The notes under the pieces are model-generated. The model worked only from the letters and a program-made list of their open reading frames with translations. It had not been told where the DNA came from and did no database searches. From positions 126,234,001-126,298,000 of the forward strand of contig NC_086097.1 of the NCBI RefSeq assembly GCF_963921235.1: a DNA stretch of 64,000 nt. Reading direction: 5' to 3'. A program made the position numbers and the translations under genes. Within the stretch, counting starts at the first letter, position 1. Each line of letters begins with the position of its first letter. This DNA is from Mobula hypostoma (lineage: Eukaryota). Shown one piece after another: positions 1 through 64,000 of the stretch.

Positions 1-7
1 GGAGAAG

Positions 8-690
8 TCAAAAAAAAATGACCCTCACAGTGCTCGCTGGCTTGTCCAGGTGGGTGTAGACACGGTTCAGCAGGTAGACGATGGCATCCTCAACTCCTAG
101 TTGGGGCTGGTAGGCGAACTGGAGGGGATCTAAGTGTGGCCTGATCATAGGCCGGACCAGCTCCAGAACAAGTCTCTCCAGGGTCTTCATGATGTGGGAG
201 GTCAATGCCACCGATCTCTAGTCATTGAGTCCGCTGTGGCGCGGCATCTTTGGCACAGGGACGAGGCAGGACGTTTTCCACAGTACAGGAACCCTCTGGA
301 GCCTCAGGCTCAGGTTGAATACATGGTGAAGTCTCCACATAGCTGAGGGGCACAGGCTTTGAGCACCCTGGTACTGACACCATCCGGTCCTGCAGCCTTG
401 CTTGGGTTGAGATGTTTCAGCTGTCTTCTCACCTGTTCAGCCGTGAAGCTCACCGTGGTGGTTTTGTGTGGGGGAGGGGTATAGTCATGAGAGCAGGGTG
501 GGGGACTGTGAGGAGGGGTAGGATGGGAGAGTGGAACATGTGTTGATTGGGGGCTGACAACAGATGGCTCATGTGGGGGATGGGCAGGGGTCACAATGTC
601 AAATCTGTTAAAGAAGGTTAAGTTCGTTGGCCCTGTCCACACTGCCCTCAGCTCCTCTGTTGCTAGTTTGCCGGAATCTAGGTGTCTCTA
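8..690 (-). mobile_element. Rex1/Babar-type non-LTR retrotransposon RT fragment (frameshifted)
   Basis: ORFs 310..642 (KAAGPDGVSTRVLKACAPQL) and 8..211 (ALTSHIMKTLERLV..DPLQFAYQ..VEDAI) are typical RT domain 0-2 sequences of this clade; same family as 47721-49962. Confidence 0.85.
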
Positions 691-789
691 TCAGGTCCAC
701 AGAATCTTGTATCTACTCTTAACTGTGGAATCCACATCACTACAGTAGTCCTCTTCTCCCTTCTTCCCTCTAAGCCTCAGCATCAGACT

Positions 790-1180
790 CAATGCCAAGA
801 GACCTGGTTGCTGCAGCTCTTTCTCCTCCCCTCCCCATTACTGAGAGGAACAGCCACAGAGGTACTCTGTACCAGTTGCCCATTTCTCTTCCCTCTCCTG
901 ACAGTCACCCATTTTCCTGCCTCCTGCAACTTAGGGGTGACTACCTCCCTGTAGCTAATATCTATCACTTTCAGTTTTGCATATGAGCTGATGGTCATTG
1001 AACTGTAGTTCCAGAAAAAATAACTAACACGTTCTCTGAGGAACTGCAGCTTGGTGCACCTGGTCCAAATGTGGAAACTAGGAGGCTGGAGGTCTTCCAG
1101 AATTCCCACATCTCTCATAAAGAACACACTACAGCCCAAGGAGCCATTCTCACTGTTCTAACTATATACTAATAGACAAA
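790..1180 (-). mobile_element. CR1 LINE ORF1 fragment
   Basis: Translates to ..YREVVTPK..WVTVRRGK..SVAVPLSN, which matches the ORF1 regions at ~15650-15950 and ~54550-54820 in this window. Confidence 0.55.
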
Positions 1181-1550
1181 GTATGAAGAATAAGAAGAAA
1201 CTTACCAGATATGTACCTAGCCAAAGGCTCTCCATTCTAACACTGGTCCATTCTCACAATGCTGCTCCACTTGTTCTGCCTTCTTTTTATTTGCCTTTGC
1301 TAATGCATGAGTCTTCTTGCACCACCAAGACTGTGCTGCCCTTGTATACTGTGCTTTATAGGATTGCTTTTATATATTTTTTATTTATTGAGGTTTTTGT
1401 ATTCTTTATGCTTATTGCATTTTTTATGCTGCATTGGATCCAGAAGAATCATTTTGTTCTCTTTTACACTTGTACTGAAAAATGACAATAAACAATCCAG
1501 AATCTCGAACGAGCTGAGATTCAAAGAGAGAACTAGATTCCTGATTCTGT

Positions 1551-2937
1551 AAACAACAGGAATTCTGCAGATGCTGGAAATTCAAGCAACAGACATCAAA
1601 GTTGCTGGTTAACGCAGCAGGCTGGGCAGCATCTCTAGGAAGAGGTACAGTCGACGTTTCAGGCCAAGACCCTTCGTCAGGACTAACTGAAGGAAGAATT
1701 AGTAAGAGATTTGAGAGGGGGAGGGGGAGATCCAAAATGATAGGGGAAGACGAGGGGGAGGGATGGAGCCAAGAGCTGGGCAGGTGATTGGCAAAAGGGA
1801 TATGAGAGGATCATGGGACAGGAGGCCTTGGGAGAAAGACAGGGGGGCAGGGGGAACCCAGAGGATGGGCAAGGGGTTTAGTCAGAGGGACAGAGGGAGA
1901 AAAAGGAGAGTGAGAGAAAGAATGTGTGTATAAAAGTAAATAACGGATGGGGTACAAGGGGGAGGTGCGGCTTTAGCGGAAGTTAGAGAAGTTAATGTTC
2001 ATGCCATCAGGTTGGAGGCTACCCAGACGGAATATAAGGTGTTGTTCCTCCAACCTGAGTGTGGCTTCATCTTTACAGTAGAGGAGGCCGTGGATAGACA
2101 TGTAAGAATGGGAATGGGATGTGGAATTAAAATGTGTGGCCACTGGGAGATCCTGCTTTCTCTGGCGGACAGAGAGCAGGTGTTCAGCAAAGTAGTCTCC
2201 CAGTCTGTGTCGGGTCTCGCCAATATATAGAAGGCCACATCGGGAGCACCGGATGCCTTGTATCACCCCAGCCAACTCACAGGTGAAGTGTCACCTCACC
2301 TGGAAGGACTGTCTGGGACCCTGAATGGTGGTAAGGAAGGAAGTGTAAGGGCATGTGTAGCACTTGTTCTGCTTACAAGGATAAGTGCCAGGAAGGAGAT
2401 CAGTGGGGAGGGATGGGGGAGATGAATGGACAAGGGAGTCACGAAGGGAGCGATCCCTGCGGAAAGCAGAGAGAGGGGGGTAGGGAAATATGTGCTTAGT
2501 GGTGGGATCCCGTTGGAGGTGGCGGAAGTTACGGAGAATAATATGTTGGACCCAGAGGCTGGTGGGGTGGTAGGTGAGGACCAGGGGAACCCTATTCCTA
2601 GTGGGGTGGCGGGAGGATGGAGTGAGAGCAGATGTGCATGAAATGGGGGAGATGCGTTTGAGAGCAGAGTTGATGGTGGAAGAAGGGAAGCACCTTTCTT
2701 TAAGGAAGGTCATCTCCCTCGTCCTGGAATGAAAAGTCTCATCCTGAGAGCAGATGCGGCGAAGACAGAGGAATTGCGAGAAGGAAATGGCACTTTTGCA
2801 CGAGACTGGGTGAGAAGAGGAATAGTCCAGATAGCTGTGAGAGTCAGTAGGCTTATAGTAGACATCAGTGGATAAGCTGTCTCCAGAGATAGAGACAGAA
2901 AGATCTAGAAAGGGGAGGGAGGTGTTGGAAATGGACT
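1551..2937 (-). mobile_element. 5'-truncated Penelope-like element (GIY-YIG endonuclease region plus 3' pLTR)
   Basis: ORF 1973..2275 has RCSRCGLLYIGETRHRLGDYFAEH (GIY-YIG). A 15-bp direct repeat GATTCCTGATTCTGT at 1536-1550 and 2950-2964 fits a TSD. Confidence 0.9.
1649..1684 (-). ncRNA. Minimal type I hammerhead ribozyme motif, core intact
   Basis: Minus strand reads AGUC-CUGACGA-AGGGUCUUGGCCU-GAAAC-GUC-GACU: stem I AGUC/GACU, conserved CUGANGA and GAAA boxes, GUC triplet, vestigial palindromic stem III. Confidence 0.75.
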
Positions 2938-4164
2938 ATGATTCTGATGGATTCCTGATTCTGTTCCGTGTTTCTGATCCACATGTTTTGTTCGAAGATG
3001 ATAATCACTTGCAACAGTAGATGTGATTTTGTTGAACTCTGGATTTGTTATGAAAATGAAATCTTGAATCATAAGACCTTAATACTTAAAATGGAGTTAA
3101 ATATAGTTAGACAGTTAAGTACCGATAATGTTGTTTCATGTTCCATCCAGTGGTTGAAAGTAGAATTGCGAAATTAGATGCTTTTAAACTTACGTTTTAT
3201 AAAGCAACGAGGTGTACTTTAATGGTGCAGGTTCCAGCTCAGTGCAATCTTGTGACATGTATATGTCTAAAGAAATTTCTCCCCACTCCTTATCCTGCGA
3301 TACTACCTCTAACTCAAGATTTTCCAGCCCGAGGAAATAACTTCTGTGAACCTTTTTATATGAGCCTTTTATAGCTTGGTGAGATCACACCTTGTTTTGA
3401 AATTTCATATGAATATGAGCCTTCCATAGAATATAGAAAACGACAACACAGTATAGTCCCTTCAACCAGCAGGGTTGTGCCGACCTTTTTATCTACTCTA
3501 AGATCATTCTCACACTTCCCTTCTTACATGTCCTCCCTCCATTTTTCTATAATCCACATGCCTAAGAGTTTCTTAAATGGCCCTAATGTATCTGCCTCTA
3601 CCAGTTCTCCTGGCAGTGTGCTCCATGCATCACTCTGTTTCTTTTTTTAAAATAAAAACAAGGAAAAAGAAACACCTCTGACATCTCCCCTATACTTTTT
3701 CCCAATTACTTTAAAGTTATGCAGCTTGTATTAGCCATTTCCAAACTGGGAAAAACTATCTAGCTGTTCACTCGATCCATGTTTCTTACTAAACATTTGT
3801 ACTCTATATCCTCATTATAATTATCTTAGAAATCAGTATGGTGAATCCAAATAACTCTTGAGTCCAACACGAATTCAGCTTTTTTTAAGCACAAGTACAA
3901 AAAAAACTGCATACAGTACTCAAAGAAACTTGTACCAAAGCCCTATTTAAATTCTTTATAATTCTTGTAGAATCTTCATTTGCAATGAGAAAAGGTGAGA
4001 ATTCTAAGCAGTACAGATTGCATGATTGAATTGAGAATGAGTTGATGACCCACGTGTTTACTTCAGTCCTCTTGAAGCAATAGCCAACTAAACTTTTGTA
4101 TCAACATACACACAAAATGCTGGTGGAACGCAGAAGGCCAGGCAGCATCTAGAGGAAGAGGTAC

Positions 4165-4200
4165 AGTCGACGTTTCGGGCTGACACCCTTCGTCAGGACT
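4165..4200 (-). ncRNA. Minimal type I hammerhead ribozyme motif, core intact
   Basis: Minus strand reads AGUC-CUGACGA-AGGGUGUCAGCCC-GAAAC-GUC-GACU. Confidence 0.75.
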
Positions 4201-4820
4201 AACTGAAAGAAGAGATAGTAAGAGATTTGAAAGGGGGAGGGGGAGATCCGGAATGATAGGAGAAAACAGGAGGGGGAGGGATGGAGCCGAGAGCTGGAAA
4301 GTTGATTGGCAAAAGGGATATGAGGCTGGAGAAGGGAGAGGATCATGGGACGGGAGGCCTAGGGAGAAAGAAAGGGGGAGAGGGGGGGAAACCCAAAGGA
4401 TGGGCAAGGAGTTATAGTGAGAGGGACAGAGGGAGAAAAAGGAGAGAAAGAGAGGAAAAAAAATTAATAATAAATAACGGATGGGGTACGAAGGGGAGGT
4501 GGGGCATTAACGGAAGTTAGAGAAGTCAATGTTCATGCCATCAGGTTGGAGGCTACCCAGATGGAATATAAGGTGGTGTTCCTCCAACCTGAGTGTGGCT
4601 TCATGTTGACAGTAGAGGAGGCCGTGGATAGACATCAGAATGGGAATGGGACGTGGAATTAAAATGTGTGGCCACTGGGAATCCTGCTTTCTCTGGCAGA
4701 CAGAGCGTAGGTGTTCAGCGAAACGGTCTCCCAGCCTGCGTGGGGTCTCGCCAATATAAAGTAGGCCGCATTGGGAGCACCAGACGCAGTATTTCACCCC
4801 AGCCGACTCACAAGTGAAGT

Positions 4821-4973
4821 AAACACAAAATACTCTGCAGATGCTGGGGTCAGAGCAACACTCACAACACGCTGGAGGAACTCAGCAGGTTGGGCAGCAT
4901 CCGTGGATACGATCAGTCAGTGTTTCCACGGGTGCTGCCCGACCTGCTGAGTTCGTCCAGCGTGATGTGAGTG
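4821..4973. mobile_element. Mini fold-back PLE-end element nested in a PLE
   Basis: ~50-bp inverted arms at 4858-4907 and 4925-4974; flanking repeat TCACA(A/G)GTGAAGT at 4808-4820 and 4974-4986. Confidence 0.75.
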
Positions 4974-5287
4974 TCACAGGTGAAGTGTCATGTCACCTGG
5001 AAGGACTGTCTTGGGGCCCTGAATGTTGGTGAGGGAGGAAAAGTAAGGGCATGTGTAGTACTTGTTCCACTTACAAGGATAAGTGCCGGGAGGGAGATCG
5101 GTGGGGAAGGATGGGGGGGGCGAACACCTTATATTCAACACCTTATTTTCTGTCTGGGCCAACACCTTGTATTCCGTCTGGGTAGCCTCCAATCTTACGG
5201 CATGAACATTGACTTCTCTAACTTCCGTTAATGCCCCTTCTCCCCTTTGTACCCTATCCCTTTATTTATTTATTTTTTTAATTCATT

Positions 5288-5465
5288 CTCTCTCTCTCTC
5301 CCCTCCCCCTCCCTCCCCTCTCCTCCCCTCCCTCCCCTCTCCTCCCCTCTCCTCCCCTCTCCTCCCCTCTCCTCCCCTCTCCCTCCCCTCCCCTCCCCTC
5401 CCCTCCCCTCCCCTCCCCTCCCCTCCCCTCCCCTCCCCTCCCCTCCCCTCCCCTCCCCTCCCCCT
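5288..5465 (+). repeat. (CT)n/(CCCCT/CCTCT)n polypyrimidine microsatellite
   Basis: Directly visible pure C/T tract inside the PLE 3' region. Confidence 0.95.
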
Positions 5466-6131
5466 ATAACTCCTTGCCCATCCTCTGCGTTCCCCCCCCC
5501 CACCTTTCTTTCTCCCTAGGCCTCCCGTCCCATGATCCTCTCCCTTCTCCAGCCTTGTATCCCTTTTGCCAATCAACTTTGCAGCTCTTAGCACCATCCC
5601 TCCCCCTCCTGTCTTCTCCTATCATTTTGGATCTCCCCCTCTCACTCCCACTTTCAAATCTCTTACTATCCCTTCTTTCAGTTAGTCCTGACAAAGGGTC
5701 TCGGCCCGAAACGTCAACTGTACCTCTTCGTATAGATGCTGCCTGGCCTGCTGCGTTCCGCCGGCATTTTGTGTGTGTGTTGCTTGAATTTCCAGCATCT
5801 GCAGATTTCCTCATGTTTGCGTTTTTAAACTTTTGTATTCTTAGTTTCTTATTTTATCTGCATGATTACTTTCTGCATCTTGTGAACCAGAGCACCAAGA
5901 TCTCACTATAGGCAACAAGATTGCTCAAACTCACTGTTTATGAATATTAACAGAAAATACTGTGGAGGCTCAGGCAGCATCAGTGGAAAGAAATGTCTTA
6001 GCATCTGTGGAAAGAGACAAAAGGTTTGGGCTGAGTGTTCAATCAATTTCTGTTTCTTTGCTTCTGATTTCCAGTATCTGCAATATGCTTTAATACAGCT
6101 ATCTGTAGTATTCCTTTTCTTACCCTGTCTC

Positions 6132-8870
6132 TTGCAAAAATGCCATCCCCTTCTCACAATTCCTCCGTCTCCGCCGCATCTGCTCTCAGGATGAGGTTTT
6201 CATTCCAGGACGAAGGAGATGTCCTCCTTTTTTAAAGAAGGGGGCTTCCCTTCCTCCACCATCAACTCTGCTCTCAAACGCATCTCCCCCATTTCACGCA
6301 CATCTGCTCTCACTCCATCCTCCCGCCACCCCACAAGGAATAGGGTTCCCCTGGTCCTCACCTACCACCCCACCAGCCTCCGGGTCCAACATATAATTCT
6401 CCGTAACTTCCGCCACCTCCAATGGGATCCCACCAATAAGCACATTTTTCCCTCCCCCTTCTCTCTGCTTTCCGCAGGGATCACTCCCTACGCGATCCCT
6501 TTGTCCATTCGTCCCCCCCATCCCTCTGCACTGATCTCCCTCCTGGCACTTATCCTTGTAAGCGGAACAAGTGCTACACATGCCTTTACACTTCCTCCCT
6601 CACTACCATTCAGGGCCCCAGACAGTCCTTCCAGGTGAGGCAACACTTCACCTGTGAGTTGGCTGGGGTAATGTACTGCGTCCGGTGCTCCCGATGCGGC
6701 CTTCTATATATGGGCGAGACCGGACGCAGACTGGGAGATTGTTTCGCTGAACACCTACGCTCTGTCTGCCAGAGAAAGCAGGATCTCCAGTGGCCACATA
6801 TTTTAATTCCACGTCCCATTCCCATTCTGATATGTCTACCCACGGCCTCCTCTACTGTCAAGATGAAGCCACCCTCAGGTTGGAGGAATAACACCTTATA
6901 TTCCGTCTGGGTAGCCTCCAACCTGATGGCATGATCATTGACTTCTCAAACTTCCGCTAATGCCCGACCTCCCCCTTGTACCACATCCGTTAGTGATAAT
7001 TTTTCAAAACTCGTTAGATTCTGGACTAGTTCCTGAGGATTGGAGGGTGGCTAATGTAACCCCACTTTTTAAAAAAGGAGGGAGAGAGAAACCGGGGAAT
7101 TATAGACCGATTAGCCTAACGTCGGTGGTGGGGAAACTGCTGGAATCAGTTATCAAAGATGTGATAACAGCACATTTGGAAAGCAGTGAAATCATTGGAC
7201 AAAGTCAGCATGGATTTGTGAAAGGAAAATCATGTCTGACGAATCTCATAGAATTTTTTGAGGATGTAACTAGTAGAGTGGATAGGGGAGAACCAGTGGA
7301 TGTGGTATATTTGGATTTTCAAAAGGCTTTTGACAAGGTCCCACACAGGAGATGAGTGTGCAAACTTAAAGCACACAGTATTGGGGGTAAGATATTGATG
7401 TGAATGGAGAATTGGTTAGCAGACGGAAGCAAAGAGTGGGAATAAATGGGACCTTTTCAGAATGGCAGGCAGTGACTAGTGGGGTACCGCAAGGCTCAGT
7501 GCTGGGACCCCAGTTGTTTACAATATATATTAATGACTTGGATGAGGGAATTAAATGCAGCATCTCCAAGTTTGCGGATGACACGAAGCTAGGTGGCAGT
7601 GTTAGCTGTGAGGAGGATGCTAAGAGGGTGCAGGGTGACTTGGATAGGTTGGGTGAGTGGGCAAATTCATGGCAGATGCAATTTAATGTGGATAAATGTG
7701 AAGTTATCCACTTTGGTGGCAAAAATAGGAAAACAGATTATTATCTGAATGGTGACCGATTAGGAAAAGGGGAGGTGCAGCGAGACCTGGGTGTCATTAT
7801 ACACCAGTCATTGAAAGTGGGCATGCAGGTACAGCAGGCGGTGAAAAAGGCAAATGGTATGCTGGCATTTATAGCGAGAGGATTCGAGTACAGGAGCAGG
7901 GAGGTTCTACTGAAGTTGTACAAGACCTTGGTGAGACCACACCTGGAGTATTGTGTGCAGTTTTGGTCCCCTAATCTGAGGAAAGACATCCTTGCCTTAG
8001 AGGGAGTACAAAGAAGGTTCACCAGATTGATTCCTGGGATGGCAGGACTTTCATATGAAGAAAGACTGGATGAACTGGGCTTGTACTCGTTGGAATTTAG
8101 AAGATTGAGGGGGGAATCTGATTGAAATGTATAAAATCCTAAAGGGATTGGACAGGCTAGATGCAGGAAGATTTTTCCCGATGTTGGGGATGTCCAGAAC
8201 GAGGGGCCACAGTTTGAGGATAAAGGGGAAGCCTTTTAGGACTGAGATTAGGAAAAACTTCTTCACATGGAGAGTGGTGAATCTGTGGAATTCTCTGCCA
8301 CAGGAAACAGTTGAGGCCAGTTCATTGGCTATATTTAAGAGGGAGTTAGATATGGCCCTTGTGGCTATGGGGGTCAGGGGGTATGGAGGGAAGGCTGGGG
8401 CGGGGTTCTGAGTTGGATGATCAGCCATGATCATAAATGGCGGTGCTGGCTCAAAGGGCCGAATGGCCTACTCCTGCACCTATTTTCTATGTTTCTATGT
8501 TATTTATTTATTTATATACACACACATTCTTTTTTTCTCTCTCTCCTTTTTCTCCCTCTGTCCCCCTCACTATACCCCTTGCCCATCCTCTGGGCTTTTC
8601 CCCACCTCCCCTTTTCTTTCTCTCTGGGCCTCCTGTCCCATGATCCTCTCATATCCCTTTTGCCAATCAGCTCTTGGCTCCATCCCTCCCCCTCCTGTCT
8701 TCTCCTATCATTTCGGATCTCCCCCTCCCCCTCCCACTTTCAAGTCTCTTACTAGCTCTTCTTTCAGTTAGTCCTGACAAAGGGACTTGGCCCGAAACGT
8801 CAATTGTGCCTCTTCCTCGAGATGCTGCCTGGCCTGCTGCGTTCACCTGCAAATTTTATGTGTGTTGCTT
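6132..8870 (+). mobile_element. Penelope-like element fragment interrupted by a CR1 LINE
   Basis: ORFs 6219..6638 and 6635..6934 (YCVRCSRCGLLYMGETGRRLGDCFAEH). The PLE 3' sequence stops at ~6992, resumes at ~8499, and includes a mutated hammerhead at 8770-8805. Confidence 0.88.
6993..8498 (+). mobile_element. 5'-truncated CR1 LINE (RT domain plus 3' UTR), young copy
   Basis: ORFs 6960..7355, 7400..8125 and 8127..8411 contain PEDWRVANVTPLFKKG, GVPQGSVLGP, KFADDTKL and RTRGH; ends in a (TTTCTATG)n tail. Confidence 0.93.
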
Positions 8871-9149
8871 GTTTTTCTATTACATTGATTTAAAGTGCAT
8901 ATTCTGACTTTTTTTATTATACTCTCTGTCACTGCTTTTTACTTTACCTTTCTATCCTTTTGCATCCTTCTGCTCCCCCTGCCATTTAGCTTTCATTATC
9001 GGTCGACTTGTATATGTTACACTGTCACGGAATACTCTCGACGGGAAAGGCGGTCATCTTGCTGAGCTCTGTTTCTGTATTTATCAGATGTGGAAAAATA
9101 TCTGGATCTGGAGTTAATATATTTTAATTAAAATGCTTTTCTTCTTTAG

Positions 9150-9218
9150 AGCAAATTATGCTGAATGGGAAAAAACATATGAAACTCTAGCAGAGATGGT
9201 GGTTCCACGTTCAAGCAA
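9150..9218 (+). CDS. ATP6V1C1: V-type proton ATPase subunit C1, internal coding exon (69 bp)
   Basis: tttag|A GCA AAT...AGC AA|gtaagg; encodes ANYAEWEKTYETLAEMVVPRSS; phase matches the next exon. Confidence 0.93.
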
Positions 9219-10292
9219 GTAAGGAAGAGATATGATCTATTTCTTGTGAACTTTCCAGCTGGTATTGATTGAAAATTTGAGTAATGCTTACTGCTATGAC
9301 TTTGATTTTGACCATCTTAAATAAACTGGTTATAATTTGTAGATTGTATCCAAGATGCAGAGGGGGAGAGAACCTGGAAACTGTAGTGTAATGGTTCAGC
9401 AGCATAGTAAGATTAATGATGCTCAGAATTCTGGTTCAGTGGGAAGAGAGTGGAGAAAGAGTATATAATTTGAGAGAGATGTGTGGCAAATTGAATTAAA
9501 GATAATTTTTGCTTCATTTGGGGGGGGCGAATGTAGAAAATTCTGATACAACCTGGAGTAAACTTATATGGGAAGGGCAGAATATAGGGGAAGAAAACAC
9601 AATTTTATGGGGAAAGTAGTTGTATTTTTAAATGGGATTAAAGACAACTTGTTCTCAACCATGAAGTTAATCAGAGTACAAATATTTGAGTGCTTAACTT
9701 TCCAATGAAGCATGCTTCCAGAACAGCACCACTACATTTGCTTTAAAATTTGTACTTACTAGGGCTTTCATAAATATTTAGGTATTATTTTCAATGATAC
9801 ATGTGAAGTTGGATTTTCTATGAATGATTTAAAGTTCATATAACTACTTCCACTTTCAGAATACTAATACATTGGATGTGAATTTTTGTTGAAGATGGGC
9901 AGTGCAAGTTTGTGTTTAGTTCCAGATGTGAGAATTTGGAAATCTGCTGGACCCATCGAAACATTGTTCATGTGATTTTTTTTTTAAATGGTGAAAGAAC
10001 TGGAAAGTGTGCAATTTATTGATAAATAAGGAAAAATTTATCAATTTCATCGCTGCTTTAAATTTTAGTGTTTTCAAGGGTTGGGCTTCGGTGTGTTGTT
10101 GGTCCAAGACCAGAACTGGGGAAGGCATGATATTTGTTGCAAAGAAATGATTACGTTTAAAGTACACCACATTCTATATCTTATGTACTTGATAAACCAT
10201 GAACGAATCTGAAATGAGACCTATCCATATAATTTAGTGCTCAGTCTGTGTCCACATACAAGCAAGCTATCAAACTTTGTGCATTAAAACCT

Positions 10293-10568
10293 ACACTCAT
10301 TGGTCACTTAATTTGGTACAAGAATGGTCTTCTGCTGCTGTAGCCTGTGCACTTCAAGGTTCGACATGTTGTGCATTCAGAGATGCTCTTCTACACACCA
10401 CTGTTGTAACGTGTGTTTATTTGAGTTGCTGTCTCCTTTCTGTTAGCTTGAACCAGTCTGGCCATTCTCTTCTGACCTCTCTCATTAACAAAGTCCTTTC
10501 GTCTACAGAACTGCTATTCCATGGATGTTTTTTTTTGTTTCTTGCACCATTCTCTGTAAACTCTAGAG
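10293..10568 (+). mobile_element. Left half of a non-autonomous DNA transposon (Tc1-like MITE), broken at the hAT insertion site
   Basis: Aligns by eye to the fuller copy at 32245-32772 up to the sequence CTAGAG. Confidence 0.6.
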
Positions 10569-12000
10569 CAGCCTTTCTCAACCTTTTTGCCCTGGTGGAA
10601 CCCTTGAAATAATTTTCAGATCTCAGGGAACCCCTGCCTAAAAATTTTTATATGTGCAGCTCACGGTATTTTAGCGTGATCAGTAAGTTGTAGATATAAT
10701 GCAAAAATAACTGTCAATGCTTTTTTGAGTAGAGAATGAATTTTTAGCTTACCTTTCATGAAATTAATCTCTTTTTCCCTTTTTCATAAATGTTAAACAA
10801 GAAAAAGCTTGCTCACACACGTAAGAAGTTGAAAACTCAGCAAAATGTTCATTGCTTTCCTATGAATGGCAGGATACTTTTCTTTCACAGAAATCCAGAA
10901 CTTGTCCAAGGCAGGTTAATAAATCTCATCTTGAGTGCACGACCAGAGTGCAGCTCACAAAGTTCTTCCTCTTCTCTCAAAGTCAGGTTCTCAGGCTGAG
11001 CAGAACATTTGGGGAAAGGGTCCCTCACCCAGTCATACATGTGTTGAAAGGGAGGAAAAATGCTGTTCAATCTTGTTCTGCAGTTCTTCCAAGTGGTTTT
11101 CAATAAGGCTCAAGACTTTCTGATATCCTTCCTCACTCTTGAGCCCAAGTAGCAATGGAAACATTTCACAATTTCCTTTTGCATAATGATTTTTCCAAAG
11201 ATTCAGTTTCCTTTTAAATCTAAGAATCTTGTCACTTGAAGTTAAAACATTTTCTCCAGGGCCTTGCAGAGACTTGTTCAACTGGTTCATATGTTGAAAA
11301 ATGTCTGTTAAGTAGGCTAGTTTCTGCAGCCATTCTGCAACTTCAAAGCACTCAGCAAAACCTGGCCTACTATTTTCTGAAAAGCACTCATGCAATTCAT
11401 CTTTCAGCTCAAACACCCTGTTGAGAAATCTTCCTCTGCTAAGCCACCGATTTCTGTATGTAGCAGAGGATTGGTGTGCTCTTTGTCCAAGTTTCCACAG
11501 TTTTTTAAACATTCTCTAGTGAACTGGTCTTAAAGCTACTAAATAACTTGCTTCCTGAATCGTTTTACTGACTGTGACTTTATTTTCAAAAGCTGTTTTG
11601 AGATTTGTTTGTTTTAAGATTCCAATAGTTTAAAATAATCAGCACTTTCATGTGTCATGTGGCTGTGATTCGTAGTTAAGGGTCTTTTCAATTTTGCTGG
11701 AGCCATTGCTACATTTTTATGTTGTTTGCCACCGACTAGGCACAGTGGAATAGGACAACTTGGATCACCAGTCCATATAAAACTCACTGATAAGCTGGTT
11801 TATTTGTAAAGATGGACTTTTTTGTATCTGTTGTTTCACTAGTGTAGTGAAATGATTCAGATTGTAATTCTTCATCATTAAGCTTATCAGAATTGTCCAT
11901 AGGCCTAGGTCTAGAATTCTCTTCTTCTTACACCTCCTATTCAAAAATCGCCACACTGGACCACCTTTAGAATGAAAATTTCCCTACAATTTTCTACTAC
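10569..12000 (-). mobile_element. hAT (Buster/Charlie-type) transposon remnant with deleted transposase
   Basis: ORF 11033..11512 has RWLSRGRFLNRVFELKDEL..LAYLTDIFQHMNQLNKSLQG..FKRKLNLW. The end CAGCCTTTCTCAACC abuts the 8-bp site CTCTAGAG (nnnTAnnn). Right boundary not resolved. Confidence 0.8.
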
Positions 12001-12644
12001 ACTGGTAGTTTGTTCGCTCCTATAAATCAGTAGGCAGCACGTAAAGGGAAGTTGTGGGAGGTGTTTCGGAAGGGAGAGGCTGACATCACAGCCCAAGTTG
12101 GGCAAGTCTATTCAATGCTCAGAAAACACATTTCACGCTCCTCTTCGGCTTATTGTCCTCCCTTCCATCCAATACACTGCTCATCAATTATGGCCTCCCC
12201 ATCTCATGTTAAAAACTGAGAAAGGACTCAACCAAATAAACACAATCCAACTGAGCACTGCCATACTGTGCTGAGATTGCTAGTGGGGCTATTCAGTCAC
12301 TGCCTACCACTGCGAGTGCTAGCATTGCCCATTACGCGAAGTTCAAATACTGCTGGATGTTTTAAGTAGTCATATTGCACTGTCAGATATCCAAAAGCAC
12401 TTAAAATGCTAGTCTATGTTGGCAAAACTAAGGGAGGGGCATTGCTGGCTCTCAAATTTTAGGATAAAAGTTTCTCCATTGTGTTGGATCCTGCCATTAT
12501 TGAGAACATTAACGTACTTGAATGCATGAGGTTAGGGAGGAAAAAATCCTGTGCATCTGAACGTGACCACACCATGGACTAATGCAAGCAAAATCTACAC
12601 AAATAATCTTTATTAATATTTCTTCCATTTTACCTCCATTCAAG

Positions 12645-12737
12645 GTTGATATACGAAGATTCTGATTGTGGCCTATATAATGTGACATTGTTCAGGAAGG
12701 CAGTTGATGACTTTCGACTGAAGGCCAGGGAGAATAA
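12645..12737 (+). CDS. ATP6V1C1: V-type proton ATPase subunit C1, internal coding exon (93 bp)
   Basis: caag|G TTG ATA...AAT AA|gtaag; encodes (K)[30 protein letters not shown](K). Confidence 0.95.
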
Positions 12738-12824
12738 GTAAGAATTCCTGGTTGAATAATTTCTATTAGAGTTATGCATATTTAAAAACCTGATACATTC
12801 AGCTTTCTCTTGCTTTCTTTCCAG

Positions 12825-12918
12825 ATTTATCGTGCGGGATTTCCAGTATAATGAGGAGGAACTGAAAGCAGATAAAGAAGAGATGACTCGTCTTTCAACT
12901 GACAAGAAAAAACAGTTT
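12825..12918 (+). CDS. ATP6V1C1: V-type proton ATPase subunit C1, internal coding exon (94 bp)
   Basis: ttccag|A TTT ATC...CAG TTT|gtatgt; encodes [31 protein letters not shown]. Confidence 0.97.
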
Positions 12919-13084
12919 GTATGTATTTAAGTCTATGGCAGAGCAGATTTGATGGACCAAATAGTCCCATCTTATGTCTCTTATGTCTAACGGTCATTCC
13001 AAGACATGTAATTCTTTTGAGTGAAGAAATTCTTTTAAGACTTAATTGACACTCGTTATGTAATTTTACTCTCTTGTCTTAATC

Positions 13085-16000
13085 ATAGTTATAGAAAAGT
13101 ACAGCACAGAAGCAGGCCCCTTGGTCCATCTAGTCCATGCCGAAACATTTAAACTGCTTACTCCCATCAACCTGTACTGGAACCAGAGCCCTCCATACCC
13201 CTCCCATCCATGTACTTATCCAAGCATCTCTTGAACATTGAAATTGAGCTCGTATGCACCACTTGTGTTGGCAGCTCTTGCACACTCTCACAACCCTCTG
13301 AGTGAAGAGGTTTCCCTGCATGTTCCTCTTAAACTTTTTACCCTTAACCTATGACCTCTAGCTGTAGTTCCACACAACCTCGGTGGAAAAAGCCTGTTTG
13401 CATTTACCCTTTCTATACCCCTCATCATCTTGTATACCCCTATCAAATCTCCTCTCAATCTTCTACATTCCAAGGAATAAAGTCTTAACCTAGTCAATCT
13501 TTCCTTATACTCAGGTCCTCCGGTTCTGGCAACATCCTCATAAAATTTTTTTGTACTCTTTCAACCTTAATTACATCTCTTCTGTAGGTAGGTGACCAAA
13601 ACTACACACAATACTCCAAGTTCAGCGTCACCAATGTCTTGTACAACTTCAACATACCATCCCATCTCCTGTTTTCATTCTTTGATTTATGAAGGACAAT
13701 GGGCTAAAAGCTTTCTTTATGACCCTATCTACCTGTCTCGCCACTTTCAATGAATTATGGACCAGTATTCCTAAATCCCTTTGTTCTATCACACTCCTCA
13801 GTGCCCTACCGTTCATTGTGTAAGACCTACCCTGGTTGGTCCTACTGAAGTGCCTCTATTTAAACTACCAGTGAGATGTCGCATATGTTTGGTAGCATCA
13901 CCTTAAATAGAAATTTTCCATATAGCCAACATCCACTGCCTTGCTTTCATCAACTTTCCCTGGTAAGTTCCTCAAAAAACTTAAGGTTGGTTGGTTAGAT
14001 ATGACCTACACACGTGTTGACTATCCCTAATCAGTCCTTGTGTATCCAAGTACTGATAAAACTGGTCCCTCAGAATACCTTCCAATAATTTTCCCACAAC
14101 TGATGTCAGGCTCACTGACCAATAATTTCCTATACACTAGAAAATCTGCAGATGCTGGAAATCTAAGTAACACACACAAAATGCTGGAGGAAATCAGCAG
14201 GCCAGACAGCATCTATGGAAAAGAGTAAACAACGTTTCGGGCTGTTCTGTTGCATCTCAAACAACAGAACCCTAGACTATTGAGCTGCCAGTCCTACCCC
14301 TCCTGCAGCCAAGTCTCACTAATAGCTACAATATCATAATTCAATGTGTTGATTATTGTCCTGAGCTCATATGCCTTTCCTACAATATATGCGCAGATCA
14401 GGACATTAGTTGCACCATGCTCAACCTTTTTATTCCTGACTTTGTCTGCGGGTCTTAATAATATTTGTCTTCACAACTCTCCACCATCTCTACTGACACT
14501 CTGGTTTCCATCCCCCTGCAACTCTAGTTTAACCCCTGCCCACCCCATGCCATACTAACAAACCTTCCCACTAGGATATTTGTCCCTCTCCTAATCCACC
14601 TATGGTCTTTTATTAGCTCTCCTCCATTATGTCCTGTTTAAGTTTAGAGAAAATAAGAAGTCGGACATTTGATACATCTTTTAAATTTGAGCAAATCTGG
14701 CAACATTTTATTCAATATTTTCATTTAATTTGATTTATTACTCTTTCAATCTTTTTTTCTGAAGTTTTAGATTTGATCAGAAAGTCTTTCTTTTTTTTTT
14801 TGGTCGTATCCTCAAAATGGGCTACCCAGTCCCGTTTTTTGTTTTTTAGTGTAGTGGTTTTTAAAAATTTAAAACCCAATGTTTTTTCGTTTCATAAACT
14901 GATAAGAGGAGAATTGTTATTTTCATTTTTTATTACATATTTTATACTAGTTTAACAATATCTATGATTTTGACAATGTCTATCTTAATCTCGGTTTATA
15001 TTGTTACTGATATATATATTTTTTTTTTGAGATAATTCTCCTCTTGTTGTATTTATGCTCCTTTTAAATCAATAAAAAGATTAATAAATAAAGAAAGGAT
15101 ATTTGTCCCTCTCTAGTTCAGGTACAAACTGCCTGTCTCTCCCTGGAAGAGACCCCAATGATCCAAAAATCTGATGCCCTTCCTCCTACACCAACTCCTT
15201 AGCCACATGTCAAACTGTATAATCTTCCTCTTTCTGGGCTCACTAGCATGTGGCATGGGTGCAATCCTGAGATTACAACGGTGGAGGTCCTACCTTTTAA
15301 CTTAGCACCTAACTCCATGAACTCACTTTGCAGAACCTCGCCACTCTTCCCACCTGTTCCATTAGTATCTACGTGGACCACGGACTCTGGCTGTTCACTC
15401 TTCCACTTAAGAATGCTGAGGACTCAATCTGAGATGTCCCTGACCTTGGCACCTAGGAGGCAACATACTATCTGGGCATCTCATTCTCATCCACAAAACC
15501 ACCTCTCTGTTCCTGTAATTAACGAATCCCCTGTCACCACAGCTTGCCTCTTCTCCTTCCCTTCTGAGACACAGAGCCAGACTCAGTGCCAGAGGCTTAA
15601 TCATTGTGAATTGCCTTTGCTAGATCATCTCCCCTCTACAGTATCCAAAGTGGTGCACCTGTTGTTTAGAGTGATGGCCACAGGGGTACTCTGCACTGGC
15701 TGTTTAACCCTTTCCCTGTCCTGACTGGCACCCAGTCTCCTGTGTCCTGCGCCCTGGGTGTAAGTACCTTGCTATATGTCCTATTTGTCATCCCCTTGGC
15801 CTCACGAATGATTCGGAGTTCATTCAGTTGCTGCTCCAATTCCTTAATGTGGAGTGTTAGAAGGTGCAGCTGGATGCACTTCTCGCGGGTGTAATGGTCG
15901 GGGACACTGGAGGTCTCCCTGCCTTACCACATCCTGTAAGAGGAGCATTCAACTATCCTGGCTGGCATCCCTACTGCTCTAATTGAGTATAAAGAAGGAA

Positions 16001-16200
16001 AAAAAATAAACTGGGGGAATAAAACCTATTTACAGCTTTTTTGCTTTCTCTTACTCAAGCCTCTCCTTGCGAAAGCCTCAAATTCCCTACTCCAATACTG
16101 TCCACTCCAAAAATGGCCGCTCCACATCTCTGCCTTATTTTAATTTGTTCTTTCCAATCAATCCCAGTTGTTGACTGGTCACTGCTCAAAACTCCAAACT
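13085..16200 (-). mobile_element. Internally deleted CR1 LINE (3' RT end, ORF2 pieces, ORF1 esterase region) with nested inserts
   Basis: ORF 13288..13497 has YSLECRRLRGDLIGVYKMMRG; ORF 15199..15381 resembles ORF1. Interrupted by a PLE end (~14135-14245) and by an L1 (14591-15095). Confidence 0.75.
14591..15095 (+). mobile_element. L1-clade LINE 3' end
   Basis: Encodes ..SLEKIRSRTFDTSFKFEQIWQHFIQYFHLI*, followed by a T-rich UTR, AATAAA and an A-rich tail. 18-bp TSD AGGATATTTGTCCCTCTC at 14573-14590 and 15096-15113. Confidence 0.8.
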
Positions 16201-16393
16201 GCTGCAAGTCAATGCCTTATGTACTGAATTAGCGAACCTGAGTGGGCTACATCTTCTCACGCTTATGATCTCTGATTGGCTACTGCTTTTATATATATTA
16301 AAAAAAAGATTGCTCTGGTCAAGCCCTTTAAGAATATTGTGTTTCAGTAAGATCAGCACTCTTCTGATTATAAATGAGCGCAAACTGAACACG

Positions 16394-16395
<2 letters not shown>

Positions 16396-16433
<38 letters not shown>
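16396..16433. repeat. (TA)n microsatellite
   Basis: Directly visible. Confidence 0.95.
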
Positions 16434-16437
<4 letters not shown>

Positions 16438-16924
16438 GTAGTTGTACTTAAAAGAAAATGTCATTCCCTCCATAACCAGAAACATTGTTGTGAAACATTG
16501 CTGAACTGCCTCCAGTGATGATAAATCTTGAATAAAAGAAACAAATCTGAACAGTGTTGTCCTCATTAATGCCTTTGCAGCTGTTTTTTAGACTTAACTA
16601 CCTCAGTACTCCATCCCCTTTGAAATAAAAACCATCATTTTCTTATTCTAATAACCTGCACGATACCCAGGATAGTCCAATTTTCCAGCATTTGGCCCAT
16701 GACCTTCTAAACTTTTTCTATCTATATACCTGTACAACTATCTTTTAAAGGTTGTTATTGTTCCTGTCTCTACCATTTCCTCCAGCAGCTCATTCTACAC
16801 ATGTTCCACCCTCTGTATATAATTAAAAAGTTGCTTTCAGGCTTCTGTTAAATCTTTCCCTTCTTCCCTTAAACCTAAGCTAGCAAGCCATCAGTGTTTC
16901 ATGTACAAGAACACCCAAATTATC

Positions 16925-17230
16925 GGTGGCAAGGTAGCGTAGCAGTTAGTGCGTTGTTTTACAGCACTATTTGTAAGATTGAAATTTGATTCCTGCCAAT
17001 TCTGTCAGGAGTGTGTATGTTCTCCCTGTGACTGCATAACTTTCCTCTGGGTGCTCTGGTTTTCTTCCATATTCCTAAAAACATATAGTTAGGATGGTAT
17101 GTAGTGGGCATACTGTGGTGGCACAGGAAACATGGCGACACAGCATGGGCTGCAAAGCACAACTTTGCTGGTTTGAGTTGATGCAAGCAACTTATTTCTC
17201 CATATGATTCGACGTACAGGTCTTTAATCT
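16925..17230 (+). mobile_element. tRNA-derived SINE
   Basis: Head GGTGGCAAGGTAGCGTAGCAGTTAG (A-box-like) with a degenerate B box; aligns to the copy at 26716-27030. Confidence 0.65.
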
Positions 17231-18848
17231 TATGATCTTTAAAAAAATCACCTCATGTTCAGTTTTCTGTTTAAATAATGTTAAATATTCATCTTTCTAA
17301 AGTTAACAGATTCCCTTTCACACACAATACTTCGTTTGTCAACTTTTTGCTCTCTTATTTAACCTATGAATATCTCACTGTATCATCCTCAAGCTTACTA
17401 TTCTACCCAACTGTATTTCATTTGCAAATACAGTGCATCTACTGCCTTGAGATCATGAATATACAGGTGCCACCCTCCCCCCACATTACAGCTGTTTAAG
17501 TAACAAATTTGTCATTACAGAATTTATCATTTGCTTCCCAAAAATTTTAATTTAAGGAATAAAATTTGCTGTTACAGAATTTGTGGGGGCAAAAAAACAA
17601 GTGTGTGCAATTGTGTTTTTATTTAATTTGCATTTCTTGACCTATTTGATTCTGATAATTGTGATTATAAAGTTGTAGAAAACTACAGCACAGAAACAGG
17701 CCCTTCAGTCCATGTAGTCTGCCCAAATTATTATTCCGACTAGTCCCATTGACCTGCACCCATACCCTTCCCATCCATGTACCTACCCAAATTTCTCTTG
17801 AGTGTTGAAGTTGTACCTGCATCTACCAATTCTGCTTGCATCTACTTCCACATTCTCACCACCCTGAGTGAAGAAGTACACCTTCAGGTTCCCCTTAAAC
17901 GTTTCACCTTTCACCCTTAGCCCAAGACTTCTAGTTCTAGTTTCACCCAACCTCAGTGGAAAAAGTCTGCTTGCATTTACCTAATCTATACCCCCCCCCC
18001 CCCCCGGTAATTGTGAATACCTTATGATCTGTTTTCAAGGAGCACAGACCTCTTCCGTCCATCATGCAGGGGTCACCCATATGTGTCGCAAACGGTTGTT
18101 GTGTCAGTACTGATCCTTGCAGCACTCAGTTTGTTACAGGCCATGATCCGAGAATGACTATTCAGCAATGAGTTTTGAGGTTTGCACAATTAAAGTGAAG
18201 AAAATGCAGTTTCTGAAAGCCCTGAAAGTCAGCACTCATTTTCTTGAATATTTAATCCCTGGATGAAAGCTGTTTTAAGTTTGGAACTCTGCTGCATTAG
18301 ATCCACCTGAAACCAGCTGCCCATATGTGCATTTTGATTTGGTATTCTTTCTTGTCAGCAGAGCAAAGTCAAAGTAGATTTATTATCTAAATATGTACAT
18401 GTTACCATATACTACCTTTAGATTCATTTTCTAGCAGGCATTTACAGGAAAATAAAGAAATACAATAGAATTTATGAAAGAAATACATTAAAGTCTGACA
18501 AACAACCAATATGCAAAAGAAGATGATACAATTTTAACAAATAGTGATACATGATTTATATTTGGTTCTTTGTAATTTGGATTATTTTTATTTGGGATTA
18601 TAAAGAAAAATGGGTATCATAACCACAATATATGCTGCATGTACATCTAATAGAGGCATGCAAAATCTGACTACACGGTGCCCTTGAACTTGAGAGAATT
18701 TCAATAATGTTTCTGCAGTTCACCAAGGTGCTGATGAATGTTAACCAACATAGTACTCTTGAAGTTAATTGTGCCTTTGATGTGATGCAACAAGTACAAA
18801 AATACCCAACCACAAGCATTGTATCTTAACATAGAAGTTCAACTTTTA

Positions 18849-19045
18849 AGCAACACACATCATAGTTGCTGGTGAACACAGCAGGCCAGGCAGCATCTCT
18901 AGGAAGAGGTACGGTCGATGTTTCAGGCCGTGACCCTTCGTCAGGCCCTCTTCCTAGAGATGCTGCCTTGCCTGCTGCGTTCACCAGCAACTTTGATGTG
19001 TGTTGCTTGAATTTCTAGCATCTGCAGAATTCCTGTTGTTTGAGC
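18849..19045. mobile_element. Mini fold-back PLE-end element with an antisense hammerhead remnant in the loop
   Basis: 62-bp inverted arms at 18848-18909 and 18947-19008 (3 mismatches); 10-bp TSD TCAACTTTTA at 18839-18848 and 19046-19055. Confidence 0.85.
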
Positions 19046-19747
19046 TCAACTTTTACATCATTTTATGTGAGTTACTCTGGATTTCTAGCATCTGCAGGAT
19101 CTTTTATGTGATGCACTGTGATGTTTGTTTAAATTAGTTAAAAAATTAAACTATCAAGAGCAATCTTTAATACCAAGTAAATTACCATTTCAGTTTAATT
19201 TGGAGTATTGATTTTCTGTGACATTCCTTGGGGTGAGTTGAGAAAAAGAGCAATGTCTATCTTATATAGAAATAGCGGATAGAAAAATAATTGGACATGG
19301 GCAGAGAACTGGGCTAAATAAGATGACAAGATGAGGTGGGCGGTACCTGTTTTAAGGAAACTTGAGGGAAAATACTAAGCAGGCCACAAGAACATATAAG
19401 AAGCCGTTCACAAAGCATGCAAGGGGCTAGCTGATAGTGCAGAGTAGCCCAGCCCTACATTCAATAAAGTGGGAAGGTAATGGACAAAAATGCCATTTGT
19501 GCCTACGGATAACAGAAAATAGGATGAAGATCAGAGGAGGAGCCTTGATGCATTTATATTCAGCTAGCACTATATATTGCCAGAGCCTGCGAACATGTAA
19601 GCATGTTTCCAAGGATCACCTAGGAGCTAGTGTAAAGGAAGCCAGCAGAGGTAGACATCCAATCAAATGTAAAATTTTGGAACAGAGAGTGGCTGATAAA
19701 TAGCAAAATCCTTTTTTTTTCAACTTTTAATTTTTTTGAAAGATATT

Positions 19748-19975
19748 GAGCAGGCCAGGCAGCATTTATGGGGAAGAATAAATAGTCAAACATTTCAGGC
19801 AGAAACCCTCATCAAGTCTGAAATGTCAACTGTTTATTGAGTCTGATTAAGTGTCTCAGCCTGAAACATCAACTGCTTATTCCTCTACATAGATGCTGCC
19901 TGACCGGCTGAGTTCCTCCAACATTTTTTATGTGTTACTCTGGATTTCCAGCATGTGCAGAACCTCTCCTGTTTA
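19748..19975. mobile_element. Older fold-back PLE-end element
   Basis: Inverted AGCAGGCCAGGCAGCAT...ATGCTGCCTGACCGGCT arms around decayed hammerhead remnants. Confidence 0.65.
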
Positions 19976-21111
19976 ACAGAATTTTGTTTTTGAAGGGAAC
20001 CTAGAAACAAGGCAAAAGTAGCCATTATGTAAACATTATGCTTCTATGTTAGGATGCAATGTTTGTGATTGGGTATTTTACTATTGATCAAAAAATGATC
20101 CTGCTATTAGTTGACATCTTACAAGGTGTATCAGTTCCACAGCTAGAAGTTCAACTACATTGAAATCTGAATAAATTTAATCAGATTGTGGGAGTTATTT
20201 TTTTGGATGAGGGTGAGATGAGCAAAATTACTTGGCACCATACTACATCTATGTGATTGTTTTGCAATTTCAAATGTTTAGATAAACACTTGCTAATTAT
20301 CTTTTATAGCTATGCCCTCTGGAAGGCTAAAAGTAGGAAATGAATGAGAATATAAAATTGACTTTGCTACATCTAATTGTGATACTAGGATAAGTTAAAA
20401 TAAGGGGTTGTTTCATATTTAGCAATAATACTGTACATACTGTCTTGTGCATCTTAATTGAAAATTATCTGAAGTGTTTTTTAAACAGTTAAAACTGAGT
20501 CTGTTCTGCCATTCCATCATGGTTGATTTATTATCCCTCTAAACCCCATAGTCTGCCTTCTCTGTTTAACCTTTGATGCCCTTACTAATCAAGAACCAGT
20601 CAACCTCTGCTTTAAGTATTTATTTATTTAATTTACTGATGCACTACAGAGTGGCCCTTCTGGCCCCTCAATCCATGCTGCCCCAACAACCTAATCACAG
20701 GACAATTTACAATGACCAATTACCTACCCACCATGTCCTTAGACTGTGGGAGAAACTGGAGGACCTGGAAAAAACCCACACATTTCACAGGGACTCATTG
20801 CTGAGCAGCGTCGGAATTGAACTCTGAACTCTGGAATTCTCAAGCTGTGATGGTGTCACGCTAACCACTACATTACTGTGACGCCCAGTGAAATAGCCTC
20901 CCCAGCCTTCTATGGCAATGAATTCCACAGATGCACCCCCCCCAAAGAAATTCCTCCTCATCTCTGTTCTAGAGGGACGTCTTTGTATATTGAGACACTC
21001 CCGCTATAGGAAGCATCCCTTCATCTTCAATGCCTAGATAGAATGCATAAACTGTATAAAATGTATTGCAATGAACTATTTCCTCAAATGTGTTGTACTG
21101 TTTATTTGTAG

Positions 21112-21209
21112 GGTCCTTTGGTGCGATGGCTGAAAGTTAACTTCAGTGAGGCTTTTATTGCATGGATTCACGTGAAAGCCTTACGAGTGTTTGTAGAGTC
21201 TGTTCTAAG
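21112..21209 (+). CDS. ATP6V1C1: V-type proton ATPase subunit C1, internal coding exon (98 bp)
   Basis: ttgtag|GGT CCT TTG...CTA AG|gtactg; encodes [32 protein letters not shown](R). Confidence 0.97.
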
Positions 21210-21335
21210 GTACTGATTACTAATTTGAAACTTCACAGTGCAAATGCTATTATACAATAAGTTTTTAATGTTATCAGTTTAATTCTTAGTTGTAAATCAA
21301 AGTATAATGTTTGTGCTTGGATATTTCATATTCAG

Positions 21336-21610
21336 GGTACTGTAGTGGTTAGCACAGTGCTATTACAATTCAGGGCGTTGTAGTTCAGAGTTCAATTCCG
21401 ATGCCATCTGTAAGGAGTTTGTACTTCCTCCCCATGGCTGCATGGGTTTCCAGGTTTACTTCCACATTCCAAAGTCGTACTGATTATTAGGTTAACTGGT
21501 CATTGTAAATTGTTCTGGGTTTTGGTTAGGGTTAAATAGGTGGTTTGCTGGACAATGTGGCTTGCTGAGCCGGAAGGGCCTGTCTGCGCTGTATCTCTAA
21601 ATAAATAAAT
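21336..21610 (+). mobile_element. tRNA-derived SINE with a CR1-like tail
   Basis: B-box-like GAGTTCAATTCC; tail GAAGGGCCTGT..GCTGTATCTCTAAATAAATAAA. Confidence 0.65.
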
Positions 21611-21891
21611 ATACATTTGCTACTGATCAGAAACCACTTCAGCACTCGTACTTGACAGGTCAATTAAGGTAAATCAATTAAGGTTTTCTGATTTTGTATT
21701 TTTCTTCTAGGGTCTAAATCATTGTCAGAATTTCTAACATTTGTGGTCAACATAAACTTGGGAGAGGTAGCACTCAGAACAATTTACCAGCAGTTCACTT
21801 GTACTGAAATGCAAAAAAGTTTAATGAAATTGTTAAAAGGAAAGGCAAATCCTGTTGCAGAGCAATTTGGAGATGACATTATTTCATCTTC

Positions 21892-22143
21892 TTTCCTTAC
21901 GTACATAAGCCCATCACCCCTATTGATGCATTGGCTGCCAACAGCATCTTGCCAATGTCCTCAGTCTTGGGCTAGTTTTTCAAATTGTTCCATCTTTGTG
22001 GTGTCCTTCGTCTCCCACGGATGAGATCTTTGGTGCTGCTGTTGGTGTTTCTGTAGCTCTGGGTTTTTGGAGATGGGGTTGCTAGTCCCATGCCCAATCC
22101 TCCTCCTTTTCTAGCTGGGCTTGGGACCATCCATGGCAGAGTT
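21892..22143 (-). mobile_element. Short non-autonomous RTE-type retroelement headed by a twister-like motif
   Basis: Flanked by TTATT(T/C)CATCTTC at 21879-21891 and 22142-22154. The 5' part resembles an RTE 5' UTR; the 3' part resembles an RTE ORF end (..AQD*GHWQDAVGSQC..). Confidence 0.65.
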
Positions 22144-22144
22144 A
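22091..22144 (-). ncRNA. Twister ribozyme-like motif (P1 type; 5' P1 strand absent, slightly decayed)
   Basis: Minus strand reads U^AA-CUCU-GC-CAUGGA-UGG-UCCCAAGC-CCA-GCUAGAAAA-GGAG-GA-GGA-UUGGGCA. Conserved UAA, UCCCAAGC loop and GA; P2 = CUCU/GGAG; P4 = UGG/CCA. Confidence 0.72.
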
Positions 22145-23199
22145 TTCCATCTTCCAGTATTTGCATATTCAGAGCTGTTTTGGATGCTTAGCTTTTGTAC
22201 TTCTGTTTCTTTCACTTTAATTTTGAGTTGGATTATATTTGCTGAATGACATCCTAAACTGAATATTCTTAGAAAATGATTTTAATTAGTAGAGTAATGT
22301 CAATGCAATTAAATGTGAGTTGAAGGAGAAGTTGTACTTTTTTTTCAAATGCTTGTAAATTGTTGAGTGCTATCCTACCAAGTTTGTTGACCACAAATGT
22401 TAGAAATTCTGTCAATGATTTAGACCCTAGAAAAAAATTATAAAATGTGAAAAGCCCGCACTACACTAATCCTTGTGAGATCGCCTTGTCTTCTGATTAT
22501 CTCTACCCTGTGCTTTCAGTTAGCTACCTATTCTGCTTCCTGTCCCTTAACTTTATTTTTCTGTCCCTAACTTTATTTTGAACATGAAGGTTTTTATGCA
22601 GTACCATAAGGCCTTTGTCTTCAAATGATCAACTATTCCATCTTCTTATATTCAGCTTATTTCCTTCCCATTAAATGTTTAGGGGTTTAGTGAGTTGTGA
22701 GACCATAAGACCATAGAAGCAGAATTAGGCTATTTGGCCCATTGAGTCCGCTCCACCATTCCACCATGGATAATTTATTATCCCTCTCAACACCATTCTC
22801 CTGTCTTCTCCCTATAATCTTTGACACCCTTACTAATCAAAAACCTATCAAACTCCACTTTAAATATTACCATGTCTATGGCAATGAATTCCATAGATTC
22901 ATCACCCTCTCACTAAAGAAATTCTTCCTCATCTCTGTAAGAAACATCCTTGTGAACTAAAATGTGCTGTTACTTGAAATAATCAAAAAGTGCCAGATCA
23001 CTACAGATAATTTTACAAAAGGGAATTTAATCTGGTATTCAAAGGATAAACATCTTTTCAGTTTCCAGTGTCAAATAATTGATCCATTGAGATTTTTTTA
23101 TCACTGTACTTTGCTATCAGCTTGTGGTTAAATCTAAAATCTTTAAATAGATCATGCCAGCTATCCATATTCCAGAGAATTGTAGTGTCTAAATTCTGG

Positions 23200-23800
23200 A
23201 GTCTGGCGTGGTAGGCTGCGTACTGTAACAGGACCCCCCTCTCCTACAGCCGAATCCTGATGGCTCTGGCTGCTCGGAGTGACTTTGACAGTAATCATGG
23301 ATCAGTGCTGGGGGTAATTTGATAGACCTCAGAGTCTCCTTAATAGGTTGACTAGAGTACAATGTCGAAACAGGGTTCAGACCAGGGTCCTAATCTGACT
23401 CCAGAGACTTGACCAAATCAGAGTCCAAATCTTCTTCTGTATCCTCAGATGACGGCAACAGGGCACTATGAATGGTCTTTGTCCTCCTGGGACTAGGCTC
23501 TGAGAATCTGAGTTTAGGAGCCTTGCCCTTTCACGGGACCTGTGACTGAGTCCCTCAGGCTTGGCTGCTAGGGCTCCGGAATTCTTGAGCACATCTTTGG
23601 TGGGTTATTTTTCTCGCTTGTCCCTTTCTCTGCAGTTCCAACACACCTCCGACTAGGCAGGGTCAGAACTCTCACAGTCCTGTTGAAATCTTCTCACTAT
23701 GGCTGGCCACAGCTGACGAGAGACTCCGATATCCTGCTGGGTCTGTGTTGGCTAAATCATACTGTGACAAGAGGCCTAGGTGAGGATGGTAAGGATCCAA
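23200..23800. mobile_element. Possible highly decayed Gypsy/chromovirus-like fragments
   Basis: Minus strand has PALIHDYCQSHSEQPEPSG followed by a purine tract GGAGAGGGGGG and TGTTACA; plus strand has a protease-like DILLGLCWLNH at ~23728-23760. Confidence 0.35.
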
Positions 23801-26715
23801 GTGCTGGACTATCTGAGACTAGAATTGAAACACGATTTTGAGACTGAGATGAGAAATTGAGTTCTTGACTGGATACTAGATAAAAACCTGACAAGACGAG
23901 ACGAAAATCCAAATGAGACAGAAATCCTTAAGTCAACTGCAATCTGAACCAAAGTTGAGCTGACGGTTGAACACTGAACCTGAATTTCGGTGCTCTTTAA
24001 ATATCCAAATCTTGACATCAAAACTTGGCTGCCAATTAGTGGAGTGGGCCAGAATCTATAAAGGGACCACGCCAGCTATCTGTATGACAATCATCGCATC
24101 TAAACCCCAGAGGCTGGCACGGTCGGGTACATTCTGTAAGATGACAAGGTACAAGATGAGGATTGATTTTGTGGAAAATATTTTTGCTTAAACTATTCCT
24201 TCCCCCATCCACTATCTTTGGGGGCGGGTGGGATCTATATGCGGATAAAGTATGGCTTAACACTTAAAAATATAAACTTAGCAGAAGACCTAAGACTGTT
24301 AATGTTCTTGCATGTTAGGTGTCCTGACAATGTTTCTGTGCAGATCTTTGTGTTGAACCTCTAAGTAGCTTATTATTTTTGCAGATTGCTAAATTTGCTA
24401 ATGATTTAAAGATGGGTAGTTTCATCGCTAATCAACTGGACTCTGAAAACTCACACTTGGTCATCAATCACACTTTTACTTGTGCACAAGGAGAGCAGCA
24501 TGGCTTCTGTCACTATAATTTTCTCCAGTCTGAACAGAGAAATGCCATTTTTATACATAATTGACTAGCAGTTGCCAATATTGACCATTTGGTGAACTTG
24601 TGTATGTTCAAACTCCCTTTTTTTGTATAAATCACCAATCACACTACAATAATACAAGTATTAATAACCAATAGAATTTCCATGCTAAAGGTCAATAATA
24701 CTTCAGAATTAGTAAAATAACTGATCAGTAGTAAGTGTTACCCTAGAATTCTTTGTTTGCATCCTTGTCTTTTGTATTCCAAAATGGCTCTGGTCCCTGC
24801 TGAGCAAAAGGAAGCTGTGCTTTTCAAAGATCTTTCTTAAAGATCCTTTCTTGTCTGGGCTGGCTGCATACGACCTGTAAGCTATCCTTGCCTGGACATT
24901 TTCAATCCTTACCTTGCTGCAACTTGCACAGTAAACTGTGAGAGAGGCATACGGTGGCTACAAATAGGAGCAAGGATCTGGCAAAAGGAGTATAATGTGG
25001 ACAAAATATGAAAAAATAAAATGAAACATTATTTAAATAGTGACACTACAGAGCTCTGAGGTCTAGAAAGGTCTTGATGTCCTCATGCATGATTCACTAA
25101 AGACATATGCAGATAGAGCAAGTAATCAGGAAAGCTAACAAAACTTTTGGTTATGTTGAAGGGAGTTGATTACAAATATTGGGAACTTGTGCTTCAGTTA
25201 TTTAGTGTATTGACACAACCACATTCAAAATACTGTGCACAGCAGTAGTCTTTAATGTTCATGGAAGGTTGCTAGTGTATTGGGAACGGTTCAGAGAAGG
25301 CTTAACTTTACAAATTTCTGGAATGAGTGAATTATTTTAGAGGAAAGTTGGAAAGGCTCAACTTGTGTCCATTGGAGCTTAGAAGCTGAGAGCAGATTTG
25401 ACTGAAGCAAGGTGCTGCAGGTTCTTGATGAGGCAAGTGTGGAGATATTTTCTCTTCTGAACTGGGGAGTCACGGTTATTTTTTAAATTGTCCATTTAAA
25501 ATGGGTAAGGTGAAATTATTTTTCTTAGTGGGGCATGTGTCTTTGGATTTCTCTTCCCCAAAAGGTGGTCAATAGATGTTGCCTGGCCTGCTGAGTTCCT
25601 CTAGCAATTTGTGTGTATTACTTTGATTTCCGGCATCTGCAGCTTTTCTCTTGTTTGTTTTCAAAGCAGAATCTTTTGGTATTTCTAAAGCAGAGGTTGA
25701 TGGTATTTGATAAGCAGGTTGGGGGGGGGGCAGTCTCTAGGTACCATAGGTAAAGTGGAATGCAGAATTGAGGTTATGGTACGAATACATTACTGAATGG
25801 TAGAATAGTGTTGAATGACTATCTCGCTGCCGACTGTTCCTAATCCTTGGATTTATTCACCTGTTACTTCAGGCGGGAAATTCAACATGCCTAATGCCAA
25901 ACAGGCTAACTGCCTTTCCTGTTTTATTCTAAAGTTATTTCTATGTATTGGTATTTTTAAAGGTAAATGAATATGAAAACAGTCACTTCAAATAGAGCAG
26001 TTTTGTGTGACAAGAATAACATTTGAAAAGTAGTTAATGGTACACAAATGCTGCCCCAAGCAAAGACTTGCACACTGGGTAATGTGAAGCTAGTTGAAAA
26101 AGAGGAATTCTAAATAATAAATTAATACAGTTAAGTATGGTAAGAAAATTTTGTATAGTTGGTTTTATTTCAAAATCAGCATAATGTACTGAAATTTTAT
26201 AATCATGTTTAAAAGATTGTGAAAAATAAAATTATCTTTTAAGCAATATTATAAATAACAGAATTTGGGATGTGAGATAGCAATGTGGCAATATATTTGT
26301 ATCATAAAACATCTCAGAAAATGTGAACAGTGTATTCACGATAAGATGTTCTTATGGCCACAAGTAATACTTGACAGTTTTGATAAACCATTCTTGATGC
26401 ACAGCCTTTTCAGTTGAAAGAAGCACAACTATTTACTGATAGAATTTAGGTATCTGGAAAAGCCTAAATAAGAGAAATTAAATAAACCCAAGCAGAAAAG
26501 TTATAAAATATCAGACTTGATATCTTAAACTTTATTGCAAGGAGGTAAGAGCTTGAGGTGGGCTGAGAGTACTGAATGGAGGTAGTGGATTGAAAGGAAA
26601 GTAGAAGCATCATATAATGACACAAGACTAAAAGGTATATATATGAACCAAATATTGAACTTAGTCATGTGATTTATATTATATTTATGTGGCACAAGTC
26701 ACAATGTTGTTAACA

Positions 26716-27030
26716 TGGTGGCACGGTATCGTAGCAGTTAGTACAATGCCCTACAGCACACTAGTTGTAAGATTGGAGCTTCAATTCCCACCATTGTATG
26801 TAGGAATTTGGTATGTTCTCCCCATGATTGTGTGAGTTTCCTTCGGATGCTTCTGTTTCCTCCCATGTTCCAAAGACTTACAAGGTTAGGGTTTGTAAGT
26901 TGTGGGTATGCTATGTTTGCACCTGAAGCATGGCGACACTGTGGACTACTCCCAGCATATCACTAACACAAATGATGCATGTTTCCATGTTTCGATTTAA
27001 GGTACATGTGATAAATAACCTTATCTTTAA
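26716..27030 (+). mobile_element. tRNA-derived SINE
   Basis: Same family as 16925-17230. Confidence 0.65.
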
Positions 27031-27289
27031 AGTTATGAATGATAAATCATACTTTGTAATGCATTCTTTTTGATTCCTATGATGTACAATTTGTAATAGT
27101 AGATAGATTTCTATACTGTACTTTGTAACATGGGAACACAAGTTAATTGTGTAACAGGCATCTTTTCCATTAAGCTTTCTTTTCATCTTAAAATTCTTTT
27201 AAAGATAATTATATCTGAAACTTTATATTAAAAAAGAATCCATTGGTTGAAGTTGCTAGATGAACACTTGTTCTAAAGCATTTCTGTCT

Positions 27290-27690
27290 CCTTGTTGTAG
27301 GGTTTGAAGGCTTGCGTGCCTCAATGACCCGGAAAGCAATGTTGGCTGGAGTCGGGGCTTTATGCTTTGGCTCTTGGTAGGGTCACTCATGCCAAACGCG
27401 TCGAAGGGTTGAAGCCAGACTTAAGAATGGTCCTCTGGGTTTGGGGGTTCAGCTCGGGGTTAACAGCCCTGACTGGTAAAACAAAACTGTTAAAGGAAAC
27501 AGCAATATGAAGTATCCTTCTATATCTTAAGTGCAATGGTATTTCTGAGTTTCCACCCGGAACCTGCAAGACTGTCAGTAGTGAAAACTGAGCTACTGAC
27601 AAGACAAAGGAAGCCCTGAACACCACCAGAAATGAAGGACCTTCATTGTTGCCCTAAACACCAGTGGTGTAATGGGGCAGTAGCTAGTGA
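27290..27690 (+). mobile_element. Short RTE (Expander/Rex3-like)-derived element
   Basis: 5' UTR motif GCTTTATGC..GGTAGGGTCAC(C/T)CATGCCAAAC; a second copy lies on the - strand at ~43590-43945. Confidence 0.55.
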
Positions 27691-27765
27691 TTTCTGTGTA
27701 TGGAACAATATTATGCATGTAAAAGTACAGGATGTATGACTAACATCTTTGTTTTATCTTTCCAG

Positions 27766-27892
27766 ATATGGTTTGCCAGTTAACTTCCAGGCCATGCTTT
27801 TACAACCCAACAAAAAAATGATGAAGAAACTTCGAGAAGTTCTCAATGATTTGTACAAACACCTAGACAGCAGTGCAGCCGCCATCATTGAT
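27766..27892 (+). CDS. ATP6V1C1: V-type proton ATPase subunit C1, internal coding exon (127 bp)
   Basis: Branch point TGACTAAC at 27737-27744; ttccag|A TAT GGT...ATT GAT|gtaggt; encodes [42 protein letters not shown]. Confidence 0.97.
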
Positions 27893-28407
27893 GTAGGTAC
27901 CTGAATGGCAACACTTGTTTCAGTAATTGTTAATCTATTAGGAGACATCGTTATTTTAAAAATAACTGACTGCAGGCCTCTTAGATAAAATGTTGATTGT
28001 AATTTTATGGAACAGATGGACCATTTATTGCACCATCACTTAATAACACGCAGACTAGTCGCAATTTTTCCCAAAAGTGTACTTTATATATAAAGCTCAA
28101 GACTCTTTATTCCATTCCATAGATGCAACCTGACCACCCAAGTTCAGATGGGACCTGGAATTATCTTCATTTACTATACCAGGCGTACTAGGTCATTAGT
28201 TATTCATTCTTAGATATTCGTTGTAGTTTTTATCCACAGTCCACAGGCTTTTCTCATAGTTGCATTAGTGTCCTTCAACACATAATTCTATAGTTTGGAT
28301 TACAGAATTTATACTTGATGGAAGTTACTGCTTCTGAAATGTGAAGGGCATTCTCTACCTGTGGGAGAGCCTTTCATTGCAAAATCCTTAGATTAGAATG
28401 AGAATCA

Positions 28408-28866
28408 TATTCTGTCTGGGTAGCCTCCAATATGATGCCATCAATTTCTCTGACTTCTGTTAATCTCTCCTTGTTCCCCTTCTCTCTTTTTCTATTCCCC
28501 ATTGTTTCCCCTCTTACTTCTTCTCCTCCCTTGCCCATCACCACCTCCTACCTGTCCTCCTTCCCTTTCTCCCATGATCCACTCTCCTCTCCTATCAGAT
28601 TCCTTCTTCAGCCCTTTACCTTTTCCATCTGTCACCTCCCAGCTTCTCACTTCATCCTCCCTCCCCCACCTACCTTCTTCCTCACTCGGCTTCACGTATC
28701 ACCTTCCAGCTTGTACTGCTTCTCCTCCCCACACCATCTTATTCTGACTTTCTCCCCTTTCCTTTCCAGTCCTGATGAAGGGTCTCAGCCCAAAAGGTCT
28801 GCTGTTTATTCCTTTCATGGGTGCTGCCTAACCTACTGAATTCCTCCAGCATTTTATTTGTGTTAC
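28408..28866 (+). mobile_element. PLE 3' fragment (second subfamily) with a decayed hammerhead
   Basis: CTGGGTAGCCTCCAA ORF end, then a pyrimidine-rich UTR, then CAGTCCTGATGAAGGGTCTCAGCCCAAAAGG at 28767-28797. Confidence 0.75.
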
Positions 28867-30049
28867 TAATGAGAAATCAGGTTTATTATCACTGACATGT
28901 GTTGTGAAATTTGTTGATTTGTGGCAGCAATACAGCGCTAGTTAAAATACTGTAAGTTACAAAAATAAAATAATAGTGGCAAAAGAAGAATAACAAGGTA
29001 ATGTCCATGGACCATTCAGAATTATGATGGCAGATGAGTAGACTGTGGGTCTTCAAGCCCCTTTATCTCCTCCATAATGAAGAGGGCATGTCCTGGATGG
29101 TTTGGGTCCTTAGTGATAGATGCCACCTCTTGAAGATGTCCTTGGTGGAGCTGGCTGAGTACACAACCCTCCGCAGCCCCTTCTAATACTATGCATCAGG
29201 TAGTGATGAAACCTGTCAGAACACCCTCCATGGCACATGTGCAAGTGTTTGGTGAGAGACCAGATCTGCTCAAACTAATAAAGTAGAACTGCTGACGTGC
29301 ATTAATGTGTTAGGCTCGAGATGGATCCACCAAGCAGTTAATTCCCAGACACTTGAAGCTGCTTATCCTTTCCACTGCTGACCCTTCAACAAGAAATAGT
29401 GTTGTGTTCTTCCAACTTCCTCTTCTGAACTGCACAATCAGTCTCTTGGTCTTGTCTTGTTGCGATACCACTGATCTATCTCACTTTTGTGTACCTCCAA
29501 GTCACCATCTAAGATTTTGTCAACAGTGATGTTATCAACAAATTTATAGATGGTCTTTCAGCTGGTGTTAGCCACACAGTCATGAGGTGTCAAGAGAGTA
29601 GAGTCATGGGCAAAGCACACTTGAGGTACATGCATGTTGTCACATCTTCACTGTGCCTCTCAATAAGGAAGCTGAAGGTCTACTTACAGAGGTCCAGATT
29701 TTGAAGCTTGTTGATTAGTACAGAAGGAATGGTGGGCCAAGATGTAAACGATAAATATCAGCCTGTCCTATACCTGGGTGTACCTGAGTATATGGGGTGA
29801 AATTCTTTTCAAATCGGTCTTCAGAAAAATTCAAAAGATCATTCATTATTGCCTAGCTGAAATAATCTGGTGTATTAGAAGTTTCAATTTGTTTTTAATG
29901 AGGTTTTGCTTTTTTAAAAAAAAAAATCAATGCTAGTTGCACCACACTTAGATACATTTGTTGCTTGACCTTGAATGTGAATGCCTTTGTTAGCAAATAT
30001 TTACAATTAACCCTGATTTCCTCCGCAGTGCAATTGTATCCTTTCTAAA

Positions 30050-31470
30050 CATGGAGAAAGTTCAGAAATCAAAGATGCAAAGGGACTTGGGAGTCTTGCA
30101 GGTTTTCCTAAAGGTTAATTTGCAGGTTGAGTTGGTAGTAAGGAAGGCCATTGTAATGTTTACATTCATTTCTAAAGAACTAGAATATAAAATCAAGATG
30201 TAATGTTGAGGCTCTATAAGACATTGGTCAGATCGTGCTTGGAGTATTGTGAGCAGTTTTGGGCCCCTTAGAGTGGATGTGGAGAGGATATGAGGAGATG
30301 AGGCTGAGTACAGCAAGGGAGATGAGGCTGAGTACAGGGCTATGGTGGGAAACCTTGTCACATAGTGTGAGCAGAATTATCTGCAGCTTAATGTGAAAAA
30401 GACTAAGAAGCTGGTGGTGGACCTGAGGAGGGCTAAGGCACTGGTGACCCCTGTTTCCATCCACGGGGTCAGTGTGGATATGGTGGAGGATTACAAATAC
30501 CTGGGGATATGAATTGACAATAAACTGCACTGGTCAAAGAACACTGAGGCTGTCTACAAGAAGGGTCAGAACCGTCTCTATTTCTTGAGGAGACTGAGGT
30601 CCTTTGACCTCTGTGGGACGATGCTGAGGATGTTCTATGAATCTGTGGTGGCCAGAGCTATCATGTTTGCTGTTGTGTGCTGGGGCAGCCGGCTGAGGGT
30701 AGCAGACACCAACAGAATCAACAAACTCATTCGTCAAGCCAGTGATGTTGTGGGGATGGAACTGGACTCTCTGATGGTGGTGTCTGAAAAGAGGATGCTG
30801 TCCAAGTTGCATGCCATCTTGGACAATGTCTCCCATCCACTACATAATGTACTGGTTGGGCACAGGAGCACATTCAGCCAGAGACTCGTTCCACCAAAAT
30901 GCAACACAGAGCGTCATAGGAAGTCATTCCTGCCTGTGACTATCAAACTTTACAACTCCTCCTTTGGAGGGTCAGACACCCTGAGCCAATAGGCTGGTCC
31001 TGGACTTATTTCCATCTGGCGTAATTTACATATTATTATTTAATTAATTTATGGTTTTACATTGCTATATTTATACTCTATTCTTGGTTGGTGCAACTGT
31101 AACGAAACCCAATTTCCCTAGGGATCAATGAAGTATGTCTATCTATCCATCCATCAATCTATTTCCTATAGTGGGGAAGTCTAGGACCAGGTGTTTTTTT
31201 GAGAACAGAGATGAGAAGGAATTTCTTTAGCCAGAGGATGGTGAATCTGTGGAATTCATTGTCATAGACGGCTGTGGAGGCCAAAACATTGGGCATATTT
31301 AATGCGGAGGTTGATAGGTTCTTGATTAGTAAGGGCATCAAAGGTTACAGGGAGAAGGTAGAATAGGATTGAGGGGGATAATAAATCATCCATGATGGAC
31401 TGGCGGAGCAAGCCCAATGGGCCAAATGGCCTAATTCTGCTTCTGTGTCTTTCTCTCCAATGGTCTTATA
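30050..31470 (+). mobile_element. CR1 3' fragment split by a Rex/Babar insertion
   Basis: CR1 sequence GTGGAGAGGATAT (to ~30291) continues as TTCCTATAGTGGGG at ~31163. Confidence 0.75.
30292..31160 (+). mobile_element. Rex1/Babar LINE 3' end
   Basis: ORF 30585..30992 has RRLRSF..MFYESVVA..FAVVCWG..HPLH..RHRKSFLP; (TCTA/TCCA)n tail; nearly the same sequence as 51441-52338. Confidence 0.85.
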
Positions 31471-32244
31471 AAGTGGCCACTGAGTATGAATTATTCTTGA
31501 TGAGCAAAAGTTTGATTTGACACAAAATGATGCATTTTGCTGTATGTTTTGATGTACATGTAACAAATAATCTCATTTTATAAAGTTGCATTCTTTAGTT
31601 TTAAACCCATGAGCTATCAGTTTACTGATTCTCTATTCATTGTTGCTTTAACTTGTGCATATTATCATAAACTTTGTATAATCCTTTCTCTTGGGCAAAA
31701 ATACGTGGGGGTATTGCACGCACACACCTGTTGTATAGAATGATTCTAGGATACAGTATTATAGTGTGCTAATACAATAGGCATTAATCTTGAGGTTTAA
31801 TTACTGTATCTAATCTTATTTGAATTTGTACACAATCATTGTATTCTTACTATGACTGAGCTTGCTTGACATTTGGAGACAAACTTGTAAAAGCTGATGG
31901 TACAAGTTTTCTTATTTGACTGCACGACTTTTTGAAAGCTCATGGATAACATTCAAGTTGCTGAATGAGCTGCTGGTTAATTGGGAGTTAACTGTATTTT
32001 GTATGGTTTGACTTGTATTCCACACAAACAGAAATACATGTGTAAATTCAGTTAATTCTAGCTCACAAAAAGAGCAATTCTAAATCTAACATCATTAATG
32101 TAAATCTACTTAAAATCACTGCTTTCTGGATCAAATATTCAAAAATTCCCGTTACCTCCTTGCTCCTCTCTTCATCCCACCTATTTCTTCTTACTGTCCT
32201 CTCTCATTTGCCTATTCCTATTATCTTCATTATCATCACTCTAC

Positions 32245-32772
32245 AACACTTGGCCACTTTATTTCCACAAGAGTGGAATCTGATGTGGTCTTCTGCTGCT
32301 GTTGCCCATCTCATTCAAGAGTCGATGTGTTGTTTGGTCAGAGATGCTCTTCTGCACACCACAGTTGCAACATGTGTTTATTTGAGTTATGTCGCCTTTC
32401 TTTCTGATTGAGCCAGTCTTGCCACTCTCCCCTGACTTCTCTCATTAACAAGATGTTTTCACCCACAGAGCTGCTGCTCACTGGATTTTTTTTGTTTTCC
32501 ACACTGTTCTCTTTCTAGAGACTGTGTATGTGAAAATCCCAGGAAGTCAGCAGTTTCTGAGATACTCATATCACCCTGTCTGGCACCAACAATATTTCCA
32601 GTCAAAGTCACTTAGAGCACATTTCTTCCTCATTCTGATGTCTGGTCTGAACTACAGCTGAACCTCTTGACCATGTCTGCATGCTTTGATGCATTGAGTT
32701 GCTGCCACATGATTGGCTCAATAGATATTAGCATTAATGAACTGGTGTACATGTGTACCTGTAAAGTGGCTG
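32245..32772 (+). mobile_element. Non-autonomous DNA transposon (Tc1-like MITE)
   Basis: Inverted termini ..GGCCACTTTA / TAAAGTGGC..; internal similarity to 10293-10568. Confidence 0.6.
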
Positions 32773-33063
32773 TGGATGTCAGTTGTGCAATACAAAATTT
32801 GTAAATTTTCGTATTTTTTATTTGGTAAAATTTCCTTCAGTTTTATTGAAGTCAGGAACTTCAAAAGAATTGTAACATGGAAATGTCATTGATTTATGCA
32901 TGAATTTACTTAATTTACAAATTGCCAGTTTATATTTTAGAATTTGAAACAAAGTTATTTTGGAAACTGCTGCATTATCTTAAATTGAGCTTTTTTTAAA
33001 AAAAAGTCTATGAATGGAATAATGTAAATCAAATGTTAATTTGTTTTCAACCTTCTTTTACAG

Positions 33064-33159
33064 GCTGCAATGGACATACCAGGTCTAAGTTTAAGTCAGC
33101 AGGAATACTACCCATATGTATATTATAAGATTGACTGCAACCTGCTTGAGTTCAAATAA
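33064..33159 (+). CDS. ATP6V1C1: V-type proton ATPase subunit C1, last coding exon (96 bp including TAA)
   Basis: ttacag|GCT GCA ATG...TTC AAA TAA; encodes [31 protein letters not shown], the C1-type C-terminus. Confidence 0.97.
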
Positions 33160-33460
33160 AAGTTCATATAGTTCTTTTCCAGTCACCTTGGCTTTTAGAG
33201 TATGGGTAACAGTAGTACTGGATTGCAACTTGCTCCTCCCTTTTTCTTCAAGCCTGGGTTAACTGGTGTTTGCTTATTCATTCCTGCAATTAGGTCCAGC
33301 TCTGTGATCTGTCCACTGATGTTTCCTTCAAAGATGTGTTGACATACTTTTTTTTTACCAATCAGGTATTGAATTATGTGCTGCAATAATCTGGATCTAT
33401 ATTTATGAAACAAACTCACTATTTAAAAATTTTAAAAAACTCATTTGTGAAGTGCTGTGC

Positions 33461-33760
33461 AATAAACTGCATTAGTTGTCAATATTCCTGGAAGACCTTG
33501 TTTACAGCTATGTATTAATAGTGCAAAGAGTTTGTATCATGTCACCTCTTCACCTGTGTTTGATACATAAAATTTTAAATGGTCATTGGTCGTAACAAAT
33601 TGTGTTTATTGAAAAAGTATATGTGATGTACCAGGTCTGTACTGGTGTTTCAAACATGACTCCAATGTGCAACATTCATGATTAATGATGTCTTCAAAAT
33701 ATGTAATAAATGTAAAAGTCATGGTAATGAAGATGTTTTCAGTGTTTAGTATTTGTCAAA
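33461..33760 (+). terminator. Candidate polyadenylation signals of ATP6V1C1
   Basis: AATAAA at 33461-33466 and 33705-33710. The second is followed by a GT/T-rich tract (GATGTTTTCAGTGTTTAGTATTTGT), after which repeats resume at ~33780. Confidence 0.6.
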
Positions 33761-34189
33761 TTACTAAATAAGTAAGAAGCATAGAAAATCTTCAGCACAA
33801 TACAGGCCCTTCGGCCCACAATGCTGTACCAAACATGTACGTACTTTAGAAATTACCAAGGGTTACCTATAGCCCTCTATTTTTCTAAGCTCCATGTACT
33901 TATCCAAGAGTCTCTTAAAAGACCCTGTTGCGACCACTGTCGCCGGCAGCCCATTTCACGCACTCACCATTTTTTTAAAACTTGCTCCTGACATCTCCAC
34001 TGTACCTACTTCCAAGCACCTTGAAACTGTGCCCTCTCATGTAAGCCACTTCAGCCCTGGAAAAAAGCCTCTGACTATCCACACGATCAATGCCTCTCAT
34101 CAGACCATAAAAGCATAAGATATGAGTGCAAAATCTAATGTTATAACATTGTTGAAATTATAGAATTGCTAAAACAAGTTAAGATTTTA

Positions 34190-34677
34190 GGATGTTGAGT
34201 ACCTTCACTCCATCTGCAACAGGCAGTATTTCCTGGTGGTCAACCATATAAATTCTACTGCCCATTCTAATTCCAAAGTGACAGTTCATAGCCTTCTCTA
34301 CTGCCATGATGAAGCCATTCTCAAGTTGGAGGAGCAACGCATCAATTCTGCCTGGGTAGCCTCCAACCTGACAGCACAAACAATGATTTCTCTAACTTCT
34401 GGTAATTTCACCTCCTCCCCCATCTCTCTTTTTGTGTTCCACATTCTGGCTCTTCTCACCTGCTTATCACCTTCCTCTGCTGATTTTTCTCTTGTTTGTT
34501 CTCCTCCCACCTTATTTTATTCTGGTGTCTTTCCCCTTCCTTTCCAGTCCTGATGAAGGGTCTCAGCCCAAAATGTTGACTGCTTATTCCTCTCCATAGA
34601 TGCAGTCCACCTCCTGAGTTCCTCCAGCATTTTGTTTGTTGCTCTGGATTTCCAACATTTGCAGAATCTCTTTTGGC
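34190..34677 (+). mobile_element. PLE 3' fragment with a decayed hammerhead
   Basis: GIY-YIG C-terminal remnant (EAILKLEEQ); 10-bp TSD TAAGATTTTA at 34180-34189 and 34678-34687. Confidence 0.78.
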
Positions 34678-35934
34678 TAAGATTTTATAAAAACAAAATA
34701 TTAAAGGTGCTGGAAGTGTGAAATGGAAACTAAAATTTTGGAAGCACTTTGTATATAAGAGTGTACTTGCAGGGAGTGAAAGAATTAATATGTCATGTTT
34801 ATCATACTTATGAAATTGCATCTTCAGCAACCTGGGCTCAATGCTCACTTCATACTATCTGTATGGTGTTTACATGTTCTTTCGATGACTGTGGGTTTTC
34901 CCTGCATGCTCTGACTTCCTGTCTTATCCAAAAGGTATGCAGTAGGTTAATTGTCAAAGTTCAAAGTAAATTTATTATCTAATTCCATGTATGTAAAAAG
35001 TGCGGAATAGGCCCTTCGAACCATACTGCCCAGTAATCCACCGTTTTTATTGTAGACTAATTACGGGACAATTTACAATGGCCAATTAACCAACCAACTG
35101 ATACGCTTTGGACTGTGGGAGGAAACTGAAGTACCTGGAGGAAACCTATGCAGTCACAGAGAGAACGTACAAACTCAAACAAAATAAACAAGCAACTATA
35201 CTTCCCTGAGATTCAATTTCTTGCAGGCATTCACAGTAGAATAAAGGAGTAAAATAGAATCAATGAAAAATGACAAAAACTGACAAGCAACTAATGTGCA
35301 AATGCAAAAGGAAGCGTCTAATAAGTAATATTGTGAACTTGAGTTGTAAAGTTCTTGAAAGTCAATCATTATTGATCAGTTCAGTGTTGTGGTGAGTGAA
35401 GTTATCCAATCTGGTTCAGGAGCCTGGTGGTTGTAGGGTAATAACTGTTCCTGAACCTGGTAATGTGGCACCTAAGACTCCTGAACCACCTCCCTGATGG
35501 CATCAGTAATGGCCTTAGACGATGGAGGTTCTTGATGATGGCTGTTGGAAATCCAGGGAAAAGTGCACAAAATGCTGAAGGAACTCAGCTGGTTAGGCAT
35601 CATTTATTGAGAGGAGTAAACAGTTGATATTTCAGGCGAAGACACTTCATCAGGACCGGAAAAGGAGGAGGAAGAGTCCAGAATAAAGTAGGGATGGTGT
35701 TTTTTTTTTGTGTGGCAGTGCTCTATGTAAATATACTGGATGGTAGGGAAGGCTTTTCCTTTAATGGACTGGAGTGTATCCACCTCGTACTGTAGACAAG
35801 TTGTCTGCTGACCTGTATATTACCTGAGTATGTAGCTGAGTGGTGTAATGTAGGGGAAGTTAATAGAACTATGGGAAGTATAAGGTGGCATTAGTGTAAA
35901 TGGTTGTTGATAGTCACTGTAATAGTAACTTTGA

Positions 35935-38900
35935 CAAGCTGGCCACCTGTACAGAGCCTGCCCGAGGTGTGGGGGCACCTACGCACAGGCGACCAGGGGA
36001 GGTGCTGGCCCTGAAAGGGCCCAGGCAGTTTCGGACGTCCCTGCCAGCACTGCAGAAGAGGCACCCGACAGGACGGATGATGAGACCAGGGAGGAAGGGG
36101 CAAGCACCCCGAGACCTGCCACCCCACTGCAGACCCTCCAGGACCAAGCAAACGACGAGCAGGAGTCCATGGAGGAGGGGAGAGCTGAGGTGGAAACTGA
36201 ATGGAAGGTCGTGAAACAGAAAAAGACCCAAAAGGCGGCGGCCAAGCGACAGAAGGCGGAGCAACGCAAGAAAAGGGCAGGGAACCACACAGCCTCTGGT
36301 ACCCTGTCCTCTTCAGAGGAGGAAGGAGTTGGGGGAGGCCAGCAGCCTCAGCGGAAGAAGCGGCTGGCAGAACAGGTGGAGAGGAGGAGGAAAGTCTGCT
36401 GGCCACCCCCCAAGTACAGGAGGCGGAGAGCAGCAGACACACAGAGCTCCGGGAATCCGGGAGCAGAGCCACGGCTGGCACCCAGCAGTCGGAAGGGGAA
36501 GCAGCCCAGGAAGCCAACAACCCCCCGGGCCCAGAACCAGAACGGCCACACACGGAGGAGTACTACCAGCAGTACCTGAGCCCACAGGAGGTGGAAAACT
36601 TCACAAAGGCGGTGGGAATGAAGGCTCAGGATGGCAAGGGTGAGGACGGAGAGCAGCCAAAATAAAAGACCTACAATGATGGCAGACCTTAAATTGGCGT
36701 GCTTGAATGTGCGAAGTCTGAAGAGTACTGGGCGATGCGTCAGCACGCTCCAGTACCTGGACACTGTAAAGACCGACGTGACCTTCCTCCAGGAGTGCGG
36801 ACTACCACATCTCCGTAACTACCGGAGGTGGTCACGGTGGTGGAAAAAAGGTTTGTCTGTGTGGTCGGGGGGCAACGATTGTCGCGCTTCCGGCCTGGGG
36901 ATTCTGCTACGGGGAGGCAACTTCTCAATCACCCAAGTTAGAGGTGGTTGCGGGGCGCCTCCTGGTAGCAGACGTCAAATACCGGGGCACTCCGCTCCGG
37001 CTGATCAACGTGTACGCCTCCCCCGTTCGGAGCGAGCGGCTGGTCGTCTTCGAGCAGCTCCCACAGCTGCTGGTGACGTCCCAGCCGGTCGTTCTGGCCG
37101 GAGACTTCAACTGCACCATTGATGCGGCTGGAGGACAGTACCTCCAGACTCCTGAGGGAAACGGTGAAGACAGCCAAGCTGCGCGACGCCTTTGGCACCC
37201 CCACAGGTGGAGCACAGCCGCAAGCCACCTGGACACGATCGGACGGCTCAGCCCGCTCCCGGATCGACTTCCTCTTCCTGTCAGAGTCCCTCAACGGTCA
37301 GGTCCACCGACGTCACGCCGGTGTTCTTCTCTGACCACTGCCTTCTGAGAGCCACCTGTCGCTTACGGGAGGACCAGAAGGCAGGCAGGGGGACGTGGAA
37401 GCTGAATGTTAAGTTGCTGACCCCAGAGAACATCGAGGAACTAGAGAAGGAGTACACAGGTTGGAGAACCTTGAAAGCCTTCTTTGATTCCCCGGTTCAC
37501 TGGTGGGAAGCCACCAAGGAGAACATTAAGAGGTTCTTCATCCGCAAGGGTATCCAGAAGGCAAGGCAGGAGCAGAGGGAACTGCGTAAACTCCAGACAG
37601 AGTTGCAGCAACTTCTCCTTCTGCAGTCGAAGGGGGTGGATGTCAGGGAGGAATTGCGGGAGGTGAAGGGCCGGCAAGCCCATAACCTCGCCGCCGAATC
37701 CTCCAAGATCATCTTCCGATCAAGGGTCCAAACCGTGGAGCAGGACGAGACGTGCTCACGCTTCTTCTTCCAAAAGGTGCACAGGGGGAGCCCTGTGATC
37801 CACAACCTTAAGGAAGAAGACGGCTCAGTCGCGTCCTCGCAGACCGACATACTGAGGATCTGCAAGTCCTTCTATGCCGGTCTGTACGACGAAAAGGCCA
37901 CAGAATCCACAGCCTCCCGCAACTTCCTGTCGTCTATCACGCAGGTCTTAGACGACGGCAAGCGGGAGAGTCTGGATCAGCCACTGACCCTGGACGAGCT
38001 GACAGGCTCCATCCGCTCCTTTGGGTCGGGTAAGACTCCCGGAAGCGACGGCTTACCGGCTGAGTTGTACTCGGCTCTGTGGATGGGCTCAGACCTGCTG
38101 GAAGTGTACAACGCTATACTTCTGGCCGGCAGTATGTCTGAGTCCATGAGGAAGGGCATCATCACCCTCATCTACAAGCAGAAGGGGGAAAGGGAGGACA
38201 TTAGAAATTGGAGACCCATCTCTCTCCTGAATGTGGACTACAAGATCCTGTCCAAGGCTATCGCCAACAGGGTCAAGTCTGCTCTGGGACAGGTGATCCA
38301 CCCGGACCAAACCTGTGCTGTACCAGGCAGGAAGATCTCAGACAGCCTCGCGCTGCTGAGGGACACCATCGCCTACGTGCCCGACAGGGGGGTGGACGCC
38401 TGCCTGGTCAGCTTGGACCAGGAGAAAGCCTTCGACAGGATATCGCACACGTACATGGCGGACGTGCTCTCCAAAATGGGATTTGGGGAGGGAATCCGGA
38501 ATTGGATCAGACTGCTCTACACAGACATCCGTAGTGCAGTCCAGGTTAACGGGTGGGAAACAGACAGCTTCCCCATCAGGTCTGGAGTCAGGCAGGGCTG
38601 TCCCCTCTCCCCTGTCTTGTTTGTCTGCTGCAAAGAACCCTTTGCGGAAGCCATCAGGAGGGATGAGGGCATAAGAGGGGTGACGCTGCCAGGCAGTGGA
38701 GGGACCCAAGTGAAAACCTCCCTGTACATGGACGACGTCACCGTCTTCTGCTCTGATCCGAGGTCAGTTCGCAGGTTGATTGGCACCTGCGAACAGTTCG
38801 AGCTAGCGTTGGGGGCCAGGGTCAACCGCACGAAGAGCGAAGCCATGCTCTTCGGCAACTGGCCCGACCGATCCAGCGTCCCCTTCACCATCAGGTCTGA

Positions 38901-40270
38901 CCACGTGAAGGTGTTAGGGATCTGGTTCGGAGGGGCGGAGGCGTGCAACAAGAACTGACAGGAGCGGACTGCCAAGGTGAAACAGAAACTGGGACTGTGG
39001 GGAGGGCGCTCCCTGTCGATAACGGGCAAGAATCTGGTCATCAGGTGTGAGGTGCTCTCAGGGCTGCTGTACTTGGCGCAGGTCTGGCCCATCCCCCGCT
39101 CCTACAGCTCGGAAATCACCCGGGCTGTCTTCAGATTCGTCTGGGGATCCAAGATAGAGCGGGTGAGACGGACCGCCATGCACAAGTCCCTGGACAACAG
39201 GGGCAAGAACGTCCCCAATGTCGCCCTCACCCTGATGGCCAGCTTCGTATGTGGCTGCATCAGGTTGTGTGTAGAGCCCAGGTGTGTGGGCACCAAGTAC
39301 CACTATGTGCCCAGGTTCTACTTGTCGCCCTGGCTACGAAGGATGGGTCTGGCCCCACTCCCGCGCAACGCCCCAGTCAGCTGGTCGTTGCCGGCATACC
39401 TGTCCTACGTAGCAAAGTTCTTCCAGGAGAACGCCTTTGACCACAGGGCCATCAGGCAGTGGTCGGCACGTAATGTCCTGCAGGCACTGCAGGAGAAGGA
39501 CGTGATGGACACAGTGGGGTGGTTCCCTGAGCAGACTGTCCAGTTCATCTGGCAAAATGCCTCATCGCCAGATCTAACCAACAGGCACCAAGACCTCGCC
39601 TGGCTGGCGGTGAGAGGGGCCCTCCCAGTCAGAGCCCTCCTGTACGCCCGGAACGTCGTCTCCGCACCCCACTGCCCACGGGAGGACTGCAGTGAGGAGG
39701 AGTCTGTGACCCACCTCTTTGCACACTGCCAGTTCGCAAAGAGGGTGTGGAGGAGGATGGACGGGCTAGTGTCACGTTTCATCCCCAGCAGCTGCGTAAC
39801 AGAGGACTTTCTGATCTACGGGCTGTTCCCGGGGACACACACGGAGACCAACGTCCGGTGCTGCTGGCAGATCATCAACTCGGTGAAAGACGCTCTTTGG
39901 TCGGCCCGAAACTTGATGATCTGCCAGCACATGGAGATGTCCGTGGGAGAATGCTGCCGACTGGCACATTCTCGGCTGCAGGAGTACGTGCTGAGGGACG
40001 CACTGAAACTTGGTGCAGCCACCGCAAGGGCCCGGTGGGGAAGGACCACAGTATAGGTTTCTCCACCCGTGGGAGTGGGAGGGGTCGGAGGGCGGGGAGT
40101 ATACCCCTCAACAATGATATGGTAAGCTGAACTACTGGAGTGCCACGTGGGTGGCTATAAATACAGATATGTACTGTGTATAATAGAAACGTATGTAAAG
40201 GATGAAAAGTTATTGAATGGTTTATTGTATATATTTATTTTTGAATAAAGTATATTTTGAAATAAAAAAA
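35935..40270 (+). mobile_element. Tx1-clade (L1-like) LINE, 5'-truncated within ORF1
   Basis: Begins in an ORF1 zinc-knuckle end (AGHLYRACPR); complete ORF2 span; 3' UTR with AATAAA and an oligo(A) tail; GC- and CpG-rich relative to its flanks. Confidence 0.92.
36676..40056 (+). pseudogene. Tx1 ORF2 (APE endonuclease, RT, C-terminal CCHC), disrupted
   Basis: Motifs LNVRSL, FLQE, AGDFN, RIDF, FSDH, KTPGSDG, NWRPISLLNVDYKIL, GVRQGCPLSP, YMDD and CPREDC..ESVTHLFAHC. Frameshifts near 36941, 37130 and 37295; in-frame TGA at 38956-38958. Confidence 0.9.
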
Positions 40271-42593
40271 CCTTTCTGTGATTCTAAGTTAACTAAGATT
40301 TTAGGCTTGTATAGATTTACAAAAATTATCACTGATTTAGATTGCAAAAATTAGTGCAAATTAAAGGTTGCTATACTTTTTAAGAACTTAAACTTTATTT
40401 GGTTTAAAGAGAGATCAGATCTAAGAAAAGAATGCTCAGAAGACAAATATTTCACCCAAAAGTAATTTATATTTGCAGATCTACATTTCATGATTCATTT
40501 TTTGCCAGATCAGTTGATTTCAGTCCTCATTCCTAAGGATAGGGATAGATAAATAGTAGCAGTAAGCTATAGCAAGTGTCCTATCTCTAGTAAAACATTC
40601 ATTATTAAATATTTTTTTAGAAGTTTCATTTTTAGTCTTTTGTCTATCCCTTTTTCTGGAAACCTGGTCTTTACTGAGATTATTCCCAATATTATTAATA
40701 TACCTTGAGATCTTCCAGGCCCTCTTCCACAATGGAATCAATGAATGACCCCACCCAACAGGACAGGTAATAACCAAAGTGGGGAGAAAAAACAACTGTA
40801 CAAATACAAAAAGGAAAAAAAAAGCTTGATCAAGTTCAAGTTTATTGTCATTCAACTGTACACATCTATCTAGCCAAACAAAACAATTTTCCTCTGGGAC
40901 AAAGTACAAAATGCCAGATATATCACATACAGCACATGAAATAATACTAACAGATAATAAAATAGTGTAGATGTACAAGTTGACAAAGTGCATGGGTGAC
41001 ATACAGTATAATGCCACTGACATGGTCATAAATAGTGTGTACTTGGTGGTAGCAGGTTATACAAACCTATTGCCCAGTCTAACAGTCCTTGTTCTCATAC
41101 TACAGTTAACTTCTGCCTTACGGTAGGAGGTCGAAGTGATTGAGGGATGGATTTATGGGGTACTTGACAAAGCAGTAAGCTCTATAAATACTTCTGGTAT
41201 ATGTCCTGTTTGGGGGGAGAGAGAGAGAGATCCTGATGATTCTCTCAGCAGTCCTCAAATCCATTGTAGGGTCTTGCGGTCAGATGCTTTGCAATTCCCA
41301 TTCCAGATGGTGATACAGTTGGTCAGAATACTCTTGATGATGCTCCAATAGAGTGTGGTTAGAATGGGGGTGGGAAGCCTCACTCTCCTCAATCTCCTAT
41401 GGAAGTAGAGGTGTTGCTGTGCTTTCTTGTTGAGGGGCCAGGTGAGATCATCTATGACGTGCACTCCCAGAAATTTATGCTCTTGAACTGATGCAGTTCA
41501 TTAAAGAGTACATCACCTACAAAAAAGTTACTATTGTTAACCTGTCCTACGCTCGCAAGCATTAACAGCTGTTTAGTGTTTACTATTCTTGATGCTAAAT
41601 TATTTTATTTTACGGTAGGAAGCAATCACATAGAAAAATAAGTCCAGGGTCAGGGATTCAAGTTGTACATGTGTAGACAATCCAGACCTAAATCTGAGCA
41701 AAAGGAATATGCTGTTCATTAATTTGTAATGAGTGCACCAAATGGACAACATAATTGGAGCATAGCTTTGCCATCTGTTGACTATTTCCATAGCGCATTA
41801 GTTAAGGAGGATTTTACTGATCTACTCAAGTGGCCAGACATATTGACTAGGTCCAGGAAGCGCTCAGCCAGTGAGTTGGGCCTTGCACATCTAACTACGT
41901 CAATGTGAGGTAATGAAAAAATGGCCTCCATGCAATATTGGTGGTACAAATGGAAAGTGCATGTCATAAGATGTAGTTTACAGTGAATCAGGAAGATGCT
42001 ATGAAATAGTGATGTAGCTCAAAGTAAAATGTATTATCAAAGTACATATACAGTATGTCACCATACGCTACTTTGAGATTAATTTTCCTGCAAGCATTTA
42101 CAGGAAAATAAAGAAATACAACAGAATTTATGAAAATCTCTACAAAAGGACTGACAAACAACCATCGTGCAAAGAAGACAAAATGTGTAATTTTTTAAAA
42201 AAATACTGAGAACATGAATTGTAGAGTCCTTGAAAGTGAGTCAGTAGGTTGTTGAATCAATACAGAGTCGTGGTGACTGAAGTTATGTTGGTTCAGAAGC
42301 TGAATGGTTGTAACTGTTCCTGAATTTCAGTAGGTAACATGTCAGAGTGCTTTGGTGTTTTTGTCAGAATTTGGTTGGAAATGTCCTTCTGTTACTTTTT
42401 TTAAAAAAAAGCATAATTTGCATTTCGTTTGCCAAGTCCTGTTTCATTTTATGTAAATTTAAATTTCAGTAAAATTTGCCTGTTACTGGTTACCAGAGAT
42501 GTGCAAATAGTTAATGATCAGGAGCACCAGGAAATCAAAAATAACTTCACATTCTTTGAAGTATTGATGCAGATATGATGTTTATCATGTTTA

Positions 42594-42838
42594 ACTGGCT
42601 GGTGGCGTAGTGGCATCAGCGCTGGACTTTGGGGCGAGCTCTCGAGTTCGAATCCGGCTGGCTCCCTTGCATGCTATCCTTCCGTGCCTGGGTTGAGTGT
42701 TGAGCTGACAACTTGACCTCGTTTAAAAAAAACCTGGAGAGGGATGGGCTCCGCCAGGTTTCAGATGCCCAAGGCACCGTACGATGAGCATTACAAAGTT
42801 TGTCATGATGGCGCCCCAATGACTCCACCAGGAGTTAC

Positions 42839-42886
<48 letters not shown>
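42594..42886 (+). mobile_element. Young tRNA-derived SINE with a (CA)n tail
   Basis: A box TGGCGTAGTGG at 42603-42613 and B box GAGTTCGAATCC at 42644-42655; CpGs retained; possible TSD TGTTTA at 42588-42593 and 42887-42892. Confidence 0.8.
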
Positions 42887-42888
<2 letters not shown>

Positions 42889-43589
42889 TTTACATTCACA
42901 CACTTTTTGCTCCCACTGAAATTCATATAATGTATATGTAATGTGGAAGCAGATTCATTGGTTTGGTTAGTGAGACAGAAAACTCTGACTATGAATCAGT
43001 GTATTAATTATAAACAGTAAAAAAAAATTGACCAAGCACATAAGTTCTCCAAGTTACACAAACTACAAAACTAAATATTCAACAAACAGATACTTAGTTA
43101 AAAGTGCACATGGAGTATACCTTCCAAAGAGCTCTGTGCAGCAAGCCTTAGACAAGGGAGAGTGAGGAAAAAAAACTCCCATGCCTGCTATTCTTTATAC
43201 CCAGGGTATTCAAAACTGGACACTGGGTGCTGTGGTGCGCAAGTCAGCCATTGGGAAGAGTGGTTGCGGTTTTTAAATGCATCAGTCACAATCAATATTT
43301 CAGAAGTGGCTTTTGACTGGCAAATAAGCCACACCCCCTCACCCAACCCTCAGACTAGTAGAACCTTGTGAACTCTCTGCTAAACTACATATAAAAACAC
43401 AAAAGTACAGTATCCACTTGCCATCCACCTTGTTCCTGTGCTTATCATTCTACCTACACCAATATTCTGTCTGGTGGGGAAATCACTTTTAAGAGTCAGG
43501 ATCTTCCAATTAAACAGATGGTATGAAGGGATTTTTTTTGCTGATTCAGGGCAACATTGAAGGTCCTTCATCTCTTGTAGTATTCATGG

Positions 43590-43945
43590 CTTCCTTCATT
43601 GTGTCAGTAGCTTCTTCTTGGTTTACTATCAGTCATACAAGTCTTGGGTAAAGACTCAGGAACACCATCGCACACAGATGTAGAAGGATTCTTCATTGCT
43701 GTTTCTCCATAACAATTTTGTTTTACCAGTCAGGGCTGTTAGCCCTGAGGTGAACCCCTGAACCTGGAGGATTGGTGGGCTGGTGGACCACTCTTAGTCT
43801 AACCTCTACCTTTTGACCCATTTGCCACGGGTGACCCTACAGAGAGCCAAAGCATAAAGCCATGATTCCATCCAGCATAGGTGTCCAGGTCATTGAGGCA
43901 TGCAAGCCTGCAAACCACGACAAGGTTGTGGTCCTCTTGGAGGAG
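43590..43945 (-). mobile_element. Short RTE-derived element (same family as 27290-27690)
   Basis: Reverse complement aligns by eye to 27290-27520. Confidence 0.6.
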
Positions 43946-44507
43946 GTAGGGAAATACCAGCCCTTAAAGCACTTACTCCACCTATGAAGGCTCAAGGCTG
44001 ATAAAATACAATGGATTGAGATTGGCTGGAATAGATTACTCACTCCTGGTTCCTTTCAAAACAGAATGCCAAAATCCCAGAAGCCAAATATTTTCTCCTA
44101 CAATCTTTTTCCTTGTCACGAAAAGGGACCATTATTAGCAGCATCCCTTCCGCAATGTAGTAAGGAATCCTCAAACAAATGCAGCCGTCTGACCCACTAG
44201 CCTGGGGTGCAAATTCAAACACCATCCCCAGGAATGTATTCCAGGATCTCCCACCACATCCAACACGTTGCCATTCTGTAATGCAGGGAGATACAAATGC
44301 AATTGCACCTGATTAGTCACTGAGTATTTAGAAAATACAAAAAAAACCCCAAAAACTACTGGAATTGATCCCCTAATTCCTATGCCCCCTCTTAAATGTG
44401 GGCATCTCATACGCTGAATAAAGTTGTCCAAGTTTCTACTCCATCAACTCAAATTTCACACATGGCCAGTGTGAAATGTGATATATCCCTAAAACCAATT
44501 GCATGGA

Positions 44508-44657
44508 AAATAAGTAACAGACTAAGAACATAGGATACAAAGTAACAGACTAATACACAGGAAACAACATAGCAGACTAAAAGCACAAGAAAAAAGTAAC
44601 AGGCCAAAAACACAAGAAACAAATTACAGACTGAAAACACAAGAAATAATACAGGCT
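44508..44657 (+). repeat. Degenerate ~27-bp minisatellite (~5.5 units)
   Basis: Recurring unit of roughly AAAGTAACAGACTAAAAACACAAGAAAC. Confidence 0.7.
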
Positions 44658-44749
44658 TGTATTTCTCTTCCTTAAAAAATCTTCACATGGAACTGCAAAA
44701 TTTAAAACAGTTAATTCCCACAGGGCAAATGCATTTAGAAAACAAAAAG

Positions 44750-47644
44750 GTGTCGCTTTTTGCAAATAAAGCTGCATGAGGCATTTTATGTTTAAGTAAA
44801 CCGTAACAACTCATTTATTGTACTGCAAACAATGAACGTGAAGCACGGTAACAGAACTCTACATAATTATGTCATCCAGTCAGATCAGCCTTTTAAAGTG
44901 AACTTTAGCTCGATGTCCGTGACTGTGAATTATGTATGTTTCCACCAATTACATCACCCTTCCAAAGAACCCCCAGAATTCACTAAAACAGGCATTGTGA
45001 GTCTGTCCGGAGCTTGGACGAGCCACCTAGCTCGAGTGCTGTATTCCATGGGTGGAGGAACAGCAGGGGGCTCTGGCTCACCCACAGCCATGTTGACATG
45101 CTCATGATCATATCATGATGGCAGGGGCGTGGTAGCAGAACCCTCCGAATCTTGGTGGGTCGTTTAAGGTGATCTACCAAAATACATTCCAGTTTACCCC
45201 CCTTATCTATGATAAAAGTCCTCTCTCTCCATTCCAAAACATGGAATGGGCCATTGTATGGGGGCCTAAGGAGACGTAGATAAAAACAAATGAGGTAGAA
45301 TGTAGGTCAACAGGAACCCAAGGATGCTGTACGCCATGATGGGAGATAGGAATGGGTGCAAAGGAATTGAATTTACTGAGAGGGTGAAATGCCATTGAGA
45401 GGCCGACCTGGCAGTTGTGGTGTCAGGAATAAAATCACCTGGTACTTGTAACGTCTGCCTATATACCAAATCAGCTGCAGATGACTGCGGTCCTCTTTTG
45501 GAGTTGTTCTGAGCCCCAGCAGGACCCAAGTGACACGATCGTGCCAACAATCATATGTCAGGGAAGCCCTCAGGAGTCTTTAAGAAGCGGTCAAACCGCT
45601 TGCATAGCCTATTGGACTGCAGGTGATTGGTGTGATGTAGCCTAACACAGACGTTCTGGGCCAGTGCAGCTCAGAGGTCTGATATGAATTGGGGATTGTG
45701 GTTAGACGAAATATCAAATGGGATGCCAAACTAAGCAACACAGGTGCTGAGGATCACCAGAGCCACATCTGTGGCTGTCATCGATGCTAGAGGGACAACC
45801 TCTGGCCACTTGGTGGTACGGTCCACCATTGTAAGAAGGCGCATGAAACCACAGAAGGTTGGGGCGGGGGGGTGCAGGGGAAGAGGACACATGTCCCTTC
45901 TAAGGTTGTGCCACACAACCAGTTTCTGTGAGGTCTTCCAGCCCAGATACGAGCGGCCATGTATGGAATCAAAAACAGTCCGCCTCCAATCTGCGAACAC
46001 GATGGGGCCAGGGCAACGGGTTGAGACATTGCACAGGAAAGAAACCCCAACTTCCTCCACTAAATGTCGGCCAACTGCACGCCCATGACTGCTGTTTGGT
46101 AAGCCTGGACCTCAGGGTCAATAGCTTGGTCGGCTGCCATGCCGGTACAGTCAACCCTCAATGGCTGGCTGTGAGAGGCAATCAGCCATGGGATTACCTT
46201 TCCTCTTGGTATGTTATATATCAGTTGTGAACTCTGATATGTAGGCCAGCTGGTATTGCAGCCGCGCAGACCATATTTTGATCTTCGTGAGCACGAGGGG
46301 TTTGTGGTCAACACATACTGTGAACTGGCGACCCTCTAGAAGAAAATGGAAACGATGGACAACCAGATAGAGACTGAGGAGCTCACAGTCAAATGTTCTG
46401 TACTTACTTTTGGGGGGACAGAGCTGTTGGCTGAAGAAGGTGAGCAGCTGCCACACATTTCCCACCAACTGTTAGTGCACAACACCCACAGTATAGTCTG
46501 AAGCATCAGTAGGTGTGTTGGGGAGCGGGTGCGCCAGTAGGGTTACGTTGGAAAGAGCTCGTCTGATATCATCAAATGCACTGGTCATGTCCGCTGAACA
46601 GTCAAGCATGAGATCAGAGGTATTGCCTTTAAGCACACTATAACAGGGGAAGCATAAGTTTAGCAGCTCATGGATTGGAGTAGTGATAGAAATTCATCGC
46701 ACCTAAAAACTGCTGTAGTTTTTTAGTAGTGTGGGCCAGTGGGGAATCCAGAATACAAGCTACTTGATGGGAAGGGTATTGTATCTTCTGCGGAGATGCG
46801 ATGGCTAAGAAAGTCAATGGTTGATAACCCAAACTGGCATTTAGCAGGGTTAATAATCTACCCGTGTTGGCATAAGCACTCCAAAAGTGTGAGGAGCTGG
46901 GATATGTGTCCGGATTTAGATACACTGGTGACAAGTATGTCATCCAGGTAAACAAACAGGAAAACTAAGTTTTTCAATACAGAGGCAATCAGCCATTGGA
47001 ACACCTGTGCTGCATTTTTCAGTCCAAATGGCATGTGCAGAAACTCAAAGAGGCCAAACAGGTGATTTCCCAGGGAGATATGGTCCATTATCTCAAACGG
47101 CTTAGCATTGCTGAGGCTGGGCAAGAAGAGCATCTGTTTGGCACAATTAGACTCCAATAGTCCAAAAATCTGTAACAAGTGGGTTTTCAGTGATTGGTAT
47201 TTATCGTGTTCAGGCGGGTCTTCTGGCAAACTCACCATGCTCACAGCCATGGAGTTGCTGAGCGATGCCACCTCATAGTAGAATTTGGTGTTGTCGGCGG
47301 AAATGGGGCCTCAGCTTGTACAAAAACCAAACAATAGCAATTTGCTCCTAAAGCTTCGACAGTTTCAAAATGACTGCACTGGCTGACACGTTCGATAACT
47401 CTTGAATCATTGTAAAGGACAGAGGTTACCAAACAGGTTTTTGCTAATAAAACTGGATGAGGCACTTTATATTTAAAAAAACTGTAACAACTCATTTATT
47501 GTACCGCCAACACTGAACACAAAGCGCAATTACAAAACTTCATGTAATTACGTCATCATGTCAATCAAGCCTCTTAAAGGGAAGCCCGACTGAATGTTGG
47601 TGATAGTGTATTGTGTATGGTTACACCAATTACATTACCCTACA
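44750..47644 (-). mobile_element. Gypsy/Ty3 LTR retrotransposon remnant with both LTRs and a heavily deleted interior
   Basis: Direct repeats at ~44750-44964 and ~47437-47644 (minus strand starts TGTAGGG). RT MPFGLKNAAQVFQ..VYLDDILV; RNase H FDCELLSLY..VDHKPL; integrase LTMVDRTTKWPEVVPL. Order is RT-RH-IN, with a G-tract before the 3' LTR. Confidence 0.88.
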
Positions 47645-47720
47645 GGAGAAGGAAAAAAAACGCGCGCAATGCTGCATTCTCATCCTGAAGACCCACGAGC
47701 ATCTTGGGCTGGTTCATTTG

Positions 47721-49962
47721 ACAGATAGATAGAATCTTTATTGATCCCAAAGGAAATTACAGAGTCTCAGTAGCATTACAAGTCTGCAGATATACAAATA
47801 TTAGAAAAGAAGTAAGAAAGAATAAAAAAAAGTTACCTCAAGCAGTCTAACAGGAGGGGGGGGTCATCACTTCCCTGGCTATAAGTTAACTCATTATAGA
47901 GCCTAATGGCCGAGGATACGAATGACCTCTTTGGAGCAGTGCAGTTGTCTTAGTCTATTACTAAAAGTGCCCCTCTGTTCCACCAAGGTGGAATGCAGAG
48001 GGTGAGAAACATTGTCCAGAATATCCAGGATTTTCCATACAGTCCTTTGTTCTACCACAGTCTTCAGTGTGTCCAGTTTGACTCCTATAACAGAGTCAGC
48101 CTTTCTAATCAGTTTATTGAACCTGTTGGCATCACCTATGTCAATGCCATTGCCCCAGCACACAACCACATAGAAGATTGTACTGGCAACGACTGGTAGA
48201 ACATGTGAAGGAGAGGCCTGCCTACTCCAAAGCACTTCAGTCTCCTCAGGAAGTAGAGACGACTCTGGCCCTTCTTGTACACAGCCTCTGTGTTGGTGCT
48301 CCACTCATCTGTCATCCAGGTGCACCCCCAGGTACTTGTAGGTGCTCACCATCAGTGGTACCAGGGAACAATGCAGGCTTAGTCTTCCTTAAAGTCCATC
48401 ACCATCTCCTTTGTCTTACCGATGTTGAGCTGCAGATGATTCAGCTTGCACTATTTGACAAAGCCCTCCACCAGGGCCCTGCATTCATCCTCCCCATCCT
48501 CCCTTTATACACCCAACCATTGCTGAGTCATCAGCGAATTTCTGCAGAAGACATAACTCAGTGTTGTATCTTAAGGTCCAAGGTAAACAGGGTAAACAGG
48601 AAGGGAGCCAATACAGTCCGCTGTGGGACCCCAGTGCTATTTATAGCCATGTCTGACACACAGCTCTGCATGTCTGACACACAGCTCTGAAGCCGCACAA
48701 ACTGTGGTCTGCCAGTCAGGAAGTCCATTATCCAAGATACAATGGAAGTGCCAACCTGCACTGAATGAAGCTTTACCCAGCAATGAGGACTGTATGGTAG
48801 TGAAGACCCTTGAGAAATCAAAAAACATGATCCTCATAGTGCTGCCCTGCTTATCCAAATGGGAGTAGACTCTGTTCAGCAGGTAATGACAGCATCGTTG
48901 ACTCCAATGTGCTCCTGGTTGACAAACTGCAGGAGATCAAGGGCTGATCTAACCAGGGGATGGAGGTGAACCTGGACCAGCCTCTCTAGGGTTTTCATGA
49001 TGTGTGAGGTAAGGGACACTGGAGGGTAGTCATTCAAGAGTTTTGGTTGGCCCTTCTTGGGTATTGGGACTGTACATGATGTTTGCCACACAGTCGGGAC
49101 ACTTTCCAGGCTGAGACTCCAACTGAAAATGCACTGGAGAACTCCACACAGCTGCTCAGCACTCTCCTTCAAGACCTTGGGGTTCACACCATCCGGTCCC
49201 AATGCTTTGCCATGTCTGAGTTTCCCAGACCCTTCTCACCTGCTCAGTGGTGAAGGGAAGTCCATGATGACTGGGGAGTTGGTGGAAAGTGGGGGCTGGG
49301 GGGAGCGAAGGGTGAAGGTTGGGATGATAACAGTTGGTATGTGGAGGTGTGGTGGTAGGTGATGGGCAAGGAGGGGATGTAGACAGTGAGAACAACAGAG
49401 AGCCTCTGTTGTTCATCCACGTGTTGAACTGGAGGGGGGAGGAAGAGGAGGAGGGGAGGAGTTGGTGCTGAGGGAGCATTGGGTGCCTCGGCATCTGAAC
49501 CGGTGTACTGAGGGGGGTGTGAACAGGAGGGCAATTGTCAAACCTATTGAAGAATTGGTTTAACTCATTAGCCCATTCACAGCTGCATCCTGAGGCTCTA
49601 CAACTAGACTGGTTGAAGCCATTGATGTTCCTCATGCCTCTCCTCACATCCTGTGTGCTACTCTGCCCAAGCTCGTTCTCCAGCTCTCTCCTCTTTAGCC
49701 CCTTGATCTTCTCCTTTAGCACCCTCCACACATGTTTCAATTCCTCCGTCTCCTGATCTAAAGACTCTTTCTGTGGTTGAGAAGAGCCTTTAGATCACTG
49801 TTGGCCCATGGTTTGTTGTTAGGGAAGCAACGAACAGTCCTTCATGGTATTACAGTGTCCACACAAAAGTTGATGTAGCCAGCGATACAATCAGTAAGTC
49901 CGTTAAATGTCCGCACCATATGGTTCACAAAGCTCATTCCAGTCAGTAACCTCAAAGCAGCC
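47721..49962 (-). mobile_element. Rex1/Babar LINE, 5'-truncated and frameshifted
   Basis: ORFs 49156..49740, 48876..49202 (GPDGVNPKVLKE..SLTSHIMKTLERL), 48558..48821 and 47903..48304; (CTAT)n tail. A 21-bp tandem duplication lies at ~48649-48690. Confidence 0.87.
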
Positions 49963-51440
49963 CTGGCCAGTTAGCCTGACTTCAGTAGTTGTTAGCATGT
50001 TCAAATCCATTATTAAGGATGAGGTTTTGGGGTACTTGGAGGCACGTACTAAAATAGGTAAAGTCAGAATGGTTTTCTTCGAGGAAAATCTTGCCCGACA
50101 AATCTGATGGAAACAACAAATCTGAGGGAACAACAAGTAGGATAGATGAAGGAGAGTCCATGGATGTTGTTTACTTTGATTTTCAGAAGGCTTTTGTCAA
50201 CAGGAGAGATACTAACATGGATAGAAACTTGACTGCATGATTTCCTAAAGGTTACTTCTTCAAAACAAAAGTAACAATAAATGATTAACAACAGTTTGAA
50301 GTGTTATCATCATCTACTTTAACATTTTGAATATAGTCAGTAAATTTACAGAATTACATATTTACAATGGTAGCACATCCCAACTTTCAATCTTCAATGC
50401 AACGGATTCTGGTTAATTGGGCCATTCATTAATTGGGGTAGCTGCTTATTTAGGACAACTCTTAAAGAACAAAAACTAACTGAGAAAATAGCTGGTACTC
50501 CCTTTGTTTATGTTGGACACTATGCCGCTTAATTGGGACAGGAAACTGTTGCAGAACAGTTTCTAACTAGTGTTGGTCACATGCACTTGTGTGGCTGTTA
50601 GTATTCTTAAGGGAGGATGGGGCAACTGTGGCTGACAAGGGAAGTCAAGGACAGCATAAAAGAAAAGGAGAGAGCATATAATATTGGAAACATTAATGGG
50701 GAGTTAGAAGCCTGGAAAACTTTTAAAAACCAACAGAAGACAACAAAAAAAAATCAGTAAGGGGTTAAAAAATATGCAAGTACGCCAGGCAATAACACCA
50801 CAAGTTTTTTTTTCCAGATGTATTGAGAATTTGAAAAAAAGGCAAGAGTGGATATCAGACCACTGGAAAATAACACCGACAAAGAAATGGCGGATGAACT
50901 CAATAAGATTTTACTTCAGTCTTTACTATATAAGGCAGCACAATATGCCAGAAATTCGAGAGTGTCAGGGGGAGGAAGTAAGTCTAGACACTATTACTAA
51001 GGCAAAGGTGCTTGAGAAGCTGAAAGGTCTGAAGGTAGATAAGTCACCTGGACCAAATGGGCTACAACCCAGAGTTTCGAAAGAGTTCGTCAGTATGGAC
51101 TAGTTGGGCCCAAGGGCCTGTATCTTGTCGTATATATAAAAAAGTTCAGTTTATGTATATTTTCAAGGAGAAACAAGTCTCCTTTAATGTTGCCATATGC
51201 TCTTCAAGAAAAGCCCATTTTTGCAAGATAATGTGGCAATTCAAGAATATTGTTTTCAACTTTAAATCCACTGTTGAACCTTGTGCCCTCAGTCAATCAC
51301 CTGCCACAACATGAGAAATTCACAATTTTTTAAAATCAAAAGCACTTACTTCTATTTAGGAGAGTATAGCGACAGATACTGGTCACCTCTATAGCCATCC
51401 TCATAAAAAGACGGCAACTATGTCAAAATTTACAAGAATT

Positions 51441-52338
51441 TAGTCATAGTATAGTCATAGTCATAGTCATACTTTATTGATCCCGGGGGAAATTGGTTTT
51501 CGTTACAGTTGCACCATAAATAATTAAATAGTAATATGTAAATTATGCCAGGAAATAAGTCCAGGACCAGCCTATTGTCTCAGGGTGTCTGACCCTCCAA
51601 GGGAGGAGTTGTAAAGTTTGATGGCCACAGGCAGGAATGACTTCCTATGACGCTCTGTGTTGCATCTCGGTGGAATGAGTCTCTGGCTGAATGTACTCCT
51701 GTGCCCAATCAGTACACTATGTAGTGGATGGGAGACATTGTCCAAGATGGCATGCAACTTGGACAGCATCCTCTTTTCAGACACCACCGTCAGAGAGTCC
51801 AGTTCCATCCCCACAACATCACTGGCCTTACTAATGAGTTTGTTGATTCTGCTGGTGTCTGCTACCCTCAGCCTGCTGCCCCAGCATACAACAGCAAACA
51901 TGATAGCACTGGCCACCACAGACTCGTAGAACATCCTCAGCATCGTCCAACAGATGTTAAAGGAACTTAGTCTCCTCAGGAAATAGAGACGGCTCTGACC
52001 CTTCTTGTAGACAGCATCAGTGTTCTTTGACCAGTCCAGTTTATTGTCAATTCATATCCCCAGGTATTTGTAATCCTCCACCATGTCCACACTGACCCCC
52101 TGGATGGAAACAGGGGTCACCGGTGCCTTATCTCTCCTCAGGTCTACCACCAGCTCCTTAGTCTTTTTCACATTAAGCTGCAGATAATTCTGCTCACACC
52201 ATGTGACAAAGTTTCCTACCGTAGCCCTGTACGCAGCCTCATCTCCCTTGCTGATGCATCCAACTATAGCAGAGTCATCGGAAAACTTCTGAAGATGACA
52301 AGACTCTGTGCAGTAGTTGAAGTCCGAGGTGTAAATGG
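51441..52338 (-). mobile_element. Rex1/Babar LINE 3' end, young copy
   Basis: ORF 51572..51943; (CTATGA)n tail; close paralogue of 30292-31160. Confidence 0.87.
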
Positions 52339-52349
52339 TTCTGATACAG

Positions 52350-53255
52350 AGCTCTATAAGATTGTAACAAAGAGTAAATCATCCACTTGCTACCATACTT
52401 TTTAAGGACCCTTTTAATAGTGTTTTCAATACTTTTAGAAAATTTATTAACACATCCCTTGCAATGGGAGTTTTTCCAGATGCCTTCAAAACTGTGGCTG
52501 TCAAACCCCTACTTTAAAAAAAAACAAACCTTCATAGTGAAGTACTAGCAAAGTACTTGCTAACTACAAGCTTACATCAAAGCTTCCGTTCTGGGCAAGA
52601 CTCATGGGAATGCCGTTTTCAATCAACTCAACAACTCCCTGAAAAGTTTCAGTCAGGTTTTAGAGCAAACCACAGCACAGAGATGGCCCTTATCAAAATT
52701 GTCAGTAACCTTAGGCTAAACACTGATGTCAACAGGATCTCAGTTTTAATTCTCCTAGATCTAAGTCCTGCCTGCGACACAATTGACCACAACATTCTCC
52801 TAGATTGTCTTGAGTACTGGGTTGGCCTCTCTGCTCATGCCCATAATTGGTTTTGTCTGGAGGCCAATTTTCTAAGACATATAATGTACCTTTTGGTGTT
52901 GGTCGGAGAAGGCTTCTTGGTCCCCTACTCATAAACTTGACTTCCACAATTTTGCAGATGGCACACAATTGTAAGTCTCAGTTGAGCCTGATGATGATAA
53001 CACCCTATCTTCTCTGACTTCTGGTTTGGCTGCAATAATCAAATGAATGAGCAATAATTTCCTTAAATTAAATGAAGATAAAACTGAAATACTTTTGGTT
53101 GGTCCTGAAGACAAAGGTGATAAACTTAATAAATTTGCGAACTTGGCTCCATTGTAAAGTCAGAAGTAAGAAGCCTGGGTGTTATCCTTGATTCAGATTT
53201 GAATATTAAATCCCACATTAAGAAATTGACCAGAGCAACTTTTCTACACTTAAGA
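52350..53255 (+). mobile_element. L2-clade LINE RT fragment
   Basis: FQSGFRANHSTEMALIKI..LILLDLSPACDTIDHNILL; FADGTQL; LKLNEDKTEILL. Confidence 0.75.
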
Positions 53256-53746
53256 AGAGACGGTGGGCGGAGCTTAAGATGATGGCGCCTAAACGGCTAC
53301 TTGTTTACTTGCATCTTCGGAAACAGCTCGATGTCTATCTTTAATATTTCTTATTTTTCTTTTCAGAGTTCATTTGAAGACCCTGACCTGGAGTTACACG
53401 CTGACGTCAGTTCTTTGCAGAAATGGGACCCGCTCTCGGGGTCTCACAACCGGCTGCTTTTCGATATGCCAAGGACACGGCCTGGAAGTCTAGTGTGCCA
53501 TCAGGGTACCAGATTTTTGTGGCTCTGGAGGTAGGCAAACTCAAGGCCAGTGCCACTGCCTGATGCATCATGGGAGGTGGAAGATTGAAAGCAGCGAACT
53601 GGCTGCTGGCTGTTTACCCAGAGACCAGAGTTCTTTGGGCACAGAGCTTGGAAAAAGTGACGCAATAGCCTTTTAACATAAAATCAGCAAGTTGTTTTGC
53701 TATGCCTCCCCTCTCGCTGTGAAACAGGACAGCTCTTTTTCCCTTA

Positions 53747-53783
<37 letters not shown>

Positions 53784-54105
53784 ACCTGTGGTATGTCGAA
53801 TTACCAGATGAACGAGTAGTCTTTGTGGTACTGCATGTCTGTGTATTTATTGATGCTTTGCTGTGCTCTTGAGTGCTTGGTGGGGGGGTGCCGATGCTTT
53901 TTTGCTGGTGGAGGGGGGGATGGATCGTGCTTTGCTGCTGCTTATGCGTGGGAGGGGGGAGTTGGGGGGCTTTGGGGTTCTAACATTTAATTGTTGTTCA
54001 TTCTTTGGAGCACTCCTCTGTCTTTGTGGATGTCTGCAAAGAAAAAGAATTTCAGGATGTATATTGCAATCATTTCTCTGACATTAAATGTACCTATTGA
54101 AACCT
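53256..54105 (+). mobile_element. Unclassified non-coding retroposon-like repeat with internal (GA)n
   Basis: CpG-containing head (GGCGGAGC..ATGGCGCC), (GA)n at ~53750-53782, and a LINE-like 3' end (GAATTTCAGGATGTATATTG..ATTAAATG); it interrupts the L2. Confidence 0.4.
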
Positions 54106-54399
54106 AAACATTGTAAATGTATGTTCCTTTCTGCTGTGTATAAGAACAATGATTGTCCCCGTCATAGGACACGGCACGTAATGATGATGATGATGATGAT
54201 GAACACAGAGAACAGGCACTGATCAGAGCATCACCTCCTCTGGATTTGTTTCTACTTTGGTATGCGGGTGGTATCTTATCTTCCATCTACTCTGTATATC
54301 TGCAGATTATTCCCCAATACGCAATCTGGGGATGCACCTGATGGGGTGACAGAAACCCTCCCCATGGGTTATTATAATTATTATTACCATGTGGAATGG

Positions 54400-57300
54400 C
54401 CATAGTGTGAGCGGGACAGGATTAGAGTGGGGGACAAGGTGTGGCTCAAGAAGCTTTGGCGAGGAGAGGGAGGCTAAGGTAAGTTTCTGATAAGTTTATT
54501 CCTTTCTTGTTGCACAATCAGAGCAGTGGAATGCCTGACAGGACAGGGACTGCTTGTATTGAGTGATGTGAGAAGACAGGAAGACCTCCAGTATTCCTGT
54601 TGACTTTACCTGCAAGAATTGCATCCAGCTGCAACCTCTTATAGACTGCATTAGGGAACTGGAGCTGGATCATTCAGGAGGCTGAGGGATTGATGGACAG
54701 AAGATACAAGGAGGTAGTTACATGTAAAGCGCATGACATTGATAACTGGGTGCCCTTCTGAAGAGGGAAAGGGGATAAACAGCCAGTGCAGACTACCCCT
54801 GTGGCTATCACTCTCATGGGGGGGGCACGGTGTTGACCTAACAGAGAAAAGCCACTGCAGTCAGATCTTTGGCACAAAAAATTGGCTCTATGACTCTGAA
54901 AGGAAGGCAGAGAGAAGGGGAGCAATAGTGATAAAGGATTCATTTGGATAGGGAAACAGACAGGAGGTCAGGAGATTCCTAGATGCACTGTTGCCTCCCA
55001 GATGCCAGGTCAAGGACATCACAGCTAGAGTCTATAACAGTCTTAAGAGGGAGTGTGAGTACACAGAGGCTATGGTTCATTAAGGTACCAACGATATAGG
55101 CAGGAAGGGCAACGAGGTCCTGCAAAGTGAGTTGATGGAGTTAGGTCTAAGTTATAGCACAGGATCTCCAGGATTGTGATCTCAGGATTGCTACACATGT
55201 CTTGATGCTAGAAGTAGGAAAATCATACAGTTGAACACGAGGCTAAGGAGATGGTGCAGGAGGGAGGGCTACAGGGTTTTGGATGGTTGGGCTCTCTTCC
55301 AGGGAAGGGGGACCTGCACAGACAAGACAGATTGAACGTGAACTGGACGATGGGGTGGGGGGGGGTAATATCTTTGCAGGAAGGTTTGCGAGTGCTGCTC
55401 CATGGGGGGAGGGGGGTTAAACTAGATTTGCAAGGGGCTGAGAACCGGAGGTTCAGGGAAGATAATGGAGTGGTTATAGGGAAAGATAATGTTACGCCTA
55501 CAAAGACAGGAATCAAACTATTGAGCATGGTGGGAATAACGTTCTGAGTTGCATAAACATCAATGCAAGCAATATTGAAGGTAAGGTGGATAGATGAATT
55601 TAAAGCATGGATTAGCCTGTGACATTGTCATGTAGCCATCAGTGAAACTTGGTTGCTGGAGGGGCAGGACTGGCATTTCAATGTTCCAGGGTTGTGTTAT
55701 ATTAGACATGATAGAGGGGGAGTTATTAAACTGGGAGCGGTGGCATTACTAGTTAGGGATATTGTCATGGCAGTGCTCAGACAGGACAGTCAAGAGGGCT
55801 CATCTACTGAGACAACATGGGGGAATTGAATAAGAAAGAGATGACCATGTTAATGGGATTATATGGTAAACCACCCAATAGTCATCAGGAATTACAGGAG
55901 CAAATTTGAAGAGCAAACTTTCTGAGCAGAAAGTTGCAAGAAAAGTAAGGTTTCGACAGCAGGCAATTTTAACTTTTCACATATTGAATGGGATTCCCAT
56001 ACTGTAAAAGGACTGGATGGGAGGGAATTTGCCATATATGTTCAGGATAGTTTCTTTGATTAATATTTAGACACGCCATCTAGGGAGAGTGTAATTGTGG
56101 ACCTCCTCTTTGGGAATGAAACACATCAAGTAACAGAAGTGTGTGTAGGGGAACACTTTGGATTTAATCATCATATTTCCATTAGTTTTCAGATTGATAT
56201 TTACTTATCATTTGTACAGTACATTGAAGCATAGAGTGAAATGTGTCATTTGTGTTAACAACCACACGCCCAAGGATGTGCTGTGGACAGTCCGTGTCAC
56301 CACAATTCCAGTGCCAACACAGCATGCACACAAAGCTCAGCAGAAGAACACAGAACACAACAAAATGGAACGAAGCATCAAAACAACACCACTAAAACAG
56401 GTTCCCTCCCCTCTCCCGCAGACACGGACAATACTCCAACTCCAGCACAGAGATCCCAGGTCTCCAAACTAAACTAACTAAACATGACCTTGTGTATGGT
56501 AGGTCATGTTTCACTAATCCAAAGAGCTTTTTTTTTGAGGAGGTTACCAGGAAAGTTGATGCAAGAAAGGCAGTGGATGTTGTTCAGTCGAACGTCTTTG
56601 ACAAAGTCCCCGATAGGAGGCTGCTCAAGAAAGTTCAGTCATTTGGCATTCAGCATGAGGTAGTAAATTGGATTTGGTACTGGGTTTGAGGGAGAAGCCA
56701 GGGAGTGCTAGTAGATGGTTGCCTCTCTGACTGCAGGCCTGCGACTAGTGGTGTCCCACAGGTATTGGTGCTGGATCCATTATTGATTGTCATCTATATC
56801 GATCTATATGTTGATAATGAAGTAAACTGGATCAGCAAATCTGAGGATTACAGAGATTAGGGGTGCAGTGGACAGTGAAGAAAACTTGCAGAAGGATCAG
56901 GTCCAGAGGGAATTTTATGCAGACAAGTGTGAGGTGTTGCATTTTGGGAGAACAAACTGGGGTAGGGTGCACAGTGTATGAGAGGGCACTGAGGAGTGAA
57001 CAGAGATCTGGAATAGAGTTCCATTGTTTCTGGAAAGTGGTGTCACAGGTAGATGGGGTTGTAAAGAGAGCTTTCAGTGCATTGGGCTTCATAAATCAAA
57101 GTACTAAGTATAGGAGTTAAATTGTATAAGTCATTGGGTGAGGTCTAATTTGGTATATTGTTTGCAGTTCTGATCACCTACCCACAAGAAAGCCATCAAT
57201 AACACTGAAATTGTACAGTGAAAACGTACAAGCTGTTGCTGGAATTTGAGAACCTGTGTTATAGGAAAAGGTTGAGTAGATTAGGACTTTATTCTCTCGG

Positions 57301-57700
57301 GTGCAGAAGAACAAGGGGAGGTTTGATAGAGGTGTACAAAATTATGAGGGGCAGAGATGGGAATAATACAAGCAGGCTTTTTCCACTGAGGTGGGGAGAG
57401 ACTAGAACTAGAGGTCATAGGTTAAGGATGAAAGGTGAAATATCTAAGGGGAACCTGAGGGGGAACTTCTTCACTTAGAGCATGGTGAAAGTATGGAACA
57501 CACTACAATGGAACTGGTAGGTATGCGTTTGATAGCAATATTTATGAGGAGTTTGGATAAGTACAAGGATGGGAGGGATATGGAAGGCTATGGTCCACAT
57601 GCAAGTTGATGGGACTAGGGAGAATAATAGTCAGGCATGGACAAGGTGGGCCCAAGGGCCTGTTTTCCTTGTGGTAGTCCTCTGTGACTCTATTACTCTA
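54400..57700 (+). mobile_element. Decayed near-full-length CR1 LINE (ORF1, endonuclease, deleted RT) with a nested SINE at ~56195-56480
   Basis: ORF1 esterase remnants, endonuclease remnants, EEVTRKVD..FDKVP, and LYSLGCRRTRGGLIEVYKIMRG..RTRGHRL. Confidence 0.75.
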
Positions 57701-59770
57701 TACAGCTACGAAATGTCTGGTAGTAGCCAGATTTGGGAATTAGACTGGTTAAGGAATGAAGTTTGATGGCAAGATCTAAAATAATAAATAAGGGAGAGGT
57801 TGTAAGTACGAATTCAAAAATAATGAGGAAAAACATGCTTCTTGGCATAGAGGGGAAAATTCTATGTAGAAACATAGAAAACATACAGCACAATACAGGC
57901 CCTTCGGCACACAAAGCTCCATGTACCCATCCAAGAGTCTCTTAAAAGACCCTATTGTTTCCGCCTCCGGCAGCCCATTCCATGTACTCACCACTCTCTG
58001 CATAAAAACTTACACCTGACATCTCCTCTGTACCTATTTCCAAGCACCTTAAAACTATGCCCTCTCATGCTAGCCATTTCAGCCCTGGGGAGAAGCCTCT
58101 GACTATCCACACAATCAATGCCTCTCATTATCTTGTACACCTCTATCAGGTCACCTCTCATTCTCTGTCGCTCCAAAGAGAAAAGGCCGAGTTTACTCAA
58201 ACTATTCTCATGAGGCATGCTCCCCAATCCAGGCAACATCCTCATAAATCTCCTCTGCACCCTTTCTATGGTTTCCACATCGTTCCTGTAGTGAGGCGAC
58301 AAGAATTAAGCACAGTACTCCAAGTCGGGTCTGACCAAGGTCTTATATAGCTGCAACATTACCTCTCGGCTCTTAAACTCAATCCCACGATGGATGAAGG
58401 CCAATGCACCGTATGTCTTTTTAACCACATAGTCAACCTGCGCAGCAGCTTTGAGTGTCCTATAGACTCGGACCCCAAGATCCCTCGGATCCTCACACTG
58501 CCAAGAGTCTTACCATTAATGCTATATTCTGCCATCATATTTGACCTATCAAAATGAACCACCTCACACTTATCTGGGCTGAACTCCATCTGCCACTTCT
58601 CAGCCCAGTTTTGCATCCTATCAATGTCCCATTGTAACCTCTGACAGCCCTCCACACTATCCACAACACCCCCAACATTTGTGTCATCAGCAAATTTACT
58701 AACCCATCCCTCCACTTCCTCATCCAGGTCATTTATAAAAATCACAGAGTTGGGGTCCCAGAACAGATCCCTGAGGCACACCACTGGTCACCGGTCTCCA
58801 TACAGAATATGACCAGTCCACAACCACTCTTTGCCTTCTGTGGGCAAGCCAATTCTGGATCCACAAAGCAATGTCCCCTTGGATCCCATGCCTCCTTACT
58901 TTCTCAATAAGCCTTGCTCAAATCCATAAACACTACATCTATGGCTCTACCTTCATCAATGTGTTTAGTCACATCCTCAAAAAGTTCAGTCAGGCTCTTA
59001 AGGCACAACCTGCCTTTGACAAAGCTATGCTGACTACACCTAATCATATTATGCCTCTCCAAATGTTCATAATTCCTGCCTCTCAGGATCTTCTCCATCA
59101 ACTTACCAACCACTGAAGTAAGACTCACTGGCCTATAATTTCCTGGGCTATCCCTACTCCCTTTCTTGAATAAGGGAACAACATCCACAACCCTCCAATC
59201 CTCCGGAACCTCTCCCATCCTCATTGATGATGCAAAGATCATTGCCAGAGGCTCAGCTATCTACTTCCTCGCTTCCCACAGTAGCCTGGGATACATCCCA
59301 TCCAGTCCCAGTGACTTGCCCAACTTGATGCTTTCTAAAAGCTCCAGCACATCCTCTTCCTTAATATCTGCTTGCTCAAGCTTTTCAGTCCACTGCAAGT
59401 CATCCCTACAACCGCCAAGATGCTTTTCCATAGTGAATAGTGAAGCAAAGTATTCATTAAGTACCTCTGCTATTTCCTCCGGTTTCATACACACTTCCCC
59501 ACTGTCACACTTGATTGGTCCTATTCTCTCACGTCTTATCCACTTGCTCCTCACATACGTGTAGAATGCCTTGGGGTTTTCCTTAATCCTGTCTGCCAAG
59601 GCCTTCTCATGGCCCCTTCTGGCTCTCCTAATTTCATTCTTAAACTCCTTCCTGCTAGCCTTATAATCTTCTAGGTTCCTATCATTACCTAGTTTTTTGA
59701 ACCTTTCGTAAGCTCTTTTTTCTCCTTGACTAGATTTACAACAGCCTTTGTACACCATGGATCTTGTACG

Positions 59771-60469
59771 TGTAAGGGGGTTTTGTCTTTTATGTTACTG
59801 CGTAGGCTAATTAAAATGGCTTCTTTGTTATGTTATACTTGGAAATGCTTCTTTGTTATGTTAAACGCTGAGAAAGTTCTTGCGCTAGCAGCTTGTTTTG
59901 GGTTAGAGTGTGATAAGAGTATGTTACGAACCAATTGGGATAGTTGTTATGCTTTTGGTGTATTTGAAGATACTGTATGCGTGGGGTTTTGGGGGAGAAG
60001 GCGGAAGAGAGAGACAGAGGATGGACCAGGTGCTGTGAGTCTGCTAATGGGGTCGGACCCCGAGCGGGGCGTTCGGCGAGGAGAGGAGACTGAGACGGAC
60101 TCATGTGGAGCGTCTGGTCGACCACCATTGTCGGTTCCAGGCGGTCGGTCGAGGTGGTCCAAGGGGTCGCAGGGTGAAGAAGAAGGGTCCTGAGCTCCAA
60201 CTGTTTGTGCACGAAGAGATTGAACTTTGATAAGTGTGGTGCCTTTTATTTTCCTTTTATATTTTATTCTCTATTAATTATATAGTTCCAGTAATATCTA
60301 TAAACCGTAAATCATTTAATCGTATCTGGTGTATTGTCTGTTATTTTGGCGGGGTGGGGTACATCACACAGCATCCACACAAACTGATTACCCAGTTTGA
60401 TGGGGCCGAGGGCTGTTTTCCTAGACGACAGCGAGCCGAGCAACCCTGAGGCTGGCCAAGGGGGCTACA
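59771..60469. mobile_element. Solo LTR (699 bp)
   Basis: Starts TGTA and ends TACA; 4-bp flanks TACG/TATG (one CpG-type change); the CR1 host sequence is continuous once the insert is removed. Confidence 0.82.
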
Positions 60470-61644
60470 TATGCTACCATCCTTTCCATGTCTCATTGGA
60501 TCGTACGTACTTAGAACCCCACGCAAATATGCCCTGAACATTTGCCAACTTTCTTCCGTACGTTTCCCCGAGAACACCTGTTTCCAACTTATGCTTCCAA
60601 GTTCCTGCCTGATAAGCCTCATATTTCCCCTTACTCCAATTAAATGTTTCCCTAACTTCTCTGTTCCTATCCCTCTGCACTGCTCTGGTAAAGGATATAG
60701 AATTGTGATCACTTTCTCCAAAATGCTCTCCCACTGAGAGCCCTTACACCTGACCAGGTTCATTTCCCAATACCAGATCAAGTTCTCTTGTAGACTTATC
60801 TACATATTTTGTCAAGAAACCTTCCTGAACACACCCAACAAACTCTACCCCATCTAAACCCCTCACTCTAGGGAGATGCCAATCAATATTTGGGAAATTA
60901 AAATCTCCCACAACAACCCTGTTACTATTACTCCTTTCCAGAATCTGTCTCCCTATCTGCTCCTCAATGTCACTGTTACTATTGGGTGGTCTATAAAAAA
61001 CACCCAGTAGAGTTATTGACCCCTTCCTATTCCTAACTTCCACCCACAGATACTCCGTAGACAATCCCTCCATGACTTCCTCCTTTTTTGCAGCTGTGAC
61101 ACTATCTCTGATCAACAGTGTCATGCCTCCACCTCTTTTGCCCCCCCCCCATCCTTTCTGAAACATCTAAAGCCTGGCACTTGAAATAGCTATTCCTGCC
61201 CCTGCACCATCCAAGTCTCTGTAATGGCCACAACATCATATCTCCAAATGCTGATTCACGCTCTAAGCTCATCCACTTTATTCATGATACTCCTCACATT
61301 AAAATAGGCACATCTCAACCCATCAGACTGATCACGTCCCTTCTCTATCACCTGCCTATCCTCCCTTTGGCACTGTCTCCAAATTTTCTCTATTTGTGAG
61401 CCAACCTCCATTTCCTCTGTCACTTCAGTTGGGTTCCTACCTCCCAGCAATTCTAGTTTAAACTCTCCCCAATAGTCTTAGCAAACCTTCCCGCCAGGAC
61501 ATTGGTCCCCCTCGAATTCAAGTGCAACCCGTCCTTTTTGTACAGATCACACCTGCCCCAGAAGAGGTCCCAATGATCCAGAAATCTGAATCCCTGCCCC
61601 CTGCTCCAATCCCTCAGCCACACATTTATCCTCCACCTCATTCT

Positions 61645-62128
61645 TTCTTTTTTCAATCTTTTTATTGATTTTTTTTTAAAAAGTGTATACAAATAAGAGG
61701 AGAATATCTCTGGTATATATGTCAGTAACAGTACATATAGAAGGTAAAATAAACAATATCAGAATCACACTTAGTGTTGATCTACAAAGTATAAGTTTGG
61801 TATAGAATGTATAATACAGAAAAAAGAATGTACAAACGTTTGTAATTCATTCTCCTCTTACCAATTTATGAAGAAAAGAAGAACTGTTAGAAATTTTTAT
61901 ATATAAAAAAACACTATTCTAAACAGAAAAAAAAGGACTGGGCAATCCATCCTGAGAGAAAAATCAAGAGAAGAGACACTCTCTGATCAAATCCAAGGTT
62001 CTGAAAAAATAGCTGGAAGAGAATCAGTACAAAAATCAGATCATATGAAAATATTGAATAAAAGGTCGCCAGATTTCTTCAAATTTAAAGGATGTATCCA
62101 ATGTCCGACTTCTTATTTTCTCTAGACT
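61645..62128 (-). mobile_element. L1-clade LINE 3' end (same family as 14591-15095)
   Basis: Minus strand encodes SLEKIRSRTLDTSFKFEEIWRPFIQYFHMI*; AATAAA and A-rich tail; 10-bp TSD ACCTCATTCT at 61635-61644 and 62129-62138. Confidence 0.82.
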
Positions 62129-62649
62129 ACCTCATTCTATTCCTATATTCACTGTCAAGTGGTAGTAATTAGTACCTTTGAGGCCCTGCTTTTCAACTTC
62201 TTTCCTAACTGTAGTCTGTTTTCAGGACCTCCTCCCTTTTCCTACCTATGTCAATGGTACCAATATGTACCACGACCTCTGGCAATTCTCCTTCCCACTT
62301 CAAGATAATGTAGATGCGATCAGAATCATCCCGGACCCTGGCACCTGGGAGGCAAACTACCATCCGTGTTTCTTTCCTGCGTCCACAGAATCACCTGTCT
62401 GACCCCCTAACTATAGAGTCCCCTATCACTGCTGCCATCCTCTTCCTTTCCCTACCCTTCTGAGCCACAGAGTCAGACTCTGTGCCAGAGGTGCAATCAC
62501 TGTTGCTTCCCCCAGGTAGGCTGTTTCCCCCCCTGCCCCCCAACAGTACTCAAGCAGGAATACTTATTGTTAAGGGGGACAGCCACTGGGATACTCTCTA
62601 GTACCTGCTTCTTGCCCTTCGCTCTCCTGAGGAGGACCACAGACATGAT

Positions 62650-63545
62650 TAAGGCTCAGGAGATGGAGAGTCTGCAGAGAGACTTGGATAGATTGGAAGA
62701 ATGGGCAAAGAAGTGGCAAATGAAGTACAATGTTGGAAAGTGTATGGTTATGCACTTTGGCAGATGTAATAAACGGACAGACTATTATTTAAATGGAGAA
62801 AGAATTCAAAGTTCTGAGATGCAATGGGACTTGGGAGTCCTTGTACAGGATACCCTTAAGGTTAACCTCCAGGTTGAGTCGGTAGTGAAGAAGGCGAATA
62901 CAATATTGGCATTCATTTCTAGAGGAATAGAGTATAGGAGCAGGGATGTGATGTTGAGGCTCTATAAGGCGCTGGTGAGACCTCACTTGGAGTACTATGG
63001 GCAGTTTTGGTCTCCTTATTGAAGAAAGGATGTGCTGATGTTGGAAAGGGTACAGAGAAGATTCACTAGAATGATTCCGGGAATGAGAGGGTTAACATAT
63101 GAGGAAAGTTTGTCCGCTCTTGGACTGTATTCCTTGGAGTTTTGAAGAATGAGGGGAGACCTTATAGAAACATTTCGAATGTTGAAAGGCATGGACAGAG
63201 TGGATGTGGCAAAGTTGTTTCCCATGATGGGGGAGTCTAGTACGAGAGGGCATGATTTAAGGATTGAAGGGCGTCCATTCAGAACAGAAATGCGAAGCAA
63301 TTTTTTAGCCAGAGGGTGGTGAATCAATGGAATGTTATGCTACGGGCAGCAGTGGAGGCCAAGTCATTGGGTGTATTTAAGGCAGAGATTGATAGGTATC
63401 TGAGTAGCTAGGGCATCAAAGGTTATGGTGAAAAGGTGGGGGAGTGGGACTAAATGGGAGAATGGATCAGCTCATGATAAAATGGCGGAGCAGACTCGAT
63501 GTGCCGAATGGCCAACTTCTGCTCCTTTGTCTTATGGTCTTATGA
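62650..63545 (+). mobile_element. CR1 LINE 3' end
   Basis: LQRDLDRLEEWAKKWQM..LYKALVRPHLEY; (TCTTATGG)n tail. Confidence 0.88.
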
Positions 63546-64000
63546 TTCCATAATTTTACTGAGACCATCTAATTGCATTAATCATAGTTATCCTGTTGCA
63601 TAACGTCATAACTACACAAGAAATGAAGAGAATTTTTTGCCTCGGAAAAATATTAAACAATAAGAGTGACTTTTAAACATCTGATACTTAGAATTAAACA
63701 GAGACGTAACAGTCCTCCAGCAACATTCAAGGCTCTGGAGAAACTCAAAGGCTACGAAGAGAAATGGACAGTCGATGTTTTTCGTCGCGGTCCTTCATAT
63801 GCCCTCTTTCTCCAAAACGGTTCTTAGGTGCTGTCTGACCCGCTGACCTCCTCCAGTGGTTTGAGTGTTCCGGCGGTTTTCGTGCATCTGCAGTCTCTTA
63901 TGCCTTTGAAAGTCTCCATTTTCCTTTCTCACTTTAAACTTATCTGGTTCATTGAATTAAAAATTATACATTAAAAAGTAATTTAAAGTGTGTTGGGGGT

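Follow-up and report, generated by a model that had tools for sequence, protein, structure and literature searches.

The window analysed here, a 64,000-nt stretch of the Mobula hypostoma genome (NC_086097.1, 126,234,001 to 126,298,000), holds a short insert that begins with a twister-like sequence at the very bond that a twister ribozyme would cut. This raises the question of what the insert is and what fixed its 5′ end. We consider it very likely that the insert is a decayed, short, non-autonomous retrotransposon, composed of the first ~140 and the last ~113 bases of a LINE, and that its 5′ end was set by the predicted twister head.

The insert and its host intron

The insert, the element sequence of the window, is 252 bp long (22143-21892, - strand). 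The following features were recognized:

22142..22154 (-): 5′ copy of the target-site duplication, 13 bp, its last two letters overlapping A1-A2 (direct repeat)
22143..22144 (-): predicted scissile bond U(-1)|A1, the 5′ boundary of the family (Rfam match, 90-copy alignment)
22098..22143 (-): predicted twister-P1 core without P3 and P5 (Rfam match, feature scoring), with A1-A2; P2 at 22141-22138/22106-22103; T2 at 22137-22136; P4 at 22129-22127/22118-22116; loop L4 at 22126-22119; general-base G at 22102; T1 strand at 22100-22098 with one C-A mismatch
22093..22097 (-): 3′ strand of P1, UUGGG, without a built-in partner and predicted to be able to pair with L4 (Rfam alignment, folding)
22073..22091 (-): hairpin of the LINE 5′ UTR, common to two sibling LINE families with other heads
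22006..22143 (-): 5′ half, the first ~139 nt of the partner LINE 5′ UTR, with 115 of 139 letters identical to the full-length copy L203
21906..22005 (-): 3′ half, the last ~113 nt of the partner LINE (ORF end), with a private 12-nt deletion; junction class J1
21892..21905 (-): decayed short-repeat tail; the tails of the family are (TAAG)n or (AAG)n
21879..21891 (-): 3′ copy of the target-site duplication (direct repeat)
21208..27763 (+): host intron of a V-ATPase subunit C gene, with the element antisense inside (GT..AG joints, PF03223)

The twister-like sequence that the initial annotation had quoted from the - strand (22144-22091) was confirmed. P2 (CUCU/GGAG), the GC of T2, P4, the loop UCCCAAGC and the G-A were all in place, as was the T1 strand with one G>A change, which lies at 22098. 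The near-perfect target-site duplication of 13 bp was also found, 12 of its 13 letters being identical between 21879-21891 and 22142-22154. Read on the - strand, it ends in the two A's with which the element begins, giving 11 bp of target and a 2-bp overlap. Two statements had to be refined. The 5′ end is indeed near the U^A bond, but where it had been put within ~2 nt, the family boundary coincides with the scissile bond (22144|22143). The 5′ strand of P1, described as missing, is mostly but not wholly so: the Rfam alignment allows the UU of the 3′ strand to pair with two A's of the host. The 12-nt loop motif had no second copy in the window beyond chance.

Four exons of the host gene were recognized between 12646 and 27893 on the + strand. 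These exons (12646-12737, 12825-12918, 21112-21207 and 27764-27893) are separated by GT-AG introns of 87, 8193 and 6556 bases, and PF03223 was found on all three exons scanned. The splice joints were seen in transcript contigs from four runs in two studies, such contigs showing neither RNA ends nor strand. Because the window copy is antisense to the V-ATPase subunit C gene, it cannot be cut from the host-gene transcript. It is an old insertion in an intron and shows no sign of a function.

Within the intron, the insert is flanked by a ~110-bp inverted duplication (21684-21795 and 22347-22453, 87% alike), whose pairing could give the pre-mRNA a long hairpin, the element lying in the loop. A MITE was rejected as the source of this repeat, which was single-copy in the genome search (two matches, both local). 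Further along the window, at 35891-40056 (+), we found a long, nearly intact, GC-rich and probably young LINE, with two ORF regions, endonuclease and reverse transcriptase (RT), presumably Tx1/L1-like.

Twister features and the 5′ boundary of the family

The Rfam check proposed in the initial annotation returned a match to the twister-P1 model (RF03160) at 22094-22148 (-), over the whole model (1-68), with 35.4 bits and an E-value of 2.7e-5 for 3 kb (cmscan; the second of six matches had an E-value of 0.038), although the gathering score of 67.2 was not reached. Seven of 20 chosen family loci gave twister-P1 matches, with 28.8-39.8 bits, and the other 13 gave none, nor did two of three LINE loci. 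All Rfam-scored copies stayed far below the cut-off of 67.2, the best having 39.8 bits.

We scored 19 twister features, covering P2, P4, the pseudoknots T1 and T2, A1, A2, the general-base G and the letters of L4. The window copy kept 18 of them, having lost one T1 pair (C-A mismatch). Among 89 copies, six kept all 19 and 14 had lost one. Allowing for CpG decay, the majority letters retain A1, A2, the general-base G and all P2, T2, P4 and T1 pairs. A complete P1 stem was lacking, its 5′ strand being host flank, with two pairs in the window copy. In the survey of PMC11662667, mean cleavage fell from 0.76 to 0.65 on a single T1 pseudoknot defect, C-A being one of the better tolerated defects, so the window copy might still cleave in vitro.

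Against the twister, covariation beyond independence, which had been expected as support, was absent from the 12 twister pairs in 89 copies (all Fisher p > 0.36), as expected for neutrally decaying copies of few masters. Single-strand folding, a method blind to pseudoknots, did not favour the twister fold (z -1.6 to +1.5). Divergence at non-CpG positions was 9.7% in the core and 12.4% downstream; selection on the core was rejected as an explanation, because the copies had been chosen by head alignment.

The family consists of a few thousand ~250-bp elements. From the 3,650 candidates of a genome search (3.48 Gb), we scored 40 and retrieved 30. One 24-mer from the 3′ half has 202 exact occurrences in the genome and was intact in 3 of 55 copies chosen otherwise, which corresponds to a rough figure of 3,700 copies. 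Since 52 copies were 79-92% identical to the 252-nt consensus (window copy 87%) and about half of the CpG positions had decayed, the family is old. It is probably extinct.

To avoid choosing copies by their heads, two samples were drawn by the 3′ half. From the first 30 of the 202 exact 24-mer loci, 23 aligned from consensus nt 1-3 (two of them sharing one duplicated flank), two started at nt 4-10, two at nt 11-30 and two further in, and one was headless. In the blastn sample (30 of 40 loci), 20 aligned from nt 1-3, the window copy included. The proposed pile-up of 5′ ends at the scissile bond was seen in both samples. Over five samples with 141 distinct loci, the head began at nt 1-3 in 90. 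Of these 90 copies, 85 had A at +1 and 84 had A at +2, with background composition from -2 outwards. T at -1 was found in 40 of 90 (background 0.30, p 0.002; outside the first sample 26 of 61, p 0.02), an excess beyond what a clean cut alone explains; untemplated additions or a joining preference could give it. Clear target duplications were present in 16 of 86 two-ended copies, versus 1 of 400 shuffled flank pairs, and the other 70 had none at that score. All 16 ended between -3 and +3 of A1, within a search range of -10 to +6. The pile-up, the A's at +1 and +2 and the ends of the target duplications together place the boundary on the bond cut by twisters (PMC8501958).

A Pol III SINE was rejected, as there was neither a head match to tRNA, 5S or 7SL nor any internal promoter box. 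The reported lack of Pol III boxes was borne out: A and B boxes were absent at 0 or 1 mismatch from the window copy and the family consensus. ARAGORN found no tRNA in 21000-23000.

Several LINEs have internal promoters that give fixed 5′ ends. The head of this family could likewise be such a promoter, with A1 as the transcription start and the twister likeness a relic that no longer cuts, and the absent covariation would agree with this. However, the boundary falls on the exact bond that twisters cut, A1, A2, the general-base G and the paired positions persist in the majority letters once CpG decay is allowed for, Pol III boxes are absent, and homologous heads cleave at the same bond in Perere-3 (PMC8501958). 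We therefore regard a promoter origin of the 5′ end as highly improbable, and favour a twister cut.

The partner LINE and the deletion junctions

The last ~100 nt of the short element translate to a peptide. A 12-row profile of it matched 199 proteins, many at the C-terminus, among them P0147, a reverse transcriptase protein with RVT_1 and DUF6451; Pfam gave no informative match on 12 tail peptides. Three sibling LINE families, reached by a P0147 search with 20 loci extended, were rejected as partners, their common part with the element being the 5′ UTR hairpin only. No Rfam ribozyme match was found in the 14 sibling loci scanned.

Searching with a pattern specific to the sequence immediately before the tail, we obtained 53 matches, fetched 30 of them and extended the 12 with coding relics. 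Three of these 12 loci had the head, ORF relics and the tail. L203 (3,070 bp) was 90% identical to the short consensus in its head and 88% in its tail, with endonuclease and RT relics between, and L201 (2,790 bp) had the same build. L205 (2,374 bp) carried a twister-P1 match at its head (30.9 bits), the one match among the three LINE loci. By tblastn, the relics aligned to the endonuclease and RT parts of the intact sibling ORF L122, which has the domains Exo_endo_phos, RVT_1 and DUF6451. An intact partner ORF was found in none of the 12 extended loci, all partner copies being broken. For L201, the endonuclease piece alone had no Pfam match and the RT pieces had weak ones only. The partner has RTE-type features, namely a single ORF with APE endonuclease and RT, a length of ~3 kb and a short-repeat tail; from these, rather than from a tree, we take it to belong to the RTE clade.

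Since head and tail are common to L203, L201 and L205, the short element is, judging from its sequence, an internal-deletion derivative, in which the first ~140 nt of the LINE are joined to its last ~113 nt. It has the build of a bipartite non-autonomous LINE, with both LINE ends joined by an internal deletion and no ORF, and the target duplications and repeat tail of a unit that amplifies as such. The head and tail held in common with broken ~3.1-kb endonuclease/RT LINE copies support the earlier view of a non-autonomous, twister-headed element mobilised by an RTE-type LINE. This view had missed that the element consists simply of both ends of a LINE found in this genome.

Junctions were mapped in 110 copies, and 85 fell into six classes (25, 24, 16, 7, 7 and 6 copies), whose limits were drawn after the data had been seen; three of the classes are only a few letters apart, and two of the samples were motif-chosen, which enriches two classes. 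The window copy belongs to the class in which nt ~142 meets the last ~113 nt. Even with these limits, many dispersed loci have identical junctions in flanks of their own, which shows amplification as a unit, and we infer that several separate LINE deletions each became masters. Alternatively, the short copies could be one-off template-jump products or later deletions of the full-length LINE, and not a self-propagating family. The 25 junctions outside the six classes would suit this, as would several long copies with internal deletions of their own. But the recurrence of the same junctions at many dispersed loci, the short copies' own target duplications, and the finding that none of the 30 loci picked by the 3′ 24-mer extends into the LINE ORF make this extremely improbable.

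For a self-propagating family headed by a twister, the proposed cycle would be as follows. The element would have no promoter of its own and would be transcribed within host read-through RNA, and the twister would cut at N(-1)|A1 regardless of the upstream letters. The LINE protein would bind the 3′ end common to both elements, and target-primed reverse transcription would proceed to the cut end. As the RNA would be copied to the cut end, daughters would start at A1, without the 5′ strand of P1.

Several observations concern the LINEs themselves. L122 (857-3913, -; G000:C36, about 131.60 Mb), from a sibling family, has an uninterrupted endonuclease/RT frame of 1,018 aa; its relatives, with an identity to it of only ~89%, are broken. 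Family A (L122, L123, L132, L133) and family B (L126, L127, L137, L140) have the post-twister hairpin in common (22073..22091 in the window), with letters changing between families on both stem sides (8-row alignment, by eye), and have different heads upstream. LINE heads look interchangeable before the common hairpin. The heads of both families had no Rfam match. In family A the head has a small hairpin that is conserved, and this head might be a ribozyme, either undescribed or HDV-like. The sibling copy L129 (oriented 916-1611) has its 5′ ~700 bp inverted, as in twin priming. In L201 (G000:C36:137443300-137448000, ~1620-2010), a ~64-nt unit, comprising most of the twister core, is tandemly repeated in the head. 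At G000:C75:7623050-7623196, three 5′ UTR motif matches, 42 and 84 bases apart, suggest a tandem array derived from part of the element.

P1, related systems and meaning

The initial annotation held that a new copy is re-activated only if the host flank restores P1. This found no support. The flanks of 90 copies offered 2.49 of 5 P1 pairs, against 2.54 of 5 at other flank positions. P1-less twisters are reported to cleave at almost wild-type rate (PMC5408937), and the natural twisters tested in PMC11662667 had P1 imperfections without loss of cleavage and tolerated all four bases at -1. The idea is also not new, as a target duplication that supplies the 5′ strand of P1 and tunes activity is the published model for Perere-3 (PMC8501958, Figure 5D). 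In its "only if" form the claim is neither new nor likely; a competing hairpin leaves room for a weaker form.

In three of four minimum-energy folds, L4 pairs with the UUGGG strand (pseudoknots being outside the method). The ribozyme could accordingly be crippled in each new copy and work only with a P1 rebuilt by the flank, UUGGG otherwise blocking L4, which would leave few masters. Few masters are also suggested by the few junction classes, and Liu et al. propose that letters of the target duplication tune P1 and activity, their variants differing in rate (PMC8501958). Yet cleavage is seen in Schistosoma variants that have a mismatched P1 together with this same L4 and 3′ strand (PMC8501958). 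The reported dispensability of P1 (PMC5408937, PMC11662667) also argues against such gating, as does the lack of excess flank pairing, though daughters need not mirror the flanks of their masters. We judge gating by P1 to be unlikely, and keep to a twister that cuts regardless of its flank.

A further conjecture, in our view decidedly unlikely, is that the 3′ strand of P1 blocks the catalytic loop unless the flank captures it, so that the insertion site would select the masters, and that cutting copies in sense orientation within introns would break the pre-mRNA and leave a strand bias. If true, thousands of dated insertions, their natural flanks and six independent deletion masters would make the family a test bed for the gating of retrotransposon fitness by a ribozyme in a vertebrate. 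It would also map the minimal RTE cis parts, about 140 nt of head plus about 70 nt of tail.

Perere-3 of Schistosoma mansoni has a T-variant twister at its 5′ end, and its cleavage has been shown (PMC8501958). Our family resembles it in the layout of the head, AA CUCC GC ... GUCCCAAGC CCGG ... GGAG GAGGG UUGG (PMC8501958, Table 1), and the majority letters equal those of the Schistosoma twisters of that table in P2, T2, L4, P2′, L1′ and the UUGG strand. Also alike are the 5′ end at the cut site, with an adjoining target duplication that provides the 5′ side of P1, the GTAA-type tail and a partner ORF with endonuclease and RT; T-variants without a built-in P1 are described there as well (PMC8501958). 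Unlike Perere-3, the abundant form here is a ~250-bp ORF-less derivative in a vertebrate, its head is without the P3 stem, its copies are old and its cleavage is predicted only. The supplement of PMC8501958 lists vertebrate T-variants (catfish); it had no match to five head motifs of the family, or to shark, Callorhinchus, Rhincodon or Latimeria. According to PMC7761336, truncated active twisters are conserved at RTE 5′ ends and likely process RNA from upstream transcripts, a single sentence citing work in preparation, in a passage without species, sequences or non-autonomous forms.

Bipartite non-autonomous RTE LINEs are described in PMC5786205 (RTE-N1_Lch, RTE-N2_Lch, RTESINE1/2, WALLSI3 and Bov-A). 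Like our family, the RTE-N type (260-290 bp) is ORF-less, with 5′ and 3′ RTE ends joined by an internal deletion. A 5′ self-cleaving ribozyme is suggested there as the reason why bipartite RTEs keep the very 5′ end of the LINE; the sections covered name no twister, and the likeness is one of description rather than of Repbase sequences. The R2 SIDEs of Drosophila (PMC3414825) and the RIME and NARTc elements of trypanosomes (named in PMC5786205) are comparable non-autonomous elements that combine a ribozyme at their 5′ end with the parent LINE's 3′ end, the R2 SIDEs being copied by the LINE protein. They differ in having an HDV-like ribozyme and belonging to other LINE clades, and R2 SIDEs are site-specific in rDNA (PMC3414825), whereas the twister-headed family is dispersed.

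In the literature covered, which was largely open-access and did not include Repbase or Dfam, we found no twister-headed non-autonomous RTE in a vertebrate or cartilaginous fish. This family may be among the twisters tested in PMC11662667. RTEs with twister heads, bipartite derivatives of RTEs and SIDEs headed by a ribozyme are each known; their combination was not found described in that literature.

The twister-headed mini element is a further example of a published arrangement and not a new principle, tidy rather than surprising. The one worked-out biological role of twisters is the 5′ processing of an RTE-type retrotransposon in Schistosoma, and the family would extend this role to a vertebrate genome and to ORF-less parasites of a LINE. 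It offers a concrete example in favour of the published suggestion that a ribozyme is why bipartite RTE derivatives retain the LINE 5′ end (PMC5786205), and its recurring deletion junctions bracket the cis requirements of such elements.
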